From Clostridia bacterium (GTDB lineage Bacteria > Bacillota > Clostridia > UMGS1883), in the NCBI GenBank assembly GCA_045656645.1, contig JAZORN010000103.1, positions 18,319 through 82,318 of the forward strand: DNA of 64,000 nucleotides, written 5' to 3'. Position numbers and translations under genes: made by a program. Below are positions 1 to 64,000 of this stretch, one piece after another (the stretch's first letter is position 1; every line of letters begins with the position of its first letter). Under the pieces are notes generated by a model. The model did no database searches. It saw nothing but the letters and a program-made list of their open reading frames with translations, and was not told where the DNA came from.

Positions 1-1900
1 TATACCTGAACAACCGTGCTTCCGTCGCCCACAATCACTTCTTGGGTAATCGGCTTCGGCGTAAAGCCTGCGTAGTTTTTCTCTTCAGCTGTTGTTGTAT
101 CTTCAGTTTTTCCTGATTTTGCAGTCGTTTCGGCAAGTGTATAGCCTTCACCGGACACATTCTGCTTATAATGCTCTATCTTATAAGATGCCTGTCCCGG
201 TGTCCAGATTGCATATAAGTTGTAGGTCGCATCCTGTGTATCGCAAAGATTTACTACAATTGCACCGTCGTCATAAGTTTTTTCGTTATCTGTCCAGCCT
301 GCGAACACATAACCCGGATTTTCAAACTTATTCACTGCAAGGCTTGTATTTGCATCATAAGTTAAGGTCTGTTCAGAGGTTTTTGCAGTTTCCAGACCAT
401 TATGGAATACAACCTTATAGGTAATCGGTGCCCATTTTGCGTAGGCTTTAATCTTAGTTGCCGGCATCGCTTCCATCGGAACATTCCAGCCATCAAAGAT
501 ATAGCCCGTGCGCTCAGGTGCTGTATCTACAACCGGCTCTGTAACACTGCCACCATAGATGACAGAGGTCGTTACAATAACTTCATCTTTATGGTTAAGC
601 CACTCAACATCAAAATACGCTCTGTTGTAATAAAGCTTCAAGACAAGACTTCCGTCCGGTGCAACTTTTCCTGATTTGATATTGTTTGCATTTTCTTCAT
701 CAAACGCAAAACCGGAAATCGCTGCCGGAACAGCATTTACGTCAGTGTCGGTCTTGCCGCTTAAGAGAGAATCTTGCGCATACTTTGTATATGTACCGTC
801 AAGCTCGGCAAGATAATGCTCTACCTTATAAGCCACACCGTCTGCCGGATCCCATTTTGCATAAAGGGTAATTTCGTTTGCAGGCATTTTATCGGAAGTA
901 AAATTAACCGCATCCGTATACGCTTCATCCATATACCAACCCGCAAATACATAACCTTGCTTTGTAGGCTCTGTTTCCGGCTTCATAATCTTCTTACCGT
1001 AGGCAACCGGAATTGCCTGTATTGCCGCAGCACCCTTTGTATCAAAGTTTACATTGTAAAGATTTCTCTTATAATACAGTTTGATAACGAGTGTTCCGTC
1101 TGCAAGAATGGCTGCCATTTCAGCTTCCTGGGCGTTTACGGTAGCTTTTTCAAGCGTCATTCCCTCTATATCTGTTTTTGCCAGTGCACTAACATCTAAA
1201 GCCGTATTGGTTTCGCCCTGTTTTTCCTCAAAGGAATTCAAACTGTAGCCGTCTTCATCTGCTCTTTCTAAGTAGTGCTCAACTCTGTACGGAGTTTCTG
1301 TATCAGGAACCCATGTCGCTGTAAACACACTGTCCTGAGCAGGCATTACAACCGGCACTTCCTTATCCCAGCCGTCGAACAAATATCCGAGCTTTGTTAC
1401 GATCGGCGTTGAAACATTCGCACCATAGTAGAGACTAAATACAGTTGGATTCTTATCATCTTCGCCAGCTTTAAATATTACGTTGTACTTGTTTCGTTCA
1501 TAGTAAACCTGAAGCACAAGACTTCCGTTTGCCTTAACCACACCTTGTACTGTCTCAACAGGCGAGAATCCTTCGTAATCATTCGGCTGTGCTATAACAA
1601 TAGACTCTGTTGTTCCTTTAAGAATAACAGTATCGTCTGTTACAAGGTCAAATTTCTTTGAACCGAGCTGTCTTAAATAATGCTCAACCTTGTATGGTGT
1701 ATCCGTTGCAGGCGTCCATTTTGCATATAAAGTAAAGCTTGTATCGTTTTTGCCCGGAAGATTGGTTGTAGAACCGGTGTAAGGTCTAGTGAGTGCTTCA
1801 TCCTTATACCATCCTGCAAATACATAACCCTGCTTTGTAGGATTTTGTGGCCAAGTAATAGCCTCATTTCCTGCACCGCTTAAGGTTTTAACTTGAGTTC
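1..1900 (-). repeat. In-frame tandem domain repeats inside the surface-protein gene, period about 400-650 bp.
   Basis: A recurring DNA motif, (c)cattttgcata(t)aa(a)g, which is the reverse complement of the codons for LYAKW, occurs near 223, 435, 855, 1315 and 1720. Each is followed by codons for P-YKVEHY(L/K). Confidence 0.7.
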
Positions 1901-4900
1901 CGCCGTTAGAATTAAATGCAATGTATCTGACACCCTCCGGATCAGACCAACTGATTTTCAATGTGCGGCTCGGTGTTGTAGAAGTATATGCCAAAGGCGC
2001 ACCCTTGAACACAATCTTCATTTCCGTTTCTTCTTTAACCGAATTGCCCGGATTTACAACAATCCGGTTATTTTCTGCGTCATAACTGAATTTTTTATTA
2101 TCAAATTCAATATGGAAATAATCTGTTATTGGTTTATCTTCGTCGTCTGCGAAATCAATATAGTCTTTAGGTACAAGTGGAGTGCCGCGGTTGCCCTTTT
2201 CTTCGCTTGTGGACCAGTTGCCTTCCTCGTCCTTTTCTCCGCCGTATACTTCACCGCTCTTTAAATCCATATACTTCATTTCAAAGAGCTCTGTCGGAAG
2301 ATCAAGTGTTTCCTCAAGCATTTCTTGCGTATAAATATCCTCGCTTTGTTCGTAAGCAAAGTCTAGAATATTCTCCGATTGGCCTATCTCAAGGAACGGC
2401 CATTGATTTGAATACAGACTCGGCGTCCATGCATATTTACCATTTAGCACCTCGGCGACGAAATTCACATCCAGATAAGCGCCGATTTCAATCAGCATTG
2501 CACCGGACATGGATTTCTCTTTAACCCATTCCTTTTTCGTTGTGCCGTCTTCTTGTTCCACAGGCTGATGGTAATTTGTGATACTCAGGTAAAAATATCC
2601 CCAGAACTGCGCATATAGACCACCTTCAGCCTGAACACCTATGCCATCGACCTTAACGGAGAACAGACCAACCAGCACTTTTGCTCTTACGCCGGCTTTG
2701 ATTCCCATCATACCCATGACATAGAAGTCAAATTTATAACCATTTGTGCCAACATCAACGCTTTCCGATTCGGCTTCTTTGTTCATAACCGAAATATGAA
2801 TGGTGTGCTTTTTGGATGCCTCATAGCAGAAGCTTACACCAAGCGCAACATTCAGGTTTGCCGAAACTACAAAGTCAACCTTTACGCCGTAGGCAAGAAC
2901 ACCATATGGGTCTACGGTGCCTGACTTATCAATAATATTGAACTCAAAAATGTCTATCCAAGCATCATTGGCATTTTCCATGAAGTCCTTGTACTTATCC
3001 TCAAGACCTCCACCGTGGCTTCCCTCTGCCTCTGCCATAACCTTTTTGTATTTTTCTGATGCCTTCTTTATGCTTTCGCTAAGCTTGAAGAGTTTCTTGG
3101 TTCCCCACTCTGCTCCGTCATTTGCCGGCCACGGCATACCTGCATCTACTTCGTCCTGATCAAGTTTTGCAGTTGCGGTAATACCGATACCTGTGTACGA
3201 ACCGATACCGACACTGGCATTCATTTCATAGTCGGCAATGTATGGGAATATCCATTTCTTCTTCCATACAGCACCGCCGTCCGCAGTAAAACCAAGTAAA
3301 ACTTCCTCTTCAAAAAGAGCTGTAAGTTCCAAATGAAGTTTCTTTTTACTGCCTTCTTTTTGAACATCATACTCAAACTTTGCTGAAATTTCGATTCTTA
3401 CACCTGTACTGTCTTCGAAATGTTCCAGTTTTGGTGTGATTGTTACGGAAACCTGAATAGTGCTGTCTTCGGCAGTTTCAAAAAGATTACCCATCAGATG
3501 GATATCTCCATCTTCAAACTTTCTGCCATCAGGATAGATAATAATCAAATCCTCCGGTTTGGTATCCTCACCGAAAACCTCTTGAACTTCTTCCGTAAGA
3601 AGTGATGCCTCAGCAAGATATTGCGCAGCCTCCTGAATAAAGTTGCTTCCCATAAGCTGTGCATTAACAGCTTCTTCAATCTTCTGCTTATCTAAAGCAT
3701 CCTCGATTTCTTCTTCCGAGAGTTCTTTTTCGTTGAACATATCCATTGAGGCAAGAACATCAGCCTCTGCTGCCTCGGCATAAGTAATCGTAGCAGTTTC
3801 TTCGGAATATTCTATCGCAGTAATTCTGGCATAACCTGCATTTTGAGCCGCACCGCCAAATTCACCGGTATAAAAGCCAATAAAATCTCCGACTTCAACA
3901 ATAGTCTGAGAATCAAGATTCATAACCTTGTATTCATCCCCGGAAAAATCAAGCTTATCTTTGTCGATAACTAAACTTCCGGCATCAAAACTCTCTACAC
4001 CATCGCCTTCGTCAATATCAATCGGCAATACATCGGGCGTAAAAAGAACGTCTGTTGTTTCTGCCACTTTGTAATAATATGTATTTGAATCTATTGCGGT
4101 AATTTCAAGGTATGCCACATCGCCGTCATGGTCGCTTAAAACACTTCTTTCTGACGGCTTTGTTCCTGAATAAACCGCAACTGTGTCACCCACAGCTATT
4201 CCGCTACCATTATAGGTAAAGCTGCCGTTGCCTTCCGTTGCCTGGTATGTAGCCTCACCATCTTCTGAAAATGTTGCTTTATAAAGACCTGAATATGCAA
4301 GTACATTTTCTTTATCTACCTGAGAAAGTTCTTCATCCGCATTAATATATTTGATTCCGTCATTGATCTGCAGTTCAAGAGCTTCCTCTTTGGCTACAAT
4401 AACATTGTAAAAGCGAACATATTCGTCTGTTTCATCTCCGTTGGCAAACGTTGCAACATAAGTCATTTCGTCATTTAAAAGTTCAATCTGATATGTGTCG
4501 CCTGCTGTGTAACCGTTGTTATTCTTTATGGTATAAAGTCCATTTGACCCGCTTATTGTAAGCGTTTCTTCAGGCAGCAGTGCATTTGCATCCTCTACAC
4601 CGTCTGTTCTGTCAGGAGAAGAAATATTTTTAAAAGTAAAGTCTACTCCAAGTTCCGGCTTGGTATCTGCTTTGATTTTGATTTCAAAGTTTACCGGAGC
4701 ATCTTCCTGTGTAATAAAATTCTGCTTTCCGCTTGGCTCCATGAGCGCTACTTCGCTGAGTTTTGCATACACATCAACGTCACCGGTCAACACATCGTCG
4801 CTCTTAACCGGTTTTGTCAATTCTTCATCATAGTACCAGCCGATGAAAATCTGATTGTCCGCCTGTGCAGGCACGGAAACAAGACTCAAAAGAGAGCGTG

Positions 4901-5795
4901 ATTTTGCCATTTCTTCAACAGTTTCATCGCCAATGTGCTTAGTTACTTTGTAATAGACCGTTTTGCTTCCACCACTTGATGTAGGCTTTTTAACAGGTTC
5001 ATCTTTCTTCGCATCTTCCGCCTCTGTAACTTTTGGGACATTTGGCTCACTATACCATACTTTTACAGATTTATCTGTACGCTCGCAAAGTGTCGCAGTT
5101 TCAGCACGTGTCGCCTTGCTGTACGGGTCAAAGCTTTTACCGTCTCCATTCAAAAGGCCAACAGACCAAAGCTTTAAAACAGAATCTTTAGCCCACGAAG
5201 CAACCGATGAAATATCCGCAGGTGTAGTATCAACCTTTTTCCCTGTATCATATTCCACATCGAATGCGTCAAAATATCTTACAAAGAAAGTTGCCATTTC
5301 CTGTCTTGTTACAGGGCTGTTTGGAGAGAATTTATCTTCACCCGTGCCGCCCGTAATATCGTGTTTTTTTGCCCATGCCACATATGGGGCATAATACGCA
5401 TCCTTTGAAACATCCGAAAATTCGCTCTGGGCTTGATAGGAGGATGCATCAACACCTGCCATTCTGCCTAGAACGGTAACGAACATAGCTCTTGTAAGTT
5501 CGCCTTTCGGATCAAATTGATTGGCACTTACTCCTGAAAATATGCCATTCTCCTTAACATATTTTACAGAATCATAGTACCAACTGTCTTTTGAAACATC
5601 CGAAAAGTCAGATAGATTTTCTAAAATTTCTCCAGCATCTATTGTGAGCTGTTTCTCGGTTGTTTCATCGTTTTCCGATGTCTTTTGAACAGCTTGTGCG
5701 ATATTCTCTGTTGCAAAAACCGAAACAACATTTGTCGGTATAACAGTAAATATCATAACAAGTGTTAAAAGCATCGCCATAATTCTTTTTGACAT
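1..5795 (-). CDS. Giant secreted cell-surface protein, partial (more than 1931 aa; 3' end leaves the window). It has a signal peptide, three SLH repeats, a central unassigned region, and C-terminal tandem YxVEHY / Listeria-Bacteroides-type (…GYxFxGW…LYAKW) modules.
   Basis: Absent from the ORF track because there is no stop codon inside the window. I translated the minus strand by hand from the ATG at 5795 (RBS GGAAGGAGAA, 5801-5810). It reads MSKRIMAMLLTLVMIFTVIPTNVVSVFA, followed by three SLH-like segments (FSDVSKDSWYYDSVKYV…, FSDVSKDAYYAPYVAWA…, VASWAKDSVLKLWSVGLLNG…). I found no stop codon in the stretches I translated (5795 down to about 1680, and the repeat region near the left edge). 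Confidence 0.85.
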   Translation of the reverse strand, partial: MSKRIMAMLLTLVMIFTVIPTNVVSVFATENIAQAVQKTSENDETTEKQLTIDAGEILENLSDFSDVSKDSWYYDSVKYVKENGIFSGVSANQFDPKGELTRAMFVTVLGRMAGVDASSYQAQSEFSDVSKDAYYAPYVAWAKKHDITGGTGEDKFSPNSPVTRQEMATFFVRYFDAFDVEYDTGKKVDTTPADISSVASWAKDSVLKLWSVGLLNGDGKSFDPYSKATRAETATLCERTDKSVKVWYSEPNVPKVTEAEDAKKDEPVKKPTSSGGSKTVYYKVTKHIGDETVEEMAKSRSLLSLVSVPAQADNQIFIGWYYDEELTKPVKSDDVLTGDVDVYAKLSEVALMEPSGKQNFITQEDAPVNFEIKIKADTKPELGVDFTFKNISSPDRTDGVEDANALLPEETLTISGSNGLYTIKNNNGYTAGDTYQIELLNDEMTYVATFANGDETDEYVRFYNVIVAKEEALELQINDGIKYINADEELSQVDKENVLAYSGLYKATFSEDGEATYQATEGNGSFTYNGSGIAVGDTVAVYSGTKPSERSVLSDHDGDVAYLEITAIDSNTYYYKVAETTDVLFTPDVLPIDIDEGDGVESFDAGSLVIDKDKLDFSGDEYKVMNLDSQTIVEVGDFIGFYTGEFGGAAQNAGYARITAIEYSEETATITYAEAAEADVLASMDMFNEKELSEEEIEDALDKQKIEEAVNAQLMGSNFIQEAAQYLAEASLLTEEVQEVFGEDTKPEDLIIIYPDGRKFEDGDIHLMGNLFETAEDSTIQVSVTITPKLEHFEDSTGVRIEISAKFEYDVQKEGSKKKLHLELTALFEEEVLLGFTADGGAVWKKKWIFPYIADYEMNASVGIGSYTGIGITATAKLDQDEVDAGMPWPANDGAEWGTKKLFKLSESIKKASEKYKKVMAEAEGSHGGGLEDKYKDFMENANDAWIDIFEFNIIDKSGTVDPYGVLAYGVKVDFVVSANLNVALGVSFCYEASKKHTIHISVMNKEAESESVDVGTNGYKFDFYVMGMMGIKAGVRAKVLVGLFSVKVDGIGVQAEGGLYAQFWGYFYLSITNYHQPVEQEDGTTKKEWVKEKSMSGAMLIEIGAYLDVNFVAEVLNGKYAWTPSLYSNQWPFLEIGQSENILDFAYEQSEDIYTQEMLEETLDLPTELFEMKYMDLKSGEVYGGEKDEEGNWSTSEEKGNRGTPLVPKDYIDFADDEDKPITDYFHIEFDNKKFSYDAENNRIVVNPGNSVKEETEMKIVFKGAPLAYTSTTPSRTLKISWSDPEGVRYIAFNSNGGTQVKTLSGAGNEAITWPQNPTKQGYVFAGWYKDEALTRPYTGSTTNLPGKNDTSFTLYAKWTPATDTPYKVEHYLRQLGSKKFDLVTDDTVILKGTTESIVIAQPNDYEGFSPVETVQGVVKANGSLVLQVYYERNKYNVIFKAGEDDKNPTVFSLYYGANVSTPIVTKLGYLFDGWDKEVPVVMPAQDSVFTATWVPDTETPYRVEHYLERADEDGYSLNSFEEKQGETNTALDVSALAKTDIEGMTLEKATVNAQEAEMAAILADGTLVIKLYYKRNLYNVNFDTKGAAAIQAIPVAYGKKIMKPETEPTKQGYVFAGWYMDEAYTDAVNFTSDKMPANEITLYAKWDPADGVAYKVEHYLAELDGTYTKYAQDSLLSGKTDTDVNAVPAAISGFAFDEENANNIKSGKVAPDGSLVLKLYYNRAYFDVEWLNHKDEVIVTTSVIYGGSVTEPVVDTAPERTGYIFDGWNVPMEAMPATKIKAYAKWAPITYKVVFHNGLETAKTSEQTLTYDANTSLAVNKFENPGYVFAGWTDNEKTYDDGAIVVNLCDTQDATYNLYAIWTPGQASYKIEHYKQNVSGEGYTLAETTAKSGKTEDTTTAEEKNYAGFTPKPITQEVIVGDGSTVVQV

Positions 5796-5891
5796 ATTTT
5801 TTCTCCTTCCTGTAAACATTGTTTGCCTTGGATTATAATTTTCTGATTTATCGCATATACAGTACAACCTTTCATTTCGTTTTACTGAAAG

Positions 5892-5900
5892 ATTATAACA
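5892..5900 (-). promoter_or_regulatory. Extended -10 element (TGtTATAAT) upstream of the giant surface-protein gene.
   Basis: The minus strand reads TGTTATAAT at 5900-5892, about 97 nt upstream of the ATG at 5795. No good -35 hexamer is present, because the terminator hairpin occupies that position. Confidence 0.45.
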
Positions 5901-5926
5901 AAAAAACTCCCCGAAAAGGGGAGTTT
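5899..5926 (-). terminator. Rho-independent terminator after the histidine kinase gene.
   Basis: Stem ACTCCCC (5906-5912) pairs with GGGGAGT (5918-5924) around loop GAAAA. On the minus strand the hairpin is followed by a T-run. Confidence 0.7.
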
Positions 5927-5962
5927 GGCATAGATTGCATTTTTTTGGCACAGATTGCATTT
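5927..5962 (-). promoter_or_regulatory. Two 16-bp direct repeats with a 20-bp period; candidate LytTR regulator binding site.
   Basis: GGCATAGATTGCATTT (5927-5942) and GGCACAGATTGCATTT (5947-5962) match at 15 of 16 positions. They lie about -42 to -77 relative to the TSS predicted from the extended -10. Confidence 0.4.
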
Positions 5963-5966
5963 CTGT

Positions 5967-7226
5967 TTAAAAATTCAGGCAGATTTTTGCAATAAACTTT
6001 TCGTTTTTGACAATAAAATCATACATACCTTCATAAGAATTTGTTACCGCAATCACAGAACTGATTCCGATACCATAATCTGTTTCATCAAATTTCAGAT
6101 TGGGTTTGCACGGATTTTCAATTTTCACAAGCAATCGATTTTCTTTTTCTCTTATATCCACATCAACGATTGTATCATCTGACTTCAGCTTTTTCACAGC
6201 GTTAATTGCATTTTCAAAAAGGTTCGCAATTACAATAACCAGATCTTTTGGCGATATGGGGATGTCGTATCCGGCAGAAGCTGAAATGTTCACTTTAACA
6301 CCATCTTCTTTCGCTTTTTTCTCATATACCGAAAGAACCGTATTTATTGTTGCATTTTTACAATAATCATTTCCCTCAAACCTGCCCACGTCATCTTCTA
6401 CAAGTGTTTTTAAGTAGTCTTTTACGGTTTCAATATCATTTTTGTTTGCAAACTCTAAAAGCACAAGGTTGTGATGGCGTCTGTCATGTCTTGCCATGCG
6501 GTCTGCCGCCATTTGCAAATTTTCTTTTTCAATCTGCAAAAGAAGAAGCTCGTTTTGCTGTTCTGTTTCACGTTTCACCGCAACCTCTGTCATATTTTTG
6601 ATATTGGAAAATATGACGGGATATACTGCAAAAATTGAAATACTCAGAAACAAAAACGGTACAAATTCAGACATATAAATGCTTGTGATTTTAACAGGAA
6701 ATACGGAGGTTGCCACTATAGTAATTACAAATATGCAATTCACAAAAACAAGCGGATACCAACCTGTTACAATACTTTTTGACGCGGCACGGCAGAGCGG
6801 GCAAACGCATTTCAAAAAGTAAAATATAACGCCAACCATAAGAGTAGCGTGAATAATCGTTCTAACTATAGCATACATACCGGGAAAAGCGCCCTGTATC
6901 GCCATAAAGAGCGCCATGAATATGCAGAAGAAAATGGAGTATGTAAGAATAGTAAACAGCCTTTGAGAAAATCTGCCTTTTGTAGTTGCAAAAAAAATAA
7001 TGTATTGAAAAACATAGGCAGTGACAAACCCCAAAAAGAATTTCAAACCAGCATCTTTCGTCACAAATTCAGAAAAACACCCGATGATTCCCTGAAAGAC
7101 AACCCAGATACCCCAGACGAAAAAGGTTGTTTTTTTACTGTACTTCAAATCGGATGAATATATACCCGAAATGGCGTGCGACACGAGAACAACTAACTGT
7201 TCAAACGCAAGTAATATCATAGCCAT
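5967..7226 (-). CDS. Membrane sensor histidine kinase, AgrC/ComD-like GHKL type (partner of a LytTR regulator).
   Basis: The N-terminal half is polytopic and hydrophobic. The C-terminal half has an HDRRHH H-box-like motif and NLFENAINA (N-box). The gene lies 3 nt downstream of a LytTR response regulator gene. Confidence 0.85.
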   Translation of the reverse strand: MAMILLAFEQLVVLVSHAISGIYSSDLKYSKKTTFFVWGIWVVFQGIIGCFSEFVTKDAGLKFFLGFVTAYVFQYIIFFATTKGRFSQRLFTILTYSIFFCIFMALFMAIQGAFPGMYAIVRTIIHATLMVGVIFYFLKCVCPLCRAASKSIVTGWYPLVFVNCIFVITIVATSVFPVKITSIYMSEFVPFLFLSISIFAVYPVIFSNIKNMTEVAVKRETEQQNELLLLQIEKENLQMAADRMARHDRRHHNLVLLEFANKNDIETVKDYLKTLVEDDVGRFEGNDYCKNATINTVLSVYEKKAKEDGVKVNISASAGYDIPISPKDLVIVIANLFENAINAVKKLKSDDTIVDVDIREKENRLLVKIENPCKPNLKFDETDYGIGISSVIAVTNSYEGMYDFIVKNEKFIAKICLNF

Positions 7227-7229
7227 TCT

Positions 7230-7967
7230 TTAATTCTCCTCTCCTGCATACTGAAGTTCCCAAAAAGCTTCTTTTATTGCGTTATGCGCACCACGCGGAA
7301 GAAGTAACTTCGTATTGTTATTAAAGCAAACTTCCAAAGTAGATATGCTTTTAACTTTGTTGAGATTTATTACGTAAGCACTTCCGGCACGAACAAATCC
7401 GCCAAATTGTAAAAGGTTTTCAAAAAGTTCCGAAACTGTCATCCTCGCACGCACTTGATCACCGTGAGTAAAATTCAAATACTGGTAGTGAGAGCGCGAC
7501 TCGGTATAAAGTATATTGCTTATATTGATATTTTCAATTCCGTTTTCAGTTTTCAGCATTATAAACTTTGCCCTAAGCTTTTCGGCTTTTTCGACTGCAA
7601 CATCCATTGCCTCGAAAAACTTTTCGCACTTAAGCGGCTTTATAAGATAGCGAAGTGTATCTGTTTCAAGACTTTCGGGAGCATGTTCTATTGATGTTGT
7701 CAAGAATACAATAGGGCTTTCAATGCCTTTTCTGCGGAGTTCTCTTGCAAGGTCTGTGCCCATTTCATCACCGATATACACATCGAGCAGAAATATATCA
7801 AACAAGTCTCCGTTATCAAGTGCGTTTAAAAGCGAACTTGCAGAATTAAACGGAAAAACTTCAAGTTCCGACTTTCCGCATAGCTTAGAATATTTTTTTA
7901 TATAGGATGAAACCTCTTCCAAAATTACAGTTTCATCATCGCATATAGCTATTCTCAATGCTTTCAC
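7230..7967 (-). CDS. LytR/AlgR-family response regulator (REC + LytTR DNA-binding domain).
   Basis: The N-terminus (IAICDDE…DIFLLDV…) is a receiver domain. The C-terminal ~100 aa (…ILYTESRSHYQYLNF…SGFVRAGSAYVINLNKV) is LytTR-like. The start is GTG at 7967, or TTG at 7958. Confidence 0.9.
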   Translation of the reverse strand: MKALRIAICDDETVILEEVSSYIKKYSKLCGKSELEVFPFNSASSLLNALDNGDLFDIFLLDVYIGDEMGTDLARELRRKGIESPIVFLTTSIEHAPESLETDTLRYLIKPLKCEKFFEAMDVAVEKAEKLRAKFIMLKTENGIENINISNILYTESRSHYQYLNFTHGDQVRARMTVSELFENLLQFGGFVRAGSAYVINLNKVKSISTLEVCFNNNTKLLLPRGAHNAIKEAFWELQYAGEEN

Positions 7968-8175
7968 CTTACTTTCTTACCAAACTTAAAAACCATTCAT
8001 CTTCCGGCAGAGCAATATTGTTTTATTTCACGATAATTTTGCTACAACAAAATTTCGCAAACTTCTTCCCTTTTTTACAGATTTCGACCGAATTCTGTAT
8101 TTTTTTCGACTTGAAAATTTCTTTTTCAGCATCATTCAACATAATTCTCACTCGTGTCAAGTCAGGAACAAAAAA

Positions 8176-8412
8176 TCATCTTTTGAATTTATTTATCCAG
8201 TCTAAAATTTCGTCATATTTCATATCGCCCGAAGCAACCGATAAACCAAAGTCAACCACATCAGCATTTGTGCAATTCATTTTTATACCTTCTGCTTCCA
8301 AAAAGGTTAGCATAACATATACGCCAATTCTTTTATTTCCATCAACGAATGCATGATTGGATATTAAAGAAAAGCCAAGACTTGCTGCTATTATATACGA
8401 ATTATGCAGATA
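8176..8412 (-). pseudogene. doc: Truncated Doc (Fic-fold death-on-curing) toxin; only the C-terminal ~77 codons remain.
   Basis: The minus-strand frame reads …IIAASLGFSLISNHAFVDGNKRIGVYVMLTFLEAEGIKMNCTNADVVDFGLSVASGDMKYDEILDWINKFKR*, which contains the Fic/Doc motif HxFxDGNKR. An in-frame TGA lies just upstream, there is no start codon and no N-terminal ~50 aa, and no phd gene is adjacent. Confidence 0.65.
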
Positions 8413-8437
8413 TTGTCAACCTGTTATTCACGCAAAA

Positions 8438-8464
8438 GGCATCTTAACTTTTCGTTAAGATGCC
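8438..8464 (-). terminator. Rho-independent terminator downstream of the ftsZ-distal small gene.
   Basis: Perfect 11-bp stem GGCATCTTAAC/GTTAAGATGCC, followed by TTTTG on the minus strand. Confidence 0.7.
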
Positions 8465-8475
8465 TTAATCTTTTT

Positions 8476-8877
8476 TTATTCGATTGGCTCGATAGGCTCT
8501 GTTTCAGCCTCATCATATTCCTGCTGCGCATCAAAAACCTCTGCATCCTGCGCATCCTCATCGGCATAGGAAATATCATCAACACCTACTTCATCAGTGT
8601 TTTTAATATCGTCTGCCTTTTTGCGGAGAACTGCAATCTCCTCCTCAATGGCATCTATAGCCAAAAGCTTTTCCTTTATATATTCTACAACATCGGTATT
8701 TGCCTTATATGCCTTATACGCATCAAAGCCGATTTCCTTGTAGAGAGCCTTTACATTATTCTGCTTTTCAGCAATTTCAAGCTTTATTTTAGCAACGCCA
8801 TAAAGCTTTTTTCCCTGCTTACCTGATGCTACGGCAACATCTGCCGCAACTTTTTTTACTTTATCAAGAAACTCCAC
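8476..8877 (-). CDS. Hypothetical acidic coiled-coil protein (133 aa) immediately downstream of ftsZ.
   Basis: ORF in the track. RBS AGGAGAGAA is upstream of the start codon. The N-terminal segment is amphipathic (KVKKVAADVAVASGKQGKK…) and the C-terminal tail is rich in D/E. I do not recognise a family. Confidence 0.6.
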   Translation of the reverse strand: MEFLDKVKKVAADVAVASGKQGKKLYGVAKIKLEIAEKQNNVKALYKEIGFDAYKAYKANTDVVEYIKEKLLAIDAIEEEIAVLRKKADDIKNTDEVGVDDISYADEDAQDAEVFDAQQEYDEAETEPIEPIE

Positions 8878-8901
8878 GTTTTTCTCTCCTTTAAATTATA
8901 A

Positions 8902-9954
8902 TCAATCAAAGCTGGGTTTCTGCAAAAAGCTTGGGATTTCCAAATCGCCGTTTGCATCAGAGCCTATTGCACCGAAAAAGTCATTTTTGTCCTTTTTCTT
9001 TCCGTCAAGACCTGTTGCAATAACAGTGATGATAACATCATCCTCAAGACTTTCGTCAATAGCCGCACCGAAGATAACATTTGCATCCTCATCAACACAA
9101 TCACCGATAAGCTGTGCAGCCGCATTTGTTTCGTGAAGGTTGAGGTTTGCGCCACCGATAACGTTGATAAGAACACCGGTTGCACCGTCGATAGTAGTTT
9201 CGAGAAGTGCACTTTCGATAGCCATTCTTGCAGCTTCCTCTGCACGGTTTTCACCGCTTGCACGACCGATACCCATATGTGCAAGACCTGCATCCTTCAT
9301 AACTGTTGTAACGTCAGCAAAGTCAACATTGATAAGACCTGCGCCAACGATAAGGTCGGATATACCCTGAACGCCCTGACGAAGAACCTCGTCAGCATCC
9401 TTGAATGCGTCAATAAGACTTGTTTTATTGCTGCTGATATCAAGAAGTCTGTCATTGGGAATTACAACGAGTGTATCAACATTTCCCTTAAGCTGCTCGA
9501 TACCTTCTTCAGCCTGAATCATACGTCTTCTGCCCTCAAAACCGAAAGGCTTTGTAACGATAGATACTGTAAGAACGCCAAGCTCCTTAGCAATGCTTGC
9601 AACAACGGGTGCCGCACCGGTACCTGTGCCGCCGCCCATACCTGCAGTTACGAATACCATATCTGCATCCTTGAGCACCTGCTCAATCTCGCCACGGCTT
9701 TCCTCAGCGGCTTTTTTACCGATTTCAGCCTTGCCGCCTGCGCCCTGACCCTTTGTCAGCTTGTCCCCTATCTGGATTTTCTGACTTGCCTGGCTCTTTG
9801 TAAGTGCCTGCTTATCTGTATTTACAGCGATAAATTCAACGCCCTTAATTCCTGCTTCAACCATTCTGTTTACAGCATTGTTTCCGCCGCCGCCTACGCC
9901 GACAACCTTAATCTTCTGAGCTGCGCCCAGTTCATCTGCATATTCCATTCTCAT
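8902..9954 (-). CDS. ftsZ: Cell division GTPase FtsZ.
   Basis: Contains [13 protein letters not shown] and the tubulin signature [11 protein letters not shown]. Confidence 0.97.
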
Positions 9955-10012
9955 TGGATTTCCTCCTCTATATGTATCATATTTATAAACACGTATAACG
10001 AGTATATATTAT

Positions 10013-10041
10013 ATAATACACCTAAATGCACTCAGTTTCAA
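10013..10041 (-). promoter_or_regulatory. Sigma-A-like promoter for ftsZ.
   Basis: On the minus strand: TTGAAA (10041-10036), a 17-nt spacer, then TATTAT (10018-10013). Confidence 0.5.
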
Positions 10042-10055
10042 GAGAAATTTTAAAA

Positions 10056-10841
10056 TTATTCGCTTTTTACTTCCTGATTTTTTCTATAGGTTAATCTCTC
10101 AAGGTCAATATAGCCTTTTGGGTTTTCACCAATTTGCTCAAGTATAGGACCGAAGCATTCCATTTTATACCCTATTTTTGCTGTAGTTCCAATACTTACA
10201 CGTAAATCTCTGCCCTTGTAATAAAAGCTGATATTTTTAAGGTCTGACATATCAATCTCACGCATATCAAATACATAGCCCTGCTTTGAAAATTCGTGAA
10301 GGCAGGTAAAGAGTGCCTTAAGCTGCTCCTCATCCTCTGATTTAAGGACATTACCCACCTTGTATTTAACGCCTTTAAGACCTTTTATAAGGGGAAGATT
10401 TGGGGTGCTTGCCGTTTGCTCTCCTTTATCTTTGTCACCGCCACTCATTCCGTCGGTAATGTCAACGCACCTTCCGTCTGCCGTTATGATTGCATAGCCC
10501 TCCTGCGCCTTTATATAGGCGACACCTACCTCCTCAACAACAGTAATATCAATAGTTGAGGGCAGGCGCCGCTTTATCTTAACACTTTCAATATAACCCA
10601 TTGATTTTATATTATCCTTAGCCTGATTAAGACTTACACCGAAAATATTTATACCCGTCGTAATCTTACTGTTTTTTACAATCTGTTCATCCTTCACAAC
10701 AGAATTTCCGTGTACGGATATTTCCTTTATATCAAACATAGGTGTCAGCAGCATTATCGAAACAAGTGCCGATATTAAAATTATAAATGTCAGCGCCGCT
10801 ATCTGTTTTTTCTGTTTTCTTTTGAATTTTTTCATTTTCAT
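10056..10841 (-). CDS. ftsQ: Cell division protein FtsQ/DivIB (POTRA domain).
   Basis: Single N-terminal TM segment, followed by a POTRA-like segment (FDIKEISVHGN…). Its position between murA and ftsZ fits. Confidence 0.85.
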   Translation of the reverse strand: MKMKKFKRKQKKQIAALTFIILISALVSIMLLTPMFDIKEISVHGNSVVKDEQIVKNSKITTGINIFGVSLNQAKDNIKSMGYIESVKIKRRLPSTIDITVVEEVGVAYIKAQEGYAIITADGRCVDITDGMSGGDKDKGEQTASTPNLPLIKGLKGVKYKVGNVLKSEDEEQLKALFTCLHEFSKQGYVFDMREIDMSDLKNISFYYKGRDLRVSIGTTAKIGYKMECFGPILEQIGENPKGYIDLERLTYRKNQEVKSE

Positions 10842-10850
10842 AATTTCCCT

Positions 10851-12098
10851 CTATACTCTTACTATATCTGCACCTAACGAAGTGAGCATATCCTCCAGCT
10901 TAACATACCCTCTGTCGATATATTCTATTCCTTCAAGACGGCTTTCTCCCTGCGCACCAAGCGCCGCCACTGTAAGTGCCGCACCGCCACGAAGGTCCAT
11001 AGCACGTATTCTGGCACCGTAAAGACTATTTCCTTTAATAATTGCAACCCTTGCATCCTGCAAAATATCTGCGCCCATTTTTTTAAGCTCGGGAATTATT
11101 TTATACCTGCTGTCAAATATATTTTCCACAATAACGCTTGTTCCCTCGCTGTAACAAAGTGCCGCCATTATGACCGACTGCGCATCTGTCGGAAAGCCCG
11201 GGTAAACCTGCGTTTTTATCATATCAGCAGGAAGAGCCTTTTTTGGGGCACGTATATACATTTTATCCTTGAAAAACTCTATTTTTGCACCGCTCTCCCG
11301 AAGAACAGACACAACGGCACCCAGATGTTCTTTTCTTACATTTAAAAGCTCAATTTCACTTTTTGTTGTCATTGCCGCACACATTAATGTCGATGCAACA
11401 ATTCTGTCGGGGATTATTTTATGCTCTGCCCCACGCAATGATGCCTTACCTTTTATTCTTATAAATTCAGTTCCTGCACCGCTTATATCTGCGCCCATTT
11501 TGTTAAGAAAGTCGCACATATCAACAATCTCAGGCTCTTTTGCCGCATTGGAAATTGTCGTTTCTCCTTTAAGGCGTACACTGGCAAGAATAATGTTTTC
11601 CGTTGCGCCAACACTCGGGAAACTCAGGTGAATATCAGCAGGGTGCATTCTCTCGCACGATGCCTCAATAAACCCGTTTTCCTCACGAATTTCTATACCA
11701 AGCTCCCGAAGTGCCTTGAGGTGTAAATCAATCGGGCGGTTTCCAAGCTCGCACCCGCCGGGACTGCAAAGGCGTGCCTTCCCCAGTTTTCCGCATAATG
11801 CCCCTAAAAATATAATGGAACTGCGCATTTCACGCATCAAATCTTCGGGAATTTCCCACCTGTCTGCAGATAGAGCATCTATTTTTAAAACGTCATTTTC
11901 AAGGCTCACACTGCAGCCTATGGTTTCAAGTATTTTTACCGTGTGTATTACATCGCTTAAAAGCGGACTGTCATATATACGGCACACATCACCAGAAAGC
12001 AACGCTGCCGCCATTATGGGAAGCACCGCATTTTTTGCCCCGTGCACCCGCACTCTGCCGTCAAGCCGTCTGCCGCCGTTTATTATGTATCCGTTCAA
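10851..12098 (-). CDS. murA: UDP-N-acetylglucosamine 1-carboxyvinyltransferase MurA.
   Basis: Contains RVHGAKNAVLPIMAAALL and later …CELGNRPIDLHL…. The likely start is TTG at 12098 (RBS GGGGGTG); the track ORF extends to 12113. Confidence 0.92.
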   Translation of the reverse strand: MNGYIINGGRRLDGRVRVHGAKNAVLPIMAAALLSGDVCRIYDSPLLSDVIHTVKILETIGCSVSLENDVLKIDALSADRWEIPEDLMREMRSSIIFLGALCGKLGKARLCSPGGCELGNRPIDLHLKALRELGIEIREENGFIEASCERMHPADIHLSFPSVGATENIILASVRLKGETTISNAAKEPEIVDMCDFLNKMGADISGAGTEFIRIKGKASLRGAEHKIIPDRIVASTLMCAAMTTKSEIELLNVRKEHLGAVVSVLRESGAKIEFFKDKMYIRAPKKALPADMIKTQVYPGFPTDAQSVIMAALCYSEGTSVIVENIFDSRYKIIPELKKMGADILQDARVAIIKGNSLYGARIRAMDLRGGAALTVAALGAQGESRLEGIEYIDRGYVKLEDMLTSLGADIVRV

Positions 12099-12183
12099 AT
12101 ACCACACCCCCAAGAAATCATAGCGGGGCGAAATCTTCCGCCCGATATCATATTATGCCATTGGGGGTATAAGGGTGAATAGA

Positions 12184-12461
12184 TAACCGAAACGAAGTAA
12201 TCCGTGTTCTGTTTTTTGCTTTCTGTTTTCCGCCATTACTGCGTTGAAAGCCTTGCATATACGTCAGTATATGCTGTATGTTTGCCTTGTACTGACGAAA
12301 AACAGTGTGCAAAAAATTCTGCGAACCCAAAATGCCTCAAAATTGAGATTTTTCAAGGCGGCAGGGCGAAGGAATACTGTTTCGTATTTCGAGACCGACA
12401 ACGAAGAAAAAGCCGATTTTCAGTCATTTTGGGCAGAACAGGGATTACTTCGTTTCGGTTA
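12184..12461. repeat. Family-A structured intergenic repeat, copy A1 (278 bp, perfect 20-bp terminal inverted repeats).
   Basis: TAACCGAAACGAAGTAATCC (12184-12203) is the inverted repeat of GGATTACTTCGTTTCGGTTA (12442-12461). About 90% identical to 20937-21213. Confidence 0.85.
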
Positions 12462-13557
12462 ATGTTTCACGTATGCAGTTATAAATTGTCTCGCACGCAT
12501 CTGTGATACCAATTTTTTTGCTGCACTGTTGCATTTCTTTAAGCTTATCAGTGTTTTTAAGCACTGTTCCTATTTCTTCTGCAAGCCTCTGTCCCGAAAG
12601 CTCGCTTTCAAGGACTACCTTAGCCGCACCGTTTTTTTCAAGATAACGCGCATTATATTCCTGATGATTATGCGCCACATAAGGACTTGGGATAAGAACT
12701 GCCGCCTTACCGAGTGCCGTTATCTCACTTACTGTAATTGCGCCTGCCCTACCTACTATCATATCGCAAACGCCAAAAACCTCCTCCATATTATATATAT
12801 ACGGAAGAATTTTTACATTTTTCTGCTTTTCTATGTTTACGCCTTCCTTTGAAAGCGTTTGAGAAACTTCCTCGTAATGTCTCTCACCTGTTGCCGCAAT
12901 AAGATTAAATCCATCAATGCGTCCGTTTTTCACCATATCAATAAGGGCAGCATTCATTTTTTCTGCACCAAGCGAACCGCCGAACATCAGGACAATCGGC
13001 TTTTCATCAAAATTACAGCTTGCACGAAGAACATCCCTGTCGTGCGGAGTAAAAAGGTCAGGTCTTAACGGATTTCCCGTGAGCACCATTTTCTTTGCCT
13101 TCATCATATTACGTGTTTCGTCAAAGCTGATTGCCGTTATATCTGCTTTTTGAGAAAGCATTTTTATCGCAAGTCCGGGAAAAACATTCTGTTCGTGAAT
13201 AAGTGTCGGGATTTTGAGTGATGCGGCAGAGTTTACCACCGGAGCGCATACATATCCTCCCGTGCCGATTACAACGTCAGGTTTAAACTCTTTTATAATA
13301 CGGCGTGACTCCCGTATGCTCTTTATATAGTTTATGAAAACCTTTATATTCTGGGGGCTTAAACTTCTTTTAAGTCCCATAACCTCTATAAACTTAATAT
13401 CATATCCGCATTTGGGGACAAGCTTTTTTTCAAGACCGTGCTGTGTTCCCACAAAGAGAAACTCGCTGTCCTTTTCTTTTTCCCTGATATAATTTGCTAT
13501 TGCAATAGCAGGATTTATATGCCCTGCCGTACCGCCGCCCGTGAGTAGTACACGCAT
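12445..13557 (-). CDS. murG: Undecaprenyldiphospho-muramoylpentapeptide beta-N-acetylglucosaminyltransferase MurG.
   Basis: Starts MRVLLTGGGTAGHINPA at ATG 13557 (RBS AAGGGG); the track ORF begins 22 codons earlier. The last 5 codons and the stop lie inside the right terminus of repeat A1. Confidence 0.93.
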   Translation of the reverse strand: MRVLLTGGGTAGHINPAIAIANYIREKEKDSEFLFVGTQHGLEKKLVPKCGYDIKFIEVMGLKRSLSPQNIKVFINYIKSIRESRRIIKEFKPDVVIGTGGYVCAPVVNSAASLKIPTLIHEQNVFPGLAIKMLSQKADITAISFDETRNMMKAKKMVLTGNPLRPDLFTPHDRDVLRASCNFDEKPIVLMFGGSLGAEKMNAALIDMVKNGRIDGFNLIAATGERHYEEVSQTLSKEGVNIEKQKNVKILPYIYNMEEVFGVCDMIVGRAGAITVSEITALGKAAVLIPSPYVAHNHQEYNARYLEKNGAAKVVLESELSGQRLAEEIGTVLKNTDKLKEMQQCSKKIGITDACETIYNCIRETLTETK

Positions 13558-13573
13558 ATCTTTTCTGCCCCTT

Positions 13574-14695
13574 TTACAATTTTTTGACCGAGCTTGTTCT
13601 GGAAATATTAAGCAGTATTCCAACGCCCGAAAGCATTACTATCATTGATGTTCCGCCTGCGCTGAAAAACGGAAGTTGCATTCCCGTTGAGGGAAGTATC
13701 GACAGAACAACACCGATATTTATAAGCATCTGTATACCTATTATTGACGTTATTCCAAAAGCCATATATGTACCGAAACGGTCCTTTGCATTAAGTGCAA
13801 TACTCATTCCTCTCCATACGAAAAGAACGAAAAGCCCTATTACTAGAAGTCCGCCTATAAATCCAAGCTCCTCACATACAACCGCATATATGTAGTCATT
13901 ATGTGCCTCGGGCAAATATCTGTATTTCTGCCTTGACTGGCCAAGGCCAAGACCGAAAAGCCCGCCCGAGCCTACTGCATAGAGCGACTGAATTATCTGC
14001 CAGCCTATACCCCTTTCATATGCAAACGGGTCAATAAGCGCACGAAAACGGTCAAGTCGGTAGCTTGCCGAAAATGCAATTCCTATAAAGCCCAGTACTC
14101 CAAGACCACCGAGGGCATAAAGGTATTTCATCGGAAGCCCTGCCGCAACCATCATCATTACACTGATAACGGCAAGAACAACTGCCGCAGAAAGATGACT
14201 CTGCAGCACGCATGCCGCACCAAAAAGTGCCAGTATCATTGCAGATATTCCTAAGTTTTTCATATCGTTTGTAAGGTCAGATGTCCTTTTATCAGAAAAT
14301 CTTGACGCATAGTATATTACAAGAGCAAACTTTGCAACCTCTGAGGGCTGAAAGCTTATCGGGCCGAGGGAAATCTGCCTTGTCGCACCGTGTGATGCAA
14401 AACCGATTACAGGAACTATGTACATAAGGAAAAGTGTTCCCGTAACAATAAGCTTTGACAGCTTCTTATATATATGATAATCGTAATTTGACGTAATAAA
14501 CATTAAAAAACAGCCTATTGCACTGAGGGACCCCTGCTTTAAAATAATAGAATATACATTTCCTTCCTCTAATGCTTTGGGTGAACTTGCTGAAAAGAGC
14601 ATAATCAGACCAAACAAAAGAAGAAATATTATTATCATAAGCATTACAAAGTCTACCTGACCTGACCTTGAAATTCTTTTGCCTGTGTCCTTCAT
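13574..14695 (-). CDS. ftsW: SEDS-family peptidoglycan glycosyltransferase FtsW/SpoVE.
   Basis: Polytopic protein with the motif …QPSE(V)AKF…. The likely start is MKDTGKR at 14695 (RBS GGAAGGG); the track ORF extends into the repeat leader. Confidence 0.9.
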   Translation of the reverse strand: MKDTGKRISRSGQVDFVMLMIIIFLLLFGLIMLFSASSPKALEEGNVYSIILKQGSLSAIGCFLMFITSNYDYHIYKKLSKLIVTGTLFLMYIVPVIGFASHGATRQISLGPISFQPSEVAKFALVIYYASRFSDKRTSDLTNDMKNLGISAMILALFGAACVLQSHLSAAVVLAVISVMMMVAAGLPMKYLYALGGLGVLGFIGIAFSASYRLDRFRALIDPFAYERGIGWQIIQSLYAVGSGGLFGLGLGQSRQKYRYLPEAHNDYIYAVVCEELGFIGGLLVIGLFVLFVWRGMSIALNAKDRFGTYMAFGITSIIGIQMLINIGVVLSILPSTGMQLPFFSAGGTSMIVMLSGVGILLNISRTSSVKKL

Positions 14696-14823
14696 TCTTA
14701 TAACCCTTCCTTTCACTATGTTCAAAGTATAAACCAGTAAAATAAATTCAAAATGCAAAGCATTTTGCTCCATACCTCTTCACTTTTCGCTCTTACCTCT
14801 TACCTGCCTGATTTTATTCAGGC
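14696..14823 (-). repeat. Family-D conserved leader, copy D1 (about 128 nt ending at the ftsW start codon).
   Basis: It can be aligned along its full length with 33333-33461. The distal 47 nt are identical, and the RBS-proximal TTGAACryArTGAAAGGAAkGGTTATA is shared. Confidence 0.7.
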
Positions 14824-14833
14824 TTGCTCCTCC

Positions 14834-15775
14834 TTATAATGCTAAATAGCTCACGATGCAAAGCAGTGCAGTTATAATACAAAATACCGTTACTACCTTT
14901 GTTTCTTTCCATCCGCACATTTCAAAATGATGGTGTACGGGCGCCATTTTAAATACACGTTTTTTTGTTTTCTTATAATAGCTTACCTGAATAATTACAC
15001 TGAGCGCCTCAAAAAGAAAAACAAATGCGCTGATTATAATAAAAAGCTCCAGTCCTGCACTCACGGCAACTGCGGCAATAATTCCGCCTATGAAAAGGCT
15101 ACCCGTATCGCCCATAAACACCTTTGCAGGATATGCATTATATATAAGAAATCCTAAAAGTCCGCCTGCAAGCGCACCTGAAATGATTGACGCCTCCTGA
15201 TTTACACAAAGCGTAGCACAAGAAACTGCAAAAAACAATGCTACAATCGAGCCTACACCTGATGCAAGACCGTCAAGACCGTCTGTAAGATTTGCACTGT
15301 TCGTTGTTGCAAGAAGTACAAACATTACAAAGGGAATATATAAAAATCCCATATCAAAATTTATATCAGTAAAAGGAATTCTTGTCTGTGACTTATCAAG
15401 CACTGCATATACAAAAACGGCATAAAGCACGCTTACTACAGTCTGTGCCAGAAACTTCTGCAAAGCTGTAAGTCCCTGATTTTGCTTTTTTACAACCTTT
15501 GCATAGTCGTCAATAAAGCCTATAAGACCGAACAATGCTCCACAAAGCAAAACCGCTCCGCCCTCGCTGCTGCGCACAAAAAACACAGAAGCAAGAATAC
15601 ATGAAAGAATAAAGCCTATTCCTCCCATTGTCGGTGTTCCCTGTTTCTTTTCGTGCCACTTCGGGCCGTCCTCGAGTATTGTCTGTCCGAACTTAAGCCG
15701 TCTTAAAAACGGAATGAGAAGCGGCTCGCAAAGTGCGGCAATTATGAAGCTTATTATACACGCTTTTATCCACAT
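14834..15775 (-). CDS. mraY: Phospho-N-acetylmuramoyl-pentapeptide transferase MraY.
   Basis: Contains …TPTMGG…, NLTDGLDGLA and MGDTGSL motifs. Confidence 0.95.
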   Translation of the reverse strand: MWIKACIISFIIAALCEPLLIPFLRRLKFGQTILEDGPKWHEKKQGTPTMGGIGFILSCILASVFFVRSSEGGAVLLCGALFGLIGFIDDYAKVVKKQNQGLTALQKFLAQTVVSVLYAVFVYAVLDKSQTRIPFTDINFDMGFLYIPFVMFVLLATTNSANLTDGLDGLASGVGSIVALFFAVSCATLCVNQEASIISGALAGGLLGFLIYNAYPAKVFMGDTGSLFIGGIIAAVAVSAGLELFIIISAFVFLFEALSVIIQVSYYKKTKKRVFKMAPVHHHFEMCGWKETKVVTVFCIITALLCIVSYLAL

Positions 15776-15784
15776 CGTTTATCA

Positions 15785-17215
15785 TTACCTTTCAGCAAGT
15801 ATTTCCTTTACAACTATGCGTTCATCAAAATCGTGCTTGATATGCTCGATTTCCTGATACGTTTCGTGTCCTTTTCCTGCAAGGATAATTATATCGTCTT
15901 CCTCTGCAATTTCCATTGCTTTCTTAATTGCTTCTTTCCTGTTTTCTATAACGATATGATTATCCTTTTTCATACCTTTAAGGATATCCTTTATAATATC
16001 CATAGGCACTTCACATCTTGGATTATCACTCGTTACAACTGCTATATCGGAAAGATTTTCTGCAATTTCACCCATTTTAGGTCTCTTCGTTGCATCACGG
16101 TTTCCACCGCAGCCAAACACTGTTATAACACGTTTTTTTGCAAAGGCACGCACTGCCGAAATAATATTTATAAGTCCGTCGGGAGTATGCGCATAGTCAA
16201 TAATCAGGGTGTATGGGGTATTTGTATGCAAAACCTCTATTCTTCCCTTAACGGGCTTTGCCAGGACAAGACCTTTTTCAATATCTGTATCACTGATTCC
16301 GATATTTTTGCACACACATATAGCGGCAAGGGCATTATATACAGAAAATTTACCGGGGATACCCAAACGCATTTCGTGTATTCCCGCTTTGTCGCAAAGG
16401 TCAAATATTACTCCACGCTCACTCATTTTAAGGTTTTGCGCCCTTACATCGGAAGGCTTTTCGTACGAATACGTAATTACATTTTCTCCTGCATTGTCAA
16501 GGATAACATTTGCATACTCATCATCAGCATTTATCGCCGCAGACCTGCACATTTTAAAAAGCTTTGCCTTGGCAAGTGCGTAGTTATCCATCGTCTTGTG
16601 AAAATCAAGGTGATCCTGAGTAATGTTTGTTATTACTGCCGTTTCAAATTCCACACCGTATACCCTGTCAAGCTCTAAGGAATGGCTTGAAACCTCCATC
16701 ACGACATACTCCCCGCCGCTTTTTTCCATTCTGGAAAAGATTTCAAAAAGGTCAAGCGACTCGGGTGTAGTTCTGCTGCTCTCTATTATTTCATCACCTA
16801 TAATTATCTGATTTGTTCCTATAAGGTCACAACGAAGTCCTTTAAGCATCAATATCTGACGCACAAGATATGTCGTTGTCGTTTTTCCGTTTGTGCCTGT
16901 AATACCGATTATTTTAAGCTTTCTTTCAGGGTGTCCGTAAAACGCAGCACCCACCATTGCCAGTGCTCTTCTTGAATTGTCAGTTTTTATATATGTGCAA
17001 CCGCAGGAAATCTCCTCTTCCCCTATAACTGCCGCCGCACCGTTTTTTACGGCACTTTCTATATATTTATGGCCGTCTGTCTCAAATCCCTTTATCGCAA
17101 CAAAGAGATACCCCGGCTTTACCTCACGTGAATCGTAGGCAATTCCGCTTATTTCAATCTCGGTGTCGCCGATAATTTTTTTATTTATGTCTGAAATCAG
17201 ATTACTTAATTTCAT
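15785..17215 (-). CDS. murE: UDP-N-acetylmuramoyl-L-alanyl-D-glutamate--2,6-diaminopimelate ligase MurE.
   Basis: Mur ligase P-loop GITGTNGKTTT, and DNPR near the C-terminus. Confidence 0.92.
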   Translation of the reverse strand: MKLSNLISDINKKIIGDTEIEISGIAYDSREVKPGYLFVAIKGFETDGHKYIESAVKNGAAAVIGEEEISCGCTYIKTDNSRRALAMVGAAFYGHPERKLKIIGITGTNGKTTTTYLVRQILMLKGLRCDLIGTNQIIIGDEIIESSRTTPESLDLFEIFSRMEKSGGEYVVMEVSSHSLELDRVYGVEFETAVITNITQDHLDFHKTMDNYALAKAKLFKMCRSAAINADDEYANVILDNAGENVITYSYEKPSDVRAQNLKMSERGVIFDLCDKAGIHEMRLGIPGKFSVYNALAAICVCKNIGISDTDIEKGLVLAKPVKGRIEVLHTNTPYTLIIDYAHTPDGLINIISAVRAFAKKRVITVFGCGGNRDATKRPKMGEIAENLSDIAVVTSDNPRCEVPMDIIKDILKGMKKDNHIVIENRKEAIKKAMEIAEEDDIIILAGKGHETYQEIEHIKHDFDERIVVKEILAER

Positions 17216-17227
17216 TTTCTACCTCCG

Positions 17228-19420
17228 TCAATCCGCTTCACGTTGTACAAATTTCACATAAATGGCGGTGCCCTCAGCAACCTCACTTTTTGCCTGCGGG
17301 CTTTGCGTTACTGCAATATAATCAGCAGGCAATGCCCCTGATGCCCCGGGTACATCAAGCTTCATCACAAGCTTTGCACCCTCTATAGCACTGCGGGCAT
17401 TTTCATACGTCATTCCCGTAACATCGGGAACAATTGCTGTTCCGCGTCTTGGCTCCTCCTGAGTGTAGGCAAGAACAACTGAGCCTTTATGAAGTCTGGT
17501 ACCCGACTCGGGTATCTGATTTGTAATTTTTCCGCCGTTTCCTTTGATTTTTATTATAAGGCCTACATTCTGAAGCTTCTGCGTTGCCTCCTCTACAGTA
17601 TTTCCTACAACAGACGGAACAGATACGGAAATAGTCTGTGCAGTTTCCTCTGTATACTGCGGTTCATAACCAAGATAGGGCAGTACATCCTGAACAATCT
17701 TTCCTACTGCAGGTGCGGCAATCGCACCGCCGCCCGTTGCCCCCGCATTCGGCTCGTCAAGAAGCAGCAGGCATACTATCTGCGGATTGTCAGCAGGCGC
17801 AAAGCCTACGAATGATGCTATATATTTTCCGCTGTTTCTGGGAAGCTTTTCACTCGTACCCGTTTTTCCGCCTATTCGAAAACCGTTTATATAAGCACCG
17901 CTACCCGTACCCTCGGAAACAACCTGCTCAAGTATAGTTCTCATAGCACTGCTCGTTTCCTCTGAAACGATATTACGTACAGTTTCAGGCTCAAAGCTCT
18001 GTGTTATTTTTCCGTCGGGGTCTGTGTATGCCTTTATAATCCTCGGCTTCATTAAATTTCCGCCGTTTATTACTGCCGATACTGCCGAAACCATCTGCAG
18101 AGGTGTTACAGTAAACGTCTGACCGAATGACGATGTAGCCAAATCCACAACACCGAGAGAATCGTGGAACGCACCCGCCGATTCACCGGGGATTGTAAAT
18201 CCCGTTTTTTCCGTAAGCCCAAACGCAGTAAAGTATTTTCTAAATGCAGTCGCACCAAGTCTTGCGCCAAGCTCCATAAACACAGGGTTACACGAATTCA
18301 TAACGCCCTGCGCAAAGCTTTCTTCGCCGTGTCCCGTTCTTTTCCAGCAGTGTATATCACGGTTTGCAACGTGGCGCACACCCGTGCACGTAAACACATC
18401 AGAAACCTTTGCCACACCTTCTTCAAGTGCTGATGCCGCAACAATGGTCTTAAAGGTAGAACCGGGCTCGTAGGAGTCTATAACCGCTTTATTACGCCAC
18501 ATTTTTGTTACTGCAGTGCTGTATGCCTTCTCGTATTCCTCTCCTTCAAGCTCCAGAGAGTCAAGCTGCTCTAAAAGAAGCTGGTCGGTTATAACACGAG
18601 GCTCATTAAGGTCATATGTAGGTACTACCGCCATAGCAAGTATTTCCCCCGTGTGCGGATCCATAACGATTGCCGCACCTCCGTTACCGAGCAGATTTTC
18701 CTCATATGCCTGCTGAAGATGCTTCTCTGTGTAGCGCTGTATGGTTTCGTCTATTGTCAGCACAACACCTTTTCCGTCCTGCGCCTCAATATAATTTTCA
18801 TATTTAAACGGCATATCATTGTTTGCAACGTCCTTTGCCGCAACAATACGTCCGTCAACACCGCTCAGCTCTTCATCAAGTACGTTTTCAAGTCCCTCAA
18901 GTCCCTGATTGTCACTTCCCGTAAAACCTATTACCTGCGCCGCAAGGGAGCCGTAGGGATAATAACGCTTTGCATCCTCCTCAAAATGTATTCCCGTGAG
19001 GTTTTCCTGACGGAGACGGTCTGCCTTGCTTTTTTCCACCTGCTTTGATATTACAACAGACTGTCTGTCAGTGCGTGCAATTTTTTCACGAACACTATCC
19101 TCACGCACACCGAGAATTTTTACAAGAGCTGCAGTTACTGCATCGGCATTTTTCACCTTTGCTATTTCCTGCGGATTGATAGTTACCCTCTCAGCAGTGG
19201 CACTCTGTGCAAGCACCTTCATATTACGGTCATAAATAGAGCCACGCTTTGCAGTAATTACACTGTCACGTGTCTGCTGCTCTGCCGCCTGCTTTTTATA
19301 GTTGCCACCCTTTATAAACTGTATCCAGAAAAGGCGGAGAATAAGCACCATTACACCCACAAGGAACAGTGCCATCATTGCTTTTATTCTCTTTTTTACA
19401 CCCACTCGTTTTTTCGGCAC
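17228..19420 (-). CDS. Class B penicillin-binding protein (FtsI/SpoVD-like) with C-terminal PASTA repeats.
   Basis: N-terminal TM segment. Transpeptidase motifs STFK and KTGT are present. There are two C-terminal PASTA-like segments (VPSVVGNTVEEA…, VPDVTGMTYENA…). Confidence 0.92.
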   Translation of the reverse strand: MPKKRVGVKKRIKAMMALFLVGVMVLILRLFWIQFIKGGNYKKQAAEQQTRDSVITAKRGSIYDRNMKVLAQSATAERVTINPQEIAKVKNADAVTAALVKILGVREDSVREKIARTDRQSVVISKQVEKSKADRLRQENLTGIHFEEDAKRYYPYGSLAAQVIGFTGSDNQGLEGLENVLDEELSGVDGRIVAAKDVANNDMPFKYENYIEAQDGKGVVLTIDETIQRYTEKHLQQAYEENLLGNGGAAIVMDPHTGEILAMAVVPTYDLNEPRVITDQLLLEQLDSLELEGEEYEKAYSTAVTKMWRNKAVIDSYEPGSTFKTIVAASALEEGVAKVSDVFTCTGVRHVANRDIHCWKRTGHGEESFAQGVMNSCNPVFMELGARLGATAFRKYFTAFGLTEKTGFTIPGESAGAFHDSLGVVDLATSSFGQTFTVTPLQMVSAVSAVINGGNLMKPRIIKAYTDPDGKITQSFEPETVRNIVSEETSSAMRTILEQVVSEGTGSGAYINGFRIGGKTGTSEKLPRNSGKYIASFVGFAPADNPQIVCLLLLDEPNAGATGGGAIAAPAVGKIVQDVLPYLGYEPQYTEETAQTISVSVPSVVGNTVEEATQKLQNVGLIIKIKGNGGKITNQIPESGTRLHKGSVVLAYTQEEPRRGTAIVPDVTGMTYENARSAIEGAKLVMKLDVPGASGALPADYIAVTQSPQAKSEVAEGTAIYVKFVQREAD

Positions 19421-19498
19421 TGCTTTCTCCTCCTTTAATACGAAAACACAAAAAGGGATATGGCTGTTTTTTATCCGCCACTTCCCTTTAGTATTATA

Positions 19499-19981
19499 TT
19501 AATATAGATATTCCAATATAACCGACATACGGTTTATAAATGCACTCAGCACATTTGTTTCTTCAGTTTTAAGAACCTCACCGTTGTCCGTATTTCCAAG
19601 GGAAATATACTTTATCTGGTTTTTCATCGGTGGTCTGAGTCCGAGGCGTTGTGCCTCCTGCTCAATTTTTTTCATATCGAGGTTCCCCTCTGCCTTCATA
19701 CGGGTTTCAACAACCTTTGCGTTTATAAGCTCAAGCTCTGCACGTGCAGAGGAAAGCTCACTGTATTCCTTTGCTATTGCACCGTAACGGAAAAGCACCA
19801 CAAACGCCATTGTAAAAATCAGCATAGCTGCCGCTACGATGCGTTTTTTGATTTCCTTTGCTTTTTTTCTGCTGTACGCCTTTTTTACAGGCGCTGTTTT
19901 AACAGAAGCTGTTTTTCCTTTATTCGTTTCATCATATGTATAGTATTCAGTTTTCAAAGCGCTTGAACCCTTTATATACAT
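19499..19981 (-). CDS. ftsL: FtsL-like septum formation protein.
   Basis: Single TM segment followed by a coiled coil. Positioned between rsmH and the PBP gene. Confidence 0.7.
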   Translation of the reverse strand: MYIKGSSALKTEYYTYDETNKGKTASVKTAPVKKAYSRKKAKEIKKRIVAAAMLIFTMAFVVLFRYGAIAKEYSELSSARAELELINAKVVETRMKAEGNLDMKKIEQEAQRLGLRPPMKNQIKYISLGNTDNGEVLKTEETNVLSAFINRMSVILEYLY

Positions 19982-19996
19982 TCCTTAAAACTCCTG

Positions 19997-20920
19997 TCAG
20001 ATAATTTTTTCTATAGTGCGCAGCTTACTGCTTCTTGCACGTGGGTTTTCATCAATTTCTTTATCAGTGGGGATAAGCGGTTTGCGGCTTACCGTTTTTA
20101 CAGTGGGTCTGTTTCCGCATACGCACATTGGAAAATCCTTCGGGCATGTGCATCCCTTTTCGAGCGATGCAAAAGTTGTCTTAACAATTCTGTCCTCAAG
20201 GCTGTGAAAGGTTATTATTCCCATTCTTCCACCCTTTTTCAGTAGCTCCACACTGTCCCTTATGGTACTCTCGAGGATTTTCAGTTCCCCGTTAACCTCT
20301 ATCCTTATTGCCTGAAATGTCCTTTTCGCAGGATGAGGTCCGTCTTTCCTTGCTGAAAGCGGTATTGCCGCCTTTATTATGTCTACAAGCTGAAACGTCG
20401 TTTCAATACTTGCCTTTTCTCTTTCTTCTATAATGAAGTTTACAATTCTGCTTGCCCAGCGTTCCTCGCCGTAGGTGGATATCACCCTGAAAAGCTCTTC
20501 GGATGAATATGTATTTACAACCTCACGTGCTGTAAGATTCTCGCGTCGGTCCATTCGCATATCAAGCGGTGCATCCTGCATATAGGAAAATCCACGCTCT
20601 GCATCATCAAGTTGCGGAGAGGATACTCCCAAATCAGCAATTATTCCGTCAAACTTTTCTATATCAAATGACTTTGCAATTTCCTTTATATCAGAGAAAT
20701 TACTGTGAACTGCCGTGAAATTCTTCCCTTTAAATCTTTCACGTGCATTTTCTATAGCGATAATATCGCGGTCAACACCTACTACACTTCCGCCTTTTTC
20801 AAGTATCAGCGCAGTGTGTCCGCCTCCGCCCAGTGTAAGGTCGGCGTATATGCCGCCTTTTTTAACATTTATGCTTTCAACCGTTTCGTTTAGCAGTACC
20901 GTAGTATGGTTAAATTCCAC
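19997..20920 (-). CDS. rsmH: 16S rRNA (cytosine1402-N4)-methyltransferase RsmH.
   Basis: Starts (M)EFNHTTVLLNE and contains DLTLGGGGH. GTG start at 20920, RBS GGAGGAG (20926-20932). Confidence 0.95.
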   Translation of the reverse strand: MEFNHTTVLLNETVESINVKKGGIYADLTLGGGGHTALILEKGGSVVGVDRDIIAIENARERFKGKNFTAVHSNFSDIKEIAKSFDIEKFDGIIADLGVSSPQLDDAERGFSYMQDAPLDMRMDRRENLTAREVVNTYSSEELFRVISTYGEERWASRIVNFIIEEREKASIETTFQLVDIIKAAIPLSARKDGPHPAKRTFQAIRIEVNGELKILESTIRDSVELLKKGGRMGIITFHSLEDRIVKTTFASLEKGCTCPKDFPMCVCGNRPTVKTVSRKPLIPTDKEIDENPRARSSKLRTIEKII

Positions 20921-20936
20921 TCTGACTCCTCCATTT

Positions 20937-21213
20937 TAACCGAAACGAAGTAATCCGGACTCTGTTTTTTGCTTTCTGTTTTCCGCCATTACTGCGTTAA
21001 AAGCCTTGCATATACGACAGTATATGCTGCATTTTTGCCTTGTACTGACGAAAAACCGTTTGCAAAAAATTCCTTGAACCCAAAATGTCTCAAAATTGAG
21101 ATTTTTCAAGGCGGCAGGGCGAAGGAATACTGTTTCGTATTTCAAGACCGACAACGAAGAAAAAGCCGATTTTCAGCCATTTTGGGCAGGTTCGGATCAC
21201 TTCGTTTCGGTTA
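20937..21213. repeat. Family-A structured intergenic repeat, copy A2.
   Basis: Same termini (TAACCGAAACGAAGTAATCC … GATCACTTCGTTTCGGTTA) and same interior as A1. It ends 4 nt from the rsmH Shine-Dalgarno sequence. Confidence 0.85.
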
Positions 21214-21488
21214 AGCACACGGGAATCGAACTCCGTATGGTTTTAAAATAGAAATTTTGCATAATACTGCAGAAAATTCTGCAAATATACGTCAGTATTA
21301 TTCTTGAATTTTCTTTGTCTTATATCAAAAGTTCTTATTTTAAAACTCTTCGACCTTAAACGCAGAGAAATTTAGCGCAATTTTGATGCGAAGGACGAAG
21401 ATAGGCTGACGCCTTTCGAGGACGACAAATTGAAAGTGTGCAAATTTATCAAGTTTAAGGCATACGGGGTTCGACTCCCGTGTGCTTA
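21214..21488. repeat. Family-C structured intergenic repeat (275 bp, ~27-bp inverted termini).
   Basis: AAGCACACGGGAATCGAACTCCGTATG (left terminus) is the near-inverted repeat of CATACGGGGTTCGACTCCCGTGTGCTT (right terminus). It abuts the mraZ stop codon (21489-21491) on one side and copy A2 on the other. Confidence 0.8.
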
Positions 21489-21923
21489 TCAGAAGCTGAT
21501 TTCCTCAAGACTTTCGGCAGCTTCTTCAACGGTCATTTCTTCCTCACTCTGAATATATTCCTGCCAACGCTGTGCATCCCAGATTTCCACACGTTTGCTG
21601 ACACCGATTATTACAACCTCTTTAGTCAGCATTGCGTGTTCACGGTGAGGGGCTGTTATAAGCACCTTACCCTGTTTATCAGGCTCCGCCTCTGCCGCAC
21701 CTGAAAGAAACATACGCTGCAAGTGACGTGCACTCTTCTGGTTTGAAGGAAGCTTCGAAAGATTTTCTGCAAGCTCCTCCCATGCATCCATAGGATATAC
21801 AAACAAGCACCCTTCAAAGCCCTTGGTGATCACAAACTGCTCGCCGAGCTGCTCACGAAACTTTGCAGGGATAATTACTCTGCCTTTAGCGTCAATATTA
21901 TGTGAGTACTCGCCAACGAACAT
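21489..21923 (-). CDS. mraZ: Transcriptional regulator MraZ.
   Basis: Starts MFVGEYSHNIDAKGRVIIPAKFR, with a second SpoVT/AbrB-like half. Confidence 0.95.
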   Translation of the reverse strand: MFVGEYSHNIDAKGRVIIPAKFREQLGEQFVITKGFEGCLFVYPMDAWEELAENLSKLPSNQKSARHLQRMFLSGAAEAEPDKQGKVLITAPHREHAMLTKEVVIIGVSKRVEIWDAQRWQEYIQSEEEMTVEEAAESLEEISF

Positions 21924-21935
21924 TCAAATCACCTC

Positions 21936-21971
21936 CACTTTCTTGCACTTTTTTGCACTTTCCTACACTTT
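21936..21971 (-). promoter_or_regulatory. Four MraZ-box-like direct repeats (AAAGTG) with an exact 10-nt period.
   Basis: On the plus strand CACTT(T) occurs at 21936, 21946, 21956 and 21966. On the minus strand this reads AAGTGtaggAAAGTGcaaaaAAGTGcaagAAAGTGgagg, running into the mraZ RBS. Confidence 0.6.
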
Positions 21972-21977
21972 GAATAT

Positions 21978-22006
21978 ATTTTACTATACATTTTCATAAA
22001 TTTCAA
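21978..22006 (-). promoter_or_regulatory. Sigma-A-like promoter of the mraZ/dcw operon.
   Basis: On the minus strand: TTGAAA (22006-22001), a 17-nt spacer, then TAAAAT (21983-21978). Confidence 0.55.
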
Positions 22007-22188
22007 TAGTTTTTTAAAAATTTTTTAAGTTTATTCTTAATTTTTTCGGCAGTTTTGGTTTTTACCAAAATATGCCGTATAACCGAACTTTTTATACCAT
22101 ATTTTGTGTTTAAAACTTTTTCTTTTTAACACAAAATTTAACAATTAATTTCATAATTATTAAATTTCTTAATATTTTAAAATTTCAC

Positions 22189-22217
22189 TTGCAATTATGC
22201 TCATTTTGTATTATAAT
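22189..22217 (+). promoter_or_regulatory. Sigma-A-like promoter of the tRNA-Pro transcription unit.
   Basis: TTGCAA (22189-22194), a 17-nt spacer, then TATAAT (22212-22217). Confidence 0.55.
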
Positions 22218-22242
22218 TCACAATGTTGAGGCTTTAAATAAA

Positions 22243-22300
22243 GATGCCGCAGGCAGTCTGCGACAACTTTTTAAGTAACTTCAACTAAATAATGACTATT
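22243..22300 (+). repeat. 58-nt direct repeat, copy 1 (leader duplicated upstream of tRNA-Pro).
   Basis: Matches 22561-22618 at 52 of 58 positions. It starts with GATGCCGCAGG, the same 11-mer found in the variable loop and T-stem of the tRNA-Pro gene. Confidence 0.85.
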
Positions 22301-22560
22301 TCGCCCGAAAAGATAACAGCGTAAGCGAAATCTTTTCGGAGAGGAAGAATAAACGGTTGCGTGCAGAGTTCTGCGTTAGCATAACGACGCAAAGCCTACC
22401 TTTATTCTGACGACGTAGCGACGCCTGCTTTGGGCAACACATCTGAGCGCATCCTGCGGATGATACAGCGAGGATTTGTTGGGGCAGCGGTCGACAGATG
22501 GCAAGGCAATTTATTGCCGAAGATAGATGTCGGGCACCGCAACGTGGCGGCATAGCCGAG
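22301..22560 (+). ncRNA. Unassigned, highly structured 260-nt segment co-oriented with tRNA-Pro and carrying tRNA-Pro-derived fragments. Candidate ncRNA, or a degenerate insertion-bearing tRNA copy.
   Basis: It lies between the predicted promoter and the tRNA. Several clean helices are visible: CCGAAAAGAT/ATCTTTTCGG; AGAATAAA/TTTATTCT enclosing a three-way junction TTGCGT[GCAG…CTGC][GTTA…TAAC]ACGCAA; and GGCAA/TTGCC. Positions 22415-22434 match tRNA positions ~19-37 at 19 of 20. Confidence 0.35.
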
Positions 22561-22618
22561 GATGCCGCAGGCAGTCTGCGACAATTGTTTAAAAGACTTT
22601 AACTAAATAATGACTATT
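22561..22618 (+). repeat. 58-nt direct repeat, copy 2, immediately 5' of tRNA-Pro.
   Basis: See copy 1. Confidence 0.85.
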
Positions 22619-22619
22619 A

Positions 22620-22695
22620 CGGGGTGTAGCGCAGCTGGTAGCGCGCCTGCTTTGGGAGCAGGATGCCGCAGGTTCAAGTCCTGTCACTCCGACCA
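22620..22695 (+). tRNA. tRNA-Pro (anticodon UGG), CCA encoded.
   Basis: Manual cloverleaf: acceptor CGGGGTG/CACTCCG, D-stem GCGC/GCGC, anticodon stem CCTGC/GCAGG with loop TTTGGGA, T-arm GCAGG-TTCAAGT-CCTGT, 3' ACCA. Confidence 0.95.
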
Positions 22696-22700
22696 AAAAA

Positions 22701-22732
22701 ACAGTTGGTGCTTTTGCATCATCTGTTTTTTT
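22701..22732 (+). terminator. Rho-independent terminator after tRNA-Pro.
   Basis: Stem ACAGTTGGTGC/GCATCATCTGT, followed by a T7 run. Confidence 0.8.
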
Positions 22733-22895
22733 ATTATTGAAGAGGACTTGAACCTTAAGAAGGCAAACGCCGTTAAGAAAACGATTGATAATCGTTTTTA
22801 GGTGTTTGGTGCGCAGTCCGGTACCGAAATGCTTTAGCATTTGGGTGGGCAAGCAGTCAAGACGCCATAGGCGGCTGTGTCCTGTCACCAAGGGC

Positions 22896-22932
22896 AAAAA
22901 ACAGCACCGACCAAACGGTCGATGCTGTTTTT
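22896..22932. terminator. Bidirectional hairpin terminator downstream of the aminotransferase operon.
   Basis: ACAGCACCGACC-aaac-GGTCGATGCTGT, flanked by an A-run and a T-run. Confidence 0.6.
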
Positions 22933-22958
22933 CATTTGCACAATATTGTTCGTAAAGT

Positions 22959-24239
22959 TTACTTAACGTGCTTTGCAAGAATTTCCTTGAAGCTGTCAAT
23001 ACACTTATTGATATGCACCTCTTCCCAAGAGGGATGAAGGAACAGACATACTGTTTCACTGCGAAGTGAATGTGCCTTCGCGCAGTATGATTTGTCATAC
23101 TGTACTGACTTTTCGTCTGTGTATTCCTTTGACTCAAACGGGAACTTTGTAGAGCCAAAACCATTGTGGTTTTTGTACGCCTCTTCCTCATACGCTTCGG
23201 GCCACTGTATTCCGTAGCAGGGGGTGCCGCCTGCTGCAAGCTCCTTGAGTATTACAGATGCATCACAGTCAAGCACGCTCAGGTCAAGAAGCATCGGATA
23301 CCACCAGTATGCATTCTTTCTCTCCTCCGTGTTTACGGGAAGTGCCTTTATTCCCTTTAAGCCTGAAAATGCCTCGTCATACATTTTTGCATATTTAAAA
23401 CGTCTTGCAAGATTCCAAGAATCAAATCTCTTCATTTCGTTTATACCGATAAGAGATTGCATCTCCGTCATTCTGTAGTTGAAGCCTACTCTTCTGTGGA
23501 TGTAAGGAAGCTTTTCTTCAAGTGCAAGCATATTCATTCTCGCCTTTACGTCATAGCCGTGGTCACGGAATGAACGACATTCCCAACCTGTTTCCTCATC
23601 ATTTGTTACAACCATACCGCCTTCGCCGCCTGTTGTAAAGTGCTTTGACTGACAGAATGAGAAGCAGCCTACGTCACCGATAAGACCTGCCTTGATACCC
23701 TTGTACTCGCCACCGATACACTGTGCACAGTCCTCAACAACTTTAAGGTTATGCTTCTTTGCAATCTCGAGAACGGGGCCCATATCTGCAACAACGCCGT
23801 AAAGGTGTACTACGATAATAGCCTTTGTTCTTTCTGTGATAAGTGCCTCGATACAAGCGGGATCAATTGTATGGTCATCTGTTACATCTGCAAATACGGG
23901 GATAGCACCTGCCTGAACTACTGAAAATGATGATGCAATAAATGAGTATGATGGAACAATAACCTCATCCCCCGGTCCGATATTAAGACTTGCAAGAGCA
24001 ATATGAAGTGCTGCAGTACCGTTTGTGCAGGAGATTGCCATTTTAGCACCCATCCATTTTGCAAACATTTCTTCAAACTCCATACCTCTTTTACCTGTCC
24101 AGTAGCTTACCTTACCTTCTTTAAGGGGATTTGCAATTTCTTCAAAGGTTTCAGGTGCAAACTGAGGCCAACCGGGAAAACCGATTTCCTCAATACCTGC
24201 GCCATTCATTACTATTTCTTTTTCTGCCATTTTTAACAA
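22959..24239 (-). CDS. DegT/DnrJ/EryC1/StrS-family PLP-dependent aminotransferase (426 aa).
   Basis: Fold-type I sugar aminotransferase pattern, including FSFCQSKHFTTGGEGGMVVTN (catalytic Lys retained). Confidence 0.85.
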   Translation of the reverse strand: MLKMAEKEIVMNGAGIEEIGFPGWPQFAPETFEEIANPLKEGKVSYWTGKRGMEFEEMFAKWMGAKMAISCTNGTAALHIALASLNIGPGDEVIVPSYSFIASSFSVVQAGAIPVFADVTDDHTIDPACIEALITERTKAIIVVHLYGVVADMGPVLEIAKKHNLKVVEDCAQCIGGEYKGIKAGLIGDVGCFSFCQSKHFTTGGEGGMVVTNDEETGWECRSFRDHGYDVKARMNMLALEEKLPYIHRRVGFNYRMTEMQSLIGINEMKRFDSWNLARRFKYAKMYDEAFSGLKGIKALPVNTEERKNAYWWYPMLLDLSVLDCDASVILKELAAGGTPCYGIQWPEAYEEEAYKNHNGFGSTKFPFESKEYTDEKSVQYDKSYCAKAHSLRSETVCLFLHPSWEEVHINKCIDSFKEILAKHVK

Positions 24240-24254
24240 CTCCTTATTTTTATA

Positions 24255-25568
24255 TTACTTACCTGCCTGCATCTCGCTCACTGCCTCAAGAACACTGTCA
24301 GCCATATAGCAAAGCTGTTCATCGCTGAGTCCATATAGCGGAAGATGCGTAAATCTCTTATAGAAAACTTCCTCACAGTTAGGACATAATTTTGCAATTT
24401 CTTCGGGATTATATCCCATCTCTTCAACAATTTTAAATCTGTAAAGAGGTCCGAAGTGAGCAATCTGTGTAACACCCTTTTCCTCAAGCTTTTTCTTAAG
24501 AACCTGGATGTCTCCGCCTGCTTTTTGCGGGTCAATCTGCAAAAGATACAGATGGAAAGTTGGCTTAATATCGTCATTTCCCAAATCCTGCGGAATAATT
24601 GCATCGTTTGCAGCAAATCTTTCTGTAAGATACGCTGCCGCACGTCTTCTCTCCTCAATAATTTCTTCATTACGCGAAATCTGAAGAGTAAGACCTAAGC
24701 CCTGAATTTCAGTGGTTGATGCATTACCGGGTACAAAGGGGGCGTATTTACCCTGAATAGGCGTTATATTGTAAAGCCAGTCCTTGATAGGGCAACTGAA
24801 ATCAAGTCCTAAGAAACGTGCTCTTTTCATTTCTGCTCCGAAGCCGGGAATATTTGTTGTCGCAATACCGCCCTCTCCAAAAGAGGTAATATTTTTAACC
24901 TCGTGCATAGAAAACGCTGCAAAATCACCGATTGTACCGATTTTCTTGCCTTTATACATTGCACCAAATGCGTGTGCCGCATCTTCAAGAACAAGTATAT
25001 TATGTTCTTTTGCAAGCTTCATAATGGGGTCCATATCCACGGGGTAACCGCCTATATGTACAGGAACAATCATCTTTGTCTTATCTGTAATCTTTCTTGC
25101 AACGTCAGCGGGGTCCATATTAATTGTTTTGGGGTCTACGTCTGCAAATACAAGCTTTGCCCCTACTGCAAGCGGATATGCCATTGTTGCAACAAAGGTA
25201 ATTGCAGGAACAATAACCTCGTCACCCGGCTTTAAGTTTGCATATTTATACGCAATTTCAAAGCCTGCCGTTGCATTTGTTACAAAAGTAGCTGTTGTTG
25301 TTCCAAGGTACTCATTACACTTCTTTTCGGCTTCTTCAACCTTACTGCCGAGAGAGAGCTTTCCCGGAGGTGTTGCGAGAGCATCAAGCTTTTTAACCTG
25401 CTGCCACACAGCTTCAAGAGCATCATCATACTCCTTACCCTCGCCCTGCATTAAAAACTTAATAATTTCCATTAAGTCCTGAACATTGTAGTTTTCTCCT
25501 ACTGCCGCCCACGGCACTTTTGTCGCTCCTGTGTTGTAACGAAAATCTGTTGATTTACCCATTTTCAT
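24255..25568 (-). CDS. DegT/DnrJ/EryC1/StrS-family PLP-dependent aminotransferase (437 aa), paralogue of the downstream gene.
   Basis: Contains FSMHEVKNITSFGEGGIATTN (Lys retained). Same architecture as 22959-24239. Confidence 0.85.
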   Translation of the reverse strand: MKMGKSTDFRYNTGATKVPWAAVGENYNVQDLMEIIKFLMQGEGKEYDDALEAVWQQVKKLDALATPPGKLSLGSKVEEAEKKCNEYLGTTTATFVTNATAGFEIAYKYANLKPGDEVIVPAITFVATMAYPLAVGAKLVFADVDPKTINMDPADVARKITDKTKMIVPVHIGGYPVDMDPIMKLAKEHNILVLEDAAHAFGAMYKGKKIGTIGDFAAFSMHEVKNITSFGEGGIATTNIPGFGAEMKRARFLGLDFSCPIKDWLYNITPIQGKYAPFVPGNASTTEIQGLGLTLQISRNEEIIEERRRAAAYLTERFAANDAIIPQDLGNDDIKPTFHLYLLQIDPQKAGGDIQVLKKKLEEKGVTQIAHFGPLYRFKIVEEMGYNPEEIAKLCPNCEEVFYKRFTHLPLYGLSDEQLCYMADSVLEAVSEMQAGK

Positions 25569-25593
25569 TCCTCCTGTTTTTTAATATTTATCA

Positions 25594-26217
25594 CTAAAAT
25601 TCAGGCTCATACGCCTGCTGACGCTCCTCCCAGACAATTTCCCTTACCTCTATATCCTTGATTTTCAGCTTAGTGGAATACGGCGAAAATCCCACATGCC
25701 CGCCAACAAAAGGATTCATATCTATAAGCTCCTGTATAAGAACATCATCAACAATTAAAAAGTTATGTCCGTTAATTGCACCTGTTGTAATTCTTACCTC
25801 CTCACCCGGGGTATAGTTATACAGCGGTGTCAATGAACGTGTTTCGTTTTCAGGGAAACGCTCAATACCGCTCTTCCCCTCATACCATCCGTTAAGTCCT
25901 GATATATAGGATTTTTTAAGATAATTTATATCATCGTCCCAAGTGGTATTGTAAACAGCATTAAGATCCCTTGTCGCAGGCAGAACACTTGCCATAGCAA
26001 AGCTGAACATTACGTCCTTATCAAATCTCTTTTTACTAAGAAGAATACCGCCCTTGTTTTCAGGCTCACACCCTATAAGGTATCCGTCCTGATATGACCA
26101 CGTGCCACCCTTGTCATCCCATATATCCCGCCAGTTTTCGTCAGGCTTATATGAAAGCACCACGGGTGAAGCATCTACATCTATTTTTTTGCCTAAAAGC
26201 AATATTTCTTTTTTCAT
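25594..26217 (-). CDS. Hypothetical protein, possibly ConA-like lectin/glucanase fold (DUF1961/YesU-like).
   Basis: The likely start is MKKEILLLG at 26217 (RBS AAAGGGG). The beta-rich composition and the W/Y/G pattern are reminiscent of YesU-type proteins. This assignment is from memory only. Confidence 0.45.
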   Translation of the reverse strand: MKKEILLLGKKIDVDASPVVLSYKPDENWRDIWDDKGGTWSYQDGYLIGCEPENKGGILLSKKRFDKDVMFSFAMASVLPATRDLNAVYNTTWDDDINYLKKSYISGLNGWYEGKSGIERFPENETRSLTPLYNYTPGEEVRITTGAINGHNFLIVDDVLIQELIDMNPFVGGHVGFSPYSTKLKIKDIEVREIVWEERQQAYEPEF

Positions 26218-26368
26218 TTTATCGCCCCTTTTTTCTAATATTATTTTATCAAATACGTGTTTTTTTAAAAAGATACTTTTTTCCTTGTTTTTTGAATTAT
26301 ATTCCCCGAAACAGAAAATTATTGACAAAAACGCACACTGTGCTATACTAAAAACGGGAGTGGTATAT

Positions 26369-27193
26369 ATGGTTATAAGCTATGATATTGATAAAATAAA
26401 TGCCGCACTTGAAGATTTTTACAAGGCGACGGATATTAATATGAATTTACTCAAAGCAGACTTTTCCTTTGTTGGCGGCCGCTCGCACAGAGAAAATAAC
26501 CGCTACTGCGAGGCTATCCAGAATACCCCGAAAGGGAAAAAGGAATGTCGGTTTTCTGATATAAGACTGCTTGAAAAATGCAGAGAAACCAAAAAGCCTC
26601 AGATGCATATATGCCCCGCAGGACTTATTGACGCCGCTGCCCCCATTTTTTATAACGATGTAATTATCGGTTATATCATATTTGGCGAAATGAAGGCAGA
26701 CATCCCATTTTCCGATTATAAAGAATATCTGTCATCACTTGGTCTTGATACCGAAGAAATGGAGAAAAATTACAATGCCATTTTCGCCTTTAATTCTGAA
26801 AAAATACAAAGTGTATCAAATATTGCGAGTATGCTTGCAAAGCATCTTTTGCTTGAAAATATGCTCAAACCCGACTTTGATGAAAATATGCAGAAGGCAG
26901 TTGCCTTTATCAATGAAAATCTGTGCAATGACTTAAGCATCCGTAATATATCAAAAAATATAAACGTATCAAAAAGCGTGCTGTATAAACGCTTTCACGC
27001 CTGTTTTAACTGTACGGTCAGCGAATATATCAACACACGGCGTGTTGAAAAATCAATTGAGCTTTTGATGCGAACTGACCTTTCAATTGAGGAGATTTCT
27101 CAAAAGGTTGGGTTTTCAAGCGCATCATATTACAGTAAAATTTTTAAAAAAGAAAAAGGGATTTCTCCCCTTAATTACAAAAAGAGGCTGTGA
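26369..27193 (+). CDS. AraC-family transcriptional regulator with an N-terminal PocR-type sensory domain.
   Basis: The start is ATG at 26369 (RBS GGGAG). The N-terminus (…CEAIQNTPKGKKECRFSD…HICPAGLIDAAAPI…) is PocR-like. The C-terminus has tandem HTH_AraC motifs (…SVLYKRFHACFNCTVSEYIN…IEEISQKVGFSSASYYSKIFKK…). It is divergent from the aminotransferase operon. Confidence 0.8.
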   Translation: MVISYDIDKINAALEDFYKATDINMNLLKADFSFVGGRSHRENNRYCEAIQNTPKGKKECRFSDIRLLEKCRETKKPQMHICPAGLIDAAAPIFYNDVIIGYIIFGEMKADIPFSDYKEYLSSLGLDTEEMEKNYNAIFAFNSEKIQSVSNIASMLAKHLLLENMLKPDFDENMQKAVAFINENLCNDLSIRNISKNINVSKSVLYKRFHACFNCTVSEYINTRRVEKSIELLMRTDLSIEEISQKVGFSSASYYSKIFKKEKGISPLNYKKRL

Positions 27194-27217
27194 CAAAACT
27201 CACAGCCTCTTTTGGCA

Positions 27218-28585
27218 TTATTTAAAGTAATTTATAATCCCGATAACAAATATTCCCAGCACAAGCACGGGAAGAACATATGTGTAATAAAAGCGCATCC
27301 ATTTTGCGATTTTAAGACCTTTTCCGCAGTTTGCTTCTTCCACGAATTTATCCCAACCAAATCCGTGCTTTGACATAGCAAATATAATAAACACGATTGA
27401 GCCAAGAGGAAGAAGGAGGTTTGACACAATAAAGTCCTCCAGGTCCATAATGGTTGTTCCCTCTCCAAGAGGTTGTATCCCGCTTAAAATGTTAAAGCCG
27501 AGTGCGCACGGAAGTGAAAGCACAAGCAGGATTACTGCATTTATAACGCAGGCTTTTTTGCGGCTTATATTAAATAAATCAAGCGTACACGAAATTATAT
27601 TTTCAAACACTGCAAAAACTGTTGAAAGTGCCGCAAATGTCATAAATATAAAGAACAAGGTTCCCCACAATCTTCCTAAGGGGAGATTATTAAATATATT
27701 CGGCAGGGTTACAAAGAGCAGCTTTGGCCCGCTGTTTACGCTGACACCATATGAAAAGCACGCAGGGAAAATAATAAGACCTGACGAAATTGCCACAAAG
27801 GTATCTAAAAGCGCGACATTGACAGATTCTCCTAAAAGCGAGCGTTCTCTTCCTATATAGCTACCAAAAATCGCCATAGAACCTATTCCTATGCTGAGAG
27901 TAAAAAATGCCTGATTCATTGCGGCAATAATTACGTTTATTATGCCATGCTCCAGAAGCTTATTAATATCGGGCATAAGATAGAATTTAAGTCCTTCCCC
28001 GCTTCCCGGAAGAAAAATACTGTTGAGTGAAAGCACCACCATAATTCCCAGAAGGGCAATCATCATAAGCTTTGTTATTTTTTCAAGACCGTTTTGTACG
28101 CCCATACCGCAAACAAGGAAACCTGTTACAACCGTAATTGCCATATAGACCGTCATACTGACGGGGTCCGCGCATACGCTGTCAAAAGCCGCACCTATCT
28201 CTTCGGGGGAAAGCCCTGCAAATGTGCCACGTGCCGTCATAACAAAATATTTAATCATCCACCCTGCCACAACTGTATAAAACATCATCAGAAGATAGTT
28301 TGCCGCCATAGCCACGTACCCGTGTATATGCCACTTTTGTCCGGGCTTTTCAAGCTCCTGATAAAGCTTAACAGGACTTTTATGTGCTGCACGTCCGAGT
28401 GTAAATTCCACACTGAGTGCAGGAACACCCATAACAAGTAAGCAGATAAGATATATTAAAACAAATATGCCTCCGCCGTATTGCCCTACCATATAGGGGA
28501 ATTTCCATACATTACCTATTCCAATTGCACAACCTGCACTTATGAGTATAAATCCAAGTCTGCTTTTAAGCTTTTCTCTGCCCAT
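27218..28585 (-). CDS. Sodium-dependent neurotransmitter:sodium symporter (NSS/SNF) family transporter.
   Basis: Contains GFILISAGCAIGIGNVWKFPY and is polytopic. Confidence 0.9.
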   Translation of the reverse strand: MGREKLKSRLGFILISAGCAIGIGNVWKFPYMVGQYGGGIFVLIYLICLLVMGVPALSVEFTLGRAAHKSPVKLYQELEKPGQKWHIHGYVAMAANYLLMMFYTVVAGWMIKYFVMTARGTFAGLSPEEIGAAFDSVCADPVSMTVYMAITVVTGFLVCGMGVQNGLEKITKLMMIALLGIMVVLSLNSIFLPGSGEGLKFYLMPDINKLLEHGIINVIIAAMNQAFFTLSIGIGSMAIFGSYIGRERSLLGESVNVALLDTFVAISSGLIIFPACFSYGVSVNSGPKLLFVTLPNIFNNLPLGRLWGTLFFIFMTFAALSTVFAVFENIISCTLDLFNISRKKACVINAVILLVLSLPCALGFNILSGIQPLGEGTTIMDLEDFIVSNLLLPLGSIVFIIFAMSKHGFGWDKFVEEANCGKGLKIAKWMRFYYTYVLPVLVLGIFVIGIINYFK

Positions 28586-28710
28586 ATATGTAACCTCCGT
28601 TAATTTATATAGCCGAAAAATACCGAAATTTCGTCATTTCAGGCATGTTCAGATTTTTCTCTTTCGGCGATCTGCTATATTTTACCACACAACAGAATTT
28701 TTGTAAATAG

Positions 28711-28741
28711 GGGATGTAAAAATAGGCTTTTTACATCCCCA
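28711..28741 (-). terminator. Hairpin terminator.
   Basis: GGGGATGTAAAAA-taggc-TTTTTACATCCCC. Confidence 0.7.
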
Positions 28742-28746
28742 TATCA

Positions 28747-29181
28747 TCAAAGATAACAGCGTATATCTACCGCGAGCTTTTCCTCAAGGTTTATAAGGCG
28801 TTTTGTAATATCCTTTGAAACCTCATCTGCTGCTTCGTATTTGTTAAGATATTTGTTAAGGGATTTTACACCCATATTGCATCCATCGGTCATAAGGTCT
28901 GCTATTGTGGCATCAGTTTCGTTCATTGCGAGCTTCATATTTGTTTTCATCCAGCTCATTCCCTTTGCAATTGCTGCTGGCTCTTTTCCGTCATCATTAA
29001 ATTTATCAAGAATTTCCTGAAGCTCACGGTCTAATTTTTCGTGTTCTTCCTTGCAGTCAGTAAGAATTTTTTCAAGACGATCACTTGTAACAGAGCCTAA
29101 AACATCTTCTATCGAAGACACACCCATTTTAACACCTGCATCACATTCCCTAAGAAGTTTTATTGTATCCTGTTCAATCAT
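28747..29181 (-). CDS. Hypothetical all-helical protein (~144 aa).
   Basis: ORF in the track. The likely start is MIEQDTIK at 29181 (RBS AAAGGAAG). The heptad-rich sequence suggests a four-helix bundle. I am not confident of any family assignment. Confidence 0.5.
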   Translation of the reverse strand: MIEQDTIKLLRECDAGVKMGVSSIEDVLGSVTSDRLEKILTDCKEEHEKLDRELQEILDKFNDDGKEPAAIAKGMSWMKTNMKLAMNETDATIADLMTDGCNMGVKSLNKYLNKYEAADEVSKDITKRLINLEEKLAVDIRCYL

Positions 29182-29282
29182 TGTTTTTCTTCCTTTCTTT
29201 CTCAGATACAATAATTATTCCCTTTAAATGTACGATAATTCAAAAAAGCAGTTGTAAAAAATTTACAACTGCTTTTTGCCAA

Positions 29283-31214
29283 CTATTTTTTTGCTGTCAT
29301 CTTTTGCATAACAATCATAATTGCCACAAGGCTTATTCCGATTGTATCAGTAACAGCACCCGGATATATCAGTAAAAGTCCGCCTACAAGGCTCAAAATC
29401 CGCTGATACCATGTCATATTTTTAAACAAATATCCCTCAAGCGATGCCGATACTGCAAAAATACCTATCAGTGAGGTTATGCTTATCAGAATAACCTCCC
29501 ACGCTGTGGTGTCAATGAAAAGCATTGCGGGATTAAGTGCAAACACATACGGCACGATAAATGCACCGATTGCAAGCTTCGTCGCAGTAAATGCCGTTTT
29601 CATCGGATTTGCCTGCGCAATCGCCGCACCTGCATATGCCGCCAGTGCCACGGGCGGAGTGAGGTCTGCCACTATACCAAAATAGAATACAAAGAAATGT
29701 GCCGCAATATTCGGAACGCCCATACGCACTAAAATAGGTGCACAGGTTGCCGCCATAATGCAGTAATTTGCTGTCGTAGGAACACCCATTCCCAGAACGA
29801 TGCAGCACAGCATTGTTAAAAACAGTGCAACTATAACCTGACTTCCTGCCAGTGCCACAATACCGTTAATCATTATGTTGGCAAGTCCCGTCATTGTTAT
29901 TGTTCCTGCAATTATACCTGCAACACCGCAGGCCGCTGCAACGGTTATCGTTCCCTGACCGCCCGCTACAAGAGCCTCCCATATTCTTTTGGGAGTTATA
30001 CGGTTTTCCTTGTTAAATATACTTACAACAATAGCCGCAACAATGGCAATTGCCGCCGCATACTGAATAGAACGTGTGCTTGTTCCCACAAGGTAAATAA
30101 GTATTATAAGCGGAAGCAAAAGATATGTCTGCTTAACAAGAGGTAAAAACCTTGGAAGCTCTTCCTTTGTAAGACCTCTTAATCCTTCCTTCTTCGCCTC
30201 AAGATGCACTGTGATGAAAATACCTGCAAAATAGAGCATTGCGGGCAGTATCGCACGCACTACTATATTACTGTACGGCACACCTACATAGTCTGCCATC
30301 AGGAATGCGGCTGCACCCATAATCGGCGGCATAATCTGACCGCCCGTAGATGCAGATGCCTCTGCCGCAGCAGCAAATTCGCCCTTATAGCCTGTTTTTT
30401 TCATAAGCGGAATTGTAACTGAGCCTGAGCCAACCGTGTTTGCCACAGAAGAGCCTGAAACCATACCCTCAAGCGCACTTGCAACAACAGCAACCTTTGC
30501 AGGACCGCCTGAAAACCCACCGACAACGGCGTTTGAAATTTTTATAAAGAAATCGGCAATACCCGTACGTTCTAAAAACGCACCGAAAATAATAAACACC
30601 ACTATAAATTTGGAGCAAACATTGATAGGTGTGGACAAAACACCCTCTTTTCCGTAGAAAAGATAGTGAATAATATAATTAAGCTTGCCCCAGAGGGTTG
30701 GGTTTGATAATCCCCAGATAAGAGCATAAACGACAAAGCAGGATGCTACAATAACGATCGGAAGTCCTACACTTCTTCTGCACACCTCTGCCAGTGATAT
30801 TATTCCTGCAACACCTATTATAATCTGATACCACTCAAAGTTACTGCCTTGCTGAATAATTGTCATAGCGTTTGCCGTATAGTATAAAAACGCGCCACTG
30901 CCGCAAATCATCAGCAATATATCATACCACGGTATATAATTAACCTTCTGAAGTCCTTTTCGTGCAGGATACATAAGATATCCTATAAAAATAATAAATG
31001 CTACAAACGACGTAAGACGGATTTCCTCAAGCCAGCTTGTAAAAAGTGTTACGTAAATACAAAACAAAGAAAACGCCGCTAATATGCAGTTTACCGCAAT
31101 CTTTGCCTTTCCTTCCCAAATCCTGACATTTGACTCACGGTCAAACTTCTGCATAACTGCCTGAAGGTCCATAGCCTCAGCCTCGACAGGATTTTTTCTT
31201 TTACCTGAAAACAT
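29283..31214 (-). CDS. TRAP transporter fused permease (TAXI-type, DctQM-like).
   Basis: Large polytopic protein directly downstream of a TAXI solute receptor gene. The likely start is MFSGKRK at 31214 (RBS AGGAGG). Confidence 0.88.
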   Translation of the reverse strand: MFSGKRKNPVEAEAMDLQAVMQKFDRESNVRIWEGKAKIAVNCILAAFSLFCIYVTLFTSWLEEIRLTSFVAFIIFIGYLMYPARKGLQKVNYIPWYDILLMICGSGAFLYYTANAMTIIQQGSNFEWYQIIIGVAGIISLAEVCRRSVGLPIVIVASCFVVYALIWGLSNPTLWGKLNYIIHYLFYGKEGVLSTPINVCSKFIVVFIIFGAFLERTGIADFFIKISNAVVGGFSGGPAKVAVVASALEGMVSGSSVANTVGSGSVTIPLMKKTGYKGEFAAAAEASASTGGQIMPPIMGAAAFLMADYVGVPYSNIVVRAILPAMLYFAGIFITVHLEAKKEGLRGLTKEELPRFLPLVKQTYLLLPLIILIYLVGTSTRSIQYAAAIAIVAAIVVSIFNKENRITPKRIWEALVAGGQGTITVAAACGVAGIIAGTITMTGLANIMINGIVALAGSQVIVALFLTMLCCIVLGMGVPTTANYCIMAATCAPILVRMGVPNIAAHFFVFYFGIVADLTPPVALAAYAGAAIAQANPMKTAFTATKLAIGAFIVPYVFALNPAMLFIDTTAWEVILISITSLIGIFAVSASLEGYLFKNMTWYQRILSLVGGLLLIYPGAVTDTIGISLVAIMIVMQKMTAKK

Positions 31215-31284
31215 TATAATCCTCCTATGGGTAGCCGCTGAAAAAAGGCTGCGGCAAAGATTGTCGCAGCCTTTTTTATTAATA

Positions 31285-32244
31285 TCAGTCAACTGCTACT
31301 GTAATACCCTTTTCCTCAAAATATTTTGCAGCACCCTTATGGAAAGGAACTGTCATACCGCTTGTTGCGTTTTCAAGGCTAAGCTCTGCGCCCTTTGCAT
31401 TTTCTGCAGCAATAGCTTCTGCATTATCAAAGATAGCTGCTGTAAGCTTATAAACATCCTCCTCTGTTGCATCACTGCTTACAATCAGAGTTGCCTTAAC
31501 TGTAACTGTCTTAACTGTTTCTTTCTGTCCTGCATATGTGTTTGCAGGAACTTCATATACCGTATAGAAGGGGCAAGCTGCCATAATCTTTTCTGCAATC
31601 TCACCGTCAATGGGAACAAGATATGCACTGTTTGTTGTGCAAAGCTCCGTAATTGCAGGAGTAGGTGCACCTGCAACGATAAATGCCGCATCAATCTTTC
31701 CGTCCTTTAAGGCATCTGCACTGTCAGCAAATGACTGGTACTGAGCCTTAATATCCTTTTCTGTAAGACCTGCTGCTGTTAAAACATCAATTGCATTGAA
31801 ATAAACGCCTGAACCGGGAGCACCGATAGAAACCGACTTACCCTTAAGGTCATAAACACTCTTGATATCAGGATTCATTGTTACAAGCTGCAGCGCCTCT
31901 GCATAAAGACCTGCAACAGTGCGGAAAGAATCAACCTTACCCTCCTGCTCGAAAGCACGTGTTCCTTCCCATGCATATGACATAACATCAGACTGAACTG
32001 TACCGAGCTGATAGTTGCCTGATGCAATACCCTGAATGTTTGCCTTTGAACCGTCTGTAGAAACTACAGTAACATTAACATTTGCATTGTTAGTAATATA
32101 CTGACCGAGGACACCGCCGTAGCCGTAGTATGTACCTGCTGTTCCGCCTGTACCCATTGTCATCTTTGTTCCTGCTGTGCCGGAGCACGCTGTGAGTGCA
32201 AGCACAAGAGAAAGTGCAAGCACAATTGACATAATCTTTTTCAT
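31285..32244 (-). CDS. TAXI-family TRAP transporter solute-binding lipoprotein.
   Basis: Lipobox LALTAC, followed by MGTGGTAGTYYGYGGVL, typical of the TAXI family. Confidence 0.9.
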   Translation of the reverse strand: MKKIMSIVLALSLVLALTACSGTAGTKMTMGTGGTAGTYYGYGGVLGQYITNNANVNVTVVSTDGSKANIQGIASGNYQLGTVQSDVMSYAWEGTRAFEQEGKVDSFRTVAGLYAEALQLVTMNPDIKSVYDLKGKSVSIGAPGSGVYFNAIDVLTAAGLTEKDIKAQYQSFADSADALKDGKIDAAFIVAGAPTPAITELCTTNSAYLVPIDGEIAEKIMAACPFYTVYEVPANTYAGQKETVKTVTVKATLIVSSDATEEDVYKLTAAIFDNAEAIAAENAKGAELSLENATSGMTVPFHKGAAKYFEEKGITVAVD

Positions 32245-32380
32245 TATTTTTCCTCCTTAAAATAATATCCTGATTATATTATACACCATTTTTCAAATTT
32301 TTTCAAGTAATAATTTTCTTTACGTTTTTTGTCCTCACATCTCTACTTCTTTCAAATATAATGAATAGTGGAGGTGCTGT

Positions 32381-33184
32381 ATGGATAATGTTGTTTTAAT
32401 GGCACTGATTGCAACACTCGGCACCTGGTTTGTAACTGCTCTGGGTGCTGCAACAGTTGCCTTTTTTAAATCTCCTAATCCTAAAATATTGAATTTAATG
32501 CTGGGATTTGCATCAGGAGTTATGATTGCCGCAAGCTTCTGGTCACTTCTTCAGCCTGCTATAGAACGAGCCGAGGCGGAGTGTTCTCTCCCTGCATATT
32601 TTGTTGCAACAACAGGTTTTTTATTCGGTGCAATATTTATGTGGGCATCTGACAAGGCTGTGAGTTTCGCCAGAAAAAGAACGCAAAACCTGAGCGGCAA
32701 ATCCAGCGAGCGGCTCAATCGCATAATTATGCTCATACTTTCAATAACTCTTCATAACATACCCGAAGGATTAGCCGTCGGCGTTGCGTTTGGAGCACTG
32801 ACAAATGTAGGTATAAGCAGCGAAACCCTTATGGGCGCTATAACCATTGCAATTGGCATAGGGCTGCAGAATTTCCCCGAGGGGGCGGCAGTTTCTCTTC
32901 CTCTGCGCAGAGAAGGCTACAGCAGAAGAAAGAGCTTTTTATACGGTCAGGCATCAGGAATGGTCGAACCGATAGCAGGTGTAACGGGCGCAATGCTTGT
33001 AGTATATGTAGAAAAGATTTTACCCTATGCCCTTTCTTTTGCAGCAGGTGCAATGATACTCGTTGCCGTTCACGAGCTTATTCCCGAATGTCAGAAAGGG
33101 CGGAAAACTCATCCGTATTTTTCTACAATGGGAATTATATCAGGTTTTGCCGTAATGATGCTGCTTGATGTAATGCTTGGGTGA
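32381..33184 (+). CDS. ZIP-family divalent metal (zinc) transporter.
   Basis: Contains HNIPEGLAVG and LQNFPEGAAV motifs, with 8 predicted TM segments. Confidence 0.9.
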   Translation: MDNVVLMALIATLGTWFVTALGAATVAFFKSPNPKILNLMLGFASGVMIAASFWSLLQPAIERAEAECSLPAYFVATTGFLFGAIFMWASDKAVSFARKRTQNLSGKSSERLNRIIMLILSITLHNIPEGLAVGVAFGALTNVGISSETLMGAITIAIGIGLQNFPEGAAVSLPLRREGYSRRKSFLYGQASGMVEPIAGVTGAMLVVYVEKILPYALSFAAGAMILVAVHELIPECQKGRKTHPYFSTMGIISGFAVMMLLDVMLG

Positions 33185-33185
33185 C

Positions 33186-33216
33186 AATAAAAAGGATGCA
33201 GACTTATTCTGCATCC
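33186..33216 (-). terminator. Hairpin terminator of the small ORF.
   Basis: GGATGCAGA-cttat-TCTGCATCC, followed by TTTTTATT on the minus strand. Confidence 0.6.
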
Positions 33217-33332
33217 TCTCCTCCGGGGCCGTCCCTGCGAACTTCTTTATCATTAGGACGGTCTAAACCGGTAGAAACCCACCTGTTATCTGTGGCGGTC
33301 TTCTCTTTCTCATTTTCTTTCTTGTTTTCCAT
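33204..33332 (-). CDS. Candidate small hydrophilic protein (42 aa), below the ORF-track cutoff.
   Basis: ATG at 33332 is preceded by GAAAGGAATGG. Translation: MENKKENEKEKTATDNRWVSTGLDRPNDKEVRRDGPGGEDAE*. A terminator follows immediately. It shares the ftsW-type family-D leader. Confidence 0.4.
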   Translation of the reverse strand: MENKKENEKEKTATDNRWVSTGLDRPNDKEVRRDGPGGEDAE

Positions 33333-33461
33333 AAATATAACCATTCCTTTCATTGCGTTCAAGGCAAAAACAGTATACTATAAATTCAAAATGCAAAGCA
33401 TTTTGCTCCATACCTCTTCACTTTTCTCTTTTACCTCTTCCCTGTCTGAATTTATTCAGAC
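33333..33461 (-). repeat. Family-D conserved leader, copy D2.
   Basis: See 14696-14823. The distal hairpin GTCTGA…TCAGAC differs from GCCTGA…TCAGGC in D1 by a compensatory base-pair change. Confidence 0.7.
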
Positions 33462-33499
33462 TTTTCACCCCACAGATAGTATTGTCCTTTATTTAGTTT

Positions 33500-33982
33500 T
33501 TATTCTTTCCTTACACCGTCAATATGGATAAAACGTGCCCTCTGATAATTGTACGAGGATAGCGGCTTATTTATCACATCACGGCTGTGTGCCGCAACTA
33601 AAATCCTCGGTTTTACAGAAATAATAACGGGCGAATGGTAAAAATCACCGTTTCTGTTTCCGAGCTGCACAATATCACCCGGCAAGACCTCCCGTCTGTT
33701 TACTTCCCTTCCGAAAGGTCCTACAGACTGATTATTTACAAGAAAATCATAGAGAAACTCTACCCCTGTCCACGACGGTGTTCTGTCTGAAGAGGACAGA
33801 TAATACCACCCGAAAACCGGTGTAAAATTCATTACCCCCGCACCTGCGTAAATGCACTGCGAGGCAAAATTGGTGCAATCACCGCCTATATTTTGAAAAT
33901 CATAATAAAGCGGATTTCTGCTAAGTGCCCATTTTTTAGCGTAGTCTACTGCAGCATCTCTGTCGTAAGGTATTTCCCTCAT
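33500..33982 (-). CDS. Putative amidase-domain protein (Amidase_6-like).
   Basis: Contains YDRDAAVDYAKKWA…GGDCTNFASQCIYAG. The likely start is MREIPY at 33982 (RBS AGAGGGGG). Confidence 0.7.
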   Translation of the reverse strand: MREIPYDRDAAVDYAKKWALSRNPLYYDFQNIGGDCTNFASQCIYAGAGVMNFTPVFGWYYLSSSDRTPSWTGVEFLYDFLVNNQSVGPFGREVNRREVLPGDIVQLGNRNGDFYHSPVIISVKPRILVAAHSRDVINKPLSSYNYQRARFIHIDGVRKE

Positions 33983-34030
33983 ATATAACACCCCCTCTGT
34001 TAATTTATGTAACATAGGGGGTGATTGTTC

Positions 34031-34792
34031 TTATTCAAACATCCATTTTAATACATACTGTATATATTCGTCCCAGAACTCCCATGAATGTGTTCCTGCT
34101 GACTCTTTGTATGTATAATCATAATCAAGGCTTTCAAATTCTTTTCTCAGCTTCTGGTTATCCTCATACAAAAAGTCCTCCGTTCCTACACCCATATATA
34201 TACGGGGCTTTAAAGGATTTTTATTTTGCTCCCCCGCAATTACAAGAAGGTCTTCATTTTCAGGCACAGAAAGCTCATCACCAAAAACAGGCTTCAGCGC
34301 ATCAGGAAACAGCTTGGTTGCCTCCTTAATGTCTGCCACAGAGGAAAGTCCCGCTGCAGCGCAAAAGGCATCACTTCTTTTTAGTCCAATCTTTAATGCA
34401 CCGTAACCGCCCATCGAAAGGCCTGCAATAAAATTATCTTCGCGCTTTTTGGATATATTAAAAAACTCCTGCATCAGACGGGGAAGGTCACGGGCTATAT
34501 ATGTATAATATTTTTCCCCGTGCTTCATATCAGTGTAAAAGCTCTTTCCGCCAAAGGGCATAACAACACAAATTCCGTACTTTTGCGCATAGCGCTCTAT
34601 AGATGTTCTGCGCATCCATATAGTGTGATCATCACTTAATCCGTGAAGAAGATAGAGGCATTTATACTTTTCCTTTTTTGCGTTGTTTTCCACACCTATC
34701 TCCCCGCCCGTGCTTTGCTGGGGAACTATAACATTTACTGTTGTCTGCACACCCAAAGCCTCACTGAATAAATTCATCTGACAAAAAGCCAT
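34031..34792 (-). CDS. Alpha/beta-hydrolase esterase (esterase D / tributyrin esterase-like).
   Basis: Contains YLLHGLSDDH and the nucleophile elbow GLSMGG. Confidence 0.85.
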   Translation of the reverse strand: MAFCQMNLFSEALGVQTTVNVIVPQQSTGGEIGVENNAKKEKYKCLYLLHGLSDDHTIWMRRTSIERYAQKYGICVVMPFGGKSFYTDMKHGEKYYTYIARDLPRLMQEFFNISKKREDNFIAGLSMGGYGALKIGLKRSDAFCAAAGLSSVADIKEATKLFPDALKPVFGDELSVPENEDLLVIAGEQNKNPLKPRIYMGVGTEDFLYEDNQKLRKEFESLDYDYTYKESAGTHSWEFWDEYIQYVLKWMFE

Positions 34793-34796
34793 TATC

Positions 34797-35231
34797 TCAA
34801 ATCCTTTCCATCATAACGTGCACTATTCCCTCTTCCAGAAACTCATCGGAAACGGTGCAAAATCCCATTTTTTCATAAAATCCCATTGCCTGCTTTTGTG
34901 CGTGAACGCTTATTTTTTCGCAGTCAAAATGTTTTTTTATTTCTTCAATACTTTTTTTCATAAGAGTGCTTCCCACGCCTTTTTTATGTTCAAGAGAAAG
35001 CACCCTGCCCACTGTCACTTTCTTTTTTTCTTTGTCTGACATATATGCACGTAAATATGCCCTTACCCTTTTTCCGTCAGACAGAAAGCAGTGCAGACTT
35101 TCATAATCCACATCATCAAGGTCCTGACAGATTATATTTTGCTCAAGCAGAAAAATCTGCGCCCTTGACTTTAAAATTTCATAAAGCTCACACGTGGTAA
35201 GCTGTGAAAATTCCTTTGCAAAAAACTCCAT
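34797..35231 (-). CDS. GNAT-family N-acetyltransferase (ElaA-like).
   Basis: Contains …LYEILKSRAQIFLLEQN… and …GVGSTLMK…. The likely start is ATG at 35231 with a GGAGG RBS. Confidence 0.8.
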   Translation of the reverse strand: MEFFAKEFSQLTTCELYEILKSRAQIFLLEQNIICQDLDDVDYESLHCFLSDGKRVRAYLRAYMSDKEKKKVTVGRVLSLEHKKGVGSTLMKKSIEEIKKHFDCEKISVHAQKQAMGFYEKMGFCTVSDEFLEEGIVHVMMERI

Positions 35232-35325
35232 AATTTCCTCCGTTTTTAACTGATTACCCATATTATAACAGTTTAAATTAAGAAAGGCAACTTTTATTAA
35301 ATAAAAAGTTGCCTTAAATTTATAC

Positions 35326-36678
35326 TTATTCTTTAAAATGTTCTTTTGTAAGCTTTGTTACAACTCTGTACAAGCCTATAACACCAATCATATTGGGAAT
35401 AATCATAAGGCCGTTCATTGTTTCGGAAATGCTCCATATCAAATCAAGATTACCTACGGCACCTATAAATACAACTGCCACATAGATACATCTGTAAATA
35501 AATATGGCTCTATCTGACTTTTTTACAAGGTACTGTATACAAACTTCGCCATAATACGCCCAGCCGAGTATTGTGGAAAGTGCAAAAAATATGGTTGCAA
35601 GAGTAACACCTATTCCGCCGACTGTCGGTATAGCCGAATTAAAAGCTGCGATACTGAGCGCAGATCCCTGATACTCTCCCGTATTCCAAAGTCCTGACGA
35701 AAGGACAATCAGACCTGAAAGAGTACAGATAACAATAGTTGTAAAGAACACCTCAAACATTCCCCAAAGACCCTGCTTTACGGGGTCTTTGGTGCTTGAT
35801 GCGGCGTGTGCTATAGGCGCACTTCCAAGGCCTGCCTCATTAGAAAAAACTCCCCTTGAAAATCCGTAATGCATAGCCGTCATAATACCATAGCCTGCTA
35901 CGCCTCCGCCTGCCGCCCTTATGTTAAACGCTTCTTTAAAAATCAGGCTAAATGCCGCAGGTATTTTATCAATATTTAAAATCAAAGCAACAACAGAACA
36001 CACAACATAAAACACTGCCATAAGAGGGACAAGCTTTTCATTAACAGATGCTATGCGGCGCATTCCGCCTAAAATTACACCTGCCGCAATTATTGTAAGC
36101 ACTGCGCCCGTTATCCACGGTGCAATATTGAACATACTGTTAAGCGCAACAGCTATAGAATTGGACTGCGTGGCATTTCCTGTGCCCATACACGCAAACA
36201 TTGCAAAGATTGCAAACAGTGCGGCAAGCCACTTTAATTTAAGTCCGTTTCGTATGTAATACATCGGTCCGCCGACCCATTCACCCTTTGAATTCTTTTC
36301 ACGGAAATGAAGAGACAGAACTATTTCGGCATATTTTGTAACCATTCCAAGAAGGGCACTTACCCACATCCAGAAGATTGCACCCGGTCCGCCCGATACA
36401 ATAGCAGTTGCAATACCTGCTATACTGCCCGTACCGATAGTTCCCGCCATTGCTGTCGCAACAGCCTGAAACGGACTTACACCCGATGCGTCCTTTTCGT
36501 GCTGATTACTCGAAAAAACACCCAGAATAGTATTTTTAAGCATATAGCCGAACTTTCGAAACTGCAAAAACTTTGTTTCTGATGACAAAAACAGACCCAT
36601 CCAAATTAGTAGTGCAAGCATAACGGGACCCCAGACGATGCCGTTAAGCCTGGCGTTTATTTCGCTTATTAACTCCAT
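35326..36678 (-). CDS. Alanine/glycine:cation symporter (AGCS family).
   Basis: Contains SPFQAVATAMAGTIGTGSIAG. The likely start is MELISEINARLNG at 36678 (RBS AAGGAG). Confidence 0.9.
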   Translation of the reverse strand: MELISEINARLNGIVWGPVMLALLIWMGLFLSSETKFLQFRKFGYMLKNTILGVFSSNQHEKDASGVSPFQAVATAMAGTIGTGSIAGIATAIVSGGPGAIFWMWVSALLGMVTKYAEIVLSLHFREKNSKGEWVGGPMYYIRNGLKLKWLAALFAIFAMFACMGTGNATQSNSIAVALNSMFNIAPWITGAVLTIIAAGVILGGMRRIASVNEKLVPLMAVFYVVCSVVALILNIDKIPAAFSLIFKEAFNIRAAGGGVAGYGIMTAMHYGFSRGVFSNEAGLGSAPIAHAASSTKDPVKQGLWGMFEVFFTTIVICTLSGLIVLSSGLWNTGEYQGSALSIAAFNSAIPTVGGIGVTLATIFFALSTILGWAYYGEVCIQYLVKKSDRAIFIYRCIYVAVVFIGAVGNLDLIWSISETMNGLMIIPNMIGVIGLYRVVTKLTKEHFKE

Positions 36679-36691
36679 ACCTTTTAACTCC

Positions 36692-37144
36692 TTACTTGTT
36701 TTCGGGAAGCAGACAAACCTCGCACTTGTTTGTTGACAGCACAACAGATGTGCGTGTCAGTGATACACCGCTTATACATTTTATATAGTTTAAAATTTCT
36801 TCGAGGGTTTTTCCCGTCTTTGTGACAACCTTTAAAATAAAGTCAAAGTCACCTGCGATATAGTAACACTCTGCAACAGAACTGTTTTCCTTTATTTTTT
36901 CAACAAAATTTTCGTAGTGCTTAGGATGCTCTAAACTGACATATATAAACGCAAAAAGCTCTCTCCCCAAAGCGCTCTGATTAATTATGGTTGTATACTG
37001 CTGTATCATTCCCGAGCTTTCAAGCTTTTTAATTCTTTCAATCACGGCAGAAGTAGACAAATTTATCTTTGTGCCTATGTTTGTTGCGTTCTCACGTGCG
37101 TTTTCCTTTAAGCAGGTTAATATTTTGTAATCTATAGCATCCAT
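36692..37144 (-). CDS. Lrp/AsnC-family transcriptional regulator.
   Basis: Starts MDAIDYKILTCLKENAR…, with a C-terminal RAM/AsnC_trans_reg domain. RBS GGAGGG. Confidence 0.88.
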   Translation of the reverse strand: MDAIDYKILTCLKENARENATNIGTKINLSTSAVIERIKKLESSGMIQQYTTIINQSALGRELFAFIYVSLEHPKHYENFVEKIKENSSVAECYYIAGDFDFILKVVTKTGKTLEEILNYIKCISGVSLTRTSVVLSTNKCEVCLLPENK

Positions 37145-37292
37145 TTTAAATCCCTCCATTTATTAGATTATACGAAAACCGAAAAAAAAAGTAAATATCC
37201 TCATAAAATAACAGTATTTTTTTGTGAAAAAAATAATTATTAGAAATTTTTTACTTTTTTATATTATTTTGGCGAATTTTTTACGGCAAAAA

Positions 37293-37334
37293 AAGGGGTG
37301 TAAAAAAACTTGTTTTTTTACACCCCCTTTTTTG
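37293..37334 (-). terminator. Long perfect hairpin terminator.
   Basis: GGGGTGTAAAAAAA-cttg-TTTTTTTACACCCC, flanked by A-runs and T-runs. Confidence 0.7.
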
Positions 37335-37588
37335 GGGGATAGGAAAAAATGCTTCAGAACGGACAAACTGAGCCAACAAAGCCCATATATGGGCTTTGTT
37401 GGGTTACCCGAAGGCGTACGTGGGTACGTCAAGAGGCGAAGTTTGTTCGTAGCAAAAAGGCTTATAAACTAAGAAAAATCGAATGAAATAAGATTTTTCA
37501 ACCAAATTCAGATGTTTTACAAACTATAAACCACCTGAATTTCGTATCTTTATCGCCTTTTTGCGGTCTGGACTTTTTTTACATCCCC
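37335..37588 (+). repeat. Family-B structured intergenic repeat, copy B1 (254 bp).
   Basis: Outer inverted termini GGGGATAGGAAAAAA… / …TTTTTTTACATCCCC. Conserved core CAGAACGGACAAACT…AGTTTGTTCGTAGCAAAAAGGC…GCCTTTTTGCGGTCTG, shared with 41652-41881 and, inverted, with 59393-59599. Confidence 0.85.
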
Positions 37589-37593
37589 ATTTG

Positions 37594-38436
37594 TCAACCG
37601 ATTATTTTTTCTTTATACTTCATTGTTGTGTTATAGCCTATATCATACATTTTCTGTATCTTGGCGGGATCTCTTTCAGTACGCTTCCAGTCTGAGGTAT
37701 CCTCCTCGGGGGCAATGAGAATAATTCTGCCTGCCTTTTCAAGTTCCAAAAGACGGTGATGCGCATCGTTATACATCTTGGTACGGTTTTCAAGTGCCTT
37801 TTTTAATTCAGGATATTTTTTGTATAAAAAGCTGCTGATACCGATTGCAGGCTCGACCTCTTTTTCATAGCTGCGTTCACGTGTGATAATGACAATCAGC
37901 TTTTCACATCCGTCATCAAGTGCTTTCTGAAAGGGGATAGAGTCAGTAATGCCACCATCCATATAAAGCTTACCGTTTATTTTGATTGGCTGGAAAAGAA
38001 GAGGGAGAGCACAGCTTGCAATAACTATCTGCCATGATTTATCCTCGCTCGTTACGGGAAGATACTCGCACTTGCCCGTTTCTATATTCGTAAGAGCCGC
38101 AATAACAGTGCATCCTGAATTATCATACGCCTCATAATCAAAAGGCAAATATTTATTGGGAAGCTCGTCAAAAACGAATTTTAAGTTGTAAAGACTGCGG
38201 TTTTTGGGGTTGAGCCAATGCCTGAGGCCCATATAACGCTTATCAGGAAGATAGTGAAGACCGATCTGAAGTCCGCGGCCACGCTGCCCCGATACATACG
38301 ATATTCCGTTGGCAACACCTGCAGATGTACCGATGAGGTAATCCGTTTTCACCCCTAAATCTGTAAGTGCATCAAGCGCCCCCACTGTAAAATATCCCCT
38401 GCTGGCACCGCCCTCAAGCACAAGTCCTGATTTCAT
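37594..38436 (-). CDS. Patatin-like phospholipase.
   Basis: Contains GGASRGYF and the GTSAG nucleophile motif. Confidence 0.88.
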   Translation of the reverse strand: MKSGLVLEGGASRGYFTVGALDALTDLGVKTDYLIGTSAGVANGISYVSGQRGRGLQIGLHYLPDKRYMGLRHWLNPKNRSLYNLKFVFDELPNKYLPFDYEAYDNSGCTVIAALTNIETGKCEYLPVTSEDKSWQIVIASCALPLLFQPIKINGKLYMDGGITDSIPFQKALDDGCEKLIVIITRERSYEKEVEPAIGISSFLYKKYPELKKALENRTKMYNDAHHRLLELEKAGRIILIAPEEDTSDWKRTERDPAKIQKMYDIGYNTTMKYKEKIIG

Positions 38437-38487
38437 AGTGTGTTCCTCCCAAAAAACTTAGTGTTAATTCTATTATATCTGTATTAA

Positions 38488-39357
38488 TCAAATGTTTTCA
38501 AGGTCCCTTTGTATTTGATTTTTAAGTTCATCTATACTTTGAAATTTAATTTCAGGGCGAAGAAAATCAATAAATTCAATTTTAATTTCTTTTCCGTAAA
38601 GATTTCCCTCAAACTGTGGAATATACGTTTCCGTACGCAGATTTTCACCGCCTACGGTAGGATTAATTCCTGCGTTTGTAATCGCCTTATATATGGTATT
38701 ATCTACCCATACCTGCGTTTTGTATACTCCGTTTTTAAGCTGCGCGCAAAAATTGTCAGGAAATACATTTGCAGTTGGAAAACCAAGCGTTCTCCCAAGA
38801 TGCTTCCCGTGGTGCACTTTCCCAAAAATGCAGAAGCTTCTTCCTAAGAGATGATTAGCCTGCATTATGCTTCCTTCTTTAAGAAGTGTCCTGATACGGC
38901 TTGAAGAAACACTCTCTCCGCCTGACATAATTGCAGGAATACTCTGTGTTTTAAAGCCATATTTTTCACCGTAACTCTTTAAAAGCTCCACATCACCCGT
39001 TCCGCCCTTGCCAAAGCGGTAGTTATAGCCGCACACTGCATATTTTACATTATATTTTTTTATAAGTATTTCAAGGATGAAATCCTCTGCACTCATATCA
39101 AGAAGGCTTTTATCTGTTTTAAGAAATTCCGTTTCTGCACCAAGTGTGCTTATAAGCCGTACCTTTTCATCATTTTCTGTAAGATAACGTGCAGTGTCGG
39201 GGCGCAGAATTTCAGTGGGTGACTTGTCAAAGGTCAGCGCTACGGGCGTAAGGTTATTTTGTTTTGCGTAATCTACAGCAGTTTGTATTATTTTCTGATG
39301 GGCAATATGCACTCCGTCAAAAAAACCAAGCGCAACTGCACAAGCTGTATTTATCAT
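38488..39357 (-). CDS. ribF: Bifunctional riboflavin kinase / FAD synthetase.
   Basis: Contains ALGFFDGVHIAHQ, with C-terminal riboflavin kinase motifs (GFPTAN). Confidence 0.93.
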   Translation of the reverse strand: MINTACAVALGFFDGVHIAHQKIIQTAVDYAKQNNLTPVALTFDKSPTEILRPDTARYLTENDEKVRLISTLGAETEFLKTDKSLLDMSAEDFILEILIKKYNVKYAVCGYNYRFGKGGTGDVELLKSYGEKYGFKTQSIPAIMSGGESVSSSRIRTLLKEGSIMQANHLLGRSFCIFGKVHHGKHLGRTLGFPTANVFPDNFCAQLKNGVYKTQVWVDNTIYKAITNAGINPTVGGENLRTETYIPQFEGNLYGKEIKIEFIDFLRPEIKFQSIDELKNQIQRDLENI

Positions 39358-40256
39358 TGATAAAACCCCTTTATAAGCTTAAGACATTCTCTGCCGTCCG
39401 AAATTGCCGCCTCTGAAAGGGCGATAAACTTACCGTTTTCGTCATAAATACGGAAAATATCTCCCTGCTTTTTACCACGAAAATATATCGGTACACCGTT
39501 TTTTACCCTGTCTGCCCTTTTTTTGTCAAGGTATATAGCTTCGTAGTTTTTAAATACTGTGTCAAGGGGGAGAATGGCTTTTTCTGCTTCACCCTTTTCG
39601 CCAAGCAGTATAAGCTCATCAGGCGTAATGGAATTTTCTATACAAAAATCGCCTGATGCTGTTCTGCAAAGCTCGCTTATGCATCCACCGCAGCCTAAAG
39701 CGTCGCCAATATCTGCCGCCAGTGTACGTATATATGTACCCTTAGAGCAATGCACGCTTATTTTTACATACGGAAGATTAATTTCCCTGATATCAATGGA
39801 AAAAACGGTGATTTTACGTGCTTTACGCTCAACATCTATTCCCTGACGGGCAAGATTATAAAGCCTTTCCCCGTTAAGCTGAATTGCACTGTACATAGGG
39901 GGGATCTGGTCTATTTCGCCAACGAAAGAGGAAATTACCCTTTTTATATCTTCTTCTGTTACATTTACTTCGTTTGTCTGGATAATTGTCCCCGCCATAT
40001 CAAGTGTGTCTGTTTTTGTGCCTAAAAGAACGGTTGCATCATAGCGTTTATCCTCAGCGACAAGAAAATCTGCCGCCTTTGTTGCACTGCCTACCAAAAT
40101 AGGGAGTACACCGCACGCCTCAGGGTCAAGTGTGCCCGTATGCCCTACTTTTTTCATATTAAGCGCCTTGCGCACAATACTTACGCATCTGTGCGAAGAA
40201 CCGCCCACGGGCTTATTAAGAATTATTATTCCACAGTATTGATTGTTCATAAACAT
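39354..40256 (-). CDS. truB: tRNA pseudouridine(55) synthase TruB.
   Basis: Contains KVGHTGTLDP. Confidence 0.93.
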   Translation of the reverse strand: MFMNNQYCGIIILNKPVGGSSHRCVSIVRKALNMKKVGHTGTLDPEACGVLPILVGSATKAADFLVAEDKRYDATVLLGTKTDTLDMAGTIIQTNEVNVTEEDIKRVISSFVGEIDQIPPMYSAIQLNGERLYNLARQGIDVERKARKITVFSIDIREINLPYVKISVHCSKGTYIRTLAADIGDALGCGGCISELCRTASGDFCIENSITPDELILLGEKGEAEKAILPLDTVFKNYEAIYLDKKRADRVKNGVPIYFRGKKQGDIFRIYDENGKFIALSEAAISDGRECLKLIKGFYQ

Positions 40257-41203
40257 CCTTTCAAGCTTTCCACAAGCTTTCTTTCAGCCTCGTCAATAGT
40301 GACGTTTTCAAACGTACAGCCTGCAGCCTTTTTATGACCGCCACCGCCAAAACTGCGTGCAATCGGCTCGATATTGTAATCTCCGAGACTACGCAGGTTA
40401 ACACGGATTTTTCCGTCTTCAAGCTCCTTTAAAAATGCGCTTATCATAACACCGTCAATGCTTCTGGGAAGCTGCGAAAGCGCATCTGTATCAGAGGGCT
40501 TAGCTCCGTATTTATTAAGTGTCTGCATTGTTATTTTTGCAGTAGCTATCTTTCCGTCCTCATAAAGGCAGATTGAATTTATCGCCTCCGCCTTTAATTT
40601 AAGCTGTGTCAGGGTATTTCTTTCATAAAGCATACTGCAAAGCTCTGTAGCATTTATTCCCGCCTCGGTAAGTGCAATCAGAATTTCGTACGTGCGCTTA
40701 TTTACAGATGCATACTGAAAAGAGCCTGTGTCCGAGGAAATGGCACAGTAAAGGTAGCTTGCAATGCTCTTTGTAATTTCTAAATTTGCCGCAGTGAGCA
40801 TTTCGAAAACAAGTTCGCCTGTGGCAGAGCGTGACGGCTCTACATAAGAAAGAGCGGCAAAAGTTTGGCTTTGGTGGTGGTGGTCAACACACACTGTATT
40901 ATCGTTTTGTGTGAAGAATTTACCCCACGCCCCCATTCTGTCAGGAGCACCTACATCAAGTGCGCAGTAACATTCATAATCAGGCTTTTGTGAGCCTTCC
41001 GTATAAATTACAACATCAGTTTCCATAAAACCGAGATGACGGGAAAGGGGTTCATCTGTAAAAATGTCAGCTTTTTTCCCAAGAGCACGAAGTGCACCCC
41101 TTAAGGCAAACGCACTTCCTATGCAGTCCCAGTCAGGATTTACGTGTACAAAAATGGCAACCGAGCGGCACTTTAAAAGATGCTCAATCACTATTTTTTG
41201 CAT
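40247..41203 (-). CDS. DHH/DHHA1-family phosphoesterase (NrnA-like oligoribonuclease/pAp phosphatase).
   Basis: Contains HVNPDWDCIGS, a DHH motif (VCVDHHH) and GGGH (DHHA1). Confidence 0.85.
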   Translation of the reverse strand: MQKIVIEHLLKCRSVAIFVHVNPDWDCIGSAFALRGALRALGKKADIFTDEPLSRHLGFMETDVVIYTEGSQKPDYECYCALDVGAPDRMGAWGKFFTQNDNTVCVDHHHQSQTFAALSYVEPSRSATGELVFEMLTAANLEITKSIASYLYCAISSDTGSFQYASVNKRTYEILIALTEAGINATELCSMLYERNTLTQLKLKAEAINSICLYEDGKIATAKITMQTLNKYGAKPSDTDALSQLPRSIDGVMISAFLKELEDGKIRVNLRSLGDYNIEPIARSFGGGGHKKAAGCTFENVTIDEAERKLVESLKGCL

Positions 41204-41217
41204 AGCAACTACTCCTT

Positions 41218-41565
41218 TCAGTCGTTACTTTCAATATCGTGAAGAAGCTTATTTATATGTGCACCGTATTCAATGGAGGTGTCCTCCACAAATGAAAATT
41301 CCGGAACACAGCGAAGCTTTATACGGCTTCCGATTTCACGTCTGATATACCCACGGGCAGCGGTGAGCGCCTTAAGCGCATCCTTTTTTTCATCAGCAGA
41401 GCCCATAACGCTGATATATGCCTTCGCATAACTTAAATCACTTGTCACATTTACGCTGACAACACTTGTCATCATAGGAATTCTCGGGTCTTTAAGCTCA
41501 CGGATAACACTGCTTAATTCCTTTTTTATTTCTTCAGATATTCTGTCTGTTCTTTTAAAAGACAT
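41218..41565 (-). CDS. rbfA: Ribosome-binding factor A.
   Basis: Contains RISEEIKKELSSVI…VNVTSDLSYAKAYIS. Confidence 0.93.
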   Translation of the reverse strand: MSFKRTDRISEEIKKELSSVIRELKDPRIPMMTSVVSVNVTSDLSYAKAYISVMGSADEKKDALKALTAARGYIRREIGSRIKLRCVPEFSFVEDTSIEYGAHINKLLHDIESND

Positions 41566-41651
41566 AACATTTCCCTTCTTTCAAAAATAAGTAAATGAGA
41601 GATTTCCTCATTTACTTATTTTATCTTTATTGTAGATAATTATTAGATTTA

Positions 41652-41881
41652 GGGATAGGAAAAAAGGTTCAGAACGGACAAACTAAACCCCGAAGGGGCT
41701 TGCCCGAAGCTGTATGTGTATACAGCGAGAGGTGAAGTTTGTTCGTAGCAAAAAGGCTTAGTACAAAGAAAAACAGAGCGTAGTGAGGTTTTTCAACATT
41801 ACATACATAAAACTGAAAATTTGCACTTTCCTAAAGTTAATATTTCTTGCCTTTTTGCGGTCTGGGCATTTTTAACATCCC
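41652..41881 (+). repeat. Family-B structured intergenic repeat, copy B2 (230 bp), between infB and rbfA.
   Basis: It begins 1 nt from the infB stop codon (41883-41885). It has the same core as B1 but different hairpin sequences. Confidence 0.85.
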
Positions 41882-41882
41882 G

Positions 41883-44174
41883 TTAGCGAGCGACTTCTTC
41901 CATTACGAAGCATTCAACATTGTCGCCCTCTTTAATATCGTTGAAACGTACGAAGCCCATACCGCATTCATAGCCGCTTGCAACTTCTTTAACGTCATCC
42001 TTGAAACGCTTGAGTGAATCAAGCTCACCCTCATGGATAACGATACCGTCACGTACAATTCTTACGCTGCAGTTGCGCTGAATTTTACCGTCTGTAACAT
42101 AACATCCGCCGATTGTACCTACACCGCTTACCTTGAAGGTCTGACGGATTTCTGCGTGACCGATAACAGCCTCACGGAAGGTAGGTGCAAGCATACCCTT
42201 CATAGCTGCCTCAATTTCCTCAATAGCCTCATATATTACACGGTACATACGCATATCAACCTTGTTAAGCTCTGCCGCATTTCTGCCGCCCACATCAGGA
42301 CGTACGTTAAAGCCAACAATAATTGCATTTGATGCAGATGCGAGGGTAACGTCGCTTTCAGTGATAGCACCTACTGCGCCGTGAATTACTCTTACACGTA
42401 CTTCCTCGTTTGAAAGCTTTTCAAGGCTCTGCCTTACAGCCTCAACACTACCCTGGACGTCAGCCTTAACGATAATATTAAGGTCTTTTACATCACCCTG
42501 CTGAATCTGGCTGAAGAGGTCATCAAGGTTAACTCTCTGACGTGCCTTGTTGGCATCGTCTTTTATCTTCTGCTTTCTTGTTTCAACAACGTGACGTGCG
42601 GCACGCTCGTCGCTTACTACATAGAACGGATCGCCGCCATCGGGTGTTTCGCTGAGACCTACAATCTCAACAGGGGTGGAGGGAACAGCCTCTTTAATCT
42701 TCTTTCCGTGATCGTCAACCATTGCCCTTACTCTGCCCACTGCAGTACCCGTAACAATGATGTCGCCCTGTCTGAGTGTTCCGTTTTGTACAAGAACTGT
42801 TGCAACGGGACCTCTGCCCTTATCGAGCTTCGCCTCAATAACAGTACCTCTTGCCTGACGGTTGGGGTTAGCCTTAAGCTCCTTCATTTCGGCGGTGAGA
42901 AGCACCATTTCAAGAAGTGAATCAATATTCTTACGCTGTTTTGCACTAACCTCTACGCAGATAACATCGCCACCCCATTCCTCGGGAACAAGGCCGTGCT
43001 CTGTAAGCTCCTGCTTAACTCTGTCAGGATTAGCACCGTCTTTATCTATCTTATTGATTGCTACAATTATACTTACCTCAGCAGCCTTTGCGTGGTTAAT
43101 AGCCCCGATAGTCTGGGGCATAATACCGTCGTCTGCCGCTACAACGAGGATTGCAATGTCCGTAACAAGGGCACCGCGGGCACGCATTGCGGTAAACGCC
43201 TCATGTCCGGGGGTATCAAGGAATGCAATCTGATTTCCGTTTATATTTACCATATATGCACCGATGTGCTGTGTGATACCGCCAGCCTCGCTTGCCGTAA
43301 CGTTTGTTGAGCGGATTGCGTCAAGAAGACTTGTTTTACCGTGGTCAACGTGACCCATTACGCAGACAACAGGGGGACGGGGAAGAAGGTCCTTTTCTTC
43401 ATCGGGAGCTTCTGCATCACTTAAAAGACGTTCTTCTTCGGTGATGATGATTTCTCTTTCAACCTCTGCGCCCATATCCTCTGCAATAAGTGCAGCAACA
43501 TCATATTCAATATCCTGCGTGATTGCCGCCATAATTCCAAGCTGCATAAGACGCTTTATAATTTCTGTAGCGCCCACCTTGAGCTTTTGTGCAAGGTCAC
43601 CCACAGTAATTGTATCGGGAATAATGATGTGAAGCGGCTGCTTCTTTTCTTCCTTTTTGGGCTTTGGCATTTCAGGCTGCTTGGGCTGACTTTTCTTTTG
43701 CGGCTGCTGCTTGTTTTTATTCTTCTTAACTCTCTGCTTATTTGTTTCCGTATCCTTGATTTCAGGGGCAAGCTCTTCAGCCTTTTCCTTTGCAAGCTGC
43801 ATATCAAGGTCAACGGCATTTGTTCTTGTGTCAACATAACGCACATTTTTTGTGGGGGTAATAACCTCATCAATGCTTTCTTCTGCAGGAGCGGAAATTT
43901 CGGTGGCTTTTTCCTCTTTCTCAGCCTTTTTTGTTGCTTTAGCTTCCTGCTCCTTAAGAGCCTTTTCCTGATGTGCGTTTACATATTCTTCTATAGTAGA
44001 GCCGTCATCAAATTTTTGTGTATAGTAATCCATCACAACGCTCATCTCGTAAACATCAAGAGAAGCGGCTGTGCTTTTCGTAATCCCCATAACATCGGAA
44101 AGCATTTTTACAATTTCCTTACCGGGAACATTTATAGCTTTTGCTATTGCGCTGATTTTCTGTTTTGCGATCAT
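41883..44174 (-). CDS. infB: Translation initiation factor IF-2.
   Basis: GTPase motifs [17 protein letters not shown] and NKID. Confidence 0.97.
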
Positions 44175-44195
44175 ATTTTAGCACCTCCGTAAATT

Positions 44196-44510
44196 TTAGA
44201 GCGTATCACTCGGCACCATCTTTTTTATGATGGCATTGGCAAAGCCTTCATCACATATTGCAATCACGGGCATATCTTTTTTTCCTGCCGCACGGCTTAA
44301 AGAAGCCTTGTCAGAATAAAAAACAATCTTAATGCCTTCGGTGCGGCATTTCCCCTCAATCCGTCTTTTGTTGCTGGTGCCAATATCCTCCGCCGCTATA
44401 ACGAGACTTGCACGCCCTTCATCAATTGCCTTTTCTGTCATAAAAACTCCAAAGGCTGCCTTGTTTGCACGAACAGCCAGACCAATCATACCAAGTAATC
44501 TATCGTTCAT
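44196..44510 (-). CDS. L7Ae/L30e-family RNA-binding protein (YlxQ-like).
   Basis: Size and its position between ylxR and infB. Contains GLAVRANKAAFG. Confidence 0.8.
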   Translation of the reverse strand: MNDRLLGMIGLAVRANKAAFGVFMTEKAIDEGRASLVIAAEDIGTSNKRRIEGKCRTEGIKIVFYSDKASLSRAAGKKDMPVIAICDEGFANAIIKKMVPSDTL

Positions 44511-44758
44511 TAAATCAGTTCCTTTTTAATGTTTTCTTTTAACTCGGGCGGAAGTGCAGCTTTGAAAGCACGTTCAAACGAACGCTGTTTTTCAAATTTC
44601 TCTCTGCACTCGCCATTTTTGCATATGTATGCACCGCGCCCCGGAAGCTTTCCCTGCGTATCAAGGTTAAACTGACCATCAAATTTTACAACACGCAAAA
44701 GCTCTTCCTTAGGCTTCATTTGCCTGCATACAACGCACATTCTGAAAGGGATGGACAT
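44510..44758 (-). CDS. YlxR/RnpM (DUF448) RNA-binding protein.
   Basis: Contains [19 protein letters not shown]. Confidence 0.88.
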
Positions 44759-45805
44759 TTATATCTCCTTTCCGCTTTCACCGCCGTCACTTTTGATATC
44801 TATTTTCCAGCCGGTAAGTCTTGCTGCAAGACGGGCATTCTGTCCCTCTTTACCGATTGCAAGAGAAAGCTGAAATTCAGGAACGGTTACAAGTGCGGAT
44901 TTATTCTTTTCATCAATTTCCACGCTTAATACCTTTGCGGGGTTAAGTGCCGCGCTGATATACTCTGCAGGGTCTTCGCTGTAAGCAATAACATCAATTT
45001 TTTCGTCGTTAAGCTCCTCAACAATGCCTGCAACACGTGTACCCTTCTGACCTACGCAAGCACCTACGGGGTCAATACTCGGATTGTCGGAATATACTGC
45101 AAGCTTACTGCGGCTGCCCGCCTCACGTGCGATGCTTTTTATCTGAACTGTGCCGTCAGCAATCTCGGGAACCTCCTGCTCAAAGAGCTTTTTAACAAGA
45201 CCGGGATGTGTTCTTGATACCATTAAGTTTACACTTCTTGTTGTCTTTTTAACCTCAAAAACATAAACCTTAAGTCTGCGGCCGGGGGTATAATCCTCAC
45301 CGGGGATTTGCTCACTCGGTGTAAGGAGAGCCTCTGCAGAGCCAAGGTCAACCATAACGCCTCTGCGGTCAAGCTTTTCAATCTTACCGCTCATAACGTC
45401 GTTTTCCTTGTCACTGTACTCGTCATACATATTTCCACGCTCTGCCTCGCGGATTTTCTGCACAACCATCTGTTTTGCTGTCTGTGCGGCAATACGGCCG
45501 AATTTTGCAGGCGAAGCCTCAAAATCAACGCTGTCACCAATCTGGTAACGCTTATTGATTTTCTGTGCCTCCTCGAGTGAAAGCTCGGTTGCATCGTCCT
45601 CTACTTCTTCCACAACTGTCTTTGTGCAATAAACTCTCATATCTCCCGTTTCACGGTTAACCTCTGCAAAACAGTTGTAGCCATTGCCGAAATTTTTCTT
45701 GTAAGCGGTTACGAGTGCCGCCTCAAGAGCCTCAAACATTACTTCTTTTTTAATGCGTTTTTCCTTTTCAAGTGCGTCAAGCGCCAGTATAAGCTCGTTA
45801 TTCAT
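44759..45805 (-). CDS. nusA: Transcription termination/antitermination factor NusA.
   Basis: N-terminal domain, S1 domain and two KH domains (…[15 protein letters not shown]…). Confidence 0.96.
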
Positions 45806-45824
45806 TTTTTGTTAAACACTCCTA

Positions 45825-46280
45825 TCAAAAATTAAAAGCCAGACGTACAGATGCCGCCTTTTGCTTTTCAATTTGTATTTCTTTTCCGTCTGTTTCTATG
45901 GTAATGATACCGTCATTGTATCCTTTAAGAATACCTGAGTAGTCTTTCTTTCCGTCAAGCGGAGCGAAAAGCTTTATCTCAATTTCCTCGCCCATAACCT
46001 TTTCAAAGTGCCAGTCACGTGAAAGCACACGGTCAATTCCCGGGGAAGAAACCTCAAAAATATACGCTTCCTTAATAAAGGAAAGGTTATCAAGCAGGGG
46101 GCTTATCTCACGGCTGACATTTTCGCAGTCCTCAATCGTAACGCCGCCCTCCTTATCTATGAAAAGACGCAGGAAGTATTCACTACCTTCCTTTTTATAT
46201 TCTGTTTCATAGATGTATACGCCGTGGCGCTGGCAGACATCAAGGGCAATTTTTTCAAGTGCCTCATCAATTTTTGCCAA
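45825..46280 (-). CDS. rimP: Ribosome maturation factor RimP.
   Basis: Contains …YFLRLFIDKEGGVTIEDCENVSREISPLLD…. The likely start is TTG at 46280, 7 nt after AAAGGAGA; the track ORF (to 46349) begins inside a leader hairpin. Confidence 0.85.
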   Translation of the reverse strand: MAKIDEALEKIALDVCQRHGVYIYETEYKKEGSEYFLRLFIDKEGGVTIEDCENVSREISPLLDNLSFIKEAYIFEVSSPGIDRVLSRDWHFEKVMGEEIEIKLFAPLDGKKDYSGILKGYNDGIITIETDGKEIQIEKQKAASVRLAFNF

Positions 46281-46456
46281 GGTATCATCTCCTTTAGGAC
46301 TATTTGTTTGGTAATAATACGAAAGAGTGGGCCGCAAGCCCACTCTCATACTCTTTTTGCATTATATCACCTAAATATATATAATGCAAGTATTTTTTGA
46401 AAAAAATTCAATTATTTACTACATTATTAATATAATAAACGGAAAGGAGTGTTTTT

Positions 46457-47197
46457 ATGCCGACAATATATCTTAGTCCCTCTACGCAGGAGGGAAATAT
46501 GTACGTTACGGGCGGAAGCGAAGAATATTATATGAATCTGATTGCAGATGCAATGGTTCCCTATCTTAGGTCAAGCGGAATACAGTATACAAGAAATACA
46601 CCCGATATGACAGCTTCAAGCTCTATTGCGCAGTCGAATATGGGCAATTACGACCTGCACCTTGCTCTCCATTCAAATGCGGCACCCGAGGGGCAATATG
46701 GGCAGGTGCGTGGTGTAGAGGTATATTATTCCCCCGGAAGTACACGGGGAAGACGTGCGGCAGACATTTTTGCACGCAATCTTAAAAGTATATATCCCGT
46801 GCCGTCCCTTGTGCGGACAATTCCCACCACCATAATCGGTGAGGTTACGCAGACACGTGCCCCTGCCGTATTTTTAGAGCTTGGTTACCACGATAATGTA
46901 GACGATGCAACGTGGGTGGAGGAAAACATACAAAGGATAGCCGCAAATTTAGTTCTTTCACTGACACAGTATTTTGGAATTCCGTTTGTAGAACCCGTTC
47001 CTCCAAGAACGGGCACAGTAAATGTTTCAAGCGGAACGCTCAATCTTCGTTCCCGTCCCAATACGTCCTCAAGGATAATTGCATCTATGCCTAATGGTGC
47101 AACTCTCAGCGTGCTCGGTCAGTGGCAGGACTGGTATGTTGTAAATTACAGAGGACTTGTGGGGTATGCCGCATCAAGGTTTGTAAATATTACGTAA
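46457..47197 (+). CDS. N-acetylmuramoyl-L-alanine amidase with a C-terminal SH3b domain.
   Basis: Amidase_3-like HLALHSNA…ELGYHDN. The C-terminus reads GTVNVSSGTLNLRSRPNTSS…DWYVVNYRGLVGYAASRFV. Confidence 0.85.
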   Translation: MPTIYLSPSTQEGNMYVTGGSEEYYMNLIADAMVPYLRSSGIQYTRNTPDMTASSSIAQSNMGNYDLHLALHSNAAPEGQYGQVRGVEVYYSPGSTRGRRAADIFARNLKSIYPVPSLVRTIPTTIIGEVTQTRAPAVFLELGYHDNVDDATWVEENIQRIAANLVLSLTQYFGIPFVEPVPPRTGTVNVSSGTLNLRSRPNTSSRIIASMPNGATLSVLGQWQDWYVVNYRGLVGYAASRFVNIT

Positions 47198-47286
47198 ATA
47201 TACTTGATAAATCTTTGTAACTGTTATATAATCAGCATATGTGGACAGAAAGTCCGTATATGCTGATTTTGCAGGGGGAAAGATAT

Positions 47287-47946
47287 ATGACCTTTTTTGT
47301 TATAGCAATTCTTATTGGATTTATATTTGTTAATTACAGTGCAAACCATATTCCGAAAACGGGACGTGATGCAGATGCATCGGGTGAAATTATTGAGGCT
47401 GTTATAGTAAACCGTGCGAAAAGCGCTGACAGAAGTGCTGTTATGAAGCTTGTACATAACAAACGTAATTTTCAGGTAAAGATGAAACCCACGGAGGCAC
47501 ATCTGTGGATAAAGGGAGACACTGTAAGAATTATTCTTTCTAAAAACACAAAAAAATACAGAGTTCTTTTTGGTGAGTATTTCAGGGAAAATGAAACGCG
47601 CATACGTGATTATGCACTGTCAATGCTTGAAAAGAGAATTAATGTGAATTTCGTTGCCGCAAAGCTTTCCAAATATACAAAAGAAAGCTTTGAAGCAATT
47701 AAAGCCTCAAAGCTTGAGTCACAGCGTATTTACACCTTTGTAACACTTATGGGAATACTTGATATATATACAGTTGTTACAGGTGTGGCAGGTGCAGTAT
47801 TTCTTATCTGGTGTGCAAAGAAAACACCGTCATTTGGTGATCTGATTGTACCGCTTTTGGTTATCGTCGTTCTTATATGGATGCTTTATAATACAAATGA
47901 AACGTGTAAGGGTATTATAAAGAAAGCCGAAAAAGAACGCAAGTAA
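47287..47946 (+). CDS. Hypothetical membrane protein (3 predicted TM segments).
   Basis: ORF in the track. The likely start is MTFFVIAIL at 47287 (RBS GGGGGAAAG). No family recognised. Confidence 0.5.
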   Translation: MTFFVIAILIGFIFVNYSANHIPKTGRDADASGEIIEAVIVNRAKSADRSAVMKLVHNKRNFQVKMKPTEAHLWIKGDTVRIILSKNTKKYRVLFGEYFRENETRIRDYALSMLEKRINVNFVAAKLSKYTKESFEAIKASKLESQRIYTFVTLMGILDIYTVVTGVAGAVFLIWCAKKTPSFGDLIVPLLVIVVLIWMLYNTNETCKGIIKKAEKERK

Positions 47947-49077
47947 TTACGTCCTTATTGGTGAAAAACGAAATTCCTCTCCGCCTTCTGTGCCGTGTGC
48001 GAGGTTATAAACATCGGTGCTTCGGCATTCAAGGAGGAAAATATCATCGTCTTTTACACAGCCGCCTCTTGTCCTTATGGGAAGTGAGGCGGTTTTTTTC
48101 ATTGCCTTTAAAACTTTGCTGCCCGTTTCATTGAAGGCGAGCGGGCGTATATATGTCGGCTCGGGAGCAGTTTTAAAGCAGTTATTTATAAGAAGATTGC
48201 AAAGAATTCTCCTTATTCTGCTTTGCGTGTAACGTCTGGTGGAAACTTCCGATACTATTTCGTCAAAGGTGTTCAGGTGTGCTGCCTTTTTAAGACGCAC
48301 GGCAAGTTCTTCATTGCAATCGGGGATAAGGCAAAGCTCCTCTGCGCTTACTGTTTTCAGGCGCAATGCAATGAAAGCATCAAAATTTTTCATAAAAAGA
48401 GGGGAGGAATCATAATTATAAAGCATATACTTGTCCGCATCCTCGCCACTTTCAATAATTGAACGCACAAACGATGCCGATGGGATTTCTTTTTCGCAGG
48501 ATTTTTCGTTATAGCCTGCCCCCATACGCTTTATTGTGACGGGTTTTATATCAGCGCGTATGGCTTTAAGCGCACGTATGTATTCTACGGCAAGAATATT
48601 GTTGGGGCTTTCAAGAAGAGTTGCGTCTGCCCCCATTTTAAAAAGTGCATAGGTGCGTGCGGCAGGAAAAGAAGCACCACGGGAAAGCTTTTCGTCAAGC
48701 GCTTTGCGAAAAGAGGGACTTTCTTCGTTTAATATATCTGCTAAAGAAGTCAGTGCGTCAATATCTCCGCACTCACTCCCAAACCACAGCTTATCTATGA
48801 CGTTGCACGCATCAAGGATTTTGACACCGCCTCTTGCAAAACCTTCGGCAGACGAAAGGGCAAAAGCGGCAGGAAGCTCCAAAACGAGGTCAACGCCGTT
48901 TTTTAGTGCGGCGCAGGCACGCTCAGCCTTGCTATATATACTGCATTCTCCTCGCTGAACAAAATTACCGCTCATTATTGCAATTACTGCGTCACTTTCT
49001 TTGCGCATATTGTCAATTAAGAGCTTATGTCCTGCGTGAAAAGGGTTAAATTCTGCAATTAAAGCACTTATTTTCAT
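47947..49077 (-). CDS. tmcAL: tRNA(Met) cytidine acetate ligase (TmcAL / YlbM, UPF0348).
   Basis: Starts MKISALIAEFNPFHAGHKLLI… and contains MSGNFVQRGE. Confidence 0.8.
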   Translation of the reverse strand: MKISALIAEFNPFHAGHKLLIDNMRKESDAVIAIMSGNFVQRGECSIYSKAERACAALKNGVDLVLELPAAFALSSAEGFARGGVKILDACNVIDKLWFGSECGDIDALTSLADILNEESPSFRKALDEKLSRGASFPAARTYALFKMGADATLLESPNNILAVEYIRALKAIRADIKPVTIKRMGAGYNEKSCEKEIPSASFVRSIIESGEDADKYMLYNYDSSPLFMKNFDAFIALRLKTVSAEELCLIPDCNEELAVRLKKAAHLNTFDEIVSEVSTRRYTQSRIRRILCNLLINNCFKTAPEPTYIRPLAFNETGSKVLKAMKKTASLPIRTRGGCVKDDDIFLLECRSTDVYNLAHGTEGGEEFRFSPIRT

Positions 49078-49175
49078 AAAATCACTCGCTTTTTTGCTAA
49101 AAGTTATTGAAAATTCCATATTTATATTATATACTATATGATTAGAAAAATAAAGTTTTTTGGAGGAATATTTTT

Positions 49176-50177
49176 ATGAGTAAATTTTTGGACACAATTA
49201 AGGAGAGAGCGAGAGCTGATAAGAAAACTATCGTTCTTCCCGAATCAATGGACAGACGTACCTGGGAAGCGGCAGAAACAATTCTTAAAGAAGACATTGC
49301 AAACATCGTAATCATCGGTACTCCCAAAGAGGTTGAGGAAAATTCCAAAGGACTTGACATCAGCGGTGCAACAGTAATCGACCCCTTTACATACGAAAAA
49401 ACAGAAGAGTACTTAAACCTTTTTGTAGAGCTCAGAAAATCCAAGGGTGTAACATACGAGCAGGCAAAGGAAATCGTGCTCGGTGACTATATGTATTATG
49501 CGTGCCTTATGGTTAAGGCAGGCGACGCAGACGGTGTTGTTTCAGGTGCGTGCCACTCAACTGCAAACACACTTCGTCCTTCTCTTCAGATTATCAAGAC
49601 AAAGCCCGGTGTAAAGCTTGTTTCAGCTTTCTTCCTTATGGTTGTTCCGGATTGTGAGTACGGTGCAAACGGCACATTCGTATTTGCTGACAGCGGTCTT
49701 GTTCAGAACCCCAATAGTGAAGAGCTTGCAGCAATCGCAGCTTCTTCTGCAGAAAGCTTTGAGCTTTTAGTTGGGGAAAAGGCATATGTTGCTATGCTTT
49801 CTCATTCAACAAAGGGCAGTGCAGCACACGCTGATGTTGATAAGGTTACAGAGGCTACACGTATCTGTAAGGAAACCTTCCCTGAAGTATGTGTTGACGG
49901 TGAATTACAGCTTGATGCGGCAATTGTTCCGTCAGTTGGTTCTTCAAAGGCTCCCGGTTCACCCGTTGCAGGTAAGGCAAACGTACTTGTATATCCTGAC
50001 CTTGATGCAGGTAATATCGGATACAAGCTTGTTCAGCGTCTTGCAAAGGCAGAGGCATACGGCCCTGTTACTCAGGGTATTGCAATGCCCATCAACGACC
50101 TTTCAAGAGGTTGCAGTGCAGAGGATATCGTAGGCGTTGTAGCAATCACATGTGTACAGGCTCAGGCACAGAAATAA
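49176..50177 (+). CDS. pta: Phosphate acetyltransferase.
   Basis: The PTA_PTB pattern is present throughout (…GDADGVVSGA…SHSTKGS…). Confidence 0.93.
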   Translation: MSKFLDTIKERARADKKTIVLPESMDRRTWEAAETILKEDIANIVIIGTPKEVEENSKGLDISGATVIDPFTYEKTEEYLNLFVELRKSKGVTYEQAKEIVLGDYMYYACLMVKAGDADGVVSGACHSTANTLRPSLQIIKTKPGVKLVSAFFLMVVPDCEYGANGTFVFADSGLVQNPNSEELAAIAASSAESFELLVGEKAYVAMLSHSTKGSAAHADVDKVTEATRICKETFPEVCVDGELQLDAAIVPSVGSSKAPGSPVAGKANVLVYPDLDAGNIGYKLVQRLAKAEAYGPVTQGIAMPINDLSRGCSAEDIVGVVAITCVQAQAQK

Positions 50178-50210
50178 TTATTTGAAAATTATCGAAAGGA
50201 AGTTTTTATA

Positions 50211-51404
50211 ATGAAAATTCTTGTTATCAATGCAGGAAGCTCATCCCTTAAATATCAGCTTATCGATATGGATAATAAGGCTGTTATGGCGAAGGGCCTT
50301 TGCGAAAGAATTACTATCGACGGAAGTAAGCTTAACCACACCCCCGCAGGCGGTGAAAAGGTTGTAATTGAAAGCCCCATGCCCACCCATGCAGAGGCTA
50401 TCAAGCTTGTAATTGATGCACTCGTTGACAAAAACCACGGCGTTATTTCTTCTATGAGTGAGATTGGTGCTGTTGGTCACCGTGTTGTTCACGGCGGTGA
50501 AAGCTTCAGCGAAAGTGTTGTTATCACTGATGAAGTTAAAGAGGCAATCAAGGGATGTATCGAGCTTGCGCCCCTCCACAACCCTGCAAACCTTATCGGT
50601 ATTGAGGCTTGTGAAAAGGTAATGCCAAATGTTCCTCAGGTTGCAGTTTTTGACACTGCTTTCCATCAGACAATGCCCGAGGAGGCATATCTCTACGGTA
50701 TCCCCTATGAGTATTATGAAAAGTATAAAATCAGACGTTACGGCTTCCACGGTACAAGCCATAACTACGTTTCAGGCAAGGCGGCAGAGCTTCTCGGAAA
50801 ATCTATCGAGGACCTTAAAATTATTACCTGCCACCTTGGAAACGGCTCCAGTGTTGCAGCTGTTAAGAACGGTAAGGTAATTGATACAACAATGGGACTT
50901 ACACCTCTTGCAGGTATCCTTATGGGTACAAGAAGCGGTGACATCGACCCCGCAATCGTAACCTTCCTTATGGAAAAGGAAAACCTTGGCATCGAAGAAA
51001 TCAATGCAGTTCTTAATAAGAAGAGCGGTGTTCTTGGTGTAAGCGGTGTTTCAAGTGACTTCCGTGACCTTGCAGATGCAGCTGATAAGGGTAATAAGCG
51101 TGCAGAGGCAGCGCTCAAGATGTTCTGCTACGGAATAAAGAAATATATCGGTAGCTATGCAGCAGCAATGGGCGGAGTAGATGCAGTAGTATTTACAGCC
51201 GGTGTAGGTGAAAATGACAGTGCTACACGAAAAGGTATTACAGAAGGTCTCGAGTTCCTCGGAATAAAGATTGACGCAGAGAAGAATAAGCTTCGCGGTC
51301 AGGCAATCGATGTTTCAGCAGAGGGTGCAACAGTAAGAACTCTTGTTATTCCTACTGACGAGGAAATGATGATAGCTACAGAAACACAGAGATTGACAAA
51401 ATAA
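50211..51404 (+). CDS. ackA: Acetate kinase.
   Basis: Contains [17 protein letters not shown] and GHRVVHGG. Confidence 0.97.
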
Positions 51405-51407
51405 TTG

Positions 51408-51436
51408 TTGACAATTAAAATTTTTGATAGTATAAT
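51408..51436 (+). promoter_or_regulatory. Consensus sigma-A promoter for yceD-rpmF.
   Basis: TTGACA (51408-51413), a 17-nt spacer, then TATAAT (51431-51436). Confidence 0.65.
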
Positions 51437-51463
51437 ATGTAGGCGCCTGCTTTTGGGCGTTAG

Positions 51464-51973
51464 GTGTTTGATATGAAGATAAATATTGCATCTGTACTGA
51501 AAAATGAGGGTGCTTCGATGAATTTTTCGGGCTTAGTGGAGCTTGGGAAGACTAAGTTTATGGGCAGCACTCTTGATTTTGAGAAACCGCTCGAAATTGA
51601 CGGCAATGTTCTTAACATTGGCGGCACAATAGAAATAAGGGCGCAGATAAAGGGAGAATATGTCACGCAGTGCTCCCGTTGCGGTGATGATGTCAGAGAA
51701 AGCCTTTTTGCAGAGCTTTTTGAAAGCATAGCAGGTGACTTTTCCGATGCAGACGAGGAGTGCGTAAGTATCCAGGGCACAGTTATGGATATTGGCGGTG
51801 CGGTTGATGCGTGCATATTTAACAGTATTCCGCTGCAGTTTCTTTGCAGTGAGGAATGCAAAGGATTGTGCCACGTATGCGGCATAAACCTTAATAAAAA
51901 TAAATGCAATTGCGAAGAAGAGGTCTATGACCCGAGATTCGCCATCTTTAGAAATTTGAGTAAAGAGGTGTAG
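51464..51973 (+). CDS. YceD/YlbN (DUF177) protein.
   Basis: Its position upstream of rpmF, plus a C-terminal CxxxCxGLCxxCGxNLN motif. Confidence 0.85.
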   Translation: MFDMKINIASVLKNEGASMNFSGLVELGKTKFMGSTLDFEKPLEIDGNVLNIGGTIEIRAQIKGEYVTQCSRCGDDVRESLFAELFESIAGDFSDADEECVSIQGTVMDIGGAVDACIFNSIPLQFLCSEECKGLCHVCGINLNKNKCNCEEEVYDPRFAIFRNLSKEV

Positions 51974-51976
51974 AAA

Positions 51977-52159
51977 ATGGCAGTTCCAAAGAGAAGAACT
52001 TCTAAGGCAAGAAGAGATAAAAGAAGAGCTAATTGGAAGCTTGAGGTTCCCGGTATGGTTAAATGCTCAAACTGCGGTGAGCTTATAAAGGCACACATCG
52101 TTTGCAAGCATTGCGGATACTACAAGGGCGTTCAGGTTGTTAACAAGGCAGCTAACTAA
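51977..52159 (+). CDS. rpmF: 50S ribosomal protein L32.
   Basis: Starts [18 protein letters not shown] and has a CxxC…CxxC zinc ribbon. Confidence 0.96.
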
Positions 52160-52172
52160 TCACAAAAGACAA

Positions 52173-52210
52173 TTTACCGTCCCGTATTTTCGGGACGGTA
52201 AATTAATTTG
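52173..52210 (+). terminator. Rho-independent terminator after rpmF.
   Basis: 12-bp stem TTTACCGTCCCG/CGGGACGGTAAA, followed by a T-rich tract. Confidence 0.7.
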
Positions 52211-52230
52211 CCTTTGTAAAAAATTAATAT

Positions 52231-52305
52231 GCCCCCGTAGTAAAGAGGATATTACAAGCCCCTCCTAAGGGCTAGTCATCGGTTCGATTCCGGTCGGGGG
52301 TGCCA
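52231..52305 (+). tRNA. tRNA-Arg (anticodon CCU), CCA encoded.
   Basis: Manual cloverleaf: acceptor GCCCCCG/CGGGGGT, D-stem GTAA/TTAC, anticodon stem AGCCC/GGGCT with loop CTCCTAA, T-arm ATCGG-TTCGATT-CCGGT. Confidence 0.92.
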
Positions 52306-52311
52306 TAAAAA

Positions 52312-52344
52312 AAGACATTTTTCGCATTGAAAAATGTCTTTTTT
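52312..52344 (+). terminator. Rho-independent terminator after tRNA-Arg.
   Basis: Stem AAGACATTTTTC/GAAAAATGTCTT, followed by TTTT. Confidence 0.75.
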
Positions 52345-52520
52345 CAGTTATATTTGCCTGCGGCAAGTTATATTGCTACGCAGTTATATTCGGCAACGCC
52401 GAGTGATATTGTGCTTCGCACGGTTTAATGGCAAATATAATATCACTGAAACAATCAGGTTTCAATAACACTTTTGCTTTGCAAAAATATCACTCTGTAC
52501 GAAGTACAGAATATCACTTA
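52345..52520. repeat. Family-F hairpin array, left arm of a long inverted repeat.
   Basis: Seven short hairpins separated by AGTTATATT / AATATCACT spacers. It is the reverse complement of 54597-54771. Confidence 0.85.
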
Positions 52521-52565
52521 GACAAAAAAGTAGCCAAAATTAAATGTTTTATAGCCATTTTTATA

Positions 52566-52594
52566 TTGAAATTTGTTTTTTGATGGCTTATAAT
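52566..52594 (+). promoter_or_regulatory. Sigma-A promoter of the nucleotidyltransferase/kinase pair.
   Basis: TTGAAA (52566-52571), a 17-nt spacer, then TATAAT (52589-52594). Confidence 0.6.
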
Positions 52595-52639
52595 GATTAT
52601 AATAGGTGACTTTTTGAAAAATTTCAGGAGGTATGTACG

Positions 52640-53497
52640 ATGAAGGATATTACATTAGTTGTGATGGCGGCAGGAATGGGAAGCAGATTTGGCGGTCTTA
52701 AGCAGGCGGAGAGTATTACCCCCGACGGTAAGGCTATTATTGACTTTTCTGTATTTGATGCTAAAAAGGCAGGCTTTACAAAGGTTGTTTTCATTATCCG
52801 TGAGGATATGAAGGAGGATTTCATCCGCCTTGTAGGAAGCCGTATTGAAAAAACAATTAAGACAGAGTATGTTATGCAGGATTTGTCTCAGCTTCCCGCA
52901 GGAAGAACGAAGCCCTTTGGTACAGGTCACGCAATACTGTGCTGTAAGGACAGCGTGAAGGAGCCTTTTGCAATAATAAATGCTGATGACTATTACGGCA
53001 GCAATGCGTTCTTTGAAATGGCAGAGCATTTAAAAAATGCAAAGAAGGGCGAATTTGCAATGACTGCGTATGAGCTTTCAAATACTTTAAGCCCTAACGG
53101 AACTGTTTCACGCGGTGTGTGCAGTGTGGAAGAAGGCTTCCTTACCGACGTAACAGAGGTTACGAAGATTAATTCTGATATGACATGTGTAATTGACGGA
53201 AAGGATGTTACCCTTGATGCAAAGACACCTGTATCTATGAACCTCTGGGGACTTACACCCGATGTTTTTGAGCAGATTGAAAAGGATTATCAGACATTCC
53301 TTAAAGAGGCTGATTTGTCAAAGGATGAATTTTTCATTCCTACAATTATAAATGATATGGCAAAATCAGGCAAAGCAACCATAAAAGTATATACTAATAA
53401 GGATAAGTGGTACGGCATTACATACAGAGAGGATTTGCCCGAGCTTAAAGAGGCTATAGGAGGATACATCAATGCAGGATTATATGAAGGAATATAA
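52640..53497 (+). CDS. Sugar-1-phosphate nucleotidyltransferase family protein.
   Basis: N-terminal VVMAAGMGSRFGGLKQ, which is the GxGxR(F)x…K nucleotidyltransferase signature. Confidence 0.72.
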   Translation: MKDITLVVMAAGMGSRFGGLKQAESITPDGKAIIDFSVFDAKKAGFTKVVFIIREDMKEDFIRLVGSRIEKTIKTEYVMQDLSQLPAGRTKPFGTGHAILCCKDSVKEPFAIINADDYYGSNAFFEMAEHLKNAKKGEFAMTAYELSNTLSPNGTVSRGVCSVEEGFLTDVTEVTKINSDMTCVIDGKDVTLDAKTPVSMNLWGLTPDVFEQIEKDYQTFLKEADLSKDEFFIPTIINDMAKSGKATIKVYTNKDKWYGITYREDLPELKEAIGGYINAGLYEGI

Positions 53498-54539
53498 TGT
53501 ATTAAAGAGCTTTGCCATTGAGGGTGAGGTTAAAAGTATTGCTCCCTATGGTGAGGGACATATAAATTCTACGTTTCTTGCAGAAACAACAGTAAAAAAC
53601 TACATTTTGCAGAAAATCAACACTGTTGTTTTCAAACAGCCTGAAAACGTTATGAATAACATTTTACTTGTAACAGAGCATATTGAGAAAAAGGGTGCGC
53701 TTTCCCTTACCGTTATTAAAACAAATGCTGGGGAGCCTATGCTCAAAACAGAGGACGGATGCTACAGAGTATATGACTTTATAGAAAATTCACTTACATT
53801 GCAAAAGGCAGAAAGTGCAGAGGATTTTTGTAATGCAGGATTTTCTTTTGGTGAATTTCAGAAGGCTCTTTCTGACTTTGATGCAAGTAAATTAAGTGAA
53901 ACTATAGCACGCTTCCACGATACTCCCAACCGCTTTGAAAACTTTAAGAAAGCGGTAGAGGAGAATAAGTCGGGAAGACTTGACACCTGTAAGGAAGAGA
54001 CAGAGTTTGTGCTTGAACGTAAGGATACATATGATAAAATTGTAAAATCCCTTGCCGATAAGTCTATTCCCCTTCGGGTAACACACAACGATACAAAGCT
54101 TAATAATATCCTTATGGACCCTGAAACAAGAAAGGGTAAGGCAGTTATCGACCTTGATACGGTTATGCCCGGCTCAATGCTTTATGACTTTGGTGATTCA
54201 ATCCGTTTTGGTGCAAGCACAGCCGCAGAGGATGAAAAGGACCTTGACAAGGTGCATTTTGATATCGAGCTTTTCCGTGCGTATGCTGAAGGATTTTTAG
54301 GTGCACTTGGCGACAGTATTACAGAAAAAGAGCGTGAACTGCTTCCATACAGTGCATACCTTATGACAATTGAGTGCGGAATGCGTTTCCTGACAGACTA
54401 TATTGACGGCGATGTATATTTTGCAACAAAATATCCCGAGCATAATCTCGTAAGATGCCGTACACAGTTTAAGCTTGCTTATGAGATGCAGCAGCAGGAA
54501 AAAGAAATGTCAAAGGTTATAGATGAAATATTAAGATAA
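53472..54539 (+). CDS. APH-fold sugar kinase, N-acetylhexosamine 1-kinase (NahK)-like.
   Basis: Contains GEGHINSTF, the Brenner motif VTHNDTKLNNIL, and DLDTVMPG. The start overlaps the upstream gene. Confidence 0.7.
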   Translation: MQDYMKEYNVLKSFAIEGEVKSIAPYGEGHINSTFLAETTVKNYILQKINTVVFKQPENVMNNILLVTEHIEKKGALSLTVIKTNAGEPMLKTEDGCYRVYDFIENSLTLQKAESAEDFCNAGFSFGEFQKALSDFDASKLSETIARFHDTPNRFENFKKAVEENKSGRLDTCKEETEFVLERKDTYDKIVKSLADKSIPLRVTHNDTKLNNILMDPETRKGKAVIDLDTVMPGSMLYDFGDSIRFGASTAAEDEKDLDKVHFDIELFRAYAEGFLGALGDSITEKERELLPYSAYLMTIECGMRFLTDYIDGDVYFATKYPEHNLVRCRTQFKLAYEMQQQEKEMSKVIDEILR

Positions 54540-54548
54540 AGGAAAAAA

Positions 54549-54575
54549 GGCATCTGCATTGCAGGTGCCTTTTTG
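54549..54575 (+). terminator. Rho-independent terminator after the kinase gene.
   Basis: Stem GGCATCTGC/GCAGGTGCC, followed by TTTTT. Confidence 0.7.
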
Positions 54576-54596
54576 AAAATAGTATAAAAAGTAGTT

Positions 54597-54771
54597 TTAG
54601 TGGTATTCCATCTTTGATGGAGTGATATTTTTGCAGCGCAAAAGTGTTATTGCAAACTATGTTTGCAATTATATTATATTTGCCTTTTAACTGTGCGGAG
54701 CACAATATCACTCGGCGATAGCCGAATATAACTGCGAAGCAATATAACTTGCCGTAAGGCAAATATAACTG
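54597..54771. repeat. Family-F hairpin array, right arm of the inverted repeat.
   Basis: See 52345-52520. Confidence 0.85.
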
Positions 54772-54805
54772 AAAAAAGCGTACTGAAACTTCAGTACGCT
54801 TTTTT
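54772..54805 (-). terminator. Rho-independent terminator after tRNA-Gly.
   Basis: Stem AGCGTACTGAA/TTCAGTACGCT, flanked by A6 and T6 runs. Confidence 0.75.
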
Positions 54806-54806
54806 C

Positions 54807-54881
54807 TGGAGCGGAAGACGAGATTCGAACTCGCGACGTTCACCTTGGCAAGGTGACGCTCTACCACTGAGCCACTCCCGC
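54807..54881 (-). tRNA. tRNA-Gly (anticodon GCC), CCA encoded.
   Basis: The minus strand reads GCGGGAGTGGCTCAGTGGTAGAGCGTCACCTTGCCAAGGTGAACGTCGCGAGTTCGAATCTCGTCTTCCGCTCCA, which folds into a standard cloverleaf. Confidence 0.95.
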
Positions 54882-55021
54882 ATAACGATATTAGTATAGC
54901 AGATAAAGTTTGATTTGTAAAGAGTTTTTTTAAAATTTTTTTGCGCTCTTCATTATTATTGACAATCAGGAGGCTTTGATGTAAAATATATTAGGAATTT
55001 TTTTCTTAGGAGAGAGTACGA

Positions 55022-56605
55022 ATGAGGAAAATATCTTCTGCGATATTTATGATAATGATTATGCTGGGCTTTGCCATATGCGCAGAGGCGGCAGATTACG
55101 TTTACAGTGCGTCAGTGGATGGAATGATAGAACTTCACCTTTCCCCTGATGAGGAAAGCTACAAAATAACTGATATTCCCGCCTGTTCAAAAATGAAGCT
55201 TATTAAGACGCAGCGCACGTGGGGGCTTGTTGAGTTTAAAAACAAGTGCGGTTGGATAAATCTCAGCTTTACACGTGATACGTATGATGAGGCGGCAGAG
55301 GCAACGGGTAATGACAGCACAAAAAATGTAAAGGTAAATTCAGCAGAGGACAAAGCGGTGCTTTATAATGTGCCGTCGCTTTCAGAAGTGCTCGGAAGTG
55401 AACAAAAATATGTAGTTCCAAATGATATGGTGCTTCAGATAAAGCGTGAAACGGCATCAGGCTGGGGTCTTGTATCAATGAACGGAAAATATGCGTGGAT
55501 ACAGACAAAAGAAACAAAACAATATGAAACACAGACTGAAAAGGAAACGGAAAAATACGGAATATATTATGTGTATGTGCTTTCAGACGGAGGATGCGGG
55601 CTTGAGCTTAAGGATGCCCCGCAGGGAAAAAACTTATATGCAGTAATTCCCGATTGTATAAAGCTTACAGTAAGGGAAACAAAAGGTAATTATGCGTATG
55701 TTTCCTATGACGGAATAAACGGATGGATAGACCTTCGTTATACAACACAGTCGCTTTCAAATGCACAGTCTAATGCGGGAACTTTAGTAAATGTTGAGTA
55801 TGAGGTTACACCTCTTGACGGTCTTGAAAGTCAGGATATATTAAGCGTTCCCTCAGAAAATGAGGGCGATGGCGGCTTTGTCGTCGGAAGTGTGAAAAAA
55901 GGTAGTGCAGTGTTTGTACAGAGGAGCACTTTAAACGGATGGTGCCTTGTAAATTACGGCGGAAAACTCGGATGGCTGCCGCCGGGCTCTGCTGTTCCTG
56001 CACAAACTCAGCAGACAGACATAATTACACCTTTTGGTGAGGCACGTGAAGGATATGTAAGTACAATAGAAAGTAAGGGTATGAAGCTTTATACTCTGCC
56101 GGGGGAAGAGGATGCTGTGGCAACTATTCCCGAGGGGGTACGGGTAAAGTCCATTGCTCAAAAGGACGGCTATGAATATGTATGCTGTGACTATGCCGCA
56201 GGATGGGCAAGGCCTATGCAGACAGCTCCTACGCAGGAGGAAGTGTTTACTTCCAATCAGTTAAAAAGGAAAGAATATTATCTTATAGATGATGAAACTA
56301 TGCTTATGAGTCTGCCTACATATTCTGCGGAATGTGAGAGTGAGGAACTGCTCATCTGTACGGTAGGAACATATTTTGAGGTTTCAAAGATTGTGAGCAC
56401 GGGAAAACGCAAATGGGGCTTTACACAGATAGACGGGAAGAAAGGTTTTATAAACCTTGCCTGTGCAGAGGAGACCACATCTCCGCTTGTAATAGGTGTC
56501 AGTGCACTTCTTACCATAGCAGCACTTGTTTTTGCCGTTTTAGGATTAAAAAAGATATTAAAGAAAAGAAAAGCTACTGCACAAAAAGCAGGAAAGGATG
56601 CATGA
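55022..56605 (+). CDS. Secreted, membrane-anchored protein with about six SH3b-like repeats.
   Basis: Signal peptide (…AICAEAA). Recurring …GW(G/C)LV…G(K/I)xGW(I/L)… modules. C-terminal TM segment followed by a basic tail. Confidence 0.75.
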   Translation: MRKISSAIFMIMIMLGFAICAEAADYVYSASVDGMIELHLSPDEESYKITDIPACSKMKLIKTQRTWGLVEFKNKCGWINLSFTRDTYDEAAEATGNDSTKNVKVNSAEDKAVLYNVPSLSEVLGSEQKYVVPNDMVLQIKRETASGWGLVSMNGKYAWIQTKETKQYETQTEKETEKYGIYYVYVLSDGGCGLELKDAPQGKNLYAVIPDCIKLTVRETKGNYAYVSYDGINGWIDLRYTTQSLSNAQSNAGTLVNVEYEVTPLDGLESQDILSVPSENEGDGGFVVGSVKKGSAVFVQRSTLNGWCLVNYGGKLGWLPPGSAVPAQTQQTDIITPFGEAREGYVSTIESKGMKLYTLPGEEDAVATIPEGVRVKSIAQKDGYEYVCCDYAAGWARPMQTAPTQEEVFTSNQLKRKEYYLIDDETMLMSLPTYSAECESEELLICTVGTYFEVSKIVSTGKRKWGFTQIDGKKGFINLACAEETTSPLVIGVSALLTIAALVFAVLGLKKILKKRKATAQKAGKDA

Positions 56606-57168
56606 AAATGAGAAAGAATTATGAACTTGAGGTTGCAGGTGTTAAAAGAGAGCTGCCGATGTTTGCGGTAAATGACAAAATTTCGATAGCTGCATTTATA
56701 ATTTTCGGTGATGTGGAGCTTACCGTAGCGTGTGCGGGCGAGCTTCTTAAAAAAGTGCCCGAACACGATATTATGATTACGGCAGAGGCAAAGAGTATAC
56801 CACTTATTCACGAAATGGCACGTCAGAGCGGTGTTAACGGATACGTTGTTGCCCGTAAAAAGCAGAAGGTATATATGAGTGATGTTGTGGAGGTAAGTGT
56901 TAATTCCATCACTACACAGAGCGAGCAGAAGCTCTACTTAGGCAGTGAAGATGCGCAGAAGCTTAAGGGAAAACGTGTGCTTATAGTTGATGACGTTATA
57001 AGCACAGGTGAATCGCTTTGCGCCCTTGAAAAGCTTGTTGAGGCAGCAGGCGGAAATATCGTGGGCAGGGCGGCTGTTCTTGCAGAGGGCGATGCCGCAC
57101 AAAGACCTGAGCTTACATTCCTTGAAAAACTGCCGCTTTTTGATGCTGACGGAAATATTTTGGAATAA
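56602..57168 (+). CDS. Phosphoribosyltransferase (purine/adenine PRT-like).
   Basis: PRPP-binding motif VLIVDDVISTGESL. The start ATG at 56602 overlaps the upstream stop codon (ATGA). Confidence 0.8.
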   Translation: MKMRKNYELEVAGVKRELPMFAVNDKISIAAFIIFGDVELTVACAGELLKKVPEHDIMITAEAKSIPLIHEMARQSGVNGYVVARKKQKVYMSDVVEVSVNSITTQSEQKLYLGSEDAQKLKGKRVLIVDDVISTGESLCALEKLVEAAGGNIVGRAAVLAEGDAAQRPELTFLEKLPLFDADGNILE

Positions 57169-57182
57169 ATCTTAAAAAGTGG

Positions 57183-57211
57183 TTGACAAAAACTAAAAGC
57201 AATGTTATAAT
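57183..57211 (+). promoter_or_regulatory. Consensus sigma-A promoter of infC-rpmI-rplT.
   Basis: TTGACA (57183-57188), a 17-nt spacer, then TATAAT (57206-57211). Confidence 0.65.
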
Positions 57212-57218
57212 AGCGTAG

Positions 57219-57371
57219 CAATAAAGAAGAAGTTACCGCTTCTCACCTCACGGGGTTTACTTGTGTGGTTAATAATTATGGGCGTTTTTATGATGCTTGT
57301 TTTTTGGAGCGGTAGGTTTTTCCTGCCGCTTTTGTTATGTGCGGCACAAATTTTCTTTGGAGGTGTTTTCC
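57219..57371 (+). promoter_or_regulatory. infC operon leader with an intrinsic terminator/attenuator (L20-leader-like).
   Basis: About 150-nt leader. Hairpin GCGGTAGG-ttttt-CCTGCCGC followed by TTTTGTT at 57309-57336, upstream of the infC RBS. Confidence 0.5.
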
Positions 57372-57881
57372 ATTAGCAAGGAAATGATGATTAACGAAGA
57401 AATCAGGGATAGTGAGGTCAGGGTAATAGACAGCGACGGAAGTCAGCTTGGTATTATGCCTACAGGCGATGCGCTTGATGCCGCTATAAAGAGAAATCTT
57501 GATTTGGTGAAGATTTCACCTAATGCAAATCCCCCCGTATGTAAAATTATGGATTACGGTAAATATCGTTTTGAGCTTGCTAAAAAGGAGAAGGAAAACC
57601 GCAAGAATCAAAAGGTTGTTAACCTTAAAGAGGTACGCCTTTCACCCTCAATTGACAACCACGATTTTGAGACGAAGCTTAAAAATGCCTGCAAATTCCT
57701 TAAAAACGGGGATAAGGTAAAGGTTAGTGTTCGTTTCCGTGGCCGTGAAATACATCACGCATCAATCGGGGAGGAAATTCTTGACCGTTTTGTAAAGGGT
57801 GCGGAGGAATTCGGCACCGTTGACAAAAAAGCGAAGCTTGAGGGAAAGAATATGGCGATTACAATTTCGCCCAAAAACTGA
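57372..57881 (+). CDS. infC: Translation initiation factor IF-3, probable ATT start codon.
   Basis: GGAGG (57359-57363), then 8 nt, then ATT at 57372. The product reads (M)SKEMMINEEIRDSEVRVIDSDG…. The track ORF's upstream extension has no RBS. Confidence 0.85.
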   Translation: MSKEMMINEEIRDSEVRVIDSDGSQLGIMPTGDALDAAIKRNLDLVKISPNANPPVCKIMDYGKYRFELAKKEKENRKNQKVVNLKEVRLSPSIDNHDFETKLKNACKFLKNGDKVKVSVRFRGREIHHASIGEEILDRFVKGAEEFGTVDKKAKLEGKNMAITISPKN

Positions 57882-57935
57882 TTATCGGCTAACAGAAGTT
57901 AGTTTAGATATATACACATTGAGAGGAGAGATATT

Positions 57936-58133
57936 ATGCCTAAAATAAAGACACACAGAGCCGCTGCGAAGCGTTTCAGTCTTACAAAGTCAGGTAAGGT
58001 AAAAAGAGCGAAGGCTTTCAAGAGCCACATTCTCACAAAGAAGGACACTAAGAGAAAGAGAAGACTGAGAAAGGGCGCCCTTGCAGACGTTACAAACGCA
58101 AAAGTTATAAAGAAGCTTATACCTTATAAATAA
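57936..58133 (+). CDS. rpmI: 50S ribosomal protein L35.
   Basis: Starts [14 protein letters not shown]. Confidence 0.96.
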
Positions 58134-58152
58134 GAATTAGGAGGACTAAAAA

Positions 58153-58506
58153 ATGGCTCGAGTTAAGGGTGCACTCAGCACCAGAAAAAGACATAAAAAA
58201 ATATTGAAGCTTGCTAAAGGCTACAGAGGTGGCAAGTCCAAGCTTTACAGAATTGCCAATCAGGCAGTTATGAAATCACTTTCTTACGCATATGTTGGAA
58301 GAAAGCTCAAGAAGAGAGATTTCCGTTCTCTCTGGATTACAAGAATCAGTGCCGCTTGTAAGATGAATGATATCAACTATTCACGTTTTATGAACGGTCT
58401 GAAGAAGGCAAACATCGAAATCAACAGAAAGATGCTTTCAGAAATCGCTATAAACGATCCTGCAGCATTTACACAGCTTGTTGAAACTGCAAAAAGCAAT
58501 CTTTAA
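58153..58506 (+). CDS. rplT: 50S ribosomal protein L20.
   Basis: Starts [26 protein letters not shown]. Confidence 0.96.
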
Positions 58507-58565
58507 TTTAAAAAACCGTTTCCGCACATACGCGGGAGCGGTTTTTGAGTAAATTGGATTTGGTG

Positions 58566-59348
58566 ATGAGGACTATGGTTATTACAAGCCGTGACAATAA
58601 AATATTTAAGCTTGCAAGCCGTCTTAAAAGTGCAAGAGGCAGAAACGAGGAAAAGCTCTTTCTTATCGAGGGGGCACGAAGTGTTCGTGATGCCTACGAT
58701 AAGGGGGCAGATTTTCACTGCATAATTTTATCTGAAAATGCGCAGTTGCAGTTTAAGGCAGATTGTCCGATTTATACCTTTGCGCCCAAGCTTTTCGGGG
58801 AAATTTCTGAGACGGTGACACCGCAGGGTATTATAGCTGTCTGCCGTATGAGAAAGTGCAGTTTAGAGGACATTCTTGCGAAAAACAGTGACCTTGTAAT
58901 ACTGTGTGAGGCTCTGCAGGACCCGGGAAATATAGGCACAATAATACGAACTGCACACGCAGCATTCTGCGGCGGCGTAATCCTTAGTAAGGGATGCTGT
59001 GATTTATATAATCCAAAAATAGTACGTGCGACTATGTCAGGTATGTTTTCAGTGCCCGTTGTGCAGGGGATAAGCGCAAAGGATGCAGTGGAAACATTTT
59101 CAAAAAATGGCTATGCTGCTGTTGCAGGTGCACTCACAGAAAAATGCGTTGACCTTTATGATGCAGATTTAAAGGGAAAGCATCTTATAATAATCGGTAA
59201 CGAGGGAAACGGTGTTACAAAGGAAACCCTTTCTATGTGTGACAAGGTGGTTAAAATACCTATGCATCCCGATGCAGAAAGCCTTAACGCTGCAGTTGCA
59301 GGCAGCGTAATGATGTATGAACATTACCGCCAAAACACAAAAAAATAA
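58566..59348 (+). CDS. TrmH/SpoU-family RNA 2'-O-methyltransferase.
   Basis: Contains DPGNIGTIIRTA, …IIGNEGNGV… and SLNAAVAGSV. The start is uncertain (ATG at 58566 or 58575); the track ORF begins at 58545, inside the rplT terminator. Confidence 0.85.
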   Translation: MRTMVITSRDNKIFKLASRLKSARGRNEEKLFLIEGARSVRDAYDKGADFHCIILSENAQLQFKADCPIYTFAPKLFGEISETVTPQGIIAVCRMRKCSLEDILAKNSDLVILCEALQDPGNIGTIIRTAHAAFCGGVILSKGCCDLYNPKIVRATMSGMFSVPVVQGISAKDAVETFSKNGYAAVAGALTEKCVDLYDADLKGKHLIIIGNEGNGVTKETLSMCDKVVKIPMHPDAESLNAAVAGSVMMYEHYRQNTKK

Positions 59349-59392
59349 ATTTACTCTTTACAAACTGCAAATTTTAGTGTAAGTTATTATAA

Positions 59393-59599
59393 GGGCTGCG
59401 ATAAAATGCACAGACCGCATAAAGCATAGAAAAGTTTATATAAAGGCGCTTAATGAAATAAAGAAGCAAAGTAAATTCAAGGTAAAAATGCATTATGCTA
59501 CGAACAAACTTCGCCTCTCGACGTACCATCGTACGCCTTCGGGTAACCCAAGCTGCGCTTGGCTCAGTTTGTCCGTTCTGCACTATTTTCTCTTCGCCC
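59393..59599 (-). repeat. Family-B structured intergenic repeat, copy B3 (207 bp, inverted orientation).
   Basis: The reverse complement contains CAGAACGGACAAACTGAGCC…CCCGAAGGCGTACGATGGTACGTCGAGAGGCGAAGTTTGTTCGTAGC. Confidence 0.8.
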
Positions 59600-59630
59600 G
59601 AAAGATGTGTTTTAAGAAAGGTCGGAGCTT

Positions 59631-60734
59631 ATGGATAAGCGTCTTATATGGGCGATAAAATCTTCATATGTTACTCCTACCCGCAAAAAGCTTGAAGAGC
59701 TTCGGGCAAGAGAGGATTTATTTGATGAAGACCTTATTGATATAAGGGATAAAAAGTGTATGTGGGCGGTTTCGAGCTTTGAAAGGGCTATTGAAAAGGG
59801 ATGCCACATAGTTACCTATATTGACGATATTTATCCTGAGGCTTTTCGTGAAATATCACTGCCACCACCTGTTCTTTATGTGAGAGGCAATGTCCATGCA
59901 CTCAGCCACGGTGTTTATGCGGGAATGGTAGGCTGCCGCAAAAGTGATGACTACGGACTTAGAATGGGAATGCAGCTTGCACGCGAAATAGGCCAAACTG
60001 GTGCAGGTATAGTTTCAGGCGGTGCAGAGGGTGTTGATGCTGCGTGCCATCAGGGTGCAATTATGGCAGGTGTGCCTACAATTGCAGTTTTCGGCTGTGG
60101 CGTTGATATAAGCTATCCCCCTTGTAATGCGGAGCTTTTTGAAAGAATTGAAAAAAGCGGCGGAGCCCTTATAAGTGAATTCCCTATGGGATTTTCACCC
60201 TCGAAAAAGACATTTCCGCAGAGAAACAGACTTATTGCCGCTCTTTCAACGGCAGTTGTGGTTGTGCGTGCGGGAAAGAACAGTGGTTCGCTTATTACAG
60301 CAAATCAGGCGATAAATATGAATAAAACGGTTTTTGCCGTTCCCGGAAATATTGATGACGGTTTAAGTATCGGCACAAACGAGCTTATCCGTGACGGTGC
60401 ATTTGTGCTTCTTAGCGCAATGGACGTTATAGATGAGCTTATTGAAAGAAAGCCTGACTTTTTTGTAAGGGAAAAGGAAGAAAAACCAAAAATAGAAATC
60501 CTTCCGTATGAAAAACCGACCAAAAAAGTGAAAACGAATGTAGTTCTTTCGGAATATGAAAAAGAAATTGTAAATATAATAAATGACGGATACACGGCGC
60601 TCCCCGATATAGAAGGACAGATAAGCTTTGATGCATCACGGCTTACGGCTCTTCTGACAATGATGGAAATGAAGGGTGTTATAAAGCGGGGAAGCGATAA
60701 AAAATATAAATTGACAAGCGGAGGAGAATGTTAA
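59631..60734 (+). CDS. dprA: DNA processing protein DprA (Smf).
   Basis: Contains …PPVLYVRGN…GMVGCRK…SGGAEGVDAACHQGA…FPQRNRLIAAL. Confidence 0.92.
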   Translation: MDKRLIWAIKSSYVTPTRKKLEELRAREDLFDEDLIDIRDKKCMWAVSSFERAIEKGCHIVTYIDDIYPEAFREISLPPPVLYVRGNVHALSHGVYAGMVGCRKSDDYGLRMGMQLAREIGQTGAGIVSGGAEGVDAACHQGAIMAGVPTIAVFGCGVDISYPPCNAELFERIEKSGGALISEFPMGFSPSKKTFPQRNRLIAALSTAVVVVRAGKNSGSLITANQAINMNKTVFAVPGNIDDGLSIGTNELIRDGAFVLLSAMDVIDELIERKPDFFVREKEEKPKIEILPYEKPTKKVKTNVVLSEYEKEIVNIINDGYTALPDIEGQISFDASRLTALLTMMEMKGVIKRGSDKKYKLTSGGEC

Positions 60735-62812
60735 TGGCAAATTATCTTGTAATAGTTGAGTCACCGGCAAAGGCGAAAACCATTAACAAATATCTGGGCA
60801 AGAACTATACGGTAATCGCATCTATGGGACATATGCGTGATTTGCCAAAAAGTCAGCTCGGAATAGATATTGAAAATAATTATGAGCCTAAGTATATTAC
60901 CATAAGGGGCAAGGGCGACCTTCTTTCAAAGCTTAAAAAAGCGGCGAAGAGTGCGGACAAAGTATATCTTGCAACTGACCCTGACCGTGAGGGTGAGGCA
61001 ATTAGCTGGCATCTTGCGCAAATTCTTGATATAGATGAAAAGCAGAAATGCAGAATTACATTTAACGAGGTTACAAAAACAGCCGTAACGGCATCTCTTA
61101 AAGAGGCACGCCCGATTGACAGTAACCTTGTAGACGCTCAACAGGCCCGCAGAGCGCTCGACAGAATCGTGGGATATAAAATAAGCCCCATACTCTGGAA
61201 AAAGGTTAAAAAGGGTCTTAGCGCAGGCAGAGTGCAATCTGTTGCTACAAAGCTTGTGGTAGACCGTGAGCGTGAGATAAATGCGTTTGAGCCGAAGGAG
61301 TATTGGTCGCTTAACGCAAATCTAAAGGTGGCAGGGGAGAGAAAGGCGCTTCTCGCACGTTTTTACGGTGTTAACGGAAAGAAGAAGGAGCTTAAAAGCT
61401 TCGACGAAGCGCAGAAGATACAGCAAATGGCATCTAAGGGTGATTTTGTTGTAACAAAGGCGAGTTACAGCGAAAAAATGCAGCAGCCCTCACCGCCCTT
61501 TACTACCAGCACCCTCCAGCAGGAGGCGAGCAGGAAGATGGGCTTTACATCAAGAAGGACTATGTCTGCGGCACAGCAGCTTTATGAAGGTGTTGCACTT
61601 CCCTCAAAGGGAACGTTGGGTCTTATCACATATATGAGAACAGACTCCCTCAGAATTACACCGCAGGCGCAGGAGGCTGCACGCAGTCTTATTTCGCACA
61701 AGTACGGTGCGCAGTATACTCCCAAATCCCCCAGAGTATATAAAACGGGAAAAAATGCGCAGGATGCGCATGAGGCAATAAGACCTACAGATGTTAATAT
61801 TCTTCCTGAAAGCATTAAAGAGGCAGTAAGTGCCGACCTTTACAAGCTTTATAAGCTTATCTGGGAAAGATTTGTTGCAAGTCAGATGTCAAATGCAGTG
61901 TATGATACATTAAATGCGGAATTTGATGCATCGGGCGCAACCTTCCGTGCAAGCAGTAAGTCGCTTAAATTCGCAGGATACCGTGCAGTATATATTGACG
62001 GCAGTGAAGAAAACGAGGAAAAGGATGAAAAGCGTCTTATAAAGATAGAGGAAGGTATGCACCTTCACGCAGAGGAAATTGAGCAGGAGCAGCATTTTAC
62101 AGAGCCGCCTGCAAGATATACAGAAGCCTCTCTTATAAAAACAATGGAGGAAAACGGTATTGGAAGACCAAGTACCTATGCCCCCACAATAAGCACAATC
62201 TTAGGAAGAGACTACGTCGTGCGTGAAAAACGTATGTTAAAGCCGACGGAGCTTGGCGAGGTTGTAACCGATATTATGGCTGAAAACTTCTCTGATATTG
62301 TTGATGTTGACTTTACCGCAAATATGGAAAAGCAGCTTGATGATATTGAAGAGGGCAGCGAAAAGTGGATAGATGTTATAGACGAATTTTATAAACCGTT
62401 TAAGAGCGTTCTTGAAAAGGCTGAAAAATCTATTGAAAAAATAGAATTAAAGCCTGAGGAAAGCGATGAAATCTGCGAAAAATGCGGCAGAAGAATGGTT
62501 ATAAAGCTTGGTAAATACGGAAAATTCCTTGCATGCCCCGGATTTCCCGAGTGCCGTAATGCAAAGCCCATTTTGCACGATACTGGTGTAAAATGCCCTA
62601 AATGCGGAGGGCGTATTGTTGCACGTAAAAGTCAGAAGGGTAAGAAATATTTCTCGTGCGAGAATGCGCCCAACTGTGACTTTTTGCTCTGGGATGAACC
62701 TATTAAAACTCCCTGCCCGACATGCGGCAGCGTTATGACTAGAAAGTATATCAAGAGAAAGAGTATAACAGTTTGCTCTAACTCTGAGTGCGAGAGTAAT
62801 AAAAAACAGTAA
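60734..62812 (+). CDS. topA: DNA topoisomerase I.
   Basis: Starts MANYLVIVESPAKAKTI (TOPRIM domain). The active-site region contains …YMRTDS…. Three C-terminal Cys4 zinc ribbons. The start overlaps the dprA stop codon. Confidence 0.96.
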   Translation: MANYLVIVESPAKAKTINKYLGKNYTVIASMGHMRDLPKSQLGIDIENNYEPKYITIRGKGDLLSKLKKAAKSADKVYLATDPDREGEAISWHLAQILDIDEKQKCRITFNEVTKTAVTASLKEARPIDSNLVDAQQARRALDRIVGYKISPILWKKVKKGLSAGRVQSVATKLVVDREREINAFEPKEYWSLNANLKVAGERKALLARFYGVNGKKKELKSFDEAQKIQQMASKGDFVVTKASYSEKMQQPSPPFTTSTLQQEASRKMGFTSRRTMSAAQQLYEGVALPSKGTLGLITYMRTDSLRITPQAQEAARSLISHKYGAQYTPKSPRVYKTGKNAQDAHEAIRPTDVNILPESIKEAVSADLYKLYKLIWERFVASQMSNAVYDTLNAEFDASGATFRASSKSLKFAGYRAVYIDGSEENEEKDEKRLIKIEEGMHLHAEEIEQEQHFTEPPARYTEASLIKTMEENGIGRPSTYAPTISTILGRDYVVREKRMLKPTELGEVVTDIMAENFSDIVDVDFTANMEKQLDDIEEGSEKWIDVIDEFYKPFKSVLEKAEKSIEKIELKPEESDEICEKCGRRMVIKLGKYGKFLACPGFPECRNAKPILHDTGVKCPKCGGRIVARKSQKGKKYFSCENAPNCDFLLWDEPIKTPCPTCGSVMTRKYIKRKSITVCSNSECESNKKQ

Positions 62813-62836
62813 AATCCACATTAATTTAACAAGTAG

Positions 62837-62877
62837 CAGAGCTGTAAAAAGTTGGTTTTTTACAGCTCTGATTGTTT
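62837..62877 (+). terminator. Rho-independent terminator after topA.
   Basis: CAGAGCTGTAAAAA-gttgg-TTTTTTACAGCTCTG. Confidence 0.75.
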
Positions 62878-62898
62878 CGAAGAATGAAGGGAAAAGTT

Positions 62899-64000
62899 AT
62901 GGAGCTTAAAATAATCGGCGGTGGACTTGCAGGGTGTGAGGCTGCCTGGCAGGCTGCAAACAGAGGTATAAAGGTAAAGCTTTACGAGATGAAGCCGTCT
63001 GTTTTTTCGCCTGCGCATACAAATGAAGATTTATGCGAGCTTGTCTGCTCAAACTCTTTAAAGGGGAACGGTCTTGACAATGCCTGCGGTCTTTTAAAGG
63101 AAGAAATGCGCAGAATGGACAGCCTTGTTATAGCCGCAGCAGATAAGACAAGTGTTCCTGCAGGCGGTGCACTGGCGGTAGACCGTGACAAGTTTTCTGC
63201 CCTTGTTACAAAGCATATAAAGGAGCATCCCAATATAGAGCTTACACGCGAAACTGTAAGTGATATAAACACAGACGAATATACAATTGTTGCAACGGGG
63301 CCTCTTACCCATAGTGCGCTTACAGAGCCGATATTAAAGCTTACGGGTGAAAAATCACTCTTTTTCTTTGATGCGGCGGCACCCGTTGTCACACGTGAGA
63401 GCATTGATGAAAGTATAACATATCTTGCCGCACGCTACGGCAAAGGAACGCCTGACTATATAAACTGTCCTATGGAAAAGGACGAGTATGAGGCATTTTA
63501 TAATGCACTTATAAGTGCCGAGCGTGCACCGCTTCACGAAGAGGTGGAAAATATAAAGGTGTTTGAGGGATGTATGCCCGTTGAAATTATGGCGCAAAGG
63601 GGAAGGGAAACACTGTGCTTCGGCCCTCTTAAACCAAAGGGACTTCCCAATCCCAGAACGGGGAGAGAGCCATATGCAGTATTGCAGCTTCGCAGGGATA
63701 ATACCGAGGGTACTCTGTATAATCTTGTAGGCTTTCAGACGAACCTTAAATTCGGGGAACAGAAGAGAGTTTTCTCGATGATACCGGGACTAAGTAACGC
63801 TGAATTTGTTCGCTACGGCGTAATGCACCGTAATACGTATATTAACTCTCCGCTTGTCCTTGAAAATGATTACAGTCTTTTAAAGTACCCTAAAGTCTTT
63901 TTTGCAGGACAGATAACGGGTGTAGAGGGTTACGTGGAGTCGGCATCCTCGGGGTTAGTTGCAGGTATAAATGCCGCACGGAAAATCCTCGGCAGAGATA
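62899..64000 (+). CDS. trmFO: Methylenetetrahydrofolate--tRNA-(uracil54-C5)-methyltransferase TrmFO, partial (3' end leaves the window).
   Basis: Not in the ORF track because the frame is open to the window end. Hand translation from ATG at 62899 gives [23 protein letters not shown]…LVCSNSLK…[13 protein letters not shown]. Confidence 0.92.

Follow-up and report, generated by a model that had tools for sequence, protein, structure and literature searches.

Gut-1 (RF01706), the described system closest to the elements analysed here, is recorded in Rfam as a 77-nt small RNA of unknown function with 43 metagenomic examples (Weinberg et al. 2010, PMC2864571). The arrays that we describe from a Clostridia bacterium share with Gut-1 four conserved linkers and three covarying hairpins as well as the habitat of gut Clostridia, and the Gut-1 seed holds a variant with GUKAUAU linkers beside a tRNA terminator. 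They are unlike the Rfam record in that the unit is a module of about 175 bp with two halves and a long-range helix, carries a predicted internal promoter on the opposite strand, is dispersed in multiple copies, and is tied to a gene for a four-helix-bundle protein. The two-half unit, the long-range helix, the opposite-strand promoter, the dispersal and the linkage to the four-helix-bundle gene are new relative to that record.

The linked gene belongs to PF05635/TIGR02436, a family that comprises the protein of 23S rRNA intervening sequences and Avd, the accessory protein of diversity-generating retroelements (DGRs), with structures in PDB entries 2RLD and 2GSC. The array-linked gene is a clear family member and, as with the intervening-sequence protein and Avd, rides in small insertions at stable-RNA genes and hairpin loops. 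Unlike the Avd genes of DGRs, however, the array-linked genes have no reverse transcriptase or template/variable repeat nearby, and unlike 23S rRNA intervening sequences, the array copies do not lie inside rRNA genes. We know of no description of an upstream hairpin-linker array as a partner of PF05635.

MITEs and REP/BIME elements are likewise short, structured repeats without genes that occur in many intergenic copies at the 3′ ends of genes, and Gut-1 further shares with them the coexistence of gene-bearing and gene-less forms and what appear to be imperfect inverted-repeat ends. Unlike MITEs, Gut-1 has an interior that is kept across lineages with differing linkers and covaries position by position, no transposase was found beside its copies, and its apparent target is the loop of a terminator hairpin or the 3′ side of a tRNA terminator; unlike REP, the arrays have neither a GTAG head nor a RAYT gene. 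The presence of several direct and inverted motifs of 7–9 nt beside the promoter of a small-protein gene recalls the omega heptads (WATCACW) of inc18 plasmids and the iterons of ParR/parC, and we take the TATCACT of the window linker to fit the omega heptad. In contrast to the omega and ParR operators, the Gut-1 sites are not contiguous but set apart by selected hairpins, the copies are chromosomal and dispersed, and the protein that goes with them forms a four-helix bundle rather than a ribbon-helix-helix. In target choice only, Gut-1 may resemble bacterial class C group II introns, which prefer intrinsic terminator hairpins, but the arrays lack intron RNA structure and a reverse transcriptase, and insertion appears to occur within the loop instead of past the T-run.

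Results

The window, by which we mean the whole 64,000-nucleotide stretch of DNA analysed, contains two copies of the array at 85% identity, here called F-L and F-R, and no further copy was found within it. F-L (52345..52520, + strand) is a complete two-half Gut-1 module with eight linkers and seven hairpins, and it sits past tRNA-Arg(CCT) (52231..52305, +; ARAGORN, Rfam tRNA model at 56.6 bits), which is 100% conserved between strains. Between the two lies a bidirectional, intrinsic terminator-like hairpin (52308..52344, no strand assigned) consisting of an A-run, a stem of 16–17 bp and a T-run; it adjoins linker 1 of F-L and serves the module as its “hairpin 0”, and its outer stem, AAAAAAGAC...GTCTTTTTT, is also found with related arrays at two other loci (L355 and L393). 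Outside the module, 50 nt past F-L, is the promoter (52566..52594, +; TTGAAA-17-TATAAT, 11/12 matches) of a neighbouring two-gene cassette (52640..54539, +; Pfam and NCBIfam), which encodes an NTP_transferase (52640–53497, +) and an APH-family kinase (53472–54539, +). Beyond it are the second module, F-R (54597..54771, −), another bidirectional terminator-like hairpin (54771..54806, no strand assigned) and tRNA-Gly(GCC) (54807..54881, −; ARAGORN, Rfam 68.5 bits). F-R has the same polarity towards tRNA-Gly as F-L has towards tRNA-Arg, the order being tRNA, terminator and array at both, and both terminators are intact, not split by the arrays. Both tRNAs, the two terminators beside them and the promoter that a first-pass annotation of this DNA had proposed were called in our analysis.

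As inverted repeats, the two arrays are made up of segments with 87–100% complementarity, and their global alignment gives 152 identities over 179 positions (84.9%), against random windows that average 50.6% and reach 55.1% at most. Each arm contains eight 9-nt linkers (AGTKNTATT, then AATANCACT) with seven small hairpins in between, organised as a two-half unit of four forward linkers, a centre and four reverse linkers. The linker motif AGTKWTATT occurs 17 times in the window versus an expectation of 3.9 ± 1.8, and 14 of the 17 occurrences fall inside the two arrays. The terminator-proximal half of F-L (52345..52414, +), which is the part modelled by Rfam, consists of three AGTTATATT linkers and one AGTGATATT linker with hairpins 1–3, while the distal half (52435..52519, −) has the linkers AATATCACT / AATAACACT and hairpins 5–7; linker spacing ranges from 16 to 25 bp. 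Our alignment agrees with the first-pass annotation that F-R is the reverse complement of F-L, and it reproduces the loop differences listed there (TGC/TTAC, TAC/TTC, AAC/TATC, TTC/TCC, TTT/GCT), the compensatory inserted pair (C-G, in hairpin 5) and the complete exchange of the seventh stem. The same annotation had each arm as a series of hairpins; the hairpins stand, and the simple series gives way to two halves whose linkers flip at the centre. We confirm, too, that the arrays are neither attC nor REP, and a CRISPR array, defined by identical direct repeats of 24–48 nt with unique spacers of like length, is ruled out as had been claimed, the repeats being 9 nt long, in both orientations, and separated by palindromes of 7–16 nt. 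F-L and F-R are 99.4% and 97.4% identical, respectively, to strain L408, versus 91–96% for the neighbouring genes, and by this comparison the window copies are strongly conserved in sequence. One 22-bp hairpin-plus-linker unit of F-R is missing in close strains.

Against the Gut-1 covariance model, for which the gathering score is 50 bits, the terminator-proximal half of F-R (54700..54771, −) scores 51.8 bits. The corresponding half of F-L (52345..52414, +) scores 46.9 bits (E = 1.7e-7), and the distal half of F-L (52435..52519) matches on the opposite, minus strand at 35.2 bits (E = 1.5e-4), both under the gathering score. The alignment to the model shows the four GUGAAAU-type linkers and three hairpins of Gut-1, the hairpins being supported by covariation in 61 relatives, and the tRNA-terminator-CAGUUAUAUUCGCC variant seen in the window is already present in the original seed. 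By model score, alignment and seed, both arrays are thus copies of the orphan gut-bacterial repeat Gut-1, an identity that had escaped the earlier annotation. The Rfam model spans half of the unit only, possibly on the strand that is not transcribed.

Pairing extends to 97.3% of cells across 61 arrays, with changes on both sides of a pair in 424 cells, compared to 124 ± 9 in shuffles (0 of 500 reach the observed value) and 18–59 with slid partners. Among these relatives, double changes occur at 25 of 43 pairs. RNAalifold predicts an 11-bp long-range helix between a segment X (TTATATTTGCC; 52348..52358, + in F-L) and a segment X′ at the array centre (GGCAAATATAA; 52431..52441, +), which covaries strongly among the 61 relatives; a covariation count for the helix gave T-A 33, A-T 26, C-G 13 and discordant 6. 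X pairs with either the 3′ arm of hairpin 1 or X′. This pattern of compensatory change shows selection on the seven hairpins and on the 11-bp helix, in line with the earlier suggestion of selection for hairpin formation. The stems are nearly all Watson-Crick, with about 6 G·T in roughly 1750 pairs, and one-sided wobble changes are rare in family arrays; wobble pairs are in fact too rare for a strand test based on G·T versus A·C, which is nearly uninformative. Hairpin 2 keeps a GC stem of 2–3 bp capped by a GAA/TTC loop. On the strand that reads AAUAUCACU, loops are mostly GNRA/GNA closed by C-G, and GNA-type triloops are frequent, with a polarity that flips between the halves and is outward from the centre in both. 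DNA folding energies are alike on both strands. A four-way-junction stack formed by pairing of forward with reverse linkers was rejected, as mutual information is low and the nested pattern is absent. Because forward and reverse linkers show no mutual pairing, they act like recognition sites, and “protein-binding iterons”, one of the roles proposed previously, is a fair description of these putative sites.

A promoter-like site is found inside each array. In F-L (52437..52465, −; TTGAAA-17-TATTAT with a TG extension), it is aimed at the tRNA-proximal half and has its −10 element within X′, and F-R has a counterpart (54650..54677, +; TTGCAA-16-TATTAT). Such a site is conserved at a fixed position, above our threshold, in 30 of 76 distinct family members (about 40%), with no evident counterpart in the canonical GTGAAAT variant. 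The predicted promoter strand is opposite to that of the Rfam model, whose strand lies 3′ of the terminator with no promoter predicted. As its predicted start falls inside X′, the predicted internal RNA cannot hold the X/X′ helix. The promoter scan gave no support for a rightward promoter from the TATAAT at the array centre, which has no −35 element.

A genome scan yielded at least 120 matches, almost all from MAGs of gut Clostridia, with at least 86 full arrays among the matches listed (median length of 173 nt), and the arrays are known, singly, from more than 100 unrelated contexts. A tRNA gene lies 33–51 nt upstream of the same array end in 13 of 130 arrays and never at the other end, the ratio for a co-directional left neighbour is 56:20, and a long hairpin adjoins linker 1 in 63 of 74 family members. 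In 22/74, the last linker is fused to an outward promoter, versus 1/74 on the other strand. In metagenomes, more than 40 near-identical copies belong to one related lineage (about 25 contigs are from sample Ga0256405), all from species other than that of the window, with gene-bearing copies of about 920 bp alongside gene-less ones of about 310 bp. In 6 of 14 copies of this lineage, the element splits a terminator hairpin into complementary halves of 8–18 nt, which is seen in 3% of shuffled pairs; the roughly defined ends are imperfect inverted repeats (AGTGCGT...TAGGGATT on both) with a possible TT/TTT duplication. Several copies have the loop of their long end hairpin flipped, and neither an HUH/Y1 transposase nor another recombinase turned up beside any copy. 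Loose three-linker patterns in viral contigs are mostly chance or low-complexity matches, and only those of L021, L187, L230 and L240 are real. This distribution is that of a repeat of gut Clostridia that is dispersed and in part mobile; an absence of copies elsewhere, which the first-pass annotation had thought would speak against its interpretation, gives way to abundant ones.

At 10 genome loci with differing neighbours, a PF05635 gene lies directly 3′ of the array; apart from this gene, those 3′ of arrays are functionally unrelated. The downstream gene matches Pfam at an E-value of about 1e-28, TIGR02436 at 112 bits and 2RLD at E = 1.5e-40, and its product has the R-x3-S-x3-N-x2-E motif noted in PMC3936711. 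Relatives of the protein (44–54% identical) at 12 distinct viral loci mostly have an upstream repeat array, although that of L433 is weak, with the linker variants GTGAAAT, ATGATAT, GTGAAGC and others and Gut-1 scores of 60–73 bits. Compared across loci, the linker motif shows a change with protein clade, a co-variation that could reflect simple linkage in one diverging element. A tblastn search of the 64-kb window with three family proteins gave no PF05635 match, and the window arrays are thus gene-less copies. They nonetheless align column for column with those of the gene-bearing loci L244, L260, L263 and L289, with a shared order of terminator hairpin, X, four linkers, X′ and four reverse linkers, and the hairpin-1 variant of the window (TTTGCC/GGCAAA) is common to gene-bearing L367, L382, L392, L394 and L406. 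No co-directional ORF of reverse-transcriptase size was found near the four-helix-bundle gene in seven 8-kb loci, nor was a reverse transcriptase found among the Pfam families listed for immediately adjacent genes. With neither this enzyme nor a template/variable repeat nearby, a canonical DGR is ruled out for these loci.

The first-pass annotation had the arrays bracket the nucleotidyltransferase-kinase cassette, possibly as substrates for inversion. Inverted repeats of about 175 bp with 85% identity could indeed support homologous inversion of the 2.1-kb segment, or its excision, and a 9-nt direct repeat (AAAAAGTAG) just inside both arrays would suit the ends of a composite element. However, the cassette has a single orientation in the window and four close strains (L407–L410), and the comparison of synteny that had been suggested places its homologues (71–80% identity) in other contexts, without tRNAs or arrays. 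The polarity of each array follows its own tRNA, single arrays are found in over 100 other contexts, and inversion would change nothing obvious since a promoter and a terminator belong to the cassette itself. Such a role is largely refuted, and we give it very little credence. These comparisons mark the cassette as a bystander and the inverted arrangement as a by-product of two convergent tRNA-terminator-array modules. For annotation, arrays beside tRNAs are to be taken as signs of a repeat family and not as delimiting the genes that they flank.

Discussion

The explanation that we find on balance somewhat probable is that each array is a gene-less copy of a Gut-1 module, part of a small selfish element, with linkers that are read in trans by the four-helix-bundle protein. 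The module would be a structured non-coding unit of about 175 bp that lies directly past a terminator-like hairpin, in many cases one belonging to a tRNA gene, and, in complete copies, directly upstream of a small PF05635/TIGR02436 (Avd-like) gene. The repeated 9-nt linkers would be the recognition sites of this protein, and the hairpins would space them and present them single-stranded, in RNA or DNA. The linkers are probably bound by this protein supplied in trans, and for the window we assume such action on its gene-less copies. The internal promoter would transcribe the tRNA-proximal half, antisense to the Rfam model, up to the bidirectional terminator to give an RNA of about 120 nt, and the likely purposes would be autoregulation and propagation of the element.

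Some of the same features could be read as a free-standing host sRNA gene on either strand that is independent of the four-helix-bundle protein, e.g., a sponge for an RNA-binding protein, with the two halves being sRNA genes that converge or overlap. This is consistent with the match to Rfam and the strong covariation, with the plausible transcription unit of about 120 nt formed by internal promoter and terminator, with the GNRA/GNA loops closed by C-G, and with the conservation of the window copies at a tRNA-like level without an adjacent protein gene. Nevertheless, we consider it unlikely. RNA does not usually have near-pure Watson-Crick stems with rare one-sided wobble changes, and each unit carries the motif in both orientations. 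The strand modelled by Rfam lies 3′ of a terminator without a promoter, and an independent sRNA would leave unexplained why one protein family with matching linkers is so tightly and repeatedly linked to the arrays. Watson-Crick-only stems would suit single-stranded DNA as the functional form, with mini-hairpins forming on the lagging-strand template to either side of the centre and serving the replication or recombination of a mobile element. The hairpins of the arrays (C-GNA-G and C-GNNA-G loops), among them d(GCGAAGC), a classic stable DNA mini-hairpin, can be likened to the hairpin ends of IS200/IS605 or REP/RAYT. The conserved hairpin 2, the frequent and outward-facing GNA triloops, the flipped loop of the long end hairpin and a multi-copy family that inserts into hairpin loops all fit, yet the lack of an adjacent HUH/Y1 transposase or other recombinase and the like folding energies of the two DNA strands make this account improbable.

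We are similarly doubtful that the arrays are host cis-regulatory or insulating DNA, in which a host protein would bind the linkers between a terminator and the next promoter and thereby insulate tRNA transcription units or regulate the downstream promoter. The consistent order of terminator, array and promoter, the location of a promoter 50 nt past F-L, and linkers that behave as recognition sites without pairing to one another point in this direction. The variable linker spacing (16 to 25 bp), however, gives no helical phasing, a duplex operator needs no hairpin covariation, F-R faces a terminator instead of a promoter, the downstream genes are functionally unrelated save for the four-helix-bundle gene, and the spread of near-identical copies points to a selfish element.

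Extending the selfish-element explanation beyond the window, we tentatively raise the possibility, in which we have less than even confidence, that Gut-1 arrays are the cis partner of Avd-like proteins and define a hitherto unrecognised class of miniature selfish elements that home to hairpin loops and the 3′ ends of stable RNAs and terminator structures. These would be elements of about 0.9 kb with gene-less derivatives of about 0.3 kb, in which a pentameric protein reads the linkers between mini-hairpins. To our knowledge, Gut-1 has been in Rfam since 2010 without a function, and PF05635 proteins are abundant and uncharacterised outside DGRs. If true, the proposal would provide one explanation for orphan PF05635 proteins, including the ORFs of 23S rRNA intervening sequences, and for the 16-year-old Gut-1 motif. 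If the linkage holds, the two orphans would become testable together, as a protein paired with its cognate repeat, for which at least four clades offer natural variants of specificity, and they would constitute a mobile unit with a recognisable target in terminator or tRNA-proximal hairpins.

Locus layout and family membership

The region reads in the order described by the first-pass annotation: a tRNA-Arg(CCT) gene (52231-52305, +), a bidirectional terminator-like hairpin (52308-52344), array F-L (52345-52520), a strong promoter (52566-52594), a nucleotidyltransferase gene (52640-53497), an APH-family kinase gene with its own terminator (53472-54539), array F-R (54597-54771), a second bidirectional hairpin (54771-54806) and a tRNA-Gly(GCC) gene (54807-54881, -). 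F-R matches the reverse complement of F-L at 84.9% identity, with random windows reaching at most 55%, and the loop changes, the extra base pair and the exchanged seventh stem reported for the two arms are all present. The earlier picture of each arm as a simple series of hairpins holds for the hairpins but not for the series, as each array is a two-half unit: four forward 9-nt linkers (AGTTATATT or AGTGATATT) with hairpins lead to the centre, past which come four reverse linkers (AATATCACT-type), again with hairpins. The 9-mer AGTKWTATT occurs 17 times in the window compared to 3.9 expected, with 14 of the 17 falling within F-L and F-R. Another 9-mer, AAAAAGTAG, forms a direct repeat just inside both arrays (52525-52533 and 54586-54594), and a similar AAAGTAG string is found in the tails of metagenomic repeat copies. 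Further along, a ribosomal protein L20 leader (RF00558, 66.8 bits; 57218-57343) upstream of infC-rpmI-rplT is ordinary and confirms a Firmicutes-type context.

In an Rfam scan, the Gut-1 RNA model (RF01706) matches every half-array, with scores of 51.8 bits in F-R (54700-54771, -; above the gathering score of 50) and 46.9 and 35.2 bits in F-L (52345-52414, +, and 52435-52519, -, respectively). The Gut-1 motif was described from 43 examples, each from a human gut metagenome, and was named as an sRNA on covariation grounds (PMC2864571). The window's variant is already present in the seed alignment, where one example has the order tRNA, terminator, CAGUUAUAUUCGCC; the model spans the terminator-proximal half alone rather than the whole two-half unit. 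A three-linker pattern gives at least 120 matches in the genome collection, nearly all in gut Clostridia MAGs (Acutalibacteraceae, Oscillospiraceae and others); among the matches listed, 86 of 130 parsed arrays are full two-half units (median length of 173 nt). The arrays are members of a catalogued but unexplained family, and the feature is real, selected and recurrent. On one viral contig (L138:1488-1854), we also observe a long tandem run of (G/A)CAATTTCA(C/T)GA-type units bearing an ATTTCAC heptamer without hairpins, which is probably unrelated to the arrays and possibly a coding repeat.

Fold and covariation

The consensus fold of 61 distinct full arrays consists of hairpins 2-7 and an 11-bp long-range helix (X/X'), in which linker 1 and the 5' arm of hairpin 1 pair with the array centre. 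On this structure, 97.3% of cells are paired, and both sides have changed in 424 cells, compared to 124 +/- 9 in shuffles (0/500 as high) and 18-59 with slid partners, which bears out the proposed selection for hairpin formation. At the variable position of X/X', 33 arrays have T-A, 26 A-T and 13 C-G, and 6 are discordant. Covariation is also seen in hairpin 1, a competitor of X/X' for the shared 5' arm. Stems are nearly all Watson-Crick, and the loops are polar: on the strand that reads AATATCACT, most are C-GNRA-G or C-GNA-G, and the two halves thus face away from the centre. We found no ordered pairing of forward with reverse linkers; the linkers act like recurring recognition motifs in which one position is free.

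A scan of the window predicts a TG-extended promoter inside each array (52465 to 52437 in F-L; 54650 to 54677 in F-R). It lies on the opposite strand from the Rfam model and points towards the tRNA-proximal half with its bidirectional terminator. This is the strongest promoter-like peak of the family and is found in 30 of 76 distinct arrays. It would yield an RNA of ~120 nt with GNRA/GNA loops; since the predicted start lies within X', such an RNA cannot explain the X/X' covariation.

The cassette and module polarity

The suggestion that the arrays are inversion or recombination substrates for the enclosed two-gene cassette is not upheld. Kinase homologues form a graded series by identity. Four loci with kinases 95-96% identical (L407-L410) share the window's neighbourhood, its two arrays and its cassette orientation; homologues at 71-80% identity lie in unrelated contexts with no tRNA or array, and pairing with the nucleotidyltransferase is kept at 77-80% and absent at 71%. 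With a single orientation in the close strains and cassette relatives free of arrays, we see no sign of inversion or co-mobility: the cassette is a bystander to the arrays. Its proteins (52640-54539) resemble a sugar-1-phosphate nucleotidyltransferase and an N-acetylhexosamine-1-kinase-like APH enzyme (the latter after one source's name for a 64% identical homologue), and the two genes stay together as an operon across varied contexts (L407-L415), suggesting a putative salvage pair of anomeric sugar kinase and nucleotidyltransferase.

When compared to the close-strain locus L408, F-L is 99.4% identical and F-R 97.4%, with one hairpin-plus-linker unit (22 bp) cleanly deleted, versus 91-96% for neighbouring genes (tRNAs, 100%), indicating that the arrays are under constraint. 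The kinase terminator (54540-54596) is wholly different, reading AAAAAGGCATCTGCA.TGCAGGTGCCTTTTT in the window versus AAAAAGGGGATG...CACCCCCTTTTT in L407-L409; as both flanks are conserved, the terminator hairpin has been replaced. In L407 (1031-2357), KilA-N and resolvase-domain genes stand in place of tRNA-Arg, upstream of the terminator, and homology to the window restarts exactly at the tRNA 3' end (CCA; breakpoint ~52303). The arrangement resembles that of an integrated element that exploits the 3' end of tRNA-Arg.

The polarity of the module, an array with eight linkers and seven hairpins, is fixed. Of 74 arrays, 63 have a long hairpin adjoining linker 1, and 22 have an outward sigma-70 promoter fused to the last linker (versus 1 of 74 on the other strand). 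The gene to the left is predominantly co-directional (56:20) and ends ~45-50 nt upstream. Among 130 parsed arrays, 13 have a tRNA 33-51 nt upstream of the left end, with 12 different anticodons, and none has one at the right end. Both F-L and F-R obey this rule, and their inverted layout arises because two convergent tRNA genes each carry a module. Related arrays elsewhere follow a different tRNA (tRNA-Gln, L393) or no tRNA at all (L355).

Multi-copy units and a proposed protein partner

A metagenome search tailored to the hairpin-1 variant of the window gave 48 near-identical copies, ~25 of which lie on different long contigs of one sample. A constant 35-nt hairpin, the array and ~90 nt beyond it make up the repeat unit. 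Some copies continue into an intact four-helix-bundle gene, the complete unit (L406) measuring ~920 bp; others are gene-less units of ~310 bp. Both ends can be seen in 14 copies; in 6 of these, the two host flanks complement each other perfectly over 8-18 nt and carry an A-run and a T-run, which places the unit inside a terminator hairpin. Shuffled flank pairs do as well in only 3% of cases. The long end hairpin, ~35 nt upstream of five arrays (L374, L376, L382, L398 and L405), has its loop and top in both orientations, AATAGGGATTATT versus AATAATCCCTATT among near-identical copies, as expected for recombination between the arms of a DNA palindrome.

Array-flanking genes are diverse, with the exception of a PF05635/TIGR02436 four-helix-bundle gene (116-135 aa) directly after the array in 10 genome loci of different species. 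These proteins are 74-94% identical and the other neighbours differ; no reverse transcriptase was found nearby, either in seven 8-kb loci or among the Pfam families listed for adjacent genes. The subfamily is very abundant, with hundreds of members in many of its clusters, on very short contigs, and its closest solved structures, 2RLD and 2GSC, are uncharacterised, with five chains each as deposited. In the literature, PF05635 proteins are Avd-like, otherwise uncharacterised, and occur in small insertions in rRNA genes and in cas loci.

Relatives at 44-54% identity occur in 12 distinct viral-contig loci, mostly with a repeat array directly upstream, and this repeat changes with protein clade: canonical GTGAAAT in L418 and L419 (Gut-1, 62-73 bits), ATGATAT in L420 and L421 (60 bits), GTGAAGC with a full Gut-1-like layout in L425 and L426, and simpler blocks with fewer or no hairpin spacers in L424, L427, L428, L430 and L432 (L433 has a weak repeat only). 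L418 carries two complete Gut-1 double modules in tandem (1057-1475) ahead of one four-helix-bundle gene. In the GC-rich GTGAAGC/CCTTCAC variant (L425/L426:1100-1200), the last linker is followed directly by the ribosome-binding site and start codon, leaving no promoter between them, so transcription of the gene would have to start inside the array or pass through it. A complete tRNA lies immediately upstream in 4 of the 12 loci, and tRNA 3'-end-like sequence in 3 more (by eye; ARAGORN calls none). In L420, L421 and L428, nothing more of a tRNA than such a fragment (T-arm, acceptor 3' strand and CCA) lies ahead of the terminator and array, with no full tRNA called by ARAGORN; it may represent an att-like remnant.

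On the best-supported reading, F-L and F-R are gene-less copies of a module that associates with terminators and tRNAs; in its complete form, this module is a tiny element with a gene for an Avd-like four-helix-bundle protein. This protein would read the linkers, and the active form of the module may be RNA, single-stranded DNA or duplex.
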